From Sphagnum compactum (lineage: Eukaryota): a DNA stretch of 64,000 nt. A program made the translations under genes and the position numbers. The stretch covers positions 19,086,213 to 19,150,212 of the forward strand of contig OZ234493.1 in the NCBI GenBank assembly GCA_965153455.1, read 5' to 3'. Each line of letters opens with the position of its first letter. The stretch's first letter is position 1. The notes under the pieces were generated by a model. That model did not search any database and was not told where the DNA came from. It saw only the letters and a list, made by a program, of their open reading frames with translations. Positions 1 through 64,000 of the stretch are shown piece by piece.

Positions 1-209
1 GCAAAGTTTCACCATTTGGCAATAAATAAAAGGGGGGTGTGATTCATACAAAGGATTTTTTCGGGAAAAAAAAGCCCAAAATCATCATAATTGAAGGAAA
101 AAATCTCAGATTTAGACTATGGCTTCTAGTATGTTGCCAAAATATACTAAGGTTCCAAATATGTTTTATTTTCTTCTCTGACCTATAGCCAAATTTGGCT
201 AAGTCTTTT

Positions 210-1190
210 CATTAGTATAATTGTTGGTTTTTTTTACTAACAAATTTAGTAAAAAATTCTAGTTTGGACATGCGTTAAAAAGACCACTTTGTCATTTTGG
301 ATAAGTCAATTTCGACATGTTCATTATGACTAAGGTGGTCTTTTTTTCCAAGTAAATATAAACAATTTGATTGGTCATTTTGATACGCAAATAATGGACC
401 ATTTGACAAGTCAAATTTTTGCCCATATTTTATTTATATTTTAAAAATTATTATCAAAAATAATATTTTTGTAATACATAGGTAGGTAGGTCATAAAAAG
501 ATAGGTAGGTAGGTCTTACCCTACATTACTTTTCCTACTTGACCTATTTTAACCTAACCTAGTATATCCTATTAACTTATTTAGCTTACCCTACTTACCT
601 TAGCCCCTTAAACATGTATATAAGTTATAATGTTAGGAATTGAACCTTTGACCTCCCCAATGATAAACCAAGTTTTTAACCAATGGGCCAAACCATCAAA
701 AGGAATTAAATTCTTGTCAAAAAAATTATTTCACATGTTTATTTTGACACATCATTACAAAACTATGAGGTACAAAGATATATAGGCTGTAGGAAGTAGG
801 TGGGTGGGTGGGTATTTAAGTATGTAAGTAGGTAGGTAGGTAGGTTGTAAAATTGTAGGTGGGAATTAGGAGGTAGGTATGTAATAGGCATAAGATGTCC
901 CATTGAACTAAAGAACATTGGTCATTTTGACTAATGATGTTAATTTCTTATTTTCAATTTGACTAAATGTCCCAATTGATTAAAACTCATTAGCCATTTT
1001 GACATCAGGTCAATCACTTTTGTCTCAAAAGCAACTTGACTTGATGTTATTAATCAAATAAATCATTCTAGTCAAGATGATTGTTAAAAAATACATGTTT
1101 CAGGCTTTTAATCAAAATGGACATGTCATTAATAAAAACAGATCAGTTAGTGAACTTGAATTATTTGAAAAACTAAGAATTTTAGTAGTG
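210..1190. mobile_element. Decayed non-autonomous CACTA-like element nested in a MITE-like repeat
   Basis: Left end CATTAGTATAATTGTTGGTTTTT aligns with the reverse complement of the right end (CACTACTAAAATTCTTAGTTTTT). Flanks TTT/TCT fit a degenerate 3-bp TSD. The flanks rejoin into the ATAGCCAAATTTGGCTAAGTC..CTTGTGGATGAT motif seen elsewhere in the window. Confidence 0.5.
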
Positions 1191-4089
1191 TCTTGTGGAT
1201 GATTGTTAATCCACCTACCTCATGGAAATTAAAACCTTGGTCATGGGTACAATGTTGTTAATTTGCAATTATGTTTAAACCTTGTGTTAAGAACAATTCC
1301 ACCCATACTTGTGTTTGCATTAGTACATAATGAGTTCAAATCCACTCATGAATTCATTAAGTTTTGTAATGAATTAGGTGAATTTAATTTCCTAATGAAT
1401 TTCTAGTGAATTTGTCAATTGTTTAGTGATTGGTGATAGGTTGATATGGACAAGTAAATTCACTAACATCTAAACAACTAGGAATTTTTGAATATCTTAA
1501 TTATTTAATCTAGATTATTCAACATTAATTATTTAATCCAAATTTTTCAATATTAATTATTAATCGATTATATAATATTAATTATATAATGCAGATTATT
1601 TAATATTTTATTTCATTCTAATTAATTATTTTGGTTTTTATTGGATTATTGGATTATTTGGTTTTTTAAAAAAAAATAAAGTTTCAAGAAGATTCAAACC
1701 TACCTATTTAAGGAGAAAACTAACACCTACTTGCTTGTGTAGGTAGGCAAATAGGTAGGAAAGGAAAAATGTAGATGGAATGAATAGCCAAAAAAATATT
1801 TCAATTACTTTGTAATTTCCATTTAAGGTCAAACAATTTTTCACTCATTCCAAATTGGCATATGCATTTCAATGTGACAAGTCAAGGCAAAACATGTTGT
1901 TTATATAAATTGTGAAATAAAATTCAAAGACAAAACATATGGGTTAAACCTTTAGTTGCACTTGAGTTTTAAATTGAGATGCAATTAAACCTTTACCAAA
2001 AACCAACTTTAATTAGTAACATCTTTTTCATATTATGTCTAAATGAAATGATTTAAACTTCATTCTGAAAGGGTTTCCAAAATCTACACAAAAACTTATT
2101 GAAATTATTAAAACAATACTTGAATTGAAAAAACTTGCATGTAAATCTTCCATCTCAATACATTTCAACAATGATGTCTTAAAAACATTTTCTTTCTCAT
2201 ACTTTGTCCAAATGAAAGATTTTTTTAAAAATATGAATTTGTTTTATATTACATAATACATTTCAATTACAAAATTTAATACAAATAGTTCATAACATAT
2301 GATGTATCAACATATAATAACGTTATTATCAAAACCATTTAATGTTTAGTGTATTTAAAAACTACAATACATATAAGTATGGTATATTAAATACATACAT
2401 GTTAATTTAATATTATAATATGAGTTTGATTATAAAATTATAAAATATAAATATTTCCAAAAAAATTTAATTACAAATTATAAATAATTTTAATATTATA
2501 TTCATTATATTCATAAATATTTTTATTAATATAATATACAACAAATAAATATTGTCATATATTATGTATAAGTGATCTTATATGATAAAAATATTAGATC
2601 AAGAAAGTTATATTTCCATGGATGAATATTCTGTTTTCCACTTTTATATCAAGTGAAGCCCACAATAAAAATATTATTTAGTTTTAAAAATTATATGTAT
2701 TTTATAACTTATAAACATATTATATATTTTTATGAAATATATGTGGGGGAATTTTTCATTATAAACCACCATTGCAAAAGATGTAGTTGATTTAGCAAAT
2801 TGTAATAGTGTATCCCGAAATCACGTTGCCAATAAATGTAAGATAAAACTATATTCCAATTAGTGCCCTAAAAGCATACATTATACATGTTAGAACATGC
2901 ATATTTATTTATATATATTAAGTTTCATTATTAATTCCAAGACAATTGGCATTTTTGAATGATCATTTTGTCACCACTAAATGGCTTTGGATGTCCAAAG
3001 TGTCTCCATAAACCTTCAATTTGAAGTAGCATTTTTTTGGTCACATTATTGAAAAAATATTTTTATTTATAACTTTTGTTTGTTAGTTGAATAACTTCAC
3101 AAATATCTTCTACATTCCACTATCTTGATCATTATCATATACACTCCACAATGTAATTGATTTTTGGATGTCATTTGATGATGTGTCAACTTCCTATTCG
3201 AATACCTACAACATCCCTGTCCAAACCCAATAGTTAATTGTGTACCCTAAGCTACTATCCCATAGGCTAGTACTATGATTCATCAACAAAAAAAAAGACT
3301 ACAACATATGACTACAAAAAACAAGCGCCTCCATGGATGAAATGATAAACATCCTTAGATTATAATTTTGGTGCCATATTATAGATCATTATGTCCAATC
3401 ATATTGCATACAAGATTTCATGCATCCAATCATTTGGGTGGTGTTATGCAGAGCGAGGCTACTCAACAATAGTTCCCTTCTACATAAACAATATCTAATT
3501 CAATATTCCCATTATCCTCTACATTCCACAACATGGTTTTTCACATAGTAATCACAATAAATAAATGTATTGCATTACAAATTGCATAAGGATTAAACTT
3601 GTCCATATCACTTCCTCCAAGCTTTCTTACACTCAACACGAGTTTTTGTATTCTAGGTGCACCAATGGGTTCTATGCCATTTGTGGAGTTTTTTTTTTGA
3701 GGCATTTAGATGGATCTCAACACCATAATTAGCCTCCCTATGCTTGCAAATCCACAAGCAGCCTTTGCAATGCTTTCATTTTGGTATGCCCAACATCCAA
3801 GCTATTTACTACATATTGTACTTCCATTTCTAGGATTTTGCAAGGTCCAAATTCATTATGATGTACCAAAATCATGACACGATATCACCCTTTCTTGTAT
3901 TTTTTACTTAAAGTTTTTTTTCACCATGTAAAGACACATTTAGAGATGATTGTGATGCAATCTAAAATTGTAATGGTCTAAAATATGGTATTCATGAAAT
4001 GTTTGACACCTTTTGACTCATTATTTTTATATGAATCAAAATATAGGGAGGAAAATACTACAATAAAGACTATGACCTTTTCATCATGG

Positions 4090-6820
4090 GTGGTACACTT
4101 TAAAGGATTTTCGCCTTACAACATTATGTTAAGTTTAATTCCCATACCATGGCTATGCTAGAAAAGCTATTGGGTGTGAAATCTTTCAACAATATTGTGA
4201 GTCATTTGGCTCATCATTAGGTCATTTTAACTATTTTTTTAGGGGGCTTGGCCTTCCCTCAATGGTTTGACTTGTTGCCCCCACCATCTTGGGATGTTGG
4301 GGTTTAATTGCTCTTACACTTATCATTCATTTCCAATGGGATTATCATTTTATTCTTTTCATGTGGTGGTAAATGTCGAAATCAACATTTTACCCTTTTA
4401 GCTGACACTTTGGGATACCTAAGCTTTATTACCCTAAGCTATTTGTTTTCAAGTCCCCCCTTTTGAAAGTCTTGTGGTATAGTTGTATCTTCATTTATAA
4501 GTTTTTTTGACTGCCTACATGAAGAAAGATTTGCCACACTATAGATGTTCCTTCAGATGCCACGTAGACACATTTTCAATCTTGTGTAGGTCCAACCAAG
4601 GGTGCATGATTATTAGCCTTTCCTATTACATTTGTCATTATGAAAATTTTTGTGTTCATGAATTTTAAGTAGTGAAAAATTTCACTACTTAATGACTAGA
4701 GTTTTGAAACAACTCATTTGAAATTACATTGCAACTATCCCATGGAAATACAAGGAATTAAAAATAAAATGTCATGTTAGTTTTATTGTAGTTGCACATT
4801 AATCCCAAGATGGATCCCTATACGAATGTTGGTATGCACCATATATATGGTTCTAGTCAACCATGTTTGACTTTGTTGGTAAGTTGCACAAGAATCACAT
4901 ATGACAATTATATATACAATTGGAACAAATGAAACACTCATTAACAACTATTTTACAATTATTTTACATTGTATAACTATTATATTAGACTTTTATGTAA
5001 TGACCCAACTACTAGTTACAATAACAATTTTTTTTAAAATATTAGTATTTATATTCTAGATTTATAGTTGATATTATTACCTATTATTAATTAATAATAA
5101 TTAATATACATAGTAGATAGATTGTGTTAAGGTAGAACCACCCATCATTTTGATTGTTAGTCGATGATTAACAATTTTGGATATGTATTGTTTTTTATAA
5201 ATTTTGTGTGATGTAATGCATCATGGGAACACAAAGGTAAGTTCTACAACATATGTTTCAACTTTAAAAGTAAAGGAACAACATGAAAAAACCATGAAAA
5301 AATGAATTTGTTGATTTTTAAAATGTGAATTAAATTAGTGTCTAAAATATTGACCTAACATACTTTTGACAACCATAATTTCTTCATTTTGTGTCCTTTC
5401 TGAGCAATTTAAATTACTATGGGTGTGCCAAGTTAATGTCCAAAAATACCTTTTGCACTTGAGAGGCAAAGGGACAATGTATTAAAATTTGAAGCTTTCT
5501 AAAAGTTAAAATGTTTATTCATTGGCTTGTTTTATAGTAGTTGCAATTCATTTGCAATTAATATTTTTATCCCATATTGTTTGTCCTACTTTTCAAATTT
5601 TAAAAATACATAATTAAGTGCTTTAAGAGTATTAAAAAAATGACATTTGGAATAAGCCAATAAAATAAGGTTTGGCCTTAAAGGTTAAATCCAAAATAAA
5701 ATAGGATTGTCCTAAATGACATACCTACCTAATCTAAAAAATTTAAATAGTAATTTCCACCTATTTTAGGCCTACCTACCTATTGATTAAGTGCTAGGTG
5801 TCAACATCCTATCAGTCTTAAGTTGAATGATCTAAATTAAATTAATAAAATATTAAATATCAAAATAAATTTAAAATTACCACGTGTCCATTGATGATTT
5901 GTTAACACATTATTGCCATGTCATCACATTGTTCCTTATTTAGTTGCATAATAATGGCAACATAGTTACACGAGTTGCATATGTATATAATTTTCGATAT
6001 GGTGAATTGTGCCATTTCAACTTTTGTAACTCGTCCAATAGCATTCAAGCTGTAGAAATAAGCTAACCCAATTGCAAGCCTAGTTGCAAAACACATATTT
6101 TCTCATAGTGTGCATTTTATTTGTTTTCGATTCATTTCTTTACATCATTACATACTTGCTTTAACTTGCCACATCTTACTATTGCACATTTTCATGTTGT
6201 CAGTGTGTACATCCCATTGATGATTTAAGTATGCATTTGCTTTGGTGCCCATGTGGGAGTGAACGTTTTGCAACCCGGGATATTTTTCATGATATTGTTG
6301 CAACTATTGCTTTGAAAAGTGGAACTCAAAGAAAGGTTTCCCACCTCTTCTTTGGCCACACTTGGTGGCAAGTTGATATCCTTATTATGATAAACAATTT
6401 TTGAACCTTAACAAACCTTGTCATAGTTGATCCAACCCACCTATATTTGGTATAGTGTACATCCACGACAACACATGCAATGATAATTGTCGTTTAGGAA
6501 AAAATATGATCATATGTGGAAGACACATTAAAAAATGACTTCATTCCCATTACCATAAAAACTTATGGTGGTTTTCACTTTCGTTTCAACCCCTTTTGAA
6601 CTTTTTGTGATTCACAACTATAGCCCATCATGAATGGTCCTCATTAATTCCTTATTTCTTATTATTGGTAGTGTGCGTCCGTAGCCTTTCAACATGTACA
6701 AGCCATTGCAATTTTTTAACGTGATGTCACATTGAGAAAACATTCCTTAACTCTTCCACGCATCATGGCTAACATCTTTGTCATTAGTCGATTTGTGGTA
6801 GATGATGCCTTTTAATTTAC
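4090..6820 (+). mobile_element. Decayed non-LTR retrotransposon relic with restriction-like endonuclease (RLE) region
   Basis: Manual translation through stops gives GGLGLPS, GAxLLAFP, a CQC..D..H..C zinc-knuckle-like motif, then VDILI..VIVDPT..FIPITIKTYG. This order fits the RT-thumb/CCHC/PD-(D/E)xK layout of RLE-type elements. Interrupted at 4636-6110. Confidence 0.55.
4636..6110. mobile_element. Non-autonomous CACTA (En/Spm-like) element
   Basis: Left CATTATGAAAATTTTTGTGTT vs reverse complement of right end CACTATGAGAAAATATGTGTT. 3-bp TSD TGT/TGC. Subterminal TTGCAAC/GTTGCA motifs. Excision restores the host frame (ATT ACA TTT GCA TTT TAT TTG). Confidence 0.75.
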
Positions 6821-7704
6821 TATCTTCTATTTTATTAATATATTAGTGGTGCGTTGATTGTTATGTTTTTTTTTCACATGTGTTTTCGTGCTTTTATTTG
6901 CCCCTTTCGTGCTTGTGGATGGGTTCCCATCCCTTCCTTCTTTTTATACATGGATTTTGTTTTGCTTTCATATGATGTGAAATATATTGCATTTTGGACT
7001 TGCATGTGTGTGTGCAGCAAGCAACCCACCCATGTTCTTTTCTAGTCTCTTTCACTTTTTCTGCACTTGTGAGTTACATTAACCTGAACCCTAGAACTCA
7101 ACAACAAAATTGATTGAAAGAGATATGAGACCTTGTCACAAAGTATCACAACAATAAGGAGGGTTCCACACTTAGGTATTGCATTTGAGAATGAAGGCAA
7201 CATAAACATGACTTGCTCATTTTGATGACTATCTAGTCCCCTGAAATTTTTTAGCCAATTTTTTTCCTCAAAAATGTGCGGGGCCTTAGCATAGACAGAC
7301 CACCATGGCAAGTGTGCTAATTAAGCTTTTGCCATATATTTTGGACTCAATCTTTTGATGATAAAATTTCAAATTTCACCATTTTTATTGCATTAGTTTA
7401 GATTTATCAACCAGCCAAATTTTTATTGCATTAGCTGAGATTTATGAATCAGCCAAAAAATGAAAGAAAAAAGGGGGCTGGGTGGCGGGAGGAGAAACGT
7501 TCTAGTCAGTAGTGTGAATGGGGTTAAGGTGTTCCAACTGTCGTCGGCGACGAGGGCTGCGTCGTCGTCGCCTGCAACGACGTCGTCGTCCCCGGCCCCA
7601 CCCTTCGTCTCCTACGAGCAGCCTCGTCTCCCCCGAACGCCCAGTCTCGCAGCAAGCCAGCGTCTTTATAATCCATCGCGCTCTGCGGCAGATCTCCATC
7701 TCCA

Positions 7705-7727
7705 TCTCTCTCTCTCTCTCTCTCTCT
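7705..7727 (+). repeat. (CT)n microsatellite in the probable 5' UTR of the SPH gene
   Basis: Seen directly; a TATA-like TTTATAAT lies at about 7665-7672. Confidence 0.85.
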
Positions 7728-7853
7728 GTGTCTCTGGCGTCCTCTGCTGGTTCTTTCGATCATTTTGTTGTGTTGCCGTTCCGCTGCAGTAGAGAATTAG
7801 AATTCGGCCGAGCTAGGAGCTGAGAGCTGCTGTGAAGCTTAAAGTCGCGCAAC

Positions 7854-8285
7854 ATGGCAAGATCAAGCTTGTCGTCGTCGTCTAGTACTGCTGTCAACAC
7901 GAGTGCTATGATAATGATGGTGGTGGCGATGGTGGCGATGGCGTACTTTCCCTATGCAGCAGCAGATGGGGTGACCATCGTGAACCAGATGGGCGAAGAC
8001 CTTGTGCTACATTGCGCATCTTCGAATGACGACCTGGGTGTACAGACGCTGGTGAACCTGCAGGAGTATGGATTCAGGTTTCGTGAAAACATATGGGGCT
8101 CCACGTTGTTTTGGTGTGATTTCACGGCCAATGGATACCCGCCCCACCGTCAGGACGTTTACAAGGGCGACCGATATCTAGCCAATACTTGCTGGTGCAC
8201 CTCGTGTAATTGGGTGGTTACTCCAAACGGGTTCATTTGCAATGGCCAGCAACAGCCATCATGGACTTGGGGCGGAACCAACTAG
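7854..8285 (+). CDS. Secreted S-protein homolog (SPH / plant self-incompatibility S1 family), 143 aa
   Basis: Hydrophobic signal peptide ending AAA-DG, then VTIVNQMGEDLVLHCASSNDDLG..YGFRFRENIWGSTLFWCDF..DVY..C..C.WVVTPNG, the S1/SPH family pattern. Single coding exon; probable 3' UTR intron 8294-8428 (AAG|GTAAAA..TGCAG). Confidence 0.9.
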   Translation: MARSSLSSSSSTAVNTSAMIMMVVAMVAMAYFPYAAADGVTIVNQMGEDLVLHCASSNDDLGVQTLVNLQEYGFRFRENIWGSTLFWCDFTANGYPPHRQDVYKGDRYLANTCWCTSCNWVVTPNGFICNGQQQPSWTWGGTN

Positions 8286-8679
8286 CTAGCAAGGTAAAAG
8301 AAATTATCACACCCATTGTCAAAGCTTCAGTTCACATGTTGAGTTTCATGAGCTGATTAGTGGGCATTGTGGGCAGTTTCATGATCCTGTTCTTAGTATA
8401 TTTCCATTGTTGTTGAATCTTCTTGCAGCTGCAAATTAACTACAGCTCAGCTTGATGATATTCTGAGACCTGGTGACGGCACAGCTGATTGTGATAAGCA
8501 GGGAGAGAGATCAGAGACTACGAAAGTGCAACAGACGTACTTTTTTCAGTTGGTTCCAATGTCTTGAAGAATGTTCACCAGACCACATTATTGTGAACTG
8601 AGTTCTGTGAGTTAATCTTTTGGAAACTTTGTTGTTGCCGATTTGGAACTTGCCATAAAGGGTGTCCCCCAGAGCCATT

Positions 8680-9060
8680 TTCTCTGAATTGTGAGTTCAT
8701 TTTTTGGGGGAATTTCATGGAACATAATTTCCTGTTTTAACTATGTTTGCTGGTTTGAAACTTGTCATAAGGGGTTAAGAGCCATTGTTATGAATTGTGA
8801 GCTCATGTTGGGGGAACTTCATGACCTTGCTGCTGGTTTGAAACTTGCTCCATACAGTGCCCAGAGTCATTGCTTTGAATTGTGAGTTCATTGATTTGGG
8901 AACTTCATGCATGAACATTTCCCATTTTAGCTTTGTTGCTGGTTCAAAGGTTTGAAGTTGCCACGACCAACAGCGCCATTTAAGTAGTCAATTGTGAGTT
9001 ATGACTTATGACCTTCATGGAACAATCTGTATTTCAATTGTTGTTGTTTGAAACTTGTTG
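8680..9060 (+). repeat. Degenerate tandem repeat, ~85-115 bp units, about 4 copies
   Basis: AATTGTGAGTTCAT..GGAACTTCATG..TTGCTGGTTTGAAACTTG-like motifs recur near 8686, 8792, 8877 and 8990. Confidence 0.6.
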
Positions 9061-12000
9061 AACTCTGAGGTGAATAGTTTTAAAACATGAAAGTGGGAAA
9101 TTGTATGGATTTGTCTCTTTGCTTGATCTTAGTTTCAAGACCTTTTAGGAAAAGAAACTCATTGCAAGATCATTTGGTTCTTGATATTTTAAGTAAAATA
9201 GTTTGAAGTTTTAGTTGAACATCCATTTCAAGGTTCATTAGCATTAAATTTATACCATGGGTGATTAGACCACTATTGTTATATATGAATGTTATAAGTA
9301 ATTGGGCATCCAATTGAGTCGGATGCATGTTAGAATTTTTTATGCCAAATCCCAAGAACGCTTTACACTTCTTTATAATCCAACATAATAGAGATATCCG
9401 TAAAGTCAGGAAAAGATGGTTTCCTGAGTTTCACCCTGTCTTTCTTTCTTTTCCTGAGCGCCTCGACTGCTGCTACATAGATTTTCATACTGAGATTTAA
9501 TAAAATTTCATTACTTTGCGGATGCCACTAAAAGAGGGGTTAAGGGGGTGAAAGGAGGCCCAAAGACAGGGTGAAGACAGGGTGACTTTCTGAATATCTC
9601 TAATATATGCTGGTTTCTCTATTCCTGATGGGATACTCCAAAGAAGGCAGTAAACTCAAGAATCCACTACCACAAAAAATTGCTGCTACTGTTTTGTCTA
9701 GGACTGAATTTGGACTAAATAGCTTGGAACAATTGAAGGCATTCTATGAAGAAATTGCATTGACAAAATACAGTTACAATCTTTGAACCATTTTAAACAA
9801 TTTTCCATTTTGGAATCATTTTTCAAAAGTCTTACATGTTTTTAGCTACCACCAGAAACAGAAGAGAGTTTTATTGGTAACTAGTTTTTAAGTCTTTGTG
9901 AATTCAAATGCACCCAACTAATTGTGTTCTTGGTATTGGGACTCAGTTTCACATAAATGATCACAATCTAGGTGCAATTGTATCCAAATGCGAGTCTATG
10001 TTGGCTCTAATATTGGATTCTTAAGAGACTAAAAAGAAATTGAAGTTTGTTCACAAGCATCTCATACATTTTAAGTTGGAGTGAAGACAATCAATTCACT
10101 TGAAGAGTTAATCTCTAAGACCAAATTTGCATAGTAAATCTATTTTGGATTGAACATCCCGTTGTAGCCATCATAAGGTCAATATAATCATCATGGACAA
10201 GAAAAGACACTATTAATTTGTTTTATTATATCTATGAAGTGATGGTAGGGAAAAGGAGTGAGGTAGTTATTAAGAAAGTTAATAAGAAAAGAAATATTTA
10301 TTAAGAAAGAAGTGATGTAATTATCTTTGGGAATTGTCATTAGAAATGTTTAAAGATGATCATACGATAGATTCCAAAAAAAGCACCCAAAAAATTTCAT
10401 CATTAGAATTAACTAGTAATTTGAGGTCATGTCCTTTGATACTTTATATTGATTCCTATGTTTTAACATTTCACCTTAACAATTTCTAATAACAAACCTA
10501 GTTCATTGATTTTTGTGGTTCAATGTATGTATGATCTTGTTGAAATCTAGTGAATGTTGAATAAGCTACAACCACCATTGATATTCAAGCATTTGCATGT
10601 ATACTCGCACAATGCATGTGTCTATTTATCCACAATATTAATGTAGATGGCCAAATTCTTCAAGGGTTATTTGTCATTACAATAATTCAACAAGAGCATT
10701 AGTCATTTGTTTGTTTGTTCCAAATTGGAATGTAAAGCTCCCCTTAGTCTCTATGAAAAGAATTTGTTATCTATAAAGGTTTTTTTAAGAATTTTTGTTT
10801 GTAGTTAGTGGGGTGATCATCCATAGGAAGATGTAGAAGATTAGTCTCGCTTCAATCTTTTTTTTAGTGTTTATATATAGCCAAATTGTTAAATGGTAAA
10901 TAATAGAGCAAAAAACTGAAGAAAATTAAGCTTTAAAAGAAAAAACTAGCCATATGACTTTTGTCAAGTTGATGGCAATAGCCAATGTGCATCATAAACA
11001 ATTGTGAATGTCATCATTAGTTGCCATTTGTTGGTATGTTGTTATTGTTATGCAACGACATCCAAAGTGAATATCTCATGTTTTGTTGTTGACAATGGAG
11101 ATTGGGGCATAAGTTTTGGGTCACATGTACAATGTTTTTGTGTTTTGACTAATATGTCTATTGGTCATATATTTTTATTTGACAAGTCATAAGTTTTTTA
11201 TCCTTGGCTTTTTCACTTGAAACTTAAGGGAAAAGCCTTAAGTTGTAGAATATCCTATCACCAAACAATTAAGCATTGAGAATCCTCTAACACCCATGCA
11301 TATAGTTGTTCATCCAATTTTGATATCCAAAAATAAATAAAATTCCCATCTCCTTGCACACCTAGAATTTTCCAATATGGTCAAGAATCAAAGAAGATAT
11401 GCAACCCCAAAGTAGGGGACTTTTTTTTATTAGAAAAAAATCATAGTTAACATAATAAATATTGATGACCAAACAATTTGCACTTGTTGCACAAACAATT
11501 TTCATGGAACATTGAACAAAATGTGAGCTTTGATCAACATAGATGGATGCAAAAAATAATAATCATTTTTTATGCAAAACGGTTCATCTTACATCAACAT
11601 TTGAAATCAAAAGTTGAATAAAGGTTATCTATTTATAGTCACGGACTAATACTATTTTGATAAAATCCTAATCAGTTGGAAAGGCCACCATCTTTATCCT
11701 TGCTTCCACTTCACTTTAATGATGTTTGTTCCTTTCCTCTTTTATTTTTCATGCTTTTGGTCTAATTGTTACTAATGTTGTTTGTAAGACTTCATTTGCA
11801 TGGTCATCATTGTTTGTTCCTTCTCACCCCCTTGCCCTTGTGTTTCACTTTCAATTCACACCTTCCTTCAAACTTGAGTTGATATTTGTTTCAATGTGCT
11901 TATAAGTAGTGCAAAACAACTTTATTTCATCTTCATCAACATTTATGACAATGTGTTTGTAGCCTTGCTTGTTGTTGCACTATGTTTACAAATGCTAACA

Positions 12001-12696
12001 AGTTCATTTTGAGCTTTTTGTCCTTCTTTATTTGGTCAAATGTTTGAGTCTAATACATTGTTTTTGTTGGTTAGCTATTTTGTACACCCAAACTCACCAC
12101 TTAAAATACCTCCTTTCTTTCCTTTTTTATTTGCCTTTTTCTATACATTGAAATTCACCATTTTTTTTCTCACCAATTCTTTTCATAGGAAGTTTCTACT
12201 CTCATCAATTCTTTTATCATTGCATTTTTCTAAGTTGCAACACCTTTCCATCTTTCTTGAATTAATTTATTTTTTCATCAAGTTTTCTCTCGTTGCTTTT
12301 CTTTATGCTACAACTCCCTTCCATCTCCTTAAGGTAAATGTTTTTTTCACCAAACCTGTTTTTTAAGCCTCTCTCACTACCTCTTTTTACATTGCAACTC
12401 CTTTCCATCTCATTTGAGTTTTTTTTAACTAAGTATATTTTTAAGCTTCTCTCACCACCTCTTTTTATATTGCAACTCCCTTCCATTTTTTTTCAAGTTA
12501 ATTTTCTTCTTTTTAAGCCTTTCTCATTGCCTCTTTCATGTTATGATTCCCTTCCATCTCTTTTGGGTTTTTTTACACGAAGAACTAATACAAAACATGT
12601 CCTCATTTCATTACACATTTCATTCACATTCTACCCAACATTAATGAGGAAAGGCCATGTCCCCATTACATTACACATTTTACTTTATTGGGGACA

Positions 12697-13817
12697 TTAT
12701 TACATATAGTAAAGGAAGGAAGTTCCTTCCCCTGACTCCGGACGGACAGTATAGCGAGCACGTGACAGCTAAACTAGCTTGCTACTACCTACCTGTTCAT
12801 GTGGACGTGCAGCAGAGACGTTAGATCTAGGCGGTAAATCCAACAGTGGAGGAAGCCATACGAAATCAGGCCGCCAGGACGGGAAATCTCACTTATTTTG
12901 GTGTATGCTAATTTTTCCTAAGAGGATTAATCTCCCACGTCAGTGTCATGTATCTGACGGTTGTAAAAAGTGGTAGTGGGCATTGGTATATCCTCTCCCT
13001 TGAAAGACTTACTTGACAAGGAAGAGGCACCTGCTTTTCACATCCAGGTTAAATCTATGTAAGAAAAGTAAAACATTTTGAAAAATCATTTGTGATATTG
13101 TTTTTTCAAAAAATGGTGCTATTGGGAATTATTTGGGAACATAAGGGAACATAGAACATACCACGGAAAGTGGAGAGGAAAACATAAAGGAAGAGGGAAA
13201 GGAAGGAAGGTGGGAAAATAAAAAGAAAATTTGCTATAAATAAAAAAATTTAACATGAAGGAAATATGAACCCAAACAAAGCTCAACAACGAACTATACC
13301 AACTACATAAAATAGAATGTTCGATGGGGCAAGGAACCAAACTCATTCAAGTGCGTAATCAACTTATTCAGAATGTTCAACGGGGACAGAACCAAACCCA
13401 TTCCAGTAATGTAACCAACTTATGCAAAACGTTCAATGGGGGGAGAGAACCAAACCCATTCCAGTAGTGTAACCAACTTATCCAAAATGTTGAATGCGGG
13501 AGGGAATTAAACCCATTCCAGTGTGTAACCAACCTATCCAGAATGTTCAATCTCGACATTCACAGGTTTGAGGACAATGATCAGGGCATAATAATGGATC
13601 ATTACACATTGTAATCTGTCGATTCAGATTACTCCGCTTTGTTCTTAGTTTGCCCCCCAGAGATATTATACTCCAATAAAATCTGCAAAATAATTTTGGA
13701 AATAGATCTCCGGGCATTTTCACGATGGAATTGTGCCTGTTCTACCCCCAAGAAACATGAGTTTATTTAATGTTGATTTATTTACACACCTGTGCATTAG
13801 GCACGGGGCTCAGACTA
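12697..13817 (+). mobile_element. Non-autonomous Helitron, copy A
   Basis: 5' end TTATTACATATAGTAAAGGAAGGAAGTTCCTTCCCCTGACTCCGGACGGACAGTA is nearly identical to that of copy B. 3' hairpin CCTGTGC-ATTAG-GCACGG (13789-13806) followed by CAGACTA. Preceded by A at 12696. Confidence 0.75.
13314..13551 (+). repeat. ~58-bp minisatellite, about 4 copies, inside Helitron A
   Basis: AATGTTCAA..GGGG..GAACCAAACCCATTCCAGT..GTAACCAACTTAT repeated in tandem. Confidence 0.85.
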
Positions 13818-14914
13818 TTATATATTGTAAAGGAAGAAAGTTCCTTCCCCTGACTCCGGACGGACAGTAGCTAAATACGGCGAGGACGTCAAGTCAAAGG
13901 GTGGGACACGTGTCCGCGTGCATGCGGGTGCGGGATGGCCTCTCAACCGCCCTCGCGAGCTCCCGCGCAGCAGACGGTTCTTCCCTCAGGAATCCATCCG
14001 GGCCTTCTGCTCTCAGCTTTCGCAAAATCGTGTGCACGTGCTGGAGCTCCATGATCACTCGATGGTTAGATGATGCTGCTGCTGGCTGAAAGAATACTCA
14101 TGACATCGATCCATACCGCGCAACCGAAGATGGAGAGCCCATAGGCTGCCATTGCATTTGCCGTAGGCTGTCGGAGAATAGCATCAGCACCAATGCCATT
14201 TGCAGTACCATTCAAAAGATGAGTGGCTTTTCTTCTCTGTTGCTCTGCTGTTGTGCATGACGTTGCAGCATTTGGAGCTGCATCAGCTGTTGTTGCTGTT
14301 GCTGTTGGTGCTGATGCTGTTGGTGCTGGTGTTGTTGCAACCGTCTCTGCTATTAGCAACCCACCTGGACCAACAAACCATCTAGCCAATTAACAACAGG
14401 TGTTAGGCTTTGCTGTGGCTTTGGCCAGCCTCAGCATCCTGTGCAAAAATGTTGGGTGAACACCATTTTGCTGAACCAATCTGGCATGCCCTGATTTTTC
14501 TTCATCCAAAATTTGCCGTACAGTGCTGGTACTAAATGTTGCAGTGCCATTGAAATTCTGGGAATCATCTGAGCTGCAGGTCGCTCCAACCTGGGTGCAG
14601 GAGCTTGAAAATTCCAACGTCATTCTGTCACTGCCCAGCTCGAAGATGGTATCCTCTGCTTCTTCGTCTTCTTCTTGATCTGTAAGAGACTGCATCATCC
14701 CTGACAAAGTTTATGCGGTGTCACTACATACTGATCAGGTGCATACTCTTTGAAACTGATTGCCATATTCTCTTGAACAACGTCTACTTAACCTGCACGC
14801 GGCAAGCACATGATCAGAGATACAAATATCCTAGCGAACATTGTTGATTAGAGCTGTTTGCCTTTGTAGATCTCATGATGGAACAATTGAAAACTATGGG
14901 TTTTTGTGGAGCAG

Positions 14915-15039
14915 GTTCCGGCCACGAATACTTGTGGATGTGAGTAGTGTGGACACATCAACAAGGGTTTTGGGTTTTAGAATTTCGATGCCCATCGTGG
15001 TGGCTCCAACAGCTATGCACAAATTAGCACATCCTGAAG
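14915..15039 (+). pseudogene. Captured single exon of a glycolate oxidase / (S)-2-hydroxy-acid oxidase gene
   Basis: CAG|G TTC CGG..GAA G|GT encodes [42 protein letters not shown], a hallmark segment of FMN-dependent alpha-hydroxy-acid oxidases. No other exons found nearby. Confidence 0.85.
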
Positions 15040-15166
15040 GTGGCTTGAATGAATTTTTGATTGTACGAATCCTCAGGTTGTCTCAGGGATTGTATGTATC
15101 ACAGATGATTTCAGTCCGGTGATTGCTCCCTGATGAAGATTTGCAATTGAAAAAGTGGAGCTTCAA

Positions 15167-15411
15167 CAGCACGCAAAAATCATCAGAAGCATCCAGAGCA
15201 CGACAGACTTTATCAGATATTGGGGTAGGAGAAAGGGTGCACAGAGGATGATGTTCCAAAGGCATATAGGAAGCTTTCCTTAAAGATTCACCCTGACAAG
15301 AACAAACCTCCAGGTGCAGAGGAGGCTTTCAAAGCAGTTTCAAAAGCTTTTCAATTTCTCAGAAATGGTGAGCTCAGGGAAGATTATGATGGCTATGGAC
15401 CTGAAGAAGAG
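15167..15411 (+). pseudogene. Captured J-domain (DnaJ, DNAJB12/DnaJ49-like) fragment with frameshift and stop
   Basis: QHAKIIRSIQSTTD, 1-bp frameshift, then YQILG*EKGCTEDDVPKAYRKLSLKIHPDKNKPPGAEEAFKAVSKAFQFLRNGELREDYDGYGPEEE. HPD at 15289-15297; TAG at 15226-15228. Absent from the ORF track. Confidence 0.88.
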
Positions 15412-18400
15412 AGTCAGAGCTCTCAGCACATGCGGCAGTGCAAGCATGAAGAATGACCTCTCAATTATTCCAATTGCTTGAATCCTTCATCACTTTAGGA
15501 ATTTAAATAGCTTTAGTAATCTCTGTGCAGGTTCTCATTTACATCTAGAAACAAAATTTGTTGTTTCTTCCTTGATCAAGCTTCAAGTTGTGTACACTGC
15601 TTTTGCAAGCTAAAACCCTGGCCTTTTGTCTTTGAGCAATCCTTGCCTCTGTTGCTGTTATGTGATTGCATTGAGGGAGACATGTTGGTGGAATTCTTTT
15701 ATCATTTCCATTTCTCATTCTTAGGAACATTGTCTCTGTATGACAATTCTCCAACTTTCAAAGTTTCTCCATGTGCTGCTGGCTTGCTTGCTGGATGGTG
15801 CATAAATAATCACCATGTATCATGAATAATATTTACACATGACCACATGTAATGCGTTTTTTTGTTTTTTTCGGTCAATTTTGTAATGCACCGATCCTGC
15901 TTTCCGGAAAGTTTGGATGACTTCGAAGTTTGCCGGTTCTGATGGTGAGCAAGTCCAATTTGCGAAAGACTTTGAAGAGCTTGCCGATCTTGAAGAGTTT
16001 CTAGAGTATCAGGATCAGTTGCACCTAGAGGAAGCTGCTCGAGAGTTATTGGATGTGCATATTGAGGACGGTAGGACTCTTGGACTTTCCTGAGCTCTTC
16101 CTTTTTTTTTGTTCTTTTTTCTATCCAGTCAGAGTCACCTCCCGAGGCAGAGCCACACATACCGGATTCAACAGCCCTGTGCATTAGGCACGGGGTTCAG
16201 ACTAGTGTTTTGTAATAGTATTAAAGTGCTTTCTTTGAGCTTCTATTTACATTATAGTTCCCTTTCATCTTTCTTGGGTTAAATTTTTCTTATCAATTTT
16301 TTTCTCTAAGTCTTTCTTGTCACTTCTCTTTACATTGGAGTTCCCTTCCATTCTTTTAGGGCTATTTTTTTGTTTTACCAAATATTCTTTCTAAGATTCT
16401 TTCAATACTTTTGTCCATGTTTTAACTACCTTCCATCTGTTTTGGATTAATTTTAGTTTCTCACCGAATTCTTTCTCACTACATTTTTTCATGTTGTAAT
16501 TCATTTTCATCCTCCTCAAGTTAATTTTCTCATCGAATCCTCTTAAAGGATTTATTTTCTTCTTTCATCATTTATTTCTACATTATGGCCCCTTTCCATG
16601 TATTTGAAATGGATTTGTTTTGCCCCATTGATTTTGGTCTTACATTTTTATTTTCCCAATTTTTGTTCATGATCTTTTTCGAAGTTGTGGCCTTTTTTTA
16701 AGTTGCAACCTTTTTCTAAACATTCAACCTCTTTCTAAATTTTGGCCAATCTTTAAACTTTCAAATCTCTTCAAATTACATTTTTTCTTTTAAGCTTTTA
16801 GTTGGTTGACCTCTTCCTACTTGGATCTCCAAGCTTTAAATTCTAGCTTGATCACCCCTTTTCTTTTTGTTATTGGTTTATTTAATGTTTACTTGTTGCA
16901 ACTTTGTTACATGTCCCTTTGAATGCATTCTAGCCTTAGCCATAGCCTTGACTTCTATATGTAGCAGTGTTGTAAAGCCTACATTGACACCTTTGTATCT
17001 AATATGATGAACTTTATAACCAACTTGAAAATTGTAATGAAATTTATCTCTCACATCTTTAATGGCAATTGCAAACCAAACTTTGTTGAAGCCAACTTTT
17101 GCTTGCCTTTTAGCCATGCATTAACATATTTGTTCAATTAAGATAATGGATTCAACTACTCTCCTTGCTTCCTTTCACTCCCTTTCCTTCCTTTTTTGTT
17201 TTTTTACTTGTTTAACTACCATTTTGTTTAGAAATTTTTGTTACATAATCTCAAAATACTTAATAGATGTGACAACATGTGATTTGTTGTAATCAACTAA
17301 TGGTTTTGTTGCCTCCTTGTAAGCAAATGGGACAATGACAACAAATTTGCAAAATAAAACACCTTTGGGATTTGACTTATAAAATTAAGTTTTTAAGTTT
17401 ATTCATGTGTAAACCCCTTTAAATTTATTACTACGTCAATGACACCCCTAAAACTATTAATTTCTATGTGACATAATTAAAATTTCAACAATGCACCTCT
17501 AATTAATGTACCTTTAATATGACCTTAATATGAAACCCTAAAAATATCCTTAACATATAAAAAATATCCCCAATATCGCTTAAATATAACTTTGATATTA
17601 CCTTAATGTACAACCCTAAAGCTAAACCTCTAATATGCCGTATTATACATGTAGGGCCTAAGTTCACAAATAGTGACTAAATGGGACATACAAACTTATT
17701 CATGGATGAATATAATTTTCAAAATCATCATAAAATGACCAAAAATTGTCAAAGTTGGTAAATAGTTGTAAAAATAATTACATATGACATATAATTGCAT
17801 GCAATTGAGAATAAAATTTTCTCCAATGTTTATCAAAGTTCTACCAATCATTACCTTTAATTGATGCCAAACAACGATCATAAAATGCACATGTACAATA
17901 CTTTTTGGATGTCAAGCCACAAAAGAACACTATGAAATTGCTTGAAGCTTAAAAAAATGCACATGTAACTAAGGCCCTCTTAGACCACTAGTAGGGTTTC
18001 AATTAATGTTGTACTAATAAATCTATTTTCACTTAACAAACCAGTTTGGGTCTTTTAAAAATGTGAAAATTACTTATTAAAAAGGCCTTGGTATGTTGTT
18101 ATTTTTTAATTTCCATTTACCAATTAGTTAGTAAGGTTTTTTTTATTTTCCACAAATTTGAAAGGTATGAATACCATGGTCTTTTGAAATATCTTACCAT
18201 AGGAATATGAATATTAGTTTGGTAAATGTAATTTGAAAATTACATATCATATAAATGACAAAATGTAGAATGTGATTAAATATTGCAAGACAAATCACTT
18301 ACATAAATAAATCTTTTTCAATATATCCTTTCCATGCATTGCATGCATAACTAACAATTTGATTCATGCACACTACATAATCTTGCAATTAAAAGTGAGC

Positions 18401-18559
18401 TCTAATCCATTTTCCTCTTTCAGTTCCAATAACCGAAAAATTCCAATCACCCATCACCAAGTTTAAATGTTTTTTTTACCAATATTCCATGCATATTCAA
18501 AGACAAAGGGCAAAGAAAACAAATTAAATCCAATCATTTCAACAAGATTAGCTATGCAT

Positions 18560-19372
18560 AACTCGAAATCATTGTTCCAAATCCTAGTACCTTCCTTTCT
18601 TCTCCAACTATAACATTGAACCACTAGTTTCTCCAAATTTCAACAACCTTGTATTATGCCTCAAAATGTGATTAAGCTCAATCCTCTTCAAAAACACTAG
18701 CCTCTATCTCACCTTCACATTCATCTTACAACTTTGATTCCTAAGTGAAAACATCTACAACTTTTTTCGTAAAAAAATAACAATATGATCTAGCATTTGA
18801 AGGCCAATTCTTGTAGATCATGATTATGCTATCAAAATTAATCAAACCAAGCATGCAATGCCTCAAACTAGTCAAAATTTTAACAAGGTTAAAAAAAAAT
18901 TCAATTTCAATTTAAAAATGTGGGATGGCCAGAAATTTTTTGGTGAAAAACCCAACTCAAGGAACCTAGCCTCTTGTTTTTTCCTCCATTTTGAAAGCAA
19001 GGAGACTTCTTTGGAAGACACCATAAGGCACTAAACATACTTTTATTAACTTCCTCATTAAAATTCAAAATTTTTGTAATAGCAAATGCAATGGCCCAAG
19101 TCAAGCCACTTGGTACATGTGCTTGGAATTATAATGATTGTTGATGAAAATATATGTTTAATTATTGCATCAGCATATTCAAATGTTTCTTGAAATAAAA
19201 CAACTTTGGAAGCAATACATGTTTTCATTGGCACTTTCAATTTCTTTGAAGGTATACCAACTTTGACATAAGCTTTCTCCCACTCTTGGTGTCCTTTGTT
19301 AGATTTCTTGGTCCACATTATGGTCTTTTGTAGAGTTGTTTTTTTGGGAAATGTTGTGTTCCATTGCAACAT
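18560..19372 (-). mobile_element. hAT-like transposase relic
   Basis: TIMWTKKSNKGHQEWEKAYVKVGIPSKKLKVPMKTCIASKVVLFQETFEY resembles the hAT L..P..TRW/F.S region; NLEKLV further downstream; multiple frameshifts. Confidence 0.5.
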
Positions 19373-20997
19373 ACTCAGAGCACCTGTGGAGCTGCTCTAA
19401 AGGATGATTTTAATTACAACAAAAGATCTTTTGTCAAGTGATTTCCCTAAATTTGGGAATGAATTCATTAGTTTAAATAATTAATTAAAAAATAATGAAT
19501 TCAATGGTCTAGTGAATGGGGAGTAAGCAATTGCACCCACATTTCCTAATGATTAGAAGCAAACCCAAAGCGTTTGTAACTTGTTACCAGTATAGATGCT
19601 GCTTTGGTCAAGGCTAATATTTGTACCTGGTATACCAAATACAAATATTATCAGTGTTTTTTCTTCTCTTTTTTTTTTTTTTCAATTTTGTGGTTTGTAA
19701 AAACTTTGTCAAAATTTTCCATTTATTGAGCATTTGTTTCTCAAATTCACACTATTAAAACGAATTTTCCCAATTTCTTCGAATTTTCTTTGTAGCCACA
19801 GTGCGAAAATTCACCAAGAAAAATCACTCCTCTGTACAGAATTTCTTTTGTTTTTCAACTCCGGATTTATTTGTTATGACCGTCCATGTAATTTTTCCTT
19901 CTTCCCCCAGGCTGTTCCAATCATAGCCACTGGCCAGGGCGAACCAGCACCTACACTGGTACACTTGCCGTCTTGAGGAAGAGTCTTAGAGGCTGTCTTT
20001 ATCGATTCAGACTCTGATTTTGTCTAAGAGCATCTCCATCGCAAGACTGTAAACAACTCCTTTATGTTACAATAGAACAATGTTTAATCATCACCGTCCC
20101 CACCCACAACCGTCACAAAATTCCCTTTAAACACTCAAAGATCATTTATGTCCTTACATCTGGACCACTAATAGTCACTGCATGTCCAAATACATAGTAA
20201 AAAAAAAGGCTTTTAAAGGGGTTAAAATGACCACTGCAAAATTGAAATCAATACCGGAGCGGAGGAGGAATTACGCAATCCTGCTGCAAGATTTAATGAA
20301 AAGGGGTGTTTGCAGGTGTAGGGTGGCCGGTTCACCCAAGGCCCAATTAATCATCCATTGCCTGCAACATGAGCTCTGGCAGAACGCTTCCAATAATGCA
20401 CTGGGTGAAATCAGCCAACAGCAGGAAACGTGTGGAGCAATATTTTTTGGGTGAGTTTTGAGATATAGCCCAAGTGGCTATCATCGGTAGGAAGATTTAG
20501 TCAGATTTGGCTATGAGCTAAATGATCGCATTAGAAAATCTTCAACATCTTTCTCTTATTTTTGGCTACCTACTTGAAAACCATGTCTGGAAATCTGACG
20601 ATTTTTCTTCGGATTTGGTTGAATTTTGGCTATTGAAAATCTCAAAAAGCATTTGATTTTAGCACTTTCTAAATTTATGACTTAGCTTTTTTCCAGCTAT
20701 AGTTTTTTGGTAAAAGAAAGGTCGGTGTGTGGATGTGAACAAAAGTCATGATGATAAGAATGGAGGAGGCCAGAGAGAAAAAGTAAAGCGTGTTTGACAA
20801 GTCTCAAGGTGACGTTGCATATTCCATCCTCAATTATGAGTAGAAAATAGAGACATGTGTTCCAGAAAAGAAAGTAATGAATTGTTCAGTGACCAAGAAA
20901 TCGGTAAAACGCGTATGCTACAGTCTGAAGAGTCACGCCAAAACCCTTCTAGAAGTTTATGGGCGAGAAGAAAATGGGGAAGAAAAAATATCTGAAA

Positions 20998-21397
20998 GAA
21001 AAGTCGAAAAGGAGTAAGAAAAGAGAGTGGGAATTCCAGGGAGATCGTGAAGGAAAGGGGTTGATGTTCTTTGGAGAGATCTAGTGGAAAGATCAGCTTG
21101 CGAGAATCTGTGATGCGAGGGACACACATCATACCCTGTGTATGCCATTGGGATGGCAGAGGATTTCTAGCAGGTTTTATGAGAGCTTCTTCTTCTGTGA
21201 GAAAAGTCGAAAAAGGAGTAAGAAGAAAAGAGTGTGAGAATTCCAGGGAGTTCGTGAAGAGGAAAGCGATTGATGTTTTTTGACGAGATCTAGTGGAAAG
21301 ATCAGCTTAGCTTGCAGGAATCTGTGATGTGAGGGACACCCATCATACCCTGTGTATGCTATTGGGATGGCAAAGGATTTGTAGCAGGTTTTATGAG
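20998..21397 (+). repeat. Direct tandem duplication (~200 bp x2) just upstream of the HNL start
   Basis: GAAAAGTCGAAAAGGAGTAAGAA..GATCTAGTGGAAAGATCAGCTT..CATCATACCCTGTGTATGC..GCAGGTTTTATGAGA at ~20998-21185 and ~21201-21397. Confidence 0.9.
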
Positions 21398-21463
21398 ACC
21401 AAAAGGTTATTAGAAAAATATTTATGAGAGCAGTGAGCAAAAGGAATTTCAGTTGTGCGAAAT

Positions 21464-24400
21464 ATGGTAAAGCGAAAAGGAGCACAAGGGGCACGAAAAA
21501 GGAGAGATGTGCGGACCCCTGTTGCGATTGAGAAACCTTTGGTCCCAGCTGAAAATGCTCCTTCAAGCTCCGGATGGCACAACAATGTGGTGCTTCTTCT
21601 TAATCTTATGATGAGCTTTCTTTGCACAGTTTTTTCGTGGGCTTTCCCAAGTTACGCATTGAAGTTTGATAATTCTTTCCTTTTTTTTAATTTTTTGTTT
21701 GGGTGTTGACAATTGTCCTTGACCCTTACAACCACAATAGCTTATTGTCCTCACAAAGCATCCGGAGAAGGAGGTCTAGTTCAGATTTGAACTCCCAACC
21801 AACAACTTCACAACCATACCTTTTAGTCACTAGTGTACCTAAATGTCCCTAATTATTTACATGTTTCCTTGTCATACATTTTTACTTTGCTTACTTTCTA
21901 ATATCGTTGTTTAGATAAAAACAATATGAAATGATGTTTAAAGCAATACGAAATGGAGTCATCATAATATCCTCTTACATTAGGTTGGCAACTCATTTGC
22001 TAACAAGTAGAATTGGTGAAAGGGAAATTTGTCGAAATTTGGCATTGACTAAGAATATATTGAACTTGTAAGGATTGGAACTTTCATTATAGATTATAAG
22101 TTAAGTTCAATGTGTACTCTTAATCCAACAACCTAAAGCAAATTATTAAAATGTTCTTGGACATTCTTATTGGGTTTGTGTCCCAATTCTTTAGCTATCA
22201 GAGTTCTTAGAGGCCCAATTGTTGGGGAACATGTCATGAAATACAAGTGAACCAAACTAGATGGCTCAATTAATCAACCCAAACTTGAAAGAATCCAATC
22301 CTTAGCATTAACCTTTATTGTTTGACATGTGTTCCACCTATTATGTAACAACATTTACTTATTGAACTATGTTTTCAAACTTTGAGGTCTATGACAAGTG
22401 AATGATCTTCATTTGTTAGTCATACAAGATACATTTGGTATTCTTTGATTCATCTATTATTGTCATCTTGTTAAACTTAATCTTTTCAACCAATTATTGG
22501 TTTTGTCTACCTATGATAACTTATATATTGCATTTGTTTTATTTCATGTATGGTCAAATAATTTCCAAGAAACGTATGAAGAATTGTGTTGACTCGTTTT
22601 CATTTTCTTTGCAGGAATATCTAGTGCATGATTTAAATCCCAATTGCAATTCCAATAATCCAAACTTGACCATCATTTTTTTTCATGGGATTACTCTTGG
22701 CACGAATGATGCATGGAAGGAAACATGGACAACACGTCCCACCAACAATAGAAAAGAGTGCATATGTTGGCCAAAAAAGTGGCTACCCGAAGACTTGGAC
22801 AACAATGTTCGAATTTTATCATTGTCCTATGATTCTAACATTGTGGCAAGTGTTCACAATGACGTGACTGGAATCGGCAAAAACCTTGTTCAAAGTTTGA
22901 TTAGAAATCCAAGGTATGACCATCTCCTCTATTTATGTACACATTAATTACTTTTCCTTGTGTACATTAATGATAATCGTTTACATCTTTATAATTTCTT
23001 ACATGTTTTGCACGAGTTAATTGTTCATGTGTACCAGTACTGTGATACACACCAACAAGTTTCAATTTACTTGAATTATTAGATTCATGTATGAGAACAT
23101 AAAATGGGGCTTAAAAGAAAATGTTCTTGTTTGAGGATAATAGCAAAGTCTATGTTCATATTATATATTCATGGTACAACTAGTTTGGTTTTTATGGCAA
23201 TTTTTAGTTTGTGTTTTTTGAAGTTTTATCTTTGTTAATGCAATTGAATTGAATTAAATTAAATTAAATTAATACACATGTAGATAAATTTCATTGCAAT
23301 AACTTTTTTTTTTAAACATGTATATTTTTATTTATTTATATTTAAAAATTAAAAATTTCAACCATATTTCCAACATAACACATAAAAGATGAGTTGTACA
23401 TTAACAAAAGAATGTACACACCTACATACTTGTGCACAATAATTGTTTTACCAAAACATGGTTGTCACATTTTCTAGGTAGATTAATGGAATCAATTATG
23501 AACTTATAGCTTAAGTCATGTGTGAATTGGAAAATTGCCCCGAGTATAATAAGATGAATTTGTACATGCTAATACAATGTTGATAATGAAATTTCGGTGC
23601 ATTGTTGAATATTTTGTAGTTATCAATCCCTTTGGGATCGACCGGTGGCATTAGTTGCTTATAGTTTTGGAGGTCTTGTACTAAAAAGCTTAATGGTTGA
23701 AATTCGCAAACGTGAATATCAAAGGCCAAAAAATGATTTGGATAATGAAATACGAAAATGTTGTAAAACATTTTTGAATAATGTCAAAGGTGTAGTATTT
23801 TATGGTGTACCACATTCTGGTGCTAATGAAAATTTATCAAAATATTTCAATTGGCAATGTCAACAAATCAACTCATGCAACAAAGATTTTCCCCCACCTA
23901 GTTTTTCAAGAAATTTAAAACCTTTCAACGAACAAATGGAATCCCTTTCAAAGGAGTTTATAGATGCCGTTCATGAAGACTTCAACATTTATGAATTTGG
24001 CGAAGGATTACCAGTCAACAAGAAGTGGGTAAGATTTTCATTATCTCACATTGAAAGTTATCCAACTTGGTTCATTAGTTGAACATTTTTTGTATTGTCA
24101 AAACTTGTGTGGGATCTTTTACTCAATATTTTTAAATATATCAATGTGGTGAATGGGTCATGTGTTTTATGAACTTTGTTTCATGAATTACTATTGATGG
24201 AAATGAAACGTGATTGATTTCAAACATCAAGAAATGGGTTTAAAATTTCCCTTCATCAAATCAATTCCACATAAATATTTTTAAGGAAAATCATAACATC
24301 GTTAAACCATGTAAGATTCCTGAGATTAATAACCAATAACTTTGTGATGTATTTACATAAGTTGTTTGCCAAAAGGTTGAAGGAAATTACTTATACACAA

Positions 24401-27400
24401 TATTTCATTATTATTCAAACATTAATAGTTATTAAGTTATAGTTTCCACCGCCATTTGGTTTATAAGTTAAAGGATAAGTGAATAAACAAATTAATGAAT
24501 TTCATCAATTTAATCTTTTGCACATGCAGGGAATTTTAGTGCCATATGTTTCAGCTACTCGGTTGTCAAACAACAACCATTACAAAATTGAGGATGCTAA
24601 TCACTTGACAATTTGCAAGCCACTAAACAAGGATCATCCAAGTTATTCTTTATTGTTACAATGTTTAATAAAATTTATGCAGATAAAAACATCAAATCTA
24701 ATTTTTTTGATTTCCTATATGTTCATGTAATTTGAAACATATTAGGTCATAGCATACTTGATGTGTATCGCATATGGAATATCATATATATTAGTTATCA
24801 AATAAGAAATATAACATATAAATGACCTATATTTTGTGAATTTTGACAGAAAAATATAGAGCTTCCACCTTTGCCATGTCATGAGGTGGCGTTGATTGAT
24901 AAAGCCAACGACATAAACATGTTGTTACAAAAAGAATCTATTGTTGGTTTGCTTGGAATGGGTGGGATTGGGAAAACCACATTGTGCAAAAAATTCTATC
25001 ATTTATTCCACAACCAATATGATGAATCTAGTTTTTTAGAGGATGTGAGTTCAAAGGACAATATCAATGATGTCATCAAACAACTCCTACATGATTTGTG
25101 TGGCGAAAGGTTATGCAAAGAGGAAAATGTGAATAAAGAACACCTCGACAAAATTAAGCAATGTATGATATCGAAGAAAGTGTTAGTGGTGGTGGATAAT
25201 GTTGGTAAGGCGAAACACTTTACATCTTTGCCAATTCTCATTGATAAGGCTACCAAGAATCTAGCTTCTAAAAGCAAAGTACTTGTGAATTGTCGAAATT
25301 GGCAAATTCTAAATTCTCATGTAAATGAGGATGGAAAAATGGTCATGAAACCTTTAAAGAAAGAGCAAGCAAGGGAACTTTTTATGTTCCATGCATTTGG
25401 TAATGCAAATCATGTTCCAACAAAAGATTTCAACGACATATGTATGAAAAGTATAAAAGTTTGTGGGGGGCTCCCTTTAAGTCTTAAAGTATTGGGTTCT
25501 TCTTTATACAATACTAAAGAATTAGAAATTTGGAAAGGTGCATTGAGCACATTGAAAAGTGGGCAAAGTTTGACAGGGGGCGATGATAATGAAGAGCTTT
25601 GGAGTACATTGAGGATTTCTTATGACCCTTTGGATAAAGAACATAAAAATATGTTTTTAGATATTGCTTGTTTTTTCGATGGTTTAAAAATCAGTACGAT
25701 TTGTCGAGCGTGGAGTGGAGATTATTCCCACCCAAAATTTGGATTAAGAAAGTTACAAGAGAGATCTTTAATCAAAGAGGCAGAGGGTGGAATCTTGTAC
25801 ATACATGACCAATAACGAGACATGGGTCGAAAAATTGCAACGGAATTACCAATTATGAATCGATTTGTATGGAAATCAAATCAATCAAATTATTTTTTAA
25901 AAAAGGAGGTTGTCATTCTATTATTTCAATCCTATAATTTTATTTCAATTTCTTATGATTTTTTTTTATGTGCAAAACCAAATGTTTTAGTTTTGAATTT
26001 TGATTTTATAAATACATGTTTTTCCAATAAATTTTGGCATTAGGATGAAATGTTATTTTTCATTGATAATCCTTTTGTTTTCATTTCATGTGATAGGTGG
26101 TGGAACATTTACACGGCATTTCGTTGAAAAAGTGTGACAATTTGCCTTTGTTGTCCGAATTTGACTTGAAGGGATTTTGCAACCTTAGGTTGGTTGACCT
26201 AACAGAAGCTTCACCAACTATTGTGGAACATTTTATCCAACAACGAAATTTGAGTAATGTTAAATGGGTATGCCTCAAAAAATGCATGATGCAAAAATTG
26301 CCAAGTAATTTATTTTCTTGTTCACAACTTCGAATGCTGGATTTGGCACAATGCGAAAAATTGGAAGAACTACCTTCATCTATTCACCAATTGAATGCAC
26401 TCCAAGAGTTTGATTTGTCATGGTGTTCCAACTTGAAAAAACTACCTTCATCTATTGGCCAATTGACTACACTCCAAACATTTGATTTGTCAAGGTGTTT
26501 CAACTTGAAGGAATTATCTTCATCTATTGGCCAATTTAATGGACTCCAAGAGCTTCGTTTGCAAGGGTGTTCCAAGTTGGAAAAACTACCTTCATCTATT
26601 GGTCAATTGAATGCACTCCAAGAGCTTGATTTGTCAGGGTGTTCCAACTTGAAGGAATTACCTCCATCTATTGGCCAATTGAATGCACTCCGAAAGGTTG
26701 ATTTGTCATGGTGTTCCAACTTGAAAGAACTACCTCCATCTATTGGCCAATTGACTACACTCCAAATGTTTGATTTGTCAAGGTGTTCCAATTTGAAGGA
26801 ACTACCTCCATCTATTGGCCAACTGAATGCAGTCCAAAAGTTTTGTTTGCGAAGGTGTTTCAAGTTGGAAAAACTACCTTCATCTATTGGTCAATTGAAT
26901 GCACTCCAAGAACTTGATTTGTGTGATTGTTCGAACTTGGAAGGACTACCTTCATCTATTGGCCAATTGATTATGCTCCAAACGTTTGATTTGTCAAGGT
27001 GTTCCAACTTGAAAGAACTACCTTTATCTATTGGTCAATTGGATGCACTCCAAGGGCTTGCTTTGTGTGAATGTTCGAATTTGGAAGGACTACCTTCATC
27101 TATTGGCCAATTGATTACACTCCAAATATTTGATTTGTCAAGGTGTTCCAATTTGAAGGAACTACCTCTATCTATTGGCCAATTGATTACACTCCAAATA
27201 TTTGATTTGTCAAGGTGTTCCAATTTGAAGGAACTACCTCCATCTATTGGCCAATTGAATGCACTCCAAAAGCTTAATTTGCGAGAGTGTTCTAAGTTAA
27301 AAGAACTACCTTCATCTATTGGCCAATTGAATGCACTCCAAAAGCTTGATTTGTCATGGTGTTCCAAGTTGAAAGAACTACCTTCATCTATTGGCCAATT

Positions 27401-28460
27401 GAATGCACTCCAAATGCTTGATTTGTCATTGTGTTCCGAGTTGAAAGAACTACCTTCATCTATTGGTCAATTGAATGCACTCCAACATCTTGATTTGTCA
27501 TGGTGTTCCGAATTGAAAGAAGTACCTTCATCTATTGGCCAATTGAATGCACTCCAAATGCTTGATTTGTCATTGTGTTCCGAGTTGAAAGAACTACCTT
27601 CATCTATTGGCCAATTGAATGCACTCCAAAAGCTTAATTTGCAAGAGTGTTCCGAGTTGAAAGAACTACCTTCATCTATTGGCCAATTGAATGCACTCCA
27701 AAAGCTTAATTTGCAAGAGTGTTCCGAGTTGAAAGAACTACCTTCATCTATTGGCCAATTGAATGCACTCCAAAAGCTTAATTTGCGAGAGTGTTCCGAG
27801 TTGAAAGAACTACCTTCATCTATTGGCCAATTGAATGCACTCCAAAAGCTTAATTTGCGAGAGTGTTCTAAGTTAAAAGAACTACCTTCATCTATTGGCC
27901 AATTGAATGCACTCCAAAAGCTTAATTTGCGAGAGTGTTCCGAGTTGAAAGAACTACCTTCATCTATTGGCCAATTGAATGCACTCCAAGAGCTTAATTT
28001 GCAAGAGTGTTCCGAGTTGAAAGAACTACCTTCATCTATTGGCCAATTGAATGCACTCCAAGAGCTTAATTTGCAAGAGTGTTCCGAGTTGAAAGAACTA
28101 CCTTCATCTATTGGCCAATTGAATGCACTCCAAAAGCTTAATTTGCGAGAGTGTTCTAAGTTAAAAGAACTACCTTCATCTATTGGCCAATTGAATGCAC
28201 TCCAAATGCTTGATTTGTCATTGTGTTCCGAGTTGAAAGAACTACCTTCATCTATTGGCCAATTAAATGCACTCCAACAGCTTTATTTGGATGAGTGTTT
28301 CGGCTTGAAAAAACTACCTTTATCTATTGGTCAATTGAATGCACTCAAAGAGCTTGATTTGCGAGGGTGTTCTGAGTTGAAAGAACTATCTTCATCTATT
28401 GGCCAATTGAATGTATTAACTCCAAATTATTCTCACTACATCAATTGCACCCACTATTAA
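21464..28460 (+). pseudogene. Alpha/beta-hydrolase-NB-ARC-LRR (HNL-type NLR) immune receptor, disrupted as assembled
   Basis: Exons: 21464-21589 (inferred), 22615-22913, 23620-24028, 24530-24682, 24850-25908, 26097-28460; phases consistent. Hydrolase motifs FFHGI, CWPKKWLPED, RILSLSYDS, AYSFGG, FYGVPHSG, NHLTICKP. NB-ARC motifs GMGGIGKTT, VVVDNV, SKVLVNCR, GGLPL, IHDQ. About 29 LRRs. Lesions: donor at 24683 reads AT instead of GT; TAA at 25813-25815. Confidence 0.88.
26376..28417 (+). repeat. Coding tandem array of ~29 x 72-bp (24-aa) LRR units
   Basis: Near-invariant GAACTACCTTCATCTATTGGCCAATTGAATGCACTCCAA alternates with variable segments encoding xLxLxxC; exact 72-bp period with no indels. 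Confidence 0.97.
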
Positions 28461-30097
28461 AACTAATTAAAAACACTTTTATGTGAGGTTTCAAACTCTT
28501 ACCAAGGCCAACATAGTCAAGAACAGAAATATTGGTAAAAGTCATGTTATTGCAATAGAAATATCAGTATGGTAAAGGTAGCAACCATGGTAAGTTCAAA
28601 TATTTTATTCGGGCAAAATGTGCAAAGGAGAGGTATATTCGAAGGGTCATACTAGGCTTTACATGTACCAAATATAATTATTCTTGTCATTACCACATAT
28701 CAGGGTATAACCTATAAGATGATCCTAAACACCCCCAAAATGACAAGAAATATATTTTCCAAAATTAACCCCCCAAAAAAATCCCAAGGTTAAAGTCAGA
28801 AATCATAAGGTTAACCCCTACTACAAAATCTACCTACTTTGTAACCCTTGTCTTGCTAGAATGTACATACCCTAGCTCATATTCATTGTATGATACCCAT
28901 GTACTAACTTGTCTTTAGCCAAATGATATATTTAGCCAACTAAGCGTTAACTAACATATCTTATGAGCTAGAACTTTCCATTTGCCTCTAATTCAAGCAT
29001 CATATTCAGGGTTTTCATTTTAATTTGAATTTGACAACTGCGGGTTGTGCATGACAAGTGTACAATAATTATGGTGATTTTTGGTGACTATATATATAAA
29101 TTTTTTTAAATTTTTTTAATTTAAAAAAAATTAAACTTATTTTATTTTATTGGCAATTTTGTTCCCCAAAAACAGGGAATCACTCACCGATACTGGTATG
29201 TAGCAATGTTGATCAATTATGGTGTTTTAGACTTCACCCTCATGATCCCATCATAAATTTCTTTTGGAAATGTTCTAACAGAAGGATATGATTTGCCAAC
29301 CCAAATACCTCACAAACTTGAAAAAAAGAACACTACCTGGACCCAATGTTTTTCAGGGAATTTTTCTATGTAGCCAAAGTGGCTATCCTCTATAGGGAGC
29401 TGTTGAAAATATGGCAATCATCTCTAGGAAATTTTTGGCAAAATCTGGCTAAAAAGCCAGATATGAAGCACAAATCTTGAATCATCCTTCTACATTTTTT
29501 TGCTACATATTCAGAACCAAATGTAAAAACCAAGTGTATTTTCACCTTTTTACTCACTTTTGGCAATTGAAACTTTTAAAAATTATTCCATTTTCTAAAT
29601 TTGAATTTTGGCAAAGCTTCACCAGTGAAAATTAGGCTGCTTGAAACCATATACAAAGACCAGATTGCAATGAAAGTTTTTTAAAAGTAACCATTTTCTA
29701 CAACATGATGGAAGAAAGAAAATGAGCACTCTCACATTGTCGTGCAAAACACCAACATAAACACCTTTTGTACTTTGAAAGGCGTAATGGATACATGTAC
29801 AAATCAAAGGGTAGAAGAAAGGAGCTATGATTAATACTACATGAAAGGATTACGAGAATTTTTTTTGACTTACAGAAAGGTCACATTCTCCCATGACTTT
29901 AAAATCACCAACTTTTGTTCACTTCTCCTCTTGCTCCATGCATTTTTAGTTTACTGTTTCAAGAATGAGACCCAAGGGACATGTATCAAAGCTTCAGCCA
30001 TGTGCCTGTGTGGGTAAATAACTCTCCCCGTTGATGTTTGTTCGTTACCTTTTGGTTACAATAAATTGATCCAATATACATTTGAAGAGAGGTCTTC

Positions 30098-33000
30098 CTA
30101 ATAGGATTGTGTTCGGCTAAAGATGAAAACACCTCCACTACCAAGTGCCCGTCCCAAAAGCATGTTGTTGTCAAGAAATGTAAGATAATATCGTAGTCCA
30201 ATTGGTGCCCTACAAGAATACATTCTAGATGTTAGAACCCGCCTCTATGTATCTACTAAACTTCATTCTTAACAGCAAGTGAATTGCTCTCACAATGATC
30301 ACTTTGTCACCTTCAAGTGGCTTCAGATGTTCTTAGTGTCTCCAGAAAACTGTGATCAGAAGTAGCAATTCTTTGTTAACATTGTTGAGAATTTCTTCTT
30401 ATGATTTTGCTAGCTATGTGAAAGTTTCACCGCTATCTTCAACACTCCACAACATAAGGTTTCACATAGTAATGACAGTAAAGAAGCGTTTTCCTTTACA
30501 ACTGCTTTAATATGATGTTTCCTTGCAAGCTTTACAATGGGTTACCTTTCGGTGCTTTGAATTTGTCGTCCAGCAAGGGGCACCCGCACATCTAAACTCC
30601 TAAGAAATTGCAATATCTTGAAAATAATAAACAGACACAAAACAGTCACTGATAAGTTCCTGTGTCAATGTATCTCAAATGCATTGCATTTCAGACTTGC
30701 ATGTGTGCAGCAACCCATGTTCTTTCCAGTTTCCTTCACATTTTCTGCACTTTTATACACTTCTGAGTTTCATTAGCCTGAACCCTAAAACACAACTACA
30801 AAATTGAAAGATATATGAGACCTTGTGTTATGACAAAAGAATTAGAGTGTGGTGGATCTGTGAACCAAGCGTGTGCTCATGCTGTGACCAGAAATGCAGA
30901 AACTATTCTCGCCAAAGACAAGTCAATGAAATCTGCAAAACTCACCTGTAAGTTTAGAAATGTGCGGGGAAGAAAGGCAGGTGCAAGAAAGGCTTGCAAG
31001 TCAGCACTGATTTCAACCTCACCAACTCTTGCCTGGAATTTCATGACAACCCAATACGTCAATAACAAGCACCAACCCAATTACACAGAGAAGCTTCAGA
31101 GGACCTCTAGTTGACAACCTGTTGATCGATATGTCACAGGTTGTCCCTCCAATATAGAAATTGACCTTTGAAAGCATGGATAGAGTTCTCATAGAGAAAC
31201 CTTTGTATTTGTTCTTGTGCAGAGCCTGAGCACAAAAGAACATATCTCTCACAAAAGAACATGTGCTGTTTTTCTTTACAGAAAGAATTTTTTTGATTTC
31301 ATTGTGTATTCACAGTCTATTGCTCAAAAGGCAGTGTTGTGTTGAGACAAAAAATGTGAATGAAAATAGGGATCAAGGAAATCAGACAAACTTCTTGGAA
31401 TTGAAGAACAATGCTGCGTGAACTTGCTACTGAGAATTGGGCCGTCACGATTAGTGTTGCTCCTTCATTCTCCTGTAACAAAGAAAATCCACATCTCATG
31501 ATCCCAATCATGCAAGGATTGCCCCTAAAGATCATTCCACACACATATATGTATGTGGCTTTGATTGAAAAATCAAGCCAATTTCATGCAACACAGCTTC
31601 TTCTTCTGTTTACAAAAACCTCTTCATTTCCAAACAAATCACATACAACATCTCTAACCCTGGAAGCTTCTTCAACATCTTTTGGAAAATCACAAGAGGA
31701 ATCTCAGTACTCATGCAAGCACAAAACACAGTAGAGACCAATGAAGATAAAAGGGATTTACAACTGATTGTTGATGCAGACGTACAAGAAGGGACTCATT
31801 CACCTGTAAGAGGCCAGGAATACTCCACCGAACAATGTTTTTCACTGTCCCGCCTTGAGTACTTCCCCGGCACATAAATTGCTGGTACACTTGTCCTACC
31901 TGATAGATACAATTCCCCAACTTTCAAACTCCAGGCTTTTGAAGCTCAACCCATGTTGTCTGTCTGTCAGGGAACCCTCTGAACATGTGTTAACTCTAGA
32001 AATATTCTAGCTCCAAGGTTAACCAAAACCTGAAAGCTGTGACAGAAAACCTTCTCAGAAGATCTCTTTAAGATTGTTGAATAATTCTTCAGCTATTGTA
32101 AGACCCAAAATCTAGATCAACTGTTTCCTAGCTCCTCAAGATCTGAACCCCAATCTGTTTGTAATGTGCAGCACCCAGAAGCTTGATCTTTGCGGTACCT
32201 CAGCCAATTGCATGAGGAAAAATTCCTCTTCAACTTTGTTTCTGAGAAACTGAAGGAAGTGAGAGAGATATGTTGAGAGAGTGAGAGACAGACAGATAGA
32301 CAGACAGAAAGGTGTGGGGATGTGAGTGAAAAACCTGAAGGAATGGGAGTTGAGAGGCCTGTAAGAGGGAGATGACATCAGGGGCAGTAGTGTACTGAAG
32401 GAGCCAAGTCCCATCAAGGTGCTCAAGGTTCAAAGGCAACCCTGCATCAAACTTCTCCAACTCCACCTGCCTTCCCCTTATCCCTCATCAGCTTGCTTCT
32501 TCAGCTTCAAAACAGATGTCTGCTTTGTTGAAAAAAAACTGTTCAGGAATATGACAGACAAAATGGCTTGCTTGGCAATGGATGATGCAACCAGATAAAT
32601 GGGCCAGAAAATTTGTTGATAATCAGAAGAACAGTTGCTCTTCAACAAGGATCATGTGGAACAGAAACAAGAGTTTGTGTTTTTTAACATTGCATTGCAG
32701 TGCAGCATACCATAGCTTCTTCGATGATGGCTCGTTTCTCAATCAAGGCACTGGAGCCCCGGTCTGTATCCAAAACTGATTGCAGAAGCTCCATTTTAGC
32801 TCTCTCAATCATCTCTTGATTCATCTGTGCTCTTCCTCTTTCCTATATCCATTGCAATCCTCAACTGCTCATCATATATCTATGCTCAAATACACAAATC
32901 TCACTCAAATCTCTCTCTGCAAGGGATCATCACCAATGCACAAATCTCTCTCAAATCTCACCCTTCAAGGATGATCACCCAATGCATAAAATCTGTCAAA

Positions 33001-33758
33001 TCTCTCATCACCCCATACACAAATCTCACAAATCTCATTCAAGGATCATCATCAGGAATGCACAAAGCTGTCTCTCTCTTTTTAAGGAGCATCTTCTTCC
33101 CATACCCATGATGATGCCTTGCACCCGCCCAACCACCCACCCAAGAATCACAAGATACTTCGCACCACCCAGAGGCAAGAGATGAAGAGAGAGAGAGACA
33201 CTGAGTATCTATCACTGGAAAGAATGCTGCAAGGAGCAAAAAAGAATGTACCTCTGCTGCAACTGTGGCTGATGAGGAAGCCAAAATCCTCCACGACTTT
33301 TTTGGTTTCTTGGAACATCCGGCAAGATTCTTGCAAGATTGATGGCACTGATTACCAGAGAAGGATTTTCTTCCTTCTGTTTTCCTGCCTGAAATCCTCC
33401 TCTCTCCAACACCTGCATCCGCATTTGCATCCCAAAATCAGGCGTACAGACAGAGAGAAGTGTGGAAGAAACTCTCTCTCCTCCAAAAATCTCCGTCACC
33501 GATGACAAGAAGAGAGCTCAAGAGTTCTGAAGTTTTGAGAACTGCACCATCTTCCTTGCTTGCAGCAGCAATCCGTGACCTGGAAACGAAGGCCAGAGAT
33601 TGAGAGCTTCGGGAGAAATGGGTGCTCGATTTCGGATTGCAGTAGCAGCAGATGATGCTGCTGTAACAACTCTGCTGCTCCCGACCAACCATACGAACTG
33701 TTTGCTGCTGCTGCTGCAGTAATAGGTCAGAGCAAGCTCCCAGCATTGAAACAGCCAT
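30098..33758 (-). CDS. FBN8: Plastid-lipid-associated protein / fibrillin, FBN8 (PAP10)-like
   Basis: Nine exons (33758-33500, 33412-33252, 32824-32711, 32466-32335, 31899-31804, 31472-31392, 31032-30946, 30616-30546, 30209-30098), GT-AG and in phase. Ser-rich transit-like N-terminus; KMELLQSVLDTDRG, LDGTWLLQYTTAPDV, NIVRWSIPGLLQENEGATLIV, YYLTFLDNNMLLGRALGSGGVFIF. Confidence 0.88.
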
Positions 33759-34057
33759 GCTTGCTCTTCTTCTTCTTCTTCTCTTCCACGCTCCTCACGA
33801 GCTTTGCTGCTTCTTCTGACATTAAACCCTAAACCGAAAACCGTATTGTGGCGATTCTTGACTTCCTTATGCACGATCACAGAAGAAGAGCAGCTCCTGC
33901 TACAACAAGAAACAGCTGCTCTGTGAAGAAGCGCCACCCATCACAGGACAAAGGCTGAAACGTGCGGTTCTCATGGTCTCGATCCAGCAGAGTTGGCAGC
34001 AATGGCTTTTGTTTCCTGCTAGGTTGATGGATGATCTGTTGGGCATCTGTGATGATG

Positions 34058-34817
34058 GCTGTCTTGATGAGACAGAGGGAATCTTGCAGAGGATCTGGTC
34101 CGAGAATCGGAGAAGGATGCCTTGGGAGCTTGCTGCCGTGGGTTTATGGTATCGAGGGACCTTGCTTAGAGGTTGCAGCAGATTCATTGCAATGGAACTG
34201 ACGGCAAAAACATATTTGCAAAAACAAAGCTCTAGAAATCAGAATTGAATGCTGTCTTGATGAGACAGAGGATATTGCAGAGGATCTGCTCCAAGAAGAG
34301 GAGATGCCTGGTGAGCCTGCTGCTGTGCGTGATATGATATGGAAGGACTTTGTTTGCATGGTGCAGCAGATTTCATTGCAATGGAATTGATGGCAAAACA
34401 CACATTTGCAAAACAAAGCTCTAGAAATCAGAACCTGGAAGTGAATGCTGTCTTGATGAGACAGAGGATATTGCAGAGGATCTGGTCCAATAAAGAGATG
34501 CCTTATGAGCCTGATGCTGTGTGATATGGAATGAGGACCTAGCTCGCAGGTTGCAGCAGATTTCATTGCAATGGAATTGATGGCTAAACACACATTTGCA
34601 AAACAAGCTCTAGAAACCAGAACCCAGAAGTGAATGCTATTTTGATGAGACAGAGGATCTTGCAGAGGACCTGGTCCAAGAAGAGCCTTGTGAGCTTGAT
34701 GCTGTGTGATATGGTATGAGGACCTTGCTTGCAGTTTGCAGATTTCATTGCTATGGAATATGATGGCAAAAACATGTTGCCCAACAAGCTCTAGAACTCG
34801 GAACCCAGAAGTGAATG
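34058..34817 (+). repeat. ~190-bp tandem repeat, 4 copies, upstream of FBN8
   Basis: TTGATGAGACAGAGG..TTGCAGAGGA..CAGATTTCATTGCAATGGAA..GCTCTAGAA units start near 34061, 34254, 34450 and 34639. Confidence 0.9.
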
Positions 34818-37800
34818 TTTGTGGGTATGTGGGTATGTGCCACATACATTAATTGCATATCTTGACATTGTGGAGGACTGAGAAAAGAGATTCTCACATG
34901 TGTGTTACCATAGCAAGAAGCTGAGTTTTGCCATTTGGGCTTTATCATCAACAATCACATCTCCTGCTACTCTACACTTTTCAAGAATCTCGAGTGTGCG
35001 GTGGTGACTTCTACACTTCCCACCAAAATTCATTTGCAAAGGATTGTTCAAAGAGCAACAAATTGCAAGAAACTCATTGCAAAGGATTCTTCTGTTTGTG
35101 TATTCCCATAGCAAGAAGCTAACCATCACAATTGGGGTCATCAATAACACACTTCCTGGTACTACTACTTTCCATTCTGCAATTTTCAAGAGTCCCCAAG
35201 TGCGCAGTGGTGATTTCTGCGATTGCAAAGGATTTGTTGGAAGAGCAAGCAATTATTGCAATTATGTGGATTGGCATGGCAATAGCTTTTGTACCATTTT
35301 TGAGAAGTTTTTTGTTCTTGCAGAGATCATACTGATGACTAAAACCATTTGTTTTAGAGGCACATGTAAAGACCCATTTTGCTTCATTTGATGCTCAAGA
35401 CAAAAACATGTTGATTGAATGTAGTGTTACCAAACTGAGAATGGTTCTTATCTGTGTTTGATGAATAATAGTGATCCAAGCATTGCAACATGGCATAGCA
35501 ACCTCTTCTTTATGCAACTTGTTGCAAGTAGACAAAAGTTTTTGTTGTTGTTATAAGACCTGCTGTAGATGGTACCTCTTGAACCTTGAGCTTGTTACTT
35601 TTCTGTTGATTTGATGTTGTTATATTTTACCTTAGGCTTGTGGGTTGAGAACTCATGACGGTCTTGGGAACCCTGACAATGTTCACAATTCCATCTTGTT
35701 TAACAATGTCCTTTGATCTTAATGATATCTTGCGATGACATTTTGATTTGCGAGGTGTATGGATACTTTATTTGTGCATGATGGTAGTATTGGTTGTGAA
35801 CCATGACAAACTTCTTAATTGTTCAAGCACAATTTGTCTCTCCGCAATATTCAAAATCATTGGAGCTTCCTTGCTAGCTAGATGATTGACAAACCTTATC
35901 CCCTTCTTTGATCGTTGTTGCATTGCGCTTGTCCATTGTGGCATAATTGGAATTTTGTGGGTTCAAAGTGATTAGTACAACATTTAGGAGGTGTCAGACC
36001 AAATTTTTGTATTAAACTTGGGGTATGGGGGATTGGTACACTATCTTGTGAAATTATAGGTTTGTTTCAATTCCATCCAAACTGTGTTTAATGTTTGCAT
36101 TTTGCACTAAAAATTTGAACATGTGGAATTAGGAGTTCGAAATTTTAAGAAACTTAAGGTTTTGATGATATAACTACTACAATCATGGTCCCATGAAGGC
36201 ACAATATGATGGTGATGATGATGATGATGGTGATAACAATGATGATGAATATTCATGGAGATGGATGGGAAATCTAGGCTTGTTAACAAATCACAAACCC
36301 TAACTTTGAAATATCCAAGAAAAATGATTAATCATTAGAACATGGCTAAGGAATTGGATTTGACAAATCTTCACCATCATTGTCAATGAAAATGTGTAGT
36401 GACATTGTTAGTTAACATGGAGGATGAAAGCGATATTGCTATATTTCAAATGTGAGATCGGACATGTCCTTTGTTGTTTACAAAATAATATCACATCACT
36501 ATCCATCTCTACATTATGATGCACACAATAGTTTGTTTTAACAACAACCAAAACTTTAGCTAAGGGAAAGGTTTTTCAATTTTCACAACAATACATGAAA
36601 TGAAAGTATCACTAATTTGCTTGGAGTTGCTAAGATAATCTCTTCACACTTCAACACTTGAGATTCTGACAAGTAGCATAACCAAATTCATGCACTAATT
36701 GTTTCACACGAACCACCCAACTAGCAACTATTACCATTAATCACCATGGCTTCCAACATTATAAAACCTAAATGTTTGTCCTTTTTGTGTAAGCATGAAT
36801 GAATCCAAGCTCTTTGGACATGTGCCTAGGTGATTGATATAAACTCCTTTACTCAAATTATCTTTGTCAATTAAAATAATTGTTAAAAACAAAACTTTTG
36901 AAACAAATTTGACATGCAGTACATGTTGTTGCCAAGTTTCCTTGTTTTGACAATGTGTTCAATGAAAATAATAAGTTTATGTTGGTGATTTGATAAGGCT
37001 TTGTAATTGTTGCGAAGGTCAATTGAAATCAATAAACATTTTAAGACAATGGGGCAATCTAAGGTGGACAATAAGGGTATTTGGTTGACATCAAAAGATG
37101 TCAAAATGAAAGTTGAGGATGCCAAGATCAAGGATAAGGTCATTAGGGACAACAAAATTGAAAACAAAGTTGTTGGGGTGGAATTGATGATTCAATCTAG
37201 TCAATATGGTCCATGACAAATTCACATAGGGAACATGTGTTTCAATTTTTTCAATGTTATTCTTCTTGCCACATGGGATTTTCAATACTTTAGTTCTTGT
37301 GCTTATTCCTCATTTCTTTTTGCATTTTGAAGTTCAATTATCATTTTAATGTTATCATTGCTCTATGGTTAAGTTGAACCTCTGTCTCAACCATAATAAT
37401 AAATGCAAGTCAAAATACAACGAGATGTAAGATGTATTTATCACATTTAAAACATCCTTAGGTTGAAGGACATTTTTTGTGGCAACCCTACCATTTTTTT
37501 TAATTCCATTTTTTTCTTGAATTTTCTTTCATGAATTGATATGTAAGGTTTAAGGTTTAGGTGATTTTCATTGTGGGCACATATTATTTTCATGTTTTTC
37601 AAATTTGAAAATCTTATTTCTTTGAAAGTTTTCATACATAGTTAACTTTTAAACGTCAAGGAGGACCAATTTGGTTTAACCCCTTTCACAATACTTTTAG
37701 GCAAGAACATTTGCTTCATAATATAACACACATGGGTTGTATTTATCACATCATTGAGCAAGGCCCACTTTTTTAATGATAAATTTATTTTTTGTTATTG

Positions 37801-40800
37801 GCTACCCATTATAAGAATTTTTGTGAAACACCCAACATGATAAAAAGCTCTAAGGAATTCTATGCAACAATGATGTAAAAGTTAACAAAGCTTTTTGTTA
37901 TCCAATAAAGTTATCCATAAAACATTCCAAATAAGGGATGAAACCTTTCATTAAAGGTCTAATTAAAATTCAAATGTTAAGTGAATAAATTTATAAATTA
38001 AATTGCGTTGGATGTTGGAATCACGACCAAACTCTTTTTAACATGTTCGCAAATGTTAAAAAGGAATTTGGTTTTAATTGTAATATCCAAGGCAAATCTT
38101 GAAGCTTGAAACAAGCAACCTCTTCTAGTTACAAGCGCGCCTTCCATGACACAATCACATCATATGAAATAAAATAAATGTGAACCAAACTATTTACAAA
38201 TGTAACGATGATAATTAACATAATTATAGTTAAACTATCAAACATTGAATAATTTTTTTTGTTTCACCAAGGCCTCTATTTTGTAAATTAAGCAAAATAA
38301 AATTCATATCACAATGTGACCGTTCACCCAAGTGAAATAATAAAATGTTATTCAAATTGTGCAAGATGGTTACCTATCACACAATTCACCAACTTGAAAT
38401 TGTCATTAAGGCTTAAAATAAACATTGTATGTCAAAAAAGGTCATAACAAAAGAATGATTTTTTTCTTGCTCCATTTTATTTGAAATTACAATGATGTTA
38501 TACCTTTGCCATTCAAATGTATGGCATTTGTTGACTTAAGCCCTTTCCATTTTGCTTTTAATGAAAAAATAAATTGCAACAAACACTAACACAAAATGTG
38601 GGTGTAGTTCACTAGTCCTTGTACACTAGACTAGTGAATTCACGGCTTGTTCATTGGTCCCTGTTCACTACAACCAATGAATTCACTCAAAATCCAATGA
38701 AATCACTTGGTGTACAGGGACACCTTTTGTTGTAGTGGAATAAACTTGAAAATATTTGAAATTGTGCCTTTTAAAATAAATGATTATTAAGAACCTTCTA
38801 CCCCACACATTAGAAGGCAAATGTGTGGGTTATTGATTCCATTACATATCCTATTGATGTCAAAACATGGGTGTGTTTGAAGTGGTGTGTTTTTTTTATC
38901 AAACTTAGGCCCCTCATTTGTTTGTGCATATGTGCCGTTTTGCCACCCATATGCAAGAGGGAACATCGCATTCTTTAGGCTTTACATGGGACCTTTCTTA
39001 ATATTGTCTCATCTCACAATTCAATAATGGAAATCATGCAAAAATTGTTTTTTCATGAATTCATATTTTTTGCACATGGATGTTGTGTGTTTAAAATGTG
39101 TATGATTAGATGTATAAATATGATAAAATATTTTCATAAACATTCACATTATCAAGTATGTTAATTTAATTGTTCAATTAAATCCCAATTAACTAAAGAT
39201 AAATTAAATTAACATAAGGGGTTTTATTTCCAATTAATTCATGTGTGAATAAGGTTCAAGATATTTTTGTTGATGGAATAAAATCCTAGGTTATGTGAAT
39301 TCAAATCACTTTTGGTGATTTGAAATTTAGAACACACATGTTTTGCTGTTACAATTTTTTATGTTATGCAAAAAAAATTGCACAATTTTTTTTGAGTTTT
39401 GCTTTGTGTTTTGTAAGCTTGGATTCGTGTTTGTTGTAGGTGAGTTATATTATTTTGACTTTGGATATGTAATATCATTCAAGGTGTCTCTGTGTTATGT
39501 GTTGTTTATGTCATGATAACAATGGTTATAAATGCCAACATAGAAACAAACAACATGAAAATTCATATATTTTCATGAATATACATATGAAATTATTTTA
39601 TCCTACTTATATGTGCATTATACATGATCTAAATACACAACATTTGTGTTCAAAAAATAAAACCCATAAAAAAATGATTTTCACATAATTTTTATTATCT
39701 GATTATGGGAGGGGAAGTTTGTGATGATTAAATGTTAATCACCATAATCTCATGTTGAATTTTGGTGTTTGGTCAAGTTTTCTTGAGATTTTATGGATAA
39801 TAAGAAAATGGGGGTGATAAAATAATAAGCTATCAAATACAAGTTGAACTGGGTATGATTTTAAAAATAATTTTCATATTTTTTAACACTTTGAAAATAA
39901 GAAGTGAATCAAATGATGGAGTGCCATTCCAAATCACAATCCCAAACTGTCCAAAGTTTTTATTTGCCCCCCCCCAAAAAAAAAAAACAAATTATTTCTT
40001 AAAACTTTTCTTGGATGGCCAATTTTGAACATTCATTTCTCATTCATTTCAAGTCATTTTGGGATAGTTGTTTTCCTATGTGATTCATATACATGCCTTC
40101 TATTCACCATCATTTTTATTGTAATTAAAGCACATCATCTTGATCAAATTCTCCAAAAACTTACAATTTTGAAAATTGCCCAAACCTAAAAAATTTCAAT
40201 TGTAAATTTTCCATTCCTCATTTTTTAAAAACAATTTGTTGAATCATTGAACTTGAAATCCTCTGCAACTCCATTAGTTAGATTTTGAAAATTATAACAT
40301 GTTACGTGAGTTTTAGTCCCATTTGTGAGGGTTAGTCCATTTTTTGGATTGGGATTGTTTTTTAGATTATAATCAAAATTTGAAAATTCCAACATTTTGC
40401 ATGATTTTTAATCCCATTTGTGGGGGGTTAGTCCATTTTTTGGATTGGGATTGTTTTTGTCAAGTCTCAATTAAAAGTTAAAGGTACACAAAACTCAATA
40501 TTTTTTTTCATCCAATATTTTTTTTAAAATCAAAATTTAAAATTTTCAATTGACAAAAAAGATTCAATTGAGTTGGTTTAAATAGAACAACTTAAGTTTC
40601 CATAAGTTGTCCATTTGGGATGATAAGTCCAAATTGGAATTTGTTTAGTCAATTCCTAATTGTCAATACCTTGTGGACCAATTTGCATAATAATATTCTT
40701 AGTTGAATGCAAATTAGTTAAAATTGAATTAAATTTAATAAAATTTTCATTCAATTTATTTGAATTCAATTCAATCTATTTGAATTAAATTTAGAGACTT

Positions 40801-41471
40801 GAATCCAATTTTATTCAATTCCATTCAATTTATTTGAATTAAATTTGATATTATGTTGAAAATTGATCCACAAAAAATTAAAAGAGTTTTATTGGAGTGT
40901 AGATAAAGAGTTTTATAGGTACACTCCAATAGATGAATGTTTTGAAACGAGTTGGCCTCGCCTTATAAACGAAACTCATTCATCCAAAGTCAGGGAAAGG
41001 AACTCTCCTTTGAAGACGTAGAATCAGGGCTCGAAGCCCATTAGGGTTTGATGATCCCGCGTCCGTGTTTGTAGACTCGGATCGAGTTTCTTTGGACCTC
41101 AAAATTGGCCGTGCGATCTTTCACGCATGAATGAGAATGCGCAGGAATTGAATTACTCAAGTTCCACGCTTTCGGAAGAGCTAAAGATCGCCAAAAACGG
41201 TGCTATTTGGAAAGGCTTTTGGAGCTTCTGAATTGTTGACTTGGTGGCGTTGGACAGCGAGTGTCGAGGTGATTGAAGCTTTCGGAAGCTCGATCGCGAA
41301 GAAACCGGGGGGGGGGAAAGGAGATGGACGATGATGAGCACGGAAAGGGATTGAAGGCGCTGAAGGAGTCGTCATCCTTTTGCGTGGTCTAAGCTTTGCG
41401 GGAGGGTGTTGGGAAAAAGGTGGTTGGAAGTGTGAAGGGGAAGGAGTTTGTGAAGCTTTTAAGGGGAAGTC

Positions 41472-44400
41472 ATGGGGGCGACGCGAAAGCTTCAAGGCGA
41501 GATTGACAGGGTGCTGAAGAAGGTACAAGAGGGCGTGGATGTGTTCGACAGCATCTGGAATAAGGTGCGCTGGTTTGTTTCTGTCTCTCGCTGGCCTTTT
41601 AAGGGTTTATATAATAGCTTGCTTGAAGAAACGGTGGCAAGATCTCCTGCATATGAGCTCAGACAATGCCATGGCCGTAAAACCCATGCTTGATATAATG
41701 GCAGACTGAACAGGAATGGGATCATGGTTCTTTGTTCAATTGAGAGATGTTTTTCAAAATCAGATCAGATGTTATCTTGGTGAATTCTTGTGAATTCCTT
41801 CACTTCTTGTAAACTGCATTAGAGCTGAAGATCGAAGTAATGGAGATCTGCTGCTGTGCGCTCTGGATTGAAGACCTGTTACTGCTGCTATTTTGGTGAA
41901 TTTTCTTTGATGTTTTGGGATTGCAAGGTCGGTCTCTATGGAGTGTTGTGTGGTGATTGACTTCTACAATCTGGAGTTGTTTCTTCAGCTGTACTTGTTG
42001 CAGGTTTTTGAGGACTTTTGTGATTGGAATTATGGCCTGTGGTGACAATGTTCTTGATTTGAGCTTGATAACGCAGGTGTATGATACTGAGAATGCAAAC
42101 CAAAAGGAGAAGTTTGAGGCTGACCTGAAGAAAGAGATTAAGAAGCTGCAACGCTATAGGGATCAGATCAAGACATGGATCCAATCCAGTGAGATCAAGG
42201 ACAAGAAGGTGGTTTTCATTCTTTCTTCTGGTCCTCTTCTTCCTTTGTTCATGGTTCAAAAGGACAAGGATACCCTTCTTATTGAAGCTACAAATCAAAT
42301 CCAAGCTAACATGTAAAAGTTGAGCTCCAGAGAGAGTTTGAGAAGGATTCCTGACATTTTATGTGTTTTCTGGGTCTGTGTAGTCACTACTTGATGCTCG
42401 AAAACTCATAGAAAGGGAGATGGAGAGGTTCAAAGTGTGTGAGAAGGAAACCAAGACAAAAGCGTTTTCCAAAGAAGGCCTAGGCCAGCAACCAAAAACA
42501 GTATGGTTTTTTTCCCCTTGCGATTCTTTTTGAATATGAATTACATATTCTTTATCAATATGATTTCCATACTGTTGTGGGTGGGTAGGTTTGATTTTCA
42601 CACCAGTTGGCATTAATTGATGGTGGTTGCAGGATCCAAAGGAGAAAGCTAAAGGGGAGTCACGAGATTGGTTGAATAATATGGTATAGCAGCTCAATGC
42701 CCTTTTCTCTTGCTTGAATTTCTATTGTTTGGAGACTACATTTTACAGTTGCCGGAATGGAAATTTCTCAATTCTTATGAGAGATATTTACAGTTGCTGG
42801 AAGCACACCTTTTTAGACACCTCAGGATACCATCTCATATGCTTTGGATCTTCGATTAGGAAATATTTTGTCATTTGTTTGGCCAGCCTTTGACACTGTT
42901 CCTGCCTGGCTACTTCTTCAGAGGAGGAAGTATTTCAGAACTCCTCCAACACAAAATGCAATCCAAAGGATGATGGTCAACGTGGAAATCTTGGCATATA
43001 ACTGACCTACTGCGAAAAACACATTTGGTTTAGGCAACTTCTGATGGACTTTATTCTTGTATCATAGGTCAGCGAGTTGGAATCACAAATTGATTCATGT
43101 GAGGCTGAGATGGAGGGTCTTCAAGTCAAGAAGGGGAAGGCTCGCCCTCCACGCTTGGTAATATTTTCTAAGCTATTGTGGATTTCAGTACTTCAGATTC
43201 TGCCAAATTTGGAGTTGTCAATTGTCAGTGTTATATGTCCTTTTAAGGCTTTGTAGCTCAGAAGAATTCATCCTTGCTCAAACAGTGACTGTAATTCGTC
43301 TGGTGAGGAGAAATGTTACTCTTCGAAGTTTCAATGAAATCGAACCATAGTTTAGCTTAATAAGGAAATGATTTCTGTTTGATATCTCTGGCATGATCTC
43401 TGAGGACAAAGTGAGCTTTGAATAGCTCCCTATTAGACTTAAGAACCCCTTGAAGTAATTGTTGAAGATGTTTCTAAGCTGTTGAAATGTTCCTGGGTCT
43501 TCTGCAGTAGCATGAAAATCCCTTTTGAACTTTTTTTGAGCAACTTGCCTGAGGTACTTGTCTCTCAGGTTTCAAGTAACAAACTCTCCAAGTTGAACTC
43601 CTAATAGGGCATCATGTGCAATATAGTGTTAGGTGACATATTAGTCTTCTGTCCATGGCACAAGGATAAGCAATCAATTTATATTCTGCCTGAATCCTTT
43701 CAAGTCCTGTGTGTGAGTCTTCTCTGAGAGAGTAGATCAATCAGGTTTGGGTTTCATCTGCATGGTGCCTCAATGGGTGGGGCAGACACACTTGGAGGAT
43801 TTGATAACACGGCACAAGCTGCACATTCAGAAGCTTGAACTCATCCTGAGGCTTTTAGACAATGATGAATTGAGCCCTGAACAGGTCAATGATGTGAAGG
43901 ATTTTGTTGAGGATTACGTTGAGCGCAACCAGGTAGCTCTCTTTTGTTATTTGTATGTTTTTTTTCCTACTTAGTTTGATTTTAAAAAGATGTAAGCTCT
44001 CCATCAGACCATGTGCAAGCTTATGCTGCTAGAAACTGCCTTCTGGGATGTTGTCCACACTTGTTTTTGACTCAATTCTCTTATGAGGAATTGTGTGGCA
44101 TTTTCTTCCTGTTCAGGATAACTTTGAGGAGTTTGCAGATGTGGATGAGATTTATCAATCGCTTCCACTTGATAAGCTTGAAGCTCTGGAGAATTTGGAT
44201 GCTATTCCAATTGTGCCCCCTGCTATTGTTGTCAAAGAAAAGGTACCTTCCTAGAGCTCGCTCAATCTTTTCTTGATTGTAGTACAAATCATGCAAATTG
44301 ATATGGAGTCATGAGTGAGTGATCGGTTTTGCATATGAGGTGTTGTTCTGTATCACAGCCTCACATGTACTCCATGCTTCCATTACTTTGCCAATTGTAC

Positions 44401-47400
44401 AACATTCTGTAAGTATTGGCATAAGATCAATGAACTGCTGCATCTAAGGTTCTGATTGCAGCTGTCAGCTCACTGAAACCATATTGCCCATAGTTGTATC
44501 CCACTTTTGGCATCAGTGAACCAGAGAGTTTTCTCTCCTGCTTGAACCATTATTTCCTCTTACTGTCTCTTGGAGCCCAAAAAGATAATTGAGTTACAAA
44601 CCTGTACTTTTGAACCTGCACAATTCCAAGGGAACATTGTCTGGATTCTAATTGGTCATAGTAGTTCAGGATTACCTAACAAAATGGCATTCTGCAGGTT
44701 GTAGCATCTGCAATAGTTGGGGTTGGGGCATCACCACCAGCGTCACCATCATCACAGTCCCAGATACTTGAAGACAGTGCAACCTCCGAAGCATCTACTG
44801 AGTCACCAAGGGCTCAAACACCTTCTGTCCCTCTGTTGGGAAACTCTCCTACAAGTGGATTGATTCCTGGTCCTCAAGAAATAGGGCCAGGTGCAGCAAC
44901 AGCAGTAGCTTCAATGACAGCAACAACTCCATCTCATGGATCAGGCAACCCTACCAATTTGGGTATCCTTCCAAGTGCTGCAGCAGTAAGGCCGCTTCCT
45001 GTAAAACCATCTAGTATGGCAACTACTCTAGAGCACACTGCAGTGAGCTTGCTTGGAAGGACCAATGAGGAGCAAGGAGGTATAACAGGGTATAGAACTG
45101 GACCCAGCATTACTGATGGAGACTTGGTCAGAAGTGTGAGTAGAGGTTCAGGAGTTTCTATCCACACACCACCCCATGTGTCTCTTGGGATTGCTGGGGG
45201 CTCTCTAGGCTCCAATCTACATTCAGGTGCCTCTCCTCCTGTGTTGGATTTGAATAAGAGGTTGGGGTTGGTTGGTGGTGAGGATAGACTAGGAACTGGT
45301 CTTTCACAGGAATCTGCAAGCTCTCTGGGTGCTCAAAGTCAACCTTTTGCAGCTACTGGTGCAAAGCTTGGAGAAACTGGTGGCTCTACTGTTGATGGTG
45401 CAGAAGGAAATCACAGTGGTGGGTGCATTTTCACTCCTCCTGGAATTTCTGGTGGGCAATGGAGACCACATACTGCAAGCACACTGAAGGCCCAGCAGGC
45501 AGAGTTGGTAAGAAAATGGTTACTTCAAGGCTATGTCTATCATCTCTCTCATAGAAATAATTCACAATTGCCCAGTCCTGGGGTTGGGATTTCTCACTCT
45601 TGCAATGTTTTGTCTGTTAATTGTAATAAAACATTTTCTTTGTGGAGTGTCCTTTGCTTTTGTCTCTGGCTGTACCAAGGTTGACTGCATCTATGGTGAT
45701 ATGTCAAGGAAGGTACTTTGCTGGAAGCAACAGGGTGCAGCTATAACTTTTGGTATTGGCTACTGGGTTGGAGGTGCAGGGTCAGTTTCATGGCCGCACA
45801 GAGATTGCACCTGATCAGAAACAGAAGTTTTTGCAACAGTTGCAGCAAATCCAGCAAGGTCATGGTACTGTTGCCACCTTGCTTGGCGCCCGAGGATCAT
45901 CCCAGATCCCTCACCTTGCTGCCCCCATGCCTAAACAACCCCTAGGACCTCAGCAGCAACCAGCATTTCTACAGCAGGTTTCTGTTCATGGCTTACTGAT
46001 ATAATTCTCTATGCGTGTGTAAGCAGACTGCTCACCAAGGATACTCAAGATATGTAATGAACTGTTGACCTGTTTAATTAGATGCTGCCAATTGTCCAAG
46101 CACATAGTGCCATGGTTTTTCTTAAGAGTTTCTTGTGCCATGTGGATTTTGCTTATTTTAGTCTTGAGTCCTTCAGGATTGGGAATGAGTTTAAGCAGTC
46201 CTGTGTGCTCAGTGCAAATGAAGGGGGTTGATATAAGTGTTTGGCTTTTGATGACCTACTTGATCTTCTGGTTGACTTCCTTATGAGATTTTGATTTTGT
46301 ATGCAGGCCCAGATTCAAAGTCTGCAACAGCAGCAGCAACAACATAATTCTACTTTGCTACCAACCCAAATGGTATCAATGCCACAGCAGCAGCCACCAT
46401 TGGGTGTGGCGACAAGTCCGCAGGCCCTTTCCCCAGCTTCAACACCACCAATCCCACCTCAAAACTCGCAGTTGCCCACGCCCCAGTCTTCTGCTCACCA
46501 GATCCCCAGACAACTGTCCCTTTCATCCACAACATCTTCTAGTGAGAATGGTCAGTAGGTGTAATCCACTGCTGTTCTTAATTTGTTAGTGGATGGAGTC
46601 TACTTCTGTACCTCTCTGTCATTGCCAAGTTGGGGTTGTAAACTGTAGTGATCTCAGGTGTTTGAAGATTCTTCCTTTTTGTATTTTCAAGATGTCCCAA
46701 CTGTACAGGGAGGTTCAGAGCATAATGAACGACTGCTACATGATTTGCTCAGAAACAGGTGTAAGAGCTGTGGAGCAAGCAGTGCAGCAGATTTCACCGC
46801 AGCAGACAAAGCCTTTGGAGGAAACAAACAGTGATGCATCTGTGTTGAGTGCGGTTTTTTCTAGAAATGTATCCCTCAGCGAAGATGACCTGAAGAATGC
46901 TGACACATTTGATGTTTCAGTGAGCTACGTCCAACTCCACAGTCAAAGTTATTCTAGTATTGCAATCTCCAGGAAGTACTTAGACTTTTATGCTTGGACA
47001 CACAGGATTTGTATCTGAGAGATTGTGACACTAATCTTGTATGCAGATTGGTGGACCAGGGACATTAGCAGAGTTCAGCCAGCTATCAAGGGATGCAGAC
47101 TTTGCACCAGGGCAAGTGGTATCATCTTTACAGCAGCGTTCACCTGGTCCAGGTTTGATAGGGAGAAGAAGTATGAGTGACCTGGGTGCCATTGGTGACA
47201 ATCTGAGTCCAGCACTTGGGGGAGGAAATGCCTCAGGACAGCATGATCAACTGTTCAATTCACAGGCCTTAGAGGCTGCATATCGCAAACTTCCCTTGCC
47301 AAAAGACTCTGAGCGACCCAGAAGCTACATCCCAGTAAACTTTTTGCTCTCTTCTGCACTTGAGTAGTTGCTCATATTTACTTTGGTTTTCCTGTTTGAA

Positions 47401-48478
47401 TTTTCTTTGAGCTTCTAGGTGATGCTGTTCAGTTCTTATTATCCTCCCTCTGTTTTGAGCTGAATACTCAATGTCAACCAATCATCAATTCTGTGGTTGT
47501 TCTTCTGTTTGGGTCTCTCTCTTTACTGTGTTGAATGTTTCCTGTTTTCTGCTTATGTTGTTCCAGGCTCCTGTGGCCTTAGTGTTTTCGTTAATCTTCA
47601 TTTTTCTTTTTAATTAGTGTCAACCTAAATTGACTCATTGTGATCTGGACTGTTGTATGCAGAGGAACCCAGCTGCAACTCCATCCAGCTATCCACAAGC
47701 TCAAGCACCTATTGTAGATAATCCAGCCCTGTGGGAGCGACTGGACACGGATGTGCTCTTCTTTGCCTTCTACTACCAGCAGGTTTGGTCTACTCCCTCT
47801 ATCTCTGTTGGCTATTGTGCACATTTTGAAGCATGTGTTTCTGAGCATAATGTATTCTGCCACAGGTGTATAGCAAGTAGTTATATTTCTATTTTGTATA
47901 CAACTTATGCTTCATGCTTGAAGTTGCATATGGAATTGTTTCAATTTTGTCTTCAGAAGAACTTTGGTTTTACTTGCAGGGGACATATCAGCAGTATCTG
48001 GCAGCAAGGGAGCTGAAGAAGCAATCTTGGAGATACCACAAGAAGTACAACACATGGTTTCAGCGTCATGAAGAGCCAAAGATCACAACAGATGAATATG
48101 AACAGGGTACCTATGTGTACTTTGACTTTCATATTGTGCATGATGACTTCCAACAAGGCTGGTGAGTCTCGAATTTTTTTATTGAGGTTGACATTATACA
48201 GCTGATGTTTCTTTCTCTCTGTCGGGGGTCATTTGAACCAGTAACCATTATCTTATGTTACATTGCTTGTCAGCCACCTTGTTCTTTTGAAATCTTTGTA
48301 TCCAGGTAGAGCCAGATTTTAAGAAATTGGTTTGTTCTCAAATGCTTCACAAGCCTCACATGCTGATTATTGATACCTTGCTGGTGGGTTTTGCATTGGG
48401 ATGTTGGAAAGGTGTCAACGGATAAAGACAGAGTTCAGATTTGAGTATAGCTACCTTGAGGATGAGCTTGTGATCTGA
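41472..48478 (+). CDS. NOT3: CCR4-NOT complex subunit NOT3 (NOT3/NOT5 family)
   Basis: 15 exons: 41472-41564, 42077-42208, 42384-42500, 42633-42683, 43068-43157, 43786-43932, 44117-44242, 44698-45507, 45780-45977, 46307-46550, 46753-46919, 47047-47334, 47663-47782, 47980-48161, 48412-48478. N-terminus [43 protein letters not shown]-terminal NOT-box [49 protein letters not shown]. Confidence 0.96.
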
Positions 48479-50555
48479 CGTCACTCCTTTCCCCTCTGCA
48501 TACAAGCTTCTGTAAGATTTCACCACTAATTGCTGCTGCATCTTTAAGGCTTCCTTCTAGGTAAATATCTGTGTAAATTATTGCATCTTATTACACATTA
48601 TACTTGACTCATCTTAGGGGTTGCTACTGATTTGGGCTGCAGTTTGACCTATAACCAAGATGTGCATGAGCCCACTAACTCCACTTGTATTTGGTTTTCT
48701 CCCATTCTTTTGGTTGGTTATACCTTTGACTCTAGATTGTTGATGCACTGTACAATCTGGAGTTCTCTCCATGTATTATGCAGAAGAAACACAACAAAAC
48801 TTCCTTTCTAAGAATTTGGGTTTCCAACTGACAGGCAAGCAAAGAGCTCTTACATTCCAAAACAGTCTCAAACAGACACAAAACCAACTTCACCTTGAAG
48901 CAGAGTTTAATTTTACTGTCATGGACTTCTTCTGTGATTGGGTTGTTTCTCAAAATTTCCAACTGCCCCATCAGATTCTATTCCATGGGACAAGGGTTCA
49001 TCACCCAAATCTTCTGGAAATCAATGGTGCAATCCCACAGTTGTCTGGTTGCTATTTGCTTCAAAATGTCCAATGCATTTGCTGATGCTGAGGGCCATGC
49101 CACAGGCAGAAATTACATGAACGAAGGAATGTTTTGGTGTGGGAGGATCTACAATTTGATGACATAAAGTTATAAAGTCTCAGACATATGTGAAGATAAG
49201 TTTGTGTGATGCAGGATTCGTTGGGCGAAGGATGGAGAGCAGCCTGCACAACAGAGTATTGAGCTGTGAGTACTGGATGGTGTGCATATGATGAACTTGT
49301 GCAAGTTTGTTATTTTACGATTGTAATATTTTGTTTTTTTGCTCGTTAAGTGGCCACTATCGAGTTATTGGGGGTGGGGGCAGAAATGCTAGAGAAGGTT
49401 ACACATGTAAAGATAAACCTGTAAACTGTGTGTTGAACTAAACAACACATAATGCTAAACTTTTGTTAGCCTATTGTAAAAAAACCTATCACAGAGGCCA
49501 TGAAAATCCAAAATGTTTGTCAGGAAAAAATAAAGGAGCTGCACATGACATTGGAACACATGTCTATTGTGGCATCATCCAGGAGTTTTTGTTTTTCAAA
49601 CCTGCTCATTGCTAGATGATGGTTAAGAATGAAACACAGACCCTTGCATTTTCAACTGGTCGTGAACTTGTTGCATGTTTTCAGTCTTGAAAGCTTGGAA
49701 GTTTAGCTTTCAGACTGGAATTGGGGTTATGGTTTAGGAATCCTCCACTACTTTTTTTTTTTGGCTTTTTTAATCCTTCTTTATAATTGTACCTGAAACT
49801 TTGAACAACAGAGCCTCCAACCAGTTGCCAAAAAGAAATTTCCTATGGAATGGTTTGTGGTTCTAGTCTTCAATGATTGGAGGTGAAGATGATGGAGACC
49901 AGAGGGTTGTTCACTTACAACAATTTCCAATGTTCTTCATTCTTTACAAAGCAAATGCAAAATCAAGAAAGTAGAGTGAGCATTTTATGTGGAATGGTTG
50001 ATCTCTTCGCTTCCAACATTGGCTTCCATAGCTGATTGTTGCACATGATTTGCTCAGGATTTGTAAAGAAAATAGAGCGGCAAAGTAGAATGCCTATGTT
50101 GTGAAGTTGTGTGCGGACAACATGAGGTTGGTGGGCAACAGGTAAATTTTGCCAATAAAAAAAAAGGCTGGTGGGCAAGGGTCTGAAGGTAGTCACCATG
50201 GCGGCATTGCTACCTAACACAAACTGAACTGGCCATTTTTGAACCATGTAAGCTAACACCAAAATAACACTTTACTTTGTTCACATTGTGCTATTATCCC
50301 ACATTTAGGATCTTTTTGGTGAAATTTTCCAAAAAACAAAAAAAAAGCAAAATTAGTTGATTTTATACTAGAAGAACAAAATTTACCAAATTCTTCCAAA
50401 TTTGTGTGTGGAAAAAAAACAAAAAAAATTGTTTGTTGAATTTTTTTCACTCATGGCAAATGCCAGCAACTCTGACTTAAGGTTTGCAATAACACTTTTT
50501 AGTTGATTTTACAAGCAAGACATTTCACTTCATTTTAGCTTGTTTTTGCTCATAA

Positions 50556-50745
50556 ATAAAGTTCATCCATGAGTGTTTGACTTCTCATCCAACAATTTGC
50601 TCATGATAAAGTTCATCCATGAGTGTTTAACTTCTCCTCCAACAATTTGCTCATGATAAAGTTCATCCATGAGTGCTTGACTTCTCATCCAACAATTTGC
50701 TCATGATAAAGTTTATCCATGAGCATCCACTTCTCATCCAACAAA
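50556..50745 (+). repeat. 50-bp minisatellite, nearly 4 copies
   Basis: ATAAAGTTCATCCATGAGTGTTTGACTTCTCATCCAACAATTTGCTCATG in tandem, downstream of the PLC stop codon. Confidence 0.92.
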
Positions 50746-51026
50746 ATTTGGACTAGTTTGTATGAATTTTGCATTTCCACTGAGATTTTTGTGTTTTCTC
50801 AATTGCTTCAATGGGGAAAAAAATGGGAGCTTCTTTGTGCATATTGAGCAATAAAAATCTCGAGTTACAACTGTAACTTTTGTTACAAAAAGCACTCTCT
50901 ACAATTTCCATATTATGTGTGGCACAAAAATCTACCATTATCAAAAAAGATTGATTACAACAAGTCTTGTTGTTGGTGGGAAGGGAAGATGATATAGTTT
51001 CCAGTCTTTGTTTGTTTTCCTCATCA

Positions 51027-54000
51027 TCATGAGGTTGTGGTGTTCAGTTGAAAATGAAGCAACATTCGCACACCTGCCAGTGGAAAGCCTTTTTTGTCCA
51101 ACAATTGGAGGCATCGGTACCCACTCTTCAGCTCAGAGATTGGGAGGCAAGACTGGCCTTCGAAGTCATCTTTCATGTATTTCTCTTCTTTGACTTCAAC
51201 GCGTATAAGTGCCAATTCTGGTACTGTCAAGGGGAACTCAAACTCTGTATCCCATGTCGGTGTCCAACTATCCTCCACAACCTTTGTTTTCTTCATAACA
51301 CTGTCAGCTGGAACTCCTGCAATCCCCATCTGCAACCAAACATTTCCACTCTTGGAGTTTTGTGATTTTTTCACTTCTCTTTCTGATGGTATCTCTGATG
51401 AGCAAACAATCTCCATCTACTTCTCAAAAGAATTGACTGCCGAACATCATCTCCATCAAACTCCATCTACTTCTCAAAAGAATTGACTGCCACACATCAT
51501 CTCCATCAAACTCCATTTACAACTCAAAAGATTTTTGACTAGTCCACATGTCTCCATCTTAACCCAATTGGAATCTCCACTTCTGACATGAACAAATGGG
51601 TGAAGAAACTTGGGACAAGTTAAATACCCGGATGTAAAAGTCTGGCGATGGGTGGTGTTTGCTGGATCGCTCCTTCCACCCAAGGCATGTTAGCACTTTT
51701 ACCTGAACCCCAAATTCCCCAAACACCATCAGTTGAAAGAGAAACAAAAGAAAAGAGTTTAGTAAAGCTTTTCTCTATTGTTGCTGAGATCAAAAAGTCC
51801 AAGCTCCAAATCCCCACCTGACACAAAAATCTTAGCCTTAAAAGAAAGGAATATTCATGAGATTGCAGAGGAAACTCCAGACAAAAACACTTTGAAGGTA
51901 ACAGAGTGTTCAGTTCCAATGAAACCTGCAGAAAAGAAAATAAGAAAAAAGAGTGCAAGTCGTTTGATTGAAGCTTTGCCTTGAATTTTCTACTTGAAGG
52001 CCCAGTGTAAAATTTACATCACCTTCAAGATTGTCTTCACTGGTCGTGGTTTCAGAGGATCAAAGACTTCACCATCTTTACCCATTTCAAGCAGGAAATC
52101 TGGTTTCTTGACATACCCACATCCTCCATTTGCTTTAAAGAAACCATGGAGTAGCCAAAGGTGCTTTCCATACCCCTGGAAAAACGCATCCACAAATTTG
52201 TGTCATAATAACATCTGAAAACCAATTTAGTAGACATAGAAGTGAGCTTCAAATTTTGCAAATATCTCACAGAAAAATCAAAATCCATCTGACACATTTG
52301 CATTGGAATGGAACCCAACATATAATAGTAAATTGCAATAATCATGATGCTCCATCTAGCAAGACTTACTGAAAAACAAAACAGTAGATGCTGTTTACCT
52401 GCATGTTGAGAGCCACCATTTGAGCTCCATGTGTCCAACCCAGAATTGGGCTGTAATTTGAGGAATCCACTCGCATGCCAGAAGGATAAACTCGAACAAC
52501 ATTCCTCTGTGTAAACCTGTCCGGTTTGGTAGTCAGAATTTTGAGTTCTTCTGTGCAAGTTCTTAAATCTCACACCTCACTAAGTACTTGGAAGTCTTGA
52601 GATTCAAAGCTACAATTTGTTCAAGTTCTGGCCATCCAAGTTCTTAAATCTCACACCTCACAAAGAGCCTGGAAGTCTTGAGATTCAAAGCTACAATTTG
52701 TTTGAGTTCTGCCATGCAAGTTCTTACGTCTCAAGTCTCACCAAGTACAAACTCAGAAGTCTTGAGATTCAAAGCTACAATTTAGTCAAGTTCTGCTTTG
52801 CAATTTCTTGAATCTTAAGTCTCATCAAGGAACTTTTGAGAATCAAAGCTACAATCTGTTCTGAGTTCTGCCATGCAATTTTCTGCAATGTTAAGGCTCA
52901 TTAAGTAACAAAGTTTTGAGATTCAAAGCTACAATCTGTTTGAGTTTTGCCATGTAATTTCCAAAATCCATCAAGTAAGGAGGTTTTGAGATTCAAAGCT
53001 ACAATATGTCTGTTACGGTTTTTATCCAGCAACTAGGATTACAGATTTTTTAGGGTTAAGGATTTTTGTGATTTCAGATTGTGGCACCATCTGAGTCAAG
53101 GTGCTTCAGCTCATCCTCTGTTAGAACAGCTTGGAGGATCATCTTTCCATGCCTACAACCTTTTGGTTCAAATTAGTTTGAGACAGATCAATAATCTAAC
53201 TAAGCTGAACTGATTGACTACAAGATTGATTCTGCAACAAGAGTTTGAATCAACTGTTCAAGAACATGGAAACATTGCAAATGCTGATCTAGAATCTAGA
53301 TACAGCGTGGTGTAGAAAAACCAATGAGGTCATATATCAAATTACAAAGTGGATCCGGGAAGGGTGTTCTCACTTGACAAGAAGTTCAGGAGATTCCTCA
53401 ACCACTTTCTCCAATTGTGGTTCACTAAGACTGATTCGCTTCACTGTTTTGCCAACCACGAACACTTCCTTGAATGACGAGCCTGACAGTTTCCCAGCTG
53501 GGATGCTGATTATGCCCGCATACTTGGGATGAAGAGTTTTGTCAGCTGCTTGATTTTCCCCTACTGATGCTGCTGCTCCATCAATGTCATGAGCCACATG
53601 CTCATGCTTTTCCTCAGGCACTGATGAAGATCCCTGAGAAAGTGAAAAGGTTCATGTGAACATTTTTTCTCAGGTTGATTAACAAACACTCTTGCCAAGA
53701 GAAAACAAAAAAGCACAAATACAAACTGCAACAATCTCTTGAGCACAGTCTTTACATTTGTAAGATTCTATGTTGCTCTCCAATTGCTCTCCTATACATT
53801 CTTCTTTCCAAGCATTATCCAAAAGATGTGTTGGAGCCCATTGTGTACCCATTCCATTTTTACCTTCTTCCCCATGTGAAGTTTGGAAACTTCTGCACTC
53901 AGAATATGGTGTTTCACTATGGCTTGTGTTTTCTCTTCATCCTCATCTTCCTTTGGTGGTTTGGTTGAGATAAGAATCTTCCCCTTCAATGTCTCTGGAG

Positions 54001-54504
54001 CTGGAAATTCCTCCAAATCTTCAAGTGCAGGAGCAGAAGGACAGAACAGCAGATTTGCCAAAACCCGCTCAATTATCTGCTTCCAAAGGAATCACACCCC
54101 CAAATCTTCTGGATCTCAGCCCCCCCCTGATTGCATTTCTACATCTCAATCTCTGGAATCCGAAACCCTAAATCCTACCTCAAGCACCCCATGAAAGCAT
54201 GACAGCCTGAAGGAAGGAAAACTGGGGGACTTGGGAGAGACAGGTAAGGGATGGTATGCATGTGCCATGATTTCACCTCCGCAGCTTTTCCTTGCAATTT
54301 TGTGGTAAGATGATCCTCAAGTGTGATCACAACTGGGTACTCTGATGCAGAGAATGCATTCTCCTTGATGGCCACAATACACTTCTCGAAGTCCACTGGA
54401 TCAGTCAAAGTCCTGTGACAACCTCAGAAAAACAATTGCAATTTGAGAGAGACCAACAGAGAGAGTGAGAGCATGTGTATCTGAGAGAGAGTCAGAGAGA
54501 CACT

Positions 54505-54549
<45 letters not shown>

Positions 54550-55314
54550 TTGGGGGCAGCAGGCTACATGTGTCAGGTGATGAGGTTGCAGTCAGATCAT
54601 GAGGCTAGATAAGAGGACATAATTGTGACAAAGAGCTGCAACCAACCTACTTGCCATGGAGGACTTCGATGTTTTCCTTGTCTGTAGTAGGCCACAAATC
54701 AAGCTCAATGACCCGGACTCCACGCCGCAGTGCATCAATGATGGGGACCACACTGCAGTCACTGTTGAGCTGATTCCCAGTGAGATACGAATTGTGACCA
54801 GTGTAGATGTAGTAGTGAGACACAGGTTGTGTCATGTCTTGATGAACCTGCAAAATACAACACCCAGAAATATCCCACCCCCCCATACAGAAAACACAAA
54901 TCTGATGAGAAAAGTTGCATAGAAATTTAACCAAAAACATTGATCCTGATTACCAAACCCTGCAACCAAAAGCTGGGACACAGCTTGAGCTCGCATTACA
55001 TCTGAGCACAATTAGGGAATGTGAGAGATCCAGGGTGCAAAGAAAAAGAGAATTACAGCAGTATAGAGGGCTGCATTCAGAGAAGCATTGCACAACAATT
55101 GGAAGAAATCATCAATCTTCAACTCTTGGTGCTGGTGCTGGTGCTGCTGATTCTGCTGCAGCAGTAACTGCTCTGCCTCCTGTAAAGTAGCCTTCAACTC
55201 CCCTTGTTCTTTGTGAAGAAACTCTAGCAGCTTGCTTGCATCCATTTTGCCATCCTCATGAGCATACCTACTGAACACTTCCTGGACTTCCTTTGGTATT
55301 GGTACTGGATCCAT
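51027..55314 (-). CDS. PLC: Phosphoinositide-specific phospholipase C (EF-hand-like, X, Y and C2 domains)
   Basis: Nine exons: 55314-55057, 54847-54651, 54412-54277, 54076-53864, 53633-53374, 52516-52399, 52175-52023, 51702-51628, 51329-51027. [77 protein letters not shown]2 [17 protein letters not shown]. Confidence 0.95.
52555..53005 (+). repeat. ~80-bp degenerate intronic tandem repeat, about 6 copies (PLC intron 5)
   Basis: GATTCAAAGCTACAAT-like core recurs near 52601, 52682, 52766, 52841, 52920 and 52990. Confidence 0.85.
54510..54544 (+). repeat. (GA)n microsatellite in PLC intron 2
   Basis: Seen directly. Confidence 0.95.
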
Positions 55315-56024
55315 GATGATTTACCACTGCAACAAAAACACAAAAGAGAAGTTCTTGCTACTCTGATCCAAATCCTCCTCCTAAAAATCTCTTACGTGTG
55401 TGGGTGTGTGTGTATGTGTGTGTGTCTCTCCCTCTCTCCTCTGGAGTGTCTCTACCAAACTGGGATTTGTGGGTCTTATCACTCTCCCTATTTCTCTGTG
55501 GAGTCAGTCTCTTTTTCTCACAAAACTTCTTACAAACTGTTTCTTGAACCAAAATCAAAACACATGACAATACCACCCACTAGAAAATTGCTGCCACACA
55601 AAACACACTAATAGAAAAGCTGTAAACTAAAAAAAACCTCATATCATGAGTTGCTTCTTGCTATTTTCTCATGTGCTCATGTGAAAGAAAAAGAGTGAAG
55701 AAAATTTTGGACTTTGTCTCCAGTACTTTTTCTACAATTAAAGCTTTTAGACCCCTCATGGACTTTAGACTTTACCCACCTACTTTGCAGCTTGATGTTT
55801 TGCCATCTGGAAAGCAAAGCAAATTACTTCTTATAGATATTCACAGGAAGGAAGCAGAGTCTTGCCAGATTTCTCAATGTGTTTTGGTTACAAGTGTCCT
55901 TGGATGTCATAACAGACTAGGATCCTGCAGCTTCCAAGGCCAACATCCAATGTTTCTTTTGTCGATTCAGCCAATGTAAGTTAATATTGAAAGATTTAAA
56001 CAAGTTTTGAACTTCATAACTTGT

Positions 56025-56380
56025 CTATAGCCAAATGTGATTGGGAATTTTCTTATGGATGATTACCATTTGAGCAACACCCATTAAATTTTCTTATGGA
56101 TGATTACCATTTGAGCAACACCCATGTGGATCTATAGCCAAATGTGATTCAATCTTCTTATATTTGATTAACATTTGAGCAACACTCCATGTGGATCTAA
56201 TAGCCAAATGTGATTAAATTTTCTTATGGATGATTTGAGCAACACCCATGTGGATCTATAGCCAAATGTGATTGAATCTTCTTATAGATTATTAACATTT
56301 GAGCAACACTCCATGTGGATCTAATAGCCAAATGTGATTAAATTTTCTTATGAATGATTACCATTTGAGCAACACCCATG
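56025..56380 (+). repeat. ~60-bp minisatellite, about 6 copies
   Basis: TATAGCCAAATGTGATT..TTCTTAT..GATT..TTTGAGCAACACCCATGTGGATC in tandem, with two alternating variants. Confidence 0.88.
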
Positions 56381-58763
56381 ATCCACAGCTAAGATTTAAC
56401 CAAAATTTGGCTACAGGCTAAATATGAAAATAAGAAAATTTAAACAGCCTTCTATAATTTTTTGGCTATCTATGTGAACAATGTGTGAAAAAAATCTGGC
56501 AATTGCTCTGCATCTTCTAGGAGCTATGAAAGCATTTGCCAGATGAAAAGCAATTAAGCTATTAAGCTATGAAATTATTTTTGGGTCAAATTCTGGCTAC
56601 TTAAAATCTGAAAAAAGCCCTTGATTATAGCTTTTTGGCTATAGATAACAAGCTAAGAAAAGGCTGCTCTATATTTAGTAGCTTTATTTGATCACCAGCA
56701 CTGAGCAGGGACCCACATCGTCTATCACCGACAATTGTGTTATGATGATGATGATCTTCGTTTCAGCCTTTGTTTTTTTATTGGCGAAATTTCGCCTCTT
56801 TTTTGGCGAAATTCCAAAATTCGAAAATCAGTTGATTTTGAAGTTTTTCAATCGCCAGACGTGAGGGAAAAAAAATTAGTACAAATTGGCAGCAGATTTC
56901 TACACTTGGGTTCTTAATGTGTGGCCAAAATATAGAAAGATGATAAAGGATTTTGTATTTCATATTTGGTTTATAGCCAGAATTTGGCTAAATATATTAC
57001 TAGAGACGATTGTCACTTTTAATACATCTTGCTATGGATGATAGCCACTTTGGCTATAAACAAAAATTCTTTTTAAAAAACAACTACTTCTTCTTTTGCA
57101 TAAGATTCTAGATACTGGATTGGAATCTTGGATTGATGGTGTCTTCTGAGAGGTCATCATGTTCTGTGTGTATTGTCTTTTTTCTTTTTGGAATTTTGGA
57201 ATTTTTTAATGTAGCCTAAGTGTTGGTCATCCATAGCAAGATGTTAAAAAAAAATTCTCTCAATCATCCCTAGGAAGATTTAGCCAAATCTGGCTATGAA
57301 CCAAATATGAAGTACAAATCTTGAATGAACCTTCTATATACTTATGGCAACACACTGAAAACCAAATATAGAAATCTCAATATTTTTCCTATATGTTTTT
57401 CTCTCTTTTGGGAATTGAAACAATAAATAAATAAATAAATTATTGAAACCAGTGTTGTACTGGTATCATCTTTTAGATGTACTAGTCTGGCACAAGTAAT
57501 GCAGAGTTCAGAAATTTTAAGGGACAGAATGGTATGAGTAATATATATATATATATATATAATGAATAGCCCAGACTATTCTATATATATTCCAGGAAAT
57601 GCCAATATTCATTTGAATTTGAATTTTAAAAATGATATATCCACTAGTATGCAATAATTGGATAGTTCAAGTATGTAGCAGGTTTTTTTTTCACATTTAA
57701 CATGAAACATCCAACATAGCCAACAATATTGAAAATTTTGAGTTTCAATAAAAATATTTGTAATAAAGTTAAGGAAACACAACATCATTATCTTGAGTTT
57801 GATCATGAAGGTGGGTGAATTTTTTTTTAAATAGTTCAAAAAACACGTTGCATTAAATGAGGAATGAAACTCAAATTATCACAAAATTTAATGTAATTTG
57901 AGTTTCATCTTGTTTTTTCTCTTTTTTTGGAGCACATTCATTACTCTTATGCTTATTAGTACGATAATTATTTCAAATCTTGTGCATTAAATTTTATGGT
58001 ATTGAGTTTCAAGCATGATTTAGTAAAATTTCTTCATTTTGCAACTAGCAAGGTTTGAAGTTGAAATAAGGGGTAGGGGGTGAAAGGAGGGCCCAAAGGA
58101 AAGGTCACTTTATGGACTTTTTTAATATGCTCAATGTTTTTATTGCTTGCACATCCAACAAAAAGGCAAAGAGATGCACCAATTTTTTGCCTCAAATGCA
58201 AGTGGCAACAAAAAAAACAAGAAATTGAAATTTTACATAGTTGTCCAATGTCAACTCAAAAAATATTGTACAAAACAAATGAATCATAAAGATTCAATAT
58301 CTAACTTCTAGAATTGTGGTTGTGGGAGTTGCACATCAACAATGAAGATCTAAAATATAGTTTGTAGAGTACATAATGGTGACAAAAGTATCATTAGAGA
58401 CAAAAAAATGTTGAAATTGTAGATTTCTTTGATACCACTTAGAAAAATTATCCCTAGAAATGAATCAACATGAATCATAAAAATTCATAACCTAACTTAC
58501 ATTATTGAAATCCCATGGATTATGTGAATTTTATATCACAATAAACATCCAAGATAATAGTATGTTGCTACAAGTTCCAATTTGTTTGCCTTACATTGCC
58601 ATGCTTTTCTTTCTTCAAAAGTAGCACTAGATTATTACACATAAATCCTTAGAAAACCATTGTTTTGAAGTTCATCTTTGTGCTCTTTTAGGATTGCATT
58701 TTCAGGTATGAAAAAATCATCAACACCTTTGTTTGTTAAACTATAATCATACATAACATAAGA

Positions 58764-58952
58764 TGGTTAATCCTTTTGTATCATGATTAATTTGTCAAGA
58801 TTCTCCACACAAATTCAACATTGCGTCAAGCTTATTATCACACCATAAATGTAAAAAATACACCCTTTCTGAATTGGTGACCTAAGAATGCCCAAGACTT
58901 GTCAAGTTAAATATCGAACATTTGGAAATTTGTTTACATGTTTCTTCCACCA
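58764..58952 (-). mobile_element. hAT transposase C-terminal dimerization-domain relic
   Basis: WWKKHVNKFPNVRYLT*QVLGILRSPIQKGCIFYIYGVIISLTQC*ICVENLDKLIMIQKD*P matches the hAT WW..FP....A..IL.IP.S....ER.FS pattern, with stops. Confidence 0.7.
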
Positions 58953-60377
58953 CAATAAAAGAAACATTATTTCCTCTATGGAAATGGTTGATCATCATCT
59001 TTATTACCCCCATTTAACCTTACCCACTAGTTTCAGAAACATTTGTTGAAAATCTCAATACGTATTTTTAAGGTAATCTTGTTTTTTTCTATTGTTGCCA
59101 AAAGACTAACTAGATCATGAAAGAGAGACCAATATGGCTCATATGGTGGAAATGTTTGGCAAATTTGTTAAGTTATTTCATAAGAGCAATTCTGTCTCAA
59201 TGGCATGTTGGACCTTATTGGCAAACAAGAATTCATGAAGGCACATGCAAACAAGAAATGTAGCAAATGAGTCTCAGTGTGCATCAAAATGGATGAAAAA
59301 TAATTCTTCCTTTCATTCATATCAAAAATATAAATAATTTTATAATCTCAATTGAAAATATTGAAAAATGATATTTAATATGCCAAAGTAAATTTAGAAA
59401 AAATAATTCAGCGTTGAGGTGCCAAATCCATTTGGGTGCTACAATATCTATTTTTATTTGGATAGGTATTGTTTTTTGTAATTACCTTCAAGTGTGAGAA
59501 GCAATTAAACTTTTTCTTTTTCTTTGGGTTTATTTTTTGGGGTCTTTTCTTGGCTTTCAAATAGCTTGTGACAATTGCAAACATTCGGTGTCCATGATCA
59601 TATGCATGAGCTTTGTTTTGTTGTTGTAATCATGTGGTGAACAAATAAAGGGGATCAGCTCCAACTATCATAAAGCACTAAGATTGTCAAAAATTAAAAG
59701 GTGACACTAATTCCATGAAGTTCATGAAGTTCATGATAACCTTTGTTGGCCTTGCTTACCAAGGCAAGGATATCGTGTTTAGATTCATTATAGAGTATAA
59801 TAGTAACTTAAGGGAGTTTGGCCCCTACGGGAATAGAGTTCTATTTTTACATTAGGATTTTTGAAAGATGATACCTATTTTGGCTTGTGTTGAAACTTGA
59901 GATTAGTTATAGAGTTGTAATAATATCTTGGGAAGGATTTTGGTTGTTTTTAGAGGATTGTTTTCGAAGATTATATTTTTGCTATGGTGAAATATTTGAG
60001 TTTTCATCATAATTCTTCTTTTGCCTTAAGATACTTCGCAATGTAAATGGCAAGGCCACAGTATGACACACCCCCTTGTTATGCTTAGGAAGAGCAAAGT
60101 TGAGGGGGAATGGACATTCCTCAAAAAACAAATTAGCCATACGTGTCTGTCACTCTCCATTCTGGGTACTTTCTTTTGAGAACGTCCCCGACCTTCTTGG
60201 GCCTTCTTCTTTATCCTACATTTGATTCTGGATGAACCTGAGCTGTATAAAGTAGCTTTGAAGTTGCTGCATGGACGGTCGAGCCTTTTCTTGTGTCTTT
60301 TCTGATCTTGCCACCCGGAATCTGGTGCCCCATGGATCCATCCATTATTGGCCCGTGGAGTTGTTTGAAGTTTGAAC

Positions 60378-60702
60378 CAGCCTTTTTCGTTTACTGCAGA
60401 AAAAATTATCCAGAAAGCCAAATTAAAACACCAATTTTTTTGAAATTGCAGTGCTTTTGGAGGGTTTCAATCGTCAGAAGTGAGAACAACGAGTTAAAGT
60501 CGCTAGATTTCATATTTCGATTTTCAATGTGTAAACATAAATACAAGAAGTTGATTAAAGTTTGTAATTCATTATCTGGTTTATAGCCAGATTTAGCTAA
60601 ATCACCCATTTTTAGCTATGATCACTATTTTTTCTACATCTTTGAATTAATGATCGCCACTTTAAGCTTACATCAAAAACATATTCCTACAAGAATTCCC
60701 TG
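60378..60702. mobile_element. MITE-like element (CAG..CTG termini) with 4-bp TSD GAAC
   Basis: GAAC|CAGCCTTTTT...AATTCCCTG|GAAC. Internal GGTTTATAGCCAGATTTAGCTAAAT..ATGATCGCCACTTT motif shared with other copies in the window. Confidence 0.65.
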
Positions 60703-60818
60703 GAACTTGTTTCGCCAAGTTTTCCAGGAATGTGCGAGTCCCAGCTTCCATATTATATCCAAAAAATGAGTGTAAAGGTGAATTGCGACTGAAACTAGCT
60801 GTATAAATCCCGTTTTCA

Positions 60819-60954
60819 CCAGTCTTCTGGAGATCGATCCACTCTCTTTCAGCCTTCACCAGCTCATCGACTCCAGTCTACTGCAGATCGATCCACTCTC
60901 TTTCAGTCTTCACCAGCTCATCGACTCCAGTCTTCTGGAGATCGATCCACTCTC
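60819..60954 (+). repeat. 54-bp tandem repeat, about 2.5 copies
   Basis: CCAGTCTTCTGGAGATCGATCCACTCTCTTTCAGCCTTCACCAGCTCATCGACT units start at 60819, 60873 and 60927. Confidence 0.9.
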
Positions 60955-62424
60955 GACAAGTGGGACACACGTAGGGAGGGGGGAGAATTTTGGCAGTAGC
61001 TTGGATTAGAACAATAATATATGAAAAAATGCATTTCTAGGATTTAACAAATCTGTCAGTGTAGCAACAATAATTATTAAAGTCAACACAGGATTTTATC
61101 CAACACCATCACGAAAAAGAAAGACGATGAAGAATCACCACGCACGCACGCATCTCGCGGCGCTCTTATTATATCTGCAGGCTACTTTGTCAGCTTGTAA
61201 ATATATATTATTATTGATCTTTGTTGTCTAGGAATTCTAATTACTATTTTTTTGGGCTGGCTATGAATAGCCAAAAGATCACATTAAAAATTTTAAAAAT
61301 GCTAAAACAAAGTTGCTTTTTGAGATTTTTCAATAGATAGCATTCAACTCAAATTTAAGAAAAATTGTCAGATTTCTATACTTGGTCAAGTTTGTAGCCA
61401 AAAATATAGAAGAATATTATTTAACAGTTCTACTTTCCTATTCAGCTTGTAGCCAGATTTATTTAGAAATTCTAGGGTCCAGGAAGCCTTTGTGACGGAG
61501 GAAGGCATTTATTGATATAATTGCTTGTTTAGAAACACTATAATTTCTTAGGATAGGTCGGTGATCAAGACTTTTTCACATTGTAAGGAAAAAAGCCCTC
61601 TCCATATTTTGAGCTAACTATTTAGCTTGTAAACACAATTGTAAAACAAGTTTTGTCATGTTTTTTTCATGTTTATGTTTGTATCTAGCATGCTTTCATT
61701 CTTAAGTAAAATATTGTGATTCTACAGAATTCAGATTGTTTTTCAACAAGGCTTTGTCTTGATATTTCAAAACCCAAAATTTGTTGTGTTAAAAGAAGAA
61801 GTATATAAATGGCTTGATATTTCATGTGGATGAAATTATGTCAATGAGGTGTTCATTATTGATATAATTACCTACATAATCGTATATTTCATGTGTGTTA
61901 CGTTGTGCGTTCCTATGTTGATGCTTATAACAATTATTATTAATACATATTCAGAAATATCTTGAATGATACAACACATTCAAACTGAAATATGATTTTT
62001 TGTAATTATATAACAATTTAAGCTTCGAAAATATAACATAAATCACATAAACTAAATGTTTTTTTTTTTTGCATAAAATATAAAAAACTGACAATAACAA
62101 AACATGTGTGTGTTTTGAAATTTTAAATGATTTTGGATGATTTAAAATCACAAAACTTGGCATTATGTTTCATACATTAAACATTTTAAATCTTGTTCAC
62201 ATTGAAATCAATTTCAACCTAATTTAACTCAAATAACTAAAATATAAATATGTAACCCAAAAAAAACTCTTGGCAATTACATGATGTGTATGAATGCTAA
62301 ACTTAAGTCATTAGATATCCCAATTGAATAACATTAGTGTTGTTACATGGTTTCAATTTGATTTTTCTGTTAATTTCCAATTCCAAGACCTTCAAAGAAT
62401 TAATAATGGATCCAAGGGTAATAA

Positions 62425-63338
62425 TGTCGTAACCCTAGCCTTGGGCTCACGACCAAAGCAAAGGTTTGCAAAGGCGTGGGTCAAGAGTGAAGCTTGGGAG
62501 TCACATTTCATGTTCCCAGGAGTGTAGGAAAGTGTGAGGGAATGAACCTTCACACTTCCAAATGAGCTCCCATTTTGCGAGTTGGAGTCCCGGTGGACTT
62601 TCGAATTTTTAGAGAACGATTACAAGGGTAAAAAATCATTGGATTGAAAAGTTTTTTACACCATTGAAAATCTCTTGGAACGTAGATGTCTAAAGTGCAT
62701 TCCATGACCCATTTGGGTGCTTAAAACACAAGTTATGGCCAAAAGAAGGGCCGGGAGTCAAACTGCCAATTTGACTCTCGAATTAAAAGTCGAGAATTGC
62801 TTTGATTTATTTGCATACAGGTGGTGTGCCACATATCGTTGGAAAGCTCTCGACAAGGGTTACAATGTTGCTTTAGAACTCACATTAATCGGAGGTCTGC
62901 ACAAAGAGTTATGGGCCTTCAAAGTTGTAGGAGTCTCAATTTCGAGAATTTCGGGATTCTAACTTGGGAGTCGTAGGACAAAATGACATTTTGATGCTGG
63001 CCCCATAGCCAAACACAGAGAAACTATAAAGGGAAAGGTGGTGGCTTCCCCCAAGTCCAGGTCATGGTGAGTCTTGTGAGTCTGTGTTTGCCCGTGGCTC
63101 ATCCGTGCACCAAAAATGTTCCAACTATGCACTAATCGATTTGTTGCTTGGTTTGTGCAAGTCTGTGTGAATAATTGACCCGTTTGTCATTCTTCCTAAT
63201 CCCCATCCCAGAACTCTAGCATGCCCTTCTACCTTCGAAGTGCTGCAAGTCATGGAACGTACCCTAATTTTTTATCTTTCCGTTGTTTTCACATTTGGAT
63301 TCGTAGTTGAATCTACTAAAGAACTTGGGGGTGCGTCA
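62425..63338. mobile_element. Solo LTR (914 bp)
   Basis: TG..CA termini with short inverted ends (TGTCGTAACCC / GGGGGTGCGTCA); 5-bp TSD AATAA/AATCA with one mismatch; no recognisable gag/pol sequence. Confidence 0.75.
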
Positions 63339-64000
63339 AATCATCTTCAAAGCTTTAAGGGATTCAATTTCCAAGTTGTCAATTTTTAAAAAAAACTCAA
63401 TTATAAAAAAATATTTAAACAAAATTTTATTTAATTTTAATGACGAAAATAATTCTAAATCCAATAACTTTTGCTTTGTCATTTCAAAATTGCAAATCAT
63501 TTAATGTGCACATCATCATGCCTTGTCAAAATTTTTGTGATAGTATGAAAAATGCAACAAATAGCCCCAGAGTTTGGGACAATTAAAATGTGATCACAAA
63601 ACAAAACAAATAAAATAAAACAAAGACTAATCTTAACACAATAACCTTTCTTTATAATCATTTTCATTTTAGTCACAATCTCATTTGTGTCACCTATTAT
63701 TTTGGTAACCATCCCTTTTAGTAAGAAACACCATCTTTTAGAGTCACTTTGACATTCATTAATAACACAAAATATTTACAATTAAAAAAAAAACTATAAT
63801 GGGAGAAATTTAAAACAAATATTAGGGTTTATTAAATTATAGTTTCCTTGGGCATTGTTAGTGTTGTTATGTGTTAAGTTGTGCAAACTAACAACAATGA
63901 ATCCAATTGAAGAATTTTTAAATTTTTTTAAATTTTTTTAAAAATACAAATAAACAAAGAATGTGTGAACTTGTCAAGAAAACAAAAAATCTAGTTAACA

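What the first reader, a model, noticed from the sequence alone, without database searches (positions are those of the whole stretch)
26376..28417. LRR array built from constant 72-bp frames with re-used variable cassettes: candidate repeat-shuffling immune diversification system
Seen: ~29 indel-free units share a ~40-bp nearly invariant block, and variation concentrates in the x positions of xxLxLxxC (K-N-RE, M-D-SL, K-N-QE, E-N-QE, H-D-SW, I-D-SR). Identical cassettes, including synonymous markers, recur non-adjacently: AAGCTTAATTTGCGAGAGTGTTCTAAGTTAAAA in units 13, 21 and 25, and ATGCTTGATTTGTCATTGTGTTCCGAGTTGAAA in units 15, 17 and 26. The 5' half shows multi-unit duplications (1-3 ~ 5-7, 8-9 ~ 10-11); the 3' half is more homogenised. 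Established: those positions form the ligand-binding concave face; typical angiosperm NLR LRRs are far more degenerate; high-identity repeat shuffling generates specificity in fungal HNWD NLRs, lamprey VLRs and TAL effectors. Inference: recombination between constant blocks may rapidly permute recognition surfaces, possibly somatically in a long-lived clonal gametophyte.
Basis: partly seen in the sequence, partly recalled or inferred. Interest (0 to 1): 0.85.

Follow-up and report, generated by a model that had tools for sequence, protein, structure and literature searches.

The report
Repeat-rich peat-moss immune receptor pseudogene
The very regular 72-base repeat array is real and forms the ligand-binding part of a peat-moss (Sphagnum) immune-receptor gene, but this copy is disabled and the pattern fits ordinary repeat duplication and homogenisation rather than a programmed or somatic diversification system.

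Summary
Window 26361..28413 is an indel-free 72-bp array of 28.5 copies. It is in frame in the LRR exon of a hydrolase-NB-ARC-LRR (Hyd-NLR/HNL) gene of Sphagnum. Variation peaks at unit positions 3, 5, 7, 8 and 11, on or next to the predicted beta-strand.

The "re-used cassettes" are whole 72-nt units copied exactly (13=21=25, 18=19, 20=22, 23=24). They were found in none of 50 related loci or 337 related proteins.

This copy carries a TAA where 22 of 22 relatives have Leu, and a GT>AT splice donor. DNA contigs of two studies confirm the TAA. RNA of another individual shows an about 98-99% identical, spliced copy with Leu.

Long regular arrays, up to 54 units, are the rule in this family. Same-locus pairs that are 97.8-99.9% identical show no unit gain or loss and no excess non-synonymous change at the x positions. 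Between loci, synonymous sites of the constant half diverge about three times less than in neighbouring single-copy coding sequence, which suggests homogenisation as in fungal NLR repeats.

Programmed or somatic shuffling has no support. The array itself was not checked with spanning reads.

The parts
22616..22913 (+). Exon encoding the first part of the N-terminal esterase/alpha-beta-hydrolase-like domain. Its 5' end is not settled.
   Evidence: 87% identical to P0137 residues 55-155. RNA joint 22911>23618, GT..AG with cut +2, 4 reads. A loose end at 22615 in 11 RNA reads suggests an upstream exon. An in-frame ATG at 22546 matches the annotated start of P0116.
23620..24028 (+). Second hydrolase-domain exon, holding the ..VAYSFGG.. 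serine motif.
   Evidence: 66% identical to P0137 residues 152-287. P0137 hits Pfam PF05057 (DUF676, putative serine esterase) at 25.1 bits against a cut-off of 20.3. RNA joints 22911>23618 and 24027>24529. The window exons alone gave no Pfam hit.
24530..24682 (+). Linker exon 3 (GILVPY...CLIKFMQ).
   Evidence: Matches P0008, P0011 and P0027. RNA joints 24027>24529 (4 reads) and 24679>24847 (11 reads; 4 letters fit either side).
24683..24684 (+). Splice donor of intron 3 reads AT instead of GT. This is the likely second disabling lesion.
   Evidence: The window has CAG|ATAAAAAC. All 4 of 4 related loci that match this stretch (L002, L011, L013, L024) have CAG|GTAAAAAC. The A itself was not positively confirmed by reads.
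24850..25908 (+). NB-ARC plus winged-helix exon, ending after the MHD-type motif (IHD) and the RDMGR motif.
   Evidence: Pfam NB-ARC E=6.8e-32 and WHD_ROQ1 E=9.7e-07. RNA joint 25906>26095, GT..AG, 12 reads.
25813..25815 (+). In-frame TAA replacing a conserved Leu codon (IHDQ-L-RDMG). It cuts the protein off before the LRR.
   Evidence: 7 of 7 fetched homologs have Leu, and 22 of 22 related loci have TTA or TTG. The A at 25814 lies in contigs without differences in run X1 (25647-25871, depth 36) and run X3 (25472-25825, depth 7.3). 9 of 9 RNA reads of run X22 have T there.
26097..28460 (+). LRR exon: 77 non-repeat codons, then the array, then a 16-codon tail and a stop at 28458-28460.
   Evidence: Open frame of 787 aa. 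Pfam LRR_14 E=1.5e-110. Best solved relatives are the RPP1 (7crb, E=1.1e-68) and Roq1 (7jlv, E=4.8e-49) LRRs. The AlphaFold2 model has mean pLDDT 87.1 and is a regular strand/helix solenoid with period 24.
26328..28413 (+). 72-bp (24-codon) tandem array: units 0-28 in the LxxLxLxxC register, followed by a cut-off last unit.
27264..28271 (+). Recently amplified 3' block (units 13-26) with exact unit copies 13=21=25, 18=19, 20=22 and 23=24.
   Evidence: Distance matrix. The longest block with mean pairwise amino-acid identity of at least 85% is 15 units, or 360 aa.
28414..28594 (+). 3' boundary of the array and its flank, shared with relatives.
   Evidence: 28391-28594 is 91.7% identical to the 3' end of L003, and 28411-28530 is 91.7% identical to L001.

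Best explanation
What it is. The array is the LRR domain of a Sphagnum hydrolase-NB-ARC-LRR immune-receptor gene (Hyd-NLR/HNL). This family has LRR exons built from very regular 24-codon units.

How the array evolves. It grows, shrinks and becomes mosaic through unprogrammed recombination between its own near-identical units: unequal crossing-over, replication slippage and short-tract gene conversion. The same process keeps the structural half of each unit uniform. The solvent-exposed x positions stay diverse over long times.

The 3' half. In this locus the 3' half is a recent local amplification of a few unit types (E-C-D-A, one to three substitutions apart, plus the D-SL/D-SW types). This explains identical units at non-adjacent places.

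State of this copy. The sequenced copy is a null allele or pseudogene: a nonsense codon lies between NB-ARC and LRR, and a splice donor is mutated. [quoted passage not shown]

Shown: anatomy, family, lesions, expression of the related copy, whole-unit identity, privacy of the cassettes to this locus, family-wide regular arrays, and low synonymous divergence of the constant half.

Inferred: the recombination mechanism, its timing, and the selection on x positions.
For: Gene and family:
- NB-ARC and LRR hits in Pfam.
- 1680 and 3133 relatives at E<=0.001; nearly all named ones among the best hits are Sphagnum.
- The N-terminus is homologous to DUF676-bearing relatives.

Whole-unit copies.

Cassettes are private to this locus:
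- 0 of 24 distinct window units and 0 of 21 distinct cassettes occur among 940 units of 50 related loci.
- The five recurrent cassette peptides occur in 0 of 337 related proteins. The frame peptide LKELPSSIGQLNALQ occurs 150 times in 35 proteins.

Family-wide regular arrays:
- 46 of 50 loci carry units, with indel-free runs of up to 54, 43 and 40.
- 15 of 55 annotated relatives with at least 3 units have a block of at least 5 units at >=85% identity.
- L036 also repeats cassette types at non-adjacent places.

Turnover over longer times:
- Against L001 (93% identical flanks) only unit 0 is orthologous.
- L003 has 14 units between the same 5' and 3' boundaries that hold 29 units in the window.

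Mosaicism: 3 of 10, 39 of 120 and 32 of 66 site pairs fail the four-gamete test.

Homogenised frame: synonymous third-position distance between 15 arrays (105 pairs) is 0.057 in codons 13-24, 0.169 in codons 1-12 and 0.158 in the non-repeat LRR N-terminus.

Positions and structure: within-array pN/pS at positions 3, 5, 7, 8 and 11 is 2.0 overall and 4.8 in the 3' half, against 0.66 and 0.05 elsewhere. Those positions lie in or next to the predicted strand, at unit positions 3-5 or 3-7.

Lesions and expression.
Against: - Unit number and order in the window were not verified with spanning reads, so part of the 3' block could be an assembly product.
- In the 5' half, pN/pS at the x positions is 0.82, which is no excess.
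- Between orthologous units of relatives it is 0.39. Diversifying selection is therefore seen only in comparisons between paralogous units, which recombination can distort.
- Short-term substitution in the frame half is not clearly lower than in the cassette half: 82 against 94 differences in 175 unit pairs; 53 against 77 in the 94 coding pairs, with synonymous 10/1082 against 17/1044. This neither proves nor excludes homogenisation as opposed to selection on the nucleotide sequence.
- The related loci come from short-read metagenome contigs of unnamed samples. Such assemblies collapse identical repeats. They are probably from other Sphagnum genotypes or species, not from this genome.
- Whether the RNA-bearing copy is an allele or a close paralog is not settled.
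Confidence: 0.7

Rival explanations
1. Family-wide 'high internal conservation' system of the fungal HNWD kind. Units are exchanged within and between Hyd-NLR loci by concerted evolution. The constant half is maintained as the recombination substrate, and the reshuffled x-position cassettes are selected for new recognition specificities.
For: - The frame half is about 3 times less diverged at synonymous sites than single-copy coding sequence of the same loci (0.057 against 0.158).
- The exact main frame 36-mer is present in 29 of 50 loci.
- Mean unit distance within arrays (13.9) is barely below that between arrays (14.8).
- The 85% over 100 aa criterion of Dyrka 2014 (passage read) is met by the window and by 15 of 55 relatives.
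- Arrays of close relatives are not collinear.
- The model of Paoletti 2007 (passages read) predicts exactly this combination.
Against: - No window cassette or unit is shared with any of 50 loci.
- There is no repeat-number difference in 6 same-locus pairs.
- There is no excess non-synonymous change at the x positions between orthologous units.
- A unit's nearest neighbour lies in its own array in 33% of cases against 3.9% expected, so duplication is mostly local.
- Selection on the nucleotide sequence could also explain the conserved frame.
Confidence: 0.3
2. Neutral minisatellite-like expansion in a dead gene. The 3' amplification of identical units happened after the gene lost function and has no bearing on immunity.
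For: - There are two disabling lesions.
- The share of units with an identical twin is 0.31 in the window and at most 0.15 in all 39 related loci with at least 8 units.
- The amplified cassettes are unknown elsewhere.
Against: - The 787-codon frame is still open.
- Differences among the amplified units are almost all non-synonymous and at x positions: pN/pS 4.8 against 0.05 elsewhere.
- Short-read assemblies of the relatives would collapse identical twins, so the contrast is biased.
- A 98-99% identical copy is expressed and has Leu at the nonsense site in another individual, so the lesions may be very young.
Confidence: 0.2
3. Assembly artefact. The number and order of the near-identical 3' units were produced by the assembler.
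For: - Units 13-26 include four sets of exact copies.
- No spanning read was examined.
- Logan contigs break inside such repeats, and no listed piece spans even the 4.1-kb stretch that was laid.
Against: - The array is perfectly in frame with no indel over 2.05 kb.
- Its 5' junction up to 26420 is covered by contigs without differences (X1 26203-26416, X3 26203-26345), and reads run on into the next unit as the window predicts.
- Equally long regular arrays exist in independent assemblies.
Confidence: 0.1
4. Programmed or somatic diversification. Recombination between constant blocks permutes the recognition surface within the life of a clonal gametophyte, as in lamprey VLR assembly.
For: Only permissive points: a long array with identical recombination substrates; mosses have no separate germ line (general knowledge, not from a call); and the array of the closest relative has been fully turned over.
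Against: - There are no donor cassettes outside the array in 64 kb. All 25 matches lie inside it.
- This copy cannot make an LRR-bearing protein.
- Arrays of relatives are collinear at 97.8-99.9% identity, with no 72-nt gain or loss in single collinear alignments that span arrays of 10 to 36 units.
- No heterogeneity was listed at the 5' junction of the array in DNA runs X1 and X3.
Confidence: 0.03
5. The constant half is conserved at the nucleotide level because it is itself a target, for instance of a small RNA that controls many Hyd-NLR transcripts at once.
For: Synonymous sites of codons 13-24 are conserved at 0.91-0.98 family-wide, against 0.61-0.82 for conserved residues of the cassette half. 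Between loci the distances are 0.057 against 0.158-0.169.
Against: - No small-RNA data were examined.
- The short-term substitution rate in the frame half is not clearly reduced.
Confidence: 0.07

Closest known systems
Bryophyte hydrolase-NB-ARC-LRR receptors (HNL of Xue et al. 2012, PMC3352924; Hyd-NLRs including Sphagnum in Chia et al. 2024, PMC11218826; passages read)
   Same: Same domain order: an esterase-like N-terminus, then NB-ARC with a Roq1-type winged helix, then LRR, with introns between the domains. The NB-ARC exon is 75-92% identical to many Sphagnum proteins.
   Different: This copy has a nonsense codon and a mutated splice donor. The passages I read do not mention the regularity of the LRR units. 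The supplements, which list the genes, were closed.
Fungal NLRs with highly internally conserved repeats (HNWD/het-d, het-e; Paoletti et al. 2007, PMC1805685; Dyrka et al. 2014, PMC4986451; passages read)
   Same: An NLR whose C-terminal repeats are >=85% identical over more than 100 aa. Variation sits at a few surface positions. There is mosaic exchange of units, a uniform remainder of the repeat, and pseudogene members whose repeat region stays open.
   Different: The repeats are LRRs, not WD40, ANK or TPR; Dyrka et al. found no LRR in fungal NLRs. The host is a plant, where RIP (repeat-induced point mutation) does not apply. No units shared between loci and no repeat-number polymorphism were seen here.
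TIR-NLR LRR domains with solved structures (RPP1 7crb, Roq1 7jlv)
   Same: They are the best matches among solved structures (E=1.1e-68 and 4.8e-49). They have the same LxxLxLxxCxxLxxLP type of unit, and the winged-helix domain is of the Roq1 type.
   Different: The N-terminal domain is different. There is no C-terminal post-LRR domain: 12 of 12 printed relatives end in or just after the array. That the units here are far more uniform than in those proteins is from recall and was not measured.
Tomato Cf-2/Cf-5 and Cf-4/Cf-9, flax L/M/P, Arabidopsis RPP5: resistance genes with near-identical LRR units and copy-number alleles (recalled; no call)
   Same: Variation in LRR unit number by unequal exchange within the gene, with specificity set by solvent-exposed xxLxLxx residues.
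   Different: Those arrays are shorter and less uniform as far as I recall. This was not checked here.
Lamprey VLR assembly and TAL-effector repeats
   Same: Recognition surfaces are built from near-identical repeat units that differ at a few positions.
   Different: VLRs are assembled somatically from flanking donor cassettes into an incomplete germline gene. No donor cassettes lie outside the array here. TAL repeats read DNA and belong to bacterial effectors.

Membership tests
Plant NLR, hydrolase class (Hyd-NLR/HNL) | Central NB-ARC domain | tested here: met
   PF00931 E=6.8e-32 on 24847-25815, plus PF23282 WHD_ROQ1.
Plant NLR, hydrolase class (Hyd-NLR/HNL) | C-terminal LRR domain | tested here: met
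   PF23598 E=1.5e-110 and PF23286 E=5.6e-55. The model is a regular solenoid with pLDDT 87.1.
Plant NLR, hydrolase class (Hyd-NLR/HNL) | N-terminal alpha/beta-hydrolase (esterase-like) domain | tested here: inconclusive
   The window exons alone give no Pfam hit. They are 87% and 66% identical to P0137 residues 55-287, which hit PF05057 DUF676 at 25.1 bits against a cut-off of 20.3. The serine motif reads AYSFG. The catalytic triad was not examined.
Plant NLR, hydrolase class (Hyd-NLR/HNL) | Intact reading frame and splice sites (a functional member) | tested here: not met
   TAA at 25813-25815 where 22 of 22 loci and 7 of 7 proteins have Leu. The intron-3 donor is AT where 4 of 4 loci have GT. 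The TAA is present in DNA contigs of two studies.
NLR repeats with high internal conservation (fungal HNWD type) | Repeats >=85% identical over >=100 aa (criterion of Dyrka 2014, passage) | tested here: met
   A block of 15 units (360 aa) has mean pairwise identity >=0.85.
NLR repeats with high internal conservation (fungal HNWD type) | Positive diversifying selection at surface positions | tested here: inconclusive
   Between paralogous units, pN/pS is 2.0 overall, 4.8 in the 3' half and 0.82 in the 5' half. Between orthologous units of relatives it is 0.39. No site-model test was run.
NLR repeats with high internal conservation (fungal HNWD type) | Concerted evolution within and between loci | tested here: inconclusive
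   For: the frame half has synonymous distance 0.057 against 0.158 in single-copy sequence, and within-array distance is about equal to between-array distance. Against: no identical unit or cassette is shared with 50 loci.
NLR repeats with high internal conservation (fungal HNWD type) | Repeat-number polymorphism among individuals | tested here: not met
   In relatives only: 6 same-locus pairs at 97.8-99.9% identity align as single collinear matches without a 72-nt gain or loss. It was not testable for the window's own locus. These are short-read contigs, so the test is weak.
Somatic cassette-assembly receptors (lamprey VLR type) | Donor cassettes flanking an incomplete germline gene | tested here: not met
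   All 25 matches to the constant block lie inside the array and none lies elsewhere in 64 kb. There is one 72-bp array in the window.
Somatic cassette-assembly receptors (lamprey VLR type) | Array differs between cells or tissues of one individual | not testable with these tools
   This needs long-read amplicons from one clone.

The most novel reading that the evidence does not exclude
Sphagnum Hyd-NLR genes run a plant, LRR-based counterpart of the fungal 'high internal conservation' NLR regime. The structural half of every 72-bp unit is kept nearly identical across dozens of loci by gene conversion, even at synonymous sites. Arrays therefore stay recombination-competent. Unit gain, loss and mosaic exchange then generate new concave-surface combinations much faster than point mutation. 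In a plant without a separate germ line, this could also act within long-lived clones.
Probability: 0.25. Interest if true: 0.75.

Novelty: new variant of a known kind. Interest (0 to 1): 0.42.

Why it matters
Hyd-NLRs are a bryophyte receptor class whose recognition mechanism is unknown. This family may combine three features: very long, near-perfect LRR arrays; a constant half that is homogenised across loci; and hypervariable surface positions. If so, it would be a plant parallel to the fungal HNWD system, and a natural case for studying how repeat recombination creates receptor diversity.

My six literature searches found no paper describing such LRR arrays in bryophyte NLRs. Supplements were closed, and subscription journals are not in the library.

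The specific locus matters less. It is a null allele, and its recurring cassettes are local copies.

Tried and rejected
- Whole-genome search for the cassettes: no genome is held for this window.
- Pfam on the separate N-terminal exons and on three other large ORFs of the window: no hits.
- Shared-cassette pool: rejected for the samples at hand. 0 of 21 cassettes occur in 50 loci. Only 2 of 21 cassette peptides, both near the family consensus, occur in 337 proteins.
- Simple block duplications as the source of the dispersed A units (type KLNLRECSK, units 13, 21 and 25): rejected, because their neighbours differ by up to 7 nt while the A units are identical. Single-unit or short-tract conversion fits better.
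- Codon bias as the cause of frame conservation: rejected, because the non-repeat part of the same exon, in the same genomes, has synonymous distance 0.158.
- Bias from my 68% identity threshold when collecting units: judged small, because the long runs are complete in 72-nt register.
- First version of the synonymous-distance script: timed out and was rerun faster.
- Run shares other than the four runs laid: not used as evidence.
- Antisense frame 27467..28282 (271 aa): a by-product of the repeat, not treated as a gene.


Full report
**1. What is in the sequence**

Tandem Repeats Finder reports a single array at 26361..28413 with period 72, 28.5 copies, 87% matches and no indels. It is the only 72-bp array in the window.

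A 36-nt probe from the constant block matches 25 times at up to 3 mismatches, 11 of them exactly. All matches lie inside the array, and none is expected by chance.

The array is in frame in an open frame of 787 codons, 26097..28460. This frame is a strong LRR match (LRR_14, E=1.5e-110). I re-phased the units so that each starts with LxxLxLxxC (unit 0 at 26328).

**2.

- Amino-acid entropy over units 1-28 peaks at positions 3, 8, 7, 11 and 5 (2.49, 2.27, 1.90, 1.71 and 1.70 bits). Positions 6, 9, 12 and 18-21 never change.
- An AlphaFold2 model has mean pLDDT 87.1, from a single sequence. It gives a 24-residue period with a strand at unit positions 3-5, or 3-7 in units 18-24, and a short helix at positions 17-21.
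- By the established geometry of LRRs, positions 3, 5 and 7 then face the concave side.
- One correction matters. The recurring elements are whole units. Units 13, 21 and 25 are identical over all 72 nt, as are 18=19, 20=22 and 23=24. Units 15, 17 and 26 differ by 1-2 nt.
- The unit types of the 3' half form a short mutational chain: ELNLQE, KLNLQE, KLNLRE, and KLNLRE with a three-base patch.
- The 5' block duplications are only partly supported (p=0.018 and p=0.08 by permutation).

**3. The gene**

- Upstream exons encode an NB-ARC domain (E=6.8e-32) with a Roq1-type winged helix.
- Further upstream lies an N-terminal region that is 87% and 66% identical to a Sphagnum protein, P0137. That part of P0137 hits Pfam DUF676, a putative serine esterase.
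- The NB-ARC exon has 1680 near-length and 3133 longer relatives at E<=0.001. Nearly all the named ones among the best hits are Sphagnum (fallax, jensenii, compactum, balticum, tenellum, troendelagicum).
- This is the hydrolase-NLR class described for bryophytes, Sphagnum included (passages of PMC3352924 and PMC11218826).
- The best solved relatives of the LRR are the TIR-NLRs RPP1 and Roq1.

**4. This copy is disabled**

- Right after the IHD (MHD-type) motif the window reads TAA at 25813-25815. There, 7 of 7 fetched homologs have Leu and 22 of 22 related loci have TTA or TTG.
- The donor of intron 3 reads AT at 24683. All 4 of 4 related loci that match this stretch have GT.
- I laid four public runs on 22300..26420. 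Contigs without any difference cover the TAA in two DNA runs from two studies: X1 at 25647-25871 (depth 36) and X3 at 25472-25825 (depth 7.3). One of these may be the source of the assembly.
- In a poly-A RNA run of the same species label (X22), 9 of 9 reads have T at 25814, which gives Leu.
- Those RNA reads differ from the window at some 40 listed places. Hi-C DNA reads of the same study (X21) show the same variants where they cover.
- That individual therefore carries a roughly 98-99% identical copy, either an allele or a very close paralog. It is transcribed from the + strand and spliced at 22913/23620, 24028/24530, 24682/24850 and 25908/26097. These junctions agree with the homolog-based model.
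- The A at 24683 was not positively confirmed by reads.

**5. The family**

One scan of metagenome contigs with the non-repeat start of the LRR exon returned 50 related loci.

- 46 of them carry the same 72-nt units, with indel-free runs of up to 54, 43 and 40 units.
- Among 240 fetched proteins, 55 have at least 3 units (median 9, maximum 24). Of these, 15 have a block of at least 5 units with mean identity >=85%. The window has 29 units and a block of 15.
- Relatives end inside or just after the array, with no post-LRR domain.
- Some arrays continue past the stop as decayed units. This is largely why 238 of 940 units contain a stop.
- L036 also shows cassette types recurring at non-adjacent places.

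**6. Tests of the shuffling idea**

(a) *Shared cassettes.* None of the 24 distinct window units or 21 distinct cassettes (nt 1-36) occurs among the 940 units of the 50 loci. The main frame 36-mer, by contrast, occurs in 29 of 50 loci. At protein level only 2 of 21 cassette peptides, both near the consensus, occur in 337 related proteins. The five recurrent ones occur in none.

(b) *Stability.* Six same-locus pairs from different samples, 97.8-99.9% identical, align as single collinear matches. They cover 10 to 36 units and show no 72-nt gain or loss.

(c) *Turnover at greater distance.* The closest relative, L013 plus L001, has 93% identical flanks but shares only unit 0 with the window. L003 has 14 units between the same two boundaries that hold 29 units in the window. 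Short-read contigs can collapse repeats, so this last point is weak.

(d) *Selection.*
- Between paralogous units of the window, pN/pS at positions 3, 5, 7, 8 and 11 is 2.0. It is 4.8 in the 3' half and 0.82 in the 5' half. The other 19 codons give 0.66, 0.05 and 0.89.
- Between orthologous units of relatives (175 pairs) it is 0.39, against 0.52 elsewhere. Differences fall evenly on the two halves, 94 and 82. A stricter pairing gives 77 against 53 in coding units.

(e) *Mosaicism.* 32 of 66 informative site pairs fail the four-gamete test. Recurrent mutation at hypervariable sites can contribute to this.

(f) *Homogenisation.*
- Among 15 arrays (105 pairs), the synonymous third-position distance is 0.158 in the non-repeat part of the exon. 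It is 0.169 in unit codons 1-12 and only 0.057 in codons 13-24.
- Family-wide, third positions of the frame codons are 0.91-0.98 conserved.
- Units are barely closer within arrays (13.9) than between them (14.8). Even so, a unit's nearest neighbour lies in its own array in 33% of cases against 3.9% expected. That count used 31 loci plus the window, after dropping 10 redundant loci and those with fewer than 8 units.

**7. Reading**

The simplest account is ordinary, unprogrammed repeat recombination in a family whose LRR units are unusually uniform. It involves local unit duplication, short-tract conversion, and occasional large changes in unit number. Over long times the structural half is homogenised and diversity persists at exposed positions.

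This is the regime described for fungal HNWD/HIC NLRs (passages of PMC1805685 and PMC4986451), but with LRRs and in a plant. Two defining features of that regime were not met in my samples: units shared between loci, and repeat-number polymorphism. One more, positive selection, is inconclusive. I therefore say it works like that regime and do not file it as a member.

Nothing supports a dedicated or somatic mechanism. There are no donor cassettes, the receptor at this locus is disabled, and arrays are stable at small divergence.

**8. Limits**

- The array itself was not checked with spanning reads.
- The related loci are short-read contigs from unnamed samples.
- Paper supplements, which may list these genes, were closed.
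- Six literature searches found no description of such LRR arrays in bryophyte NLRs. The library lacks most subscription journals.
- The comparisons with Cf-2/Cf-5, flax L/M/P, RPP5, VLRs and TAL effectors are from recall.

Noticed in passing
window 27467..28282 (- strand): A 271-codon open frame runs antisense through the array, with shorter ones at 26603-26890 and 27035-27466. It repeats with the unit and looks like a by-product of a stop-free repeat, not a gene.
   Followed up: no
window 22615: 11 RNA reads of run X22 have loose left ends at 22615 with a common 30-nt sequence. The expressed copy probably has an upstream exon, and the annotated-style start (ATG at 22546, as in P0116) may be wrong.
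   Followed up: no
L001 3430..4730; L036 2147..2940: In relatives the 72-nt array continues beyond the first stop codon as progressively decayed units with stops and small indels. This suggests that arrays shorten functionally by point mutation while the DNA repeat persists.
   Followed up: partly
L011 (N-terminal LRR part); L017 versus L018: L011 has an in-frame stop in the non-repeat LRR start. L018 has a 1-nt shift inside the array relative to L017. Pseudogenes seem common in this family.
   Followed up: no
window 26169-26172: 20 and 14 RNA reads, plus X3 contigs, have loose ends here with two different upstream sequences that resemble LRR N-terminal coding sequence of paralogs. This is probably cross-mapping of related transcripts and not alternative splicing.
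   Followed up: no
window 34058..34817, 20997..21398, 52540..52968, 56046..56380: Other tandem repeats with periods 189, 214, 81 and 66/124. They are unrelated to the LRR unit.
   Followed up: no
window 44680..45684 (+): A 334-codon open frame rich in Ser, Pro and Gly with no Pfam hit.
   Followed up: partly
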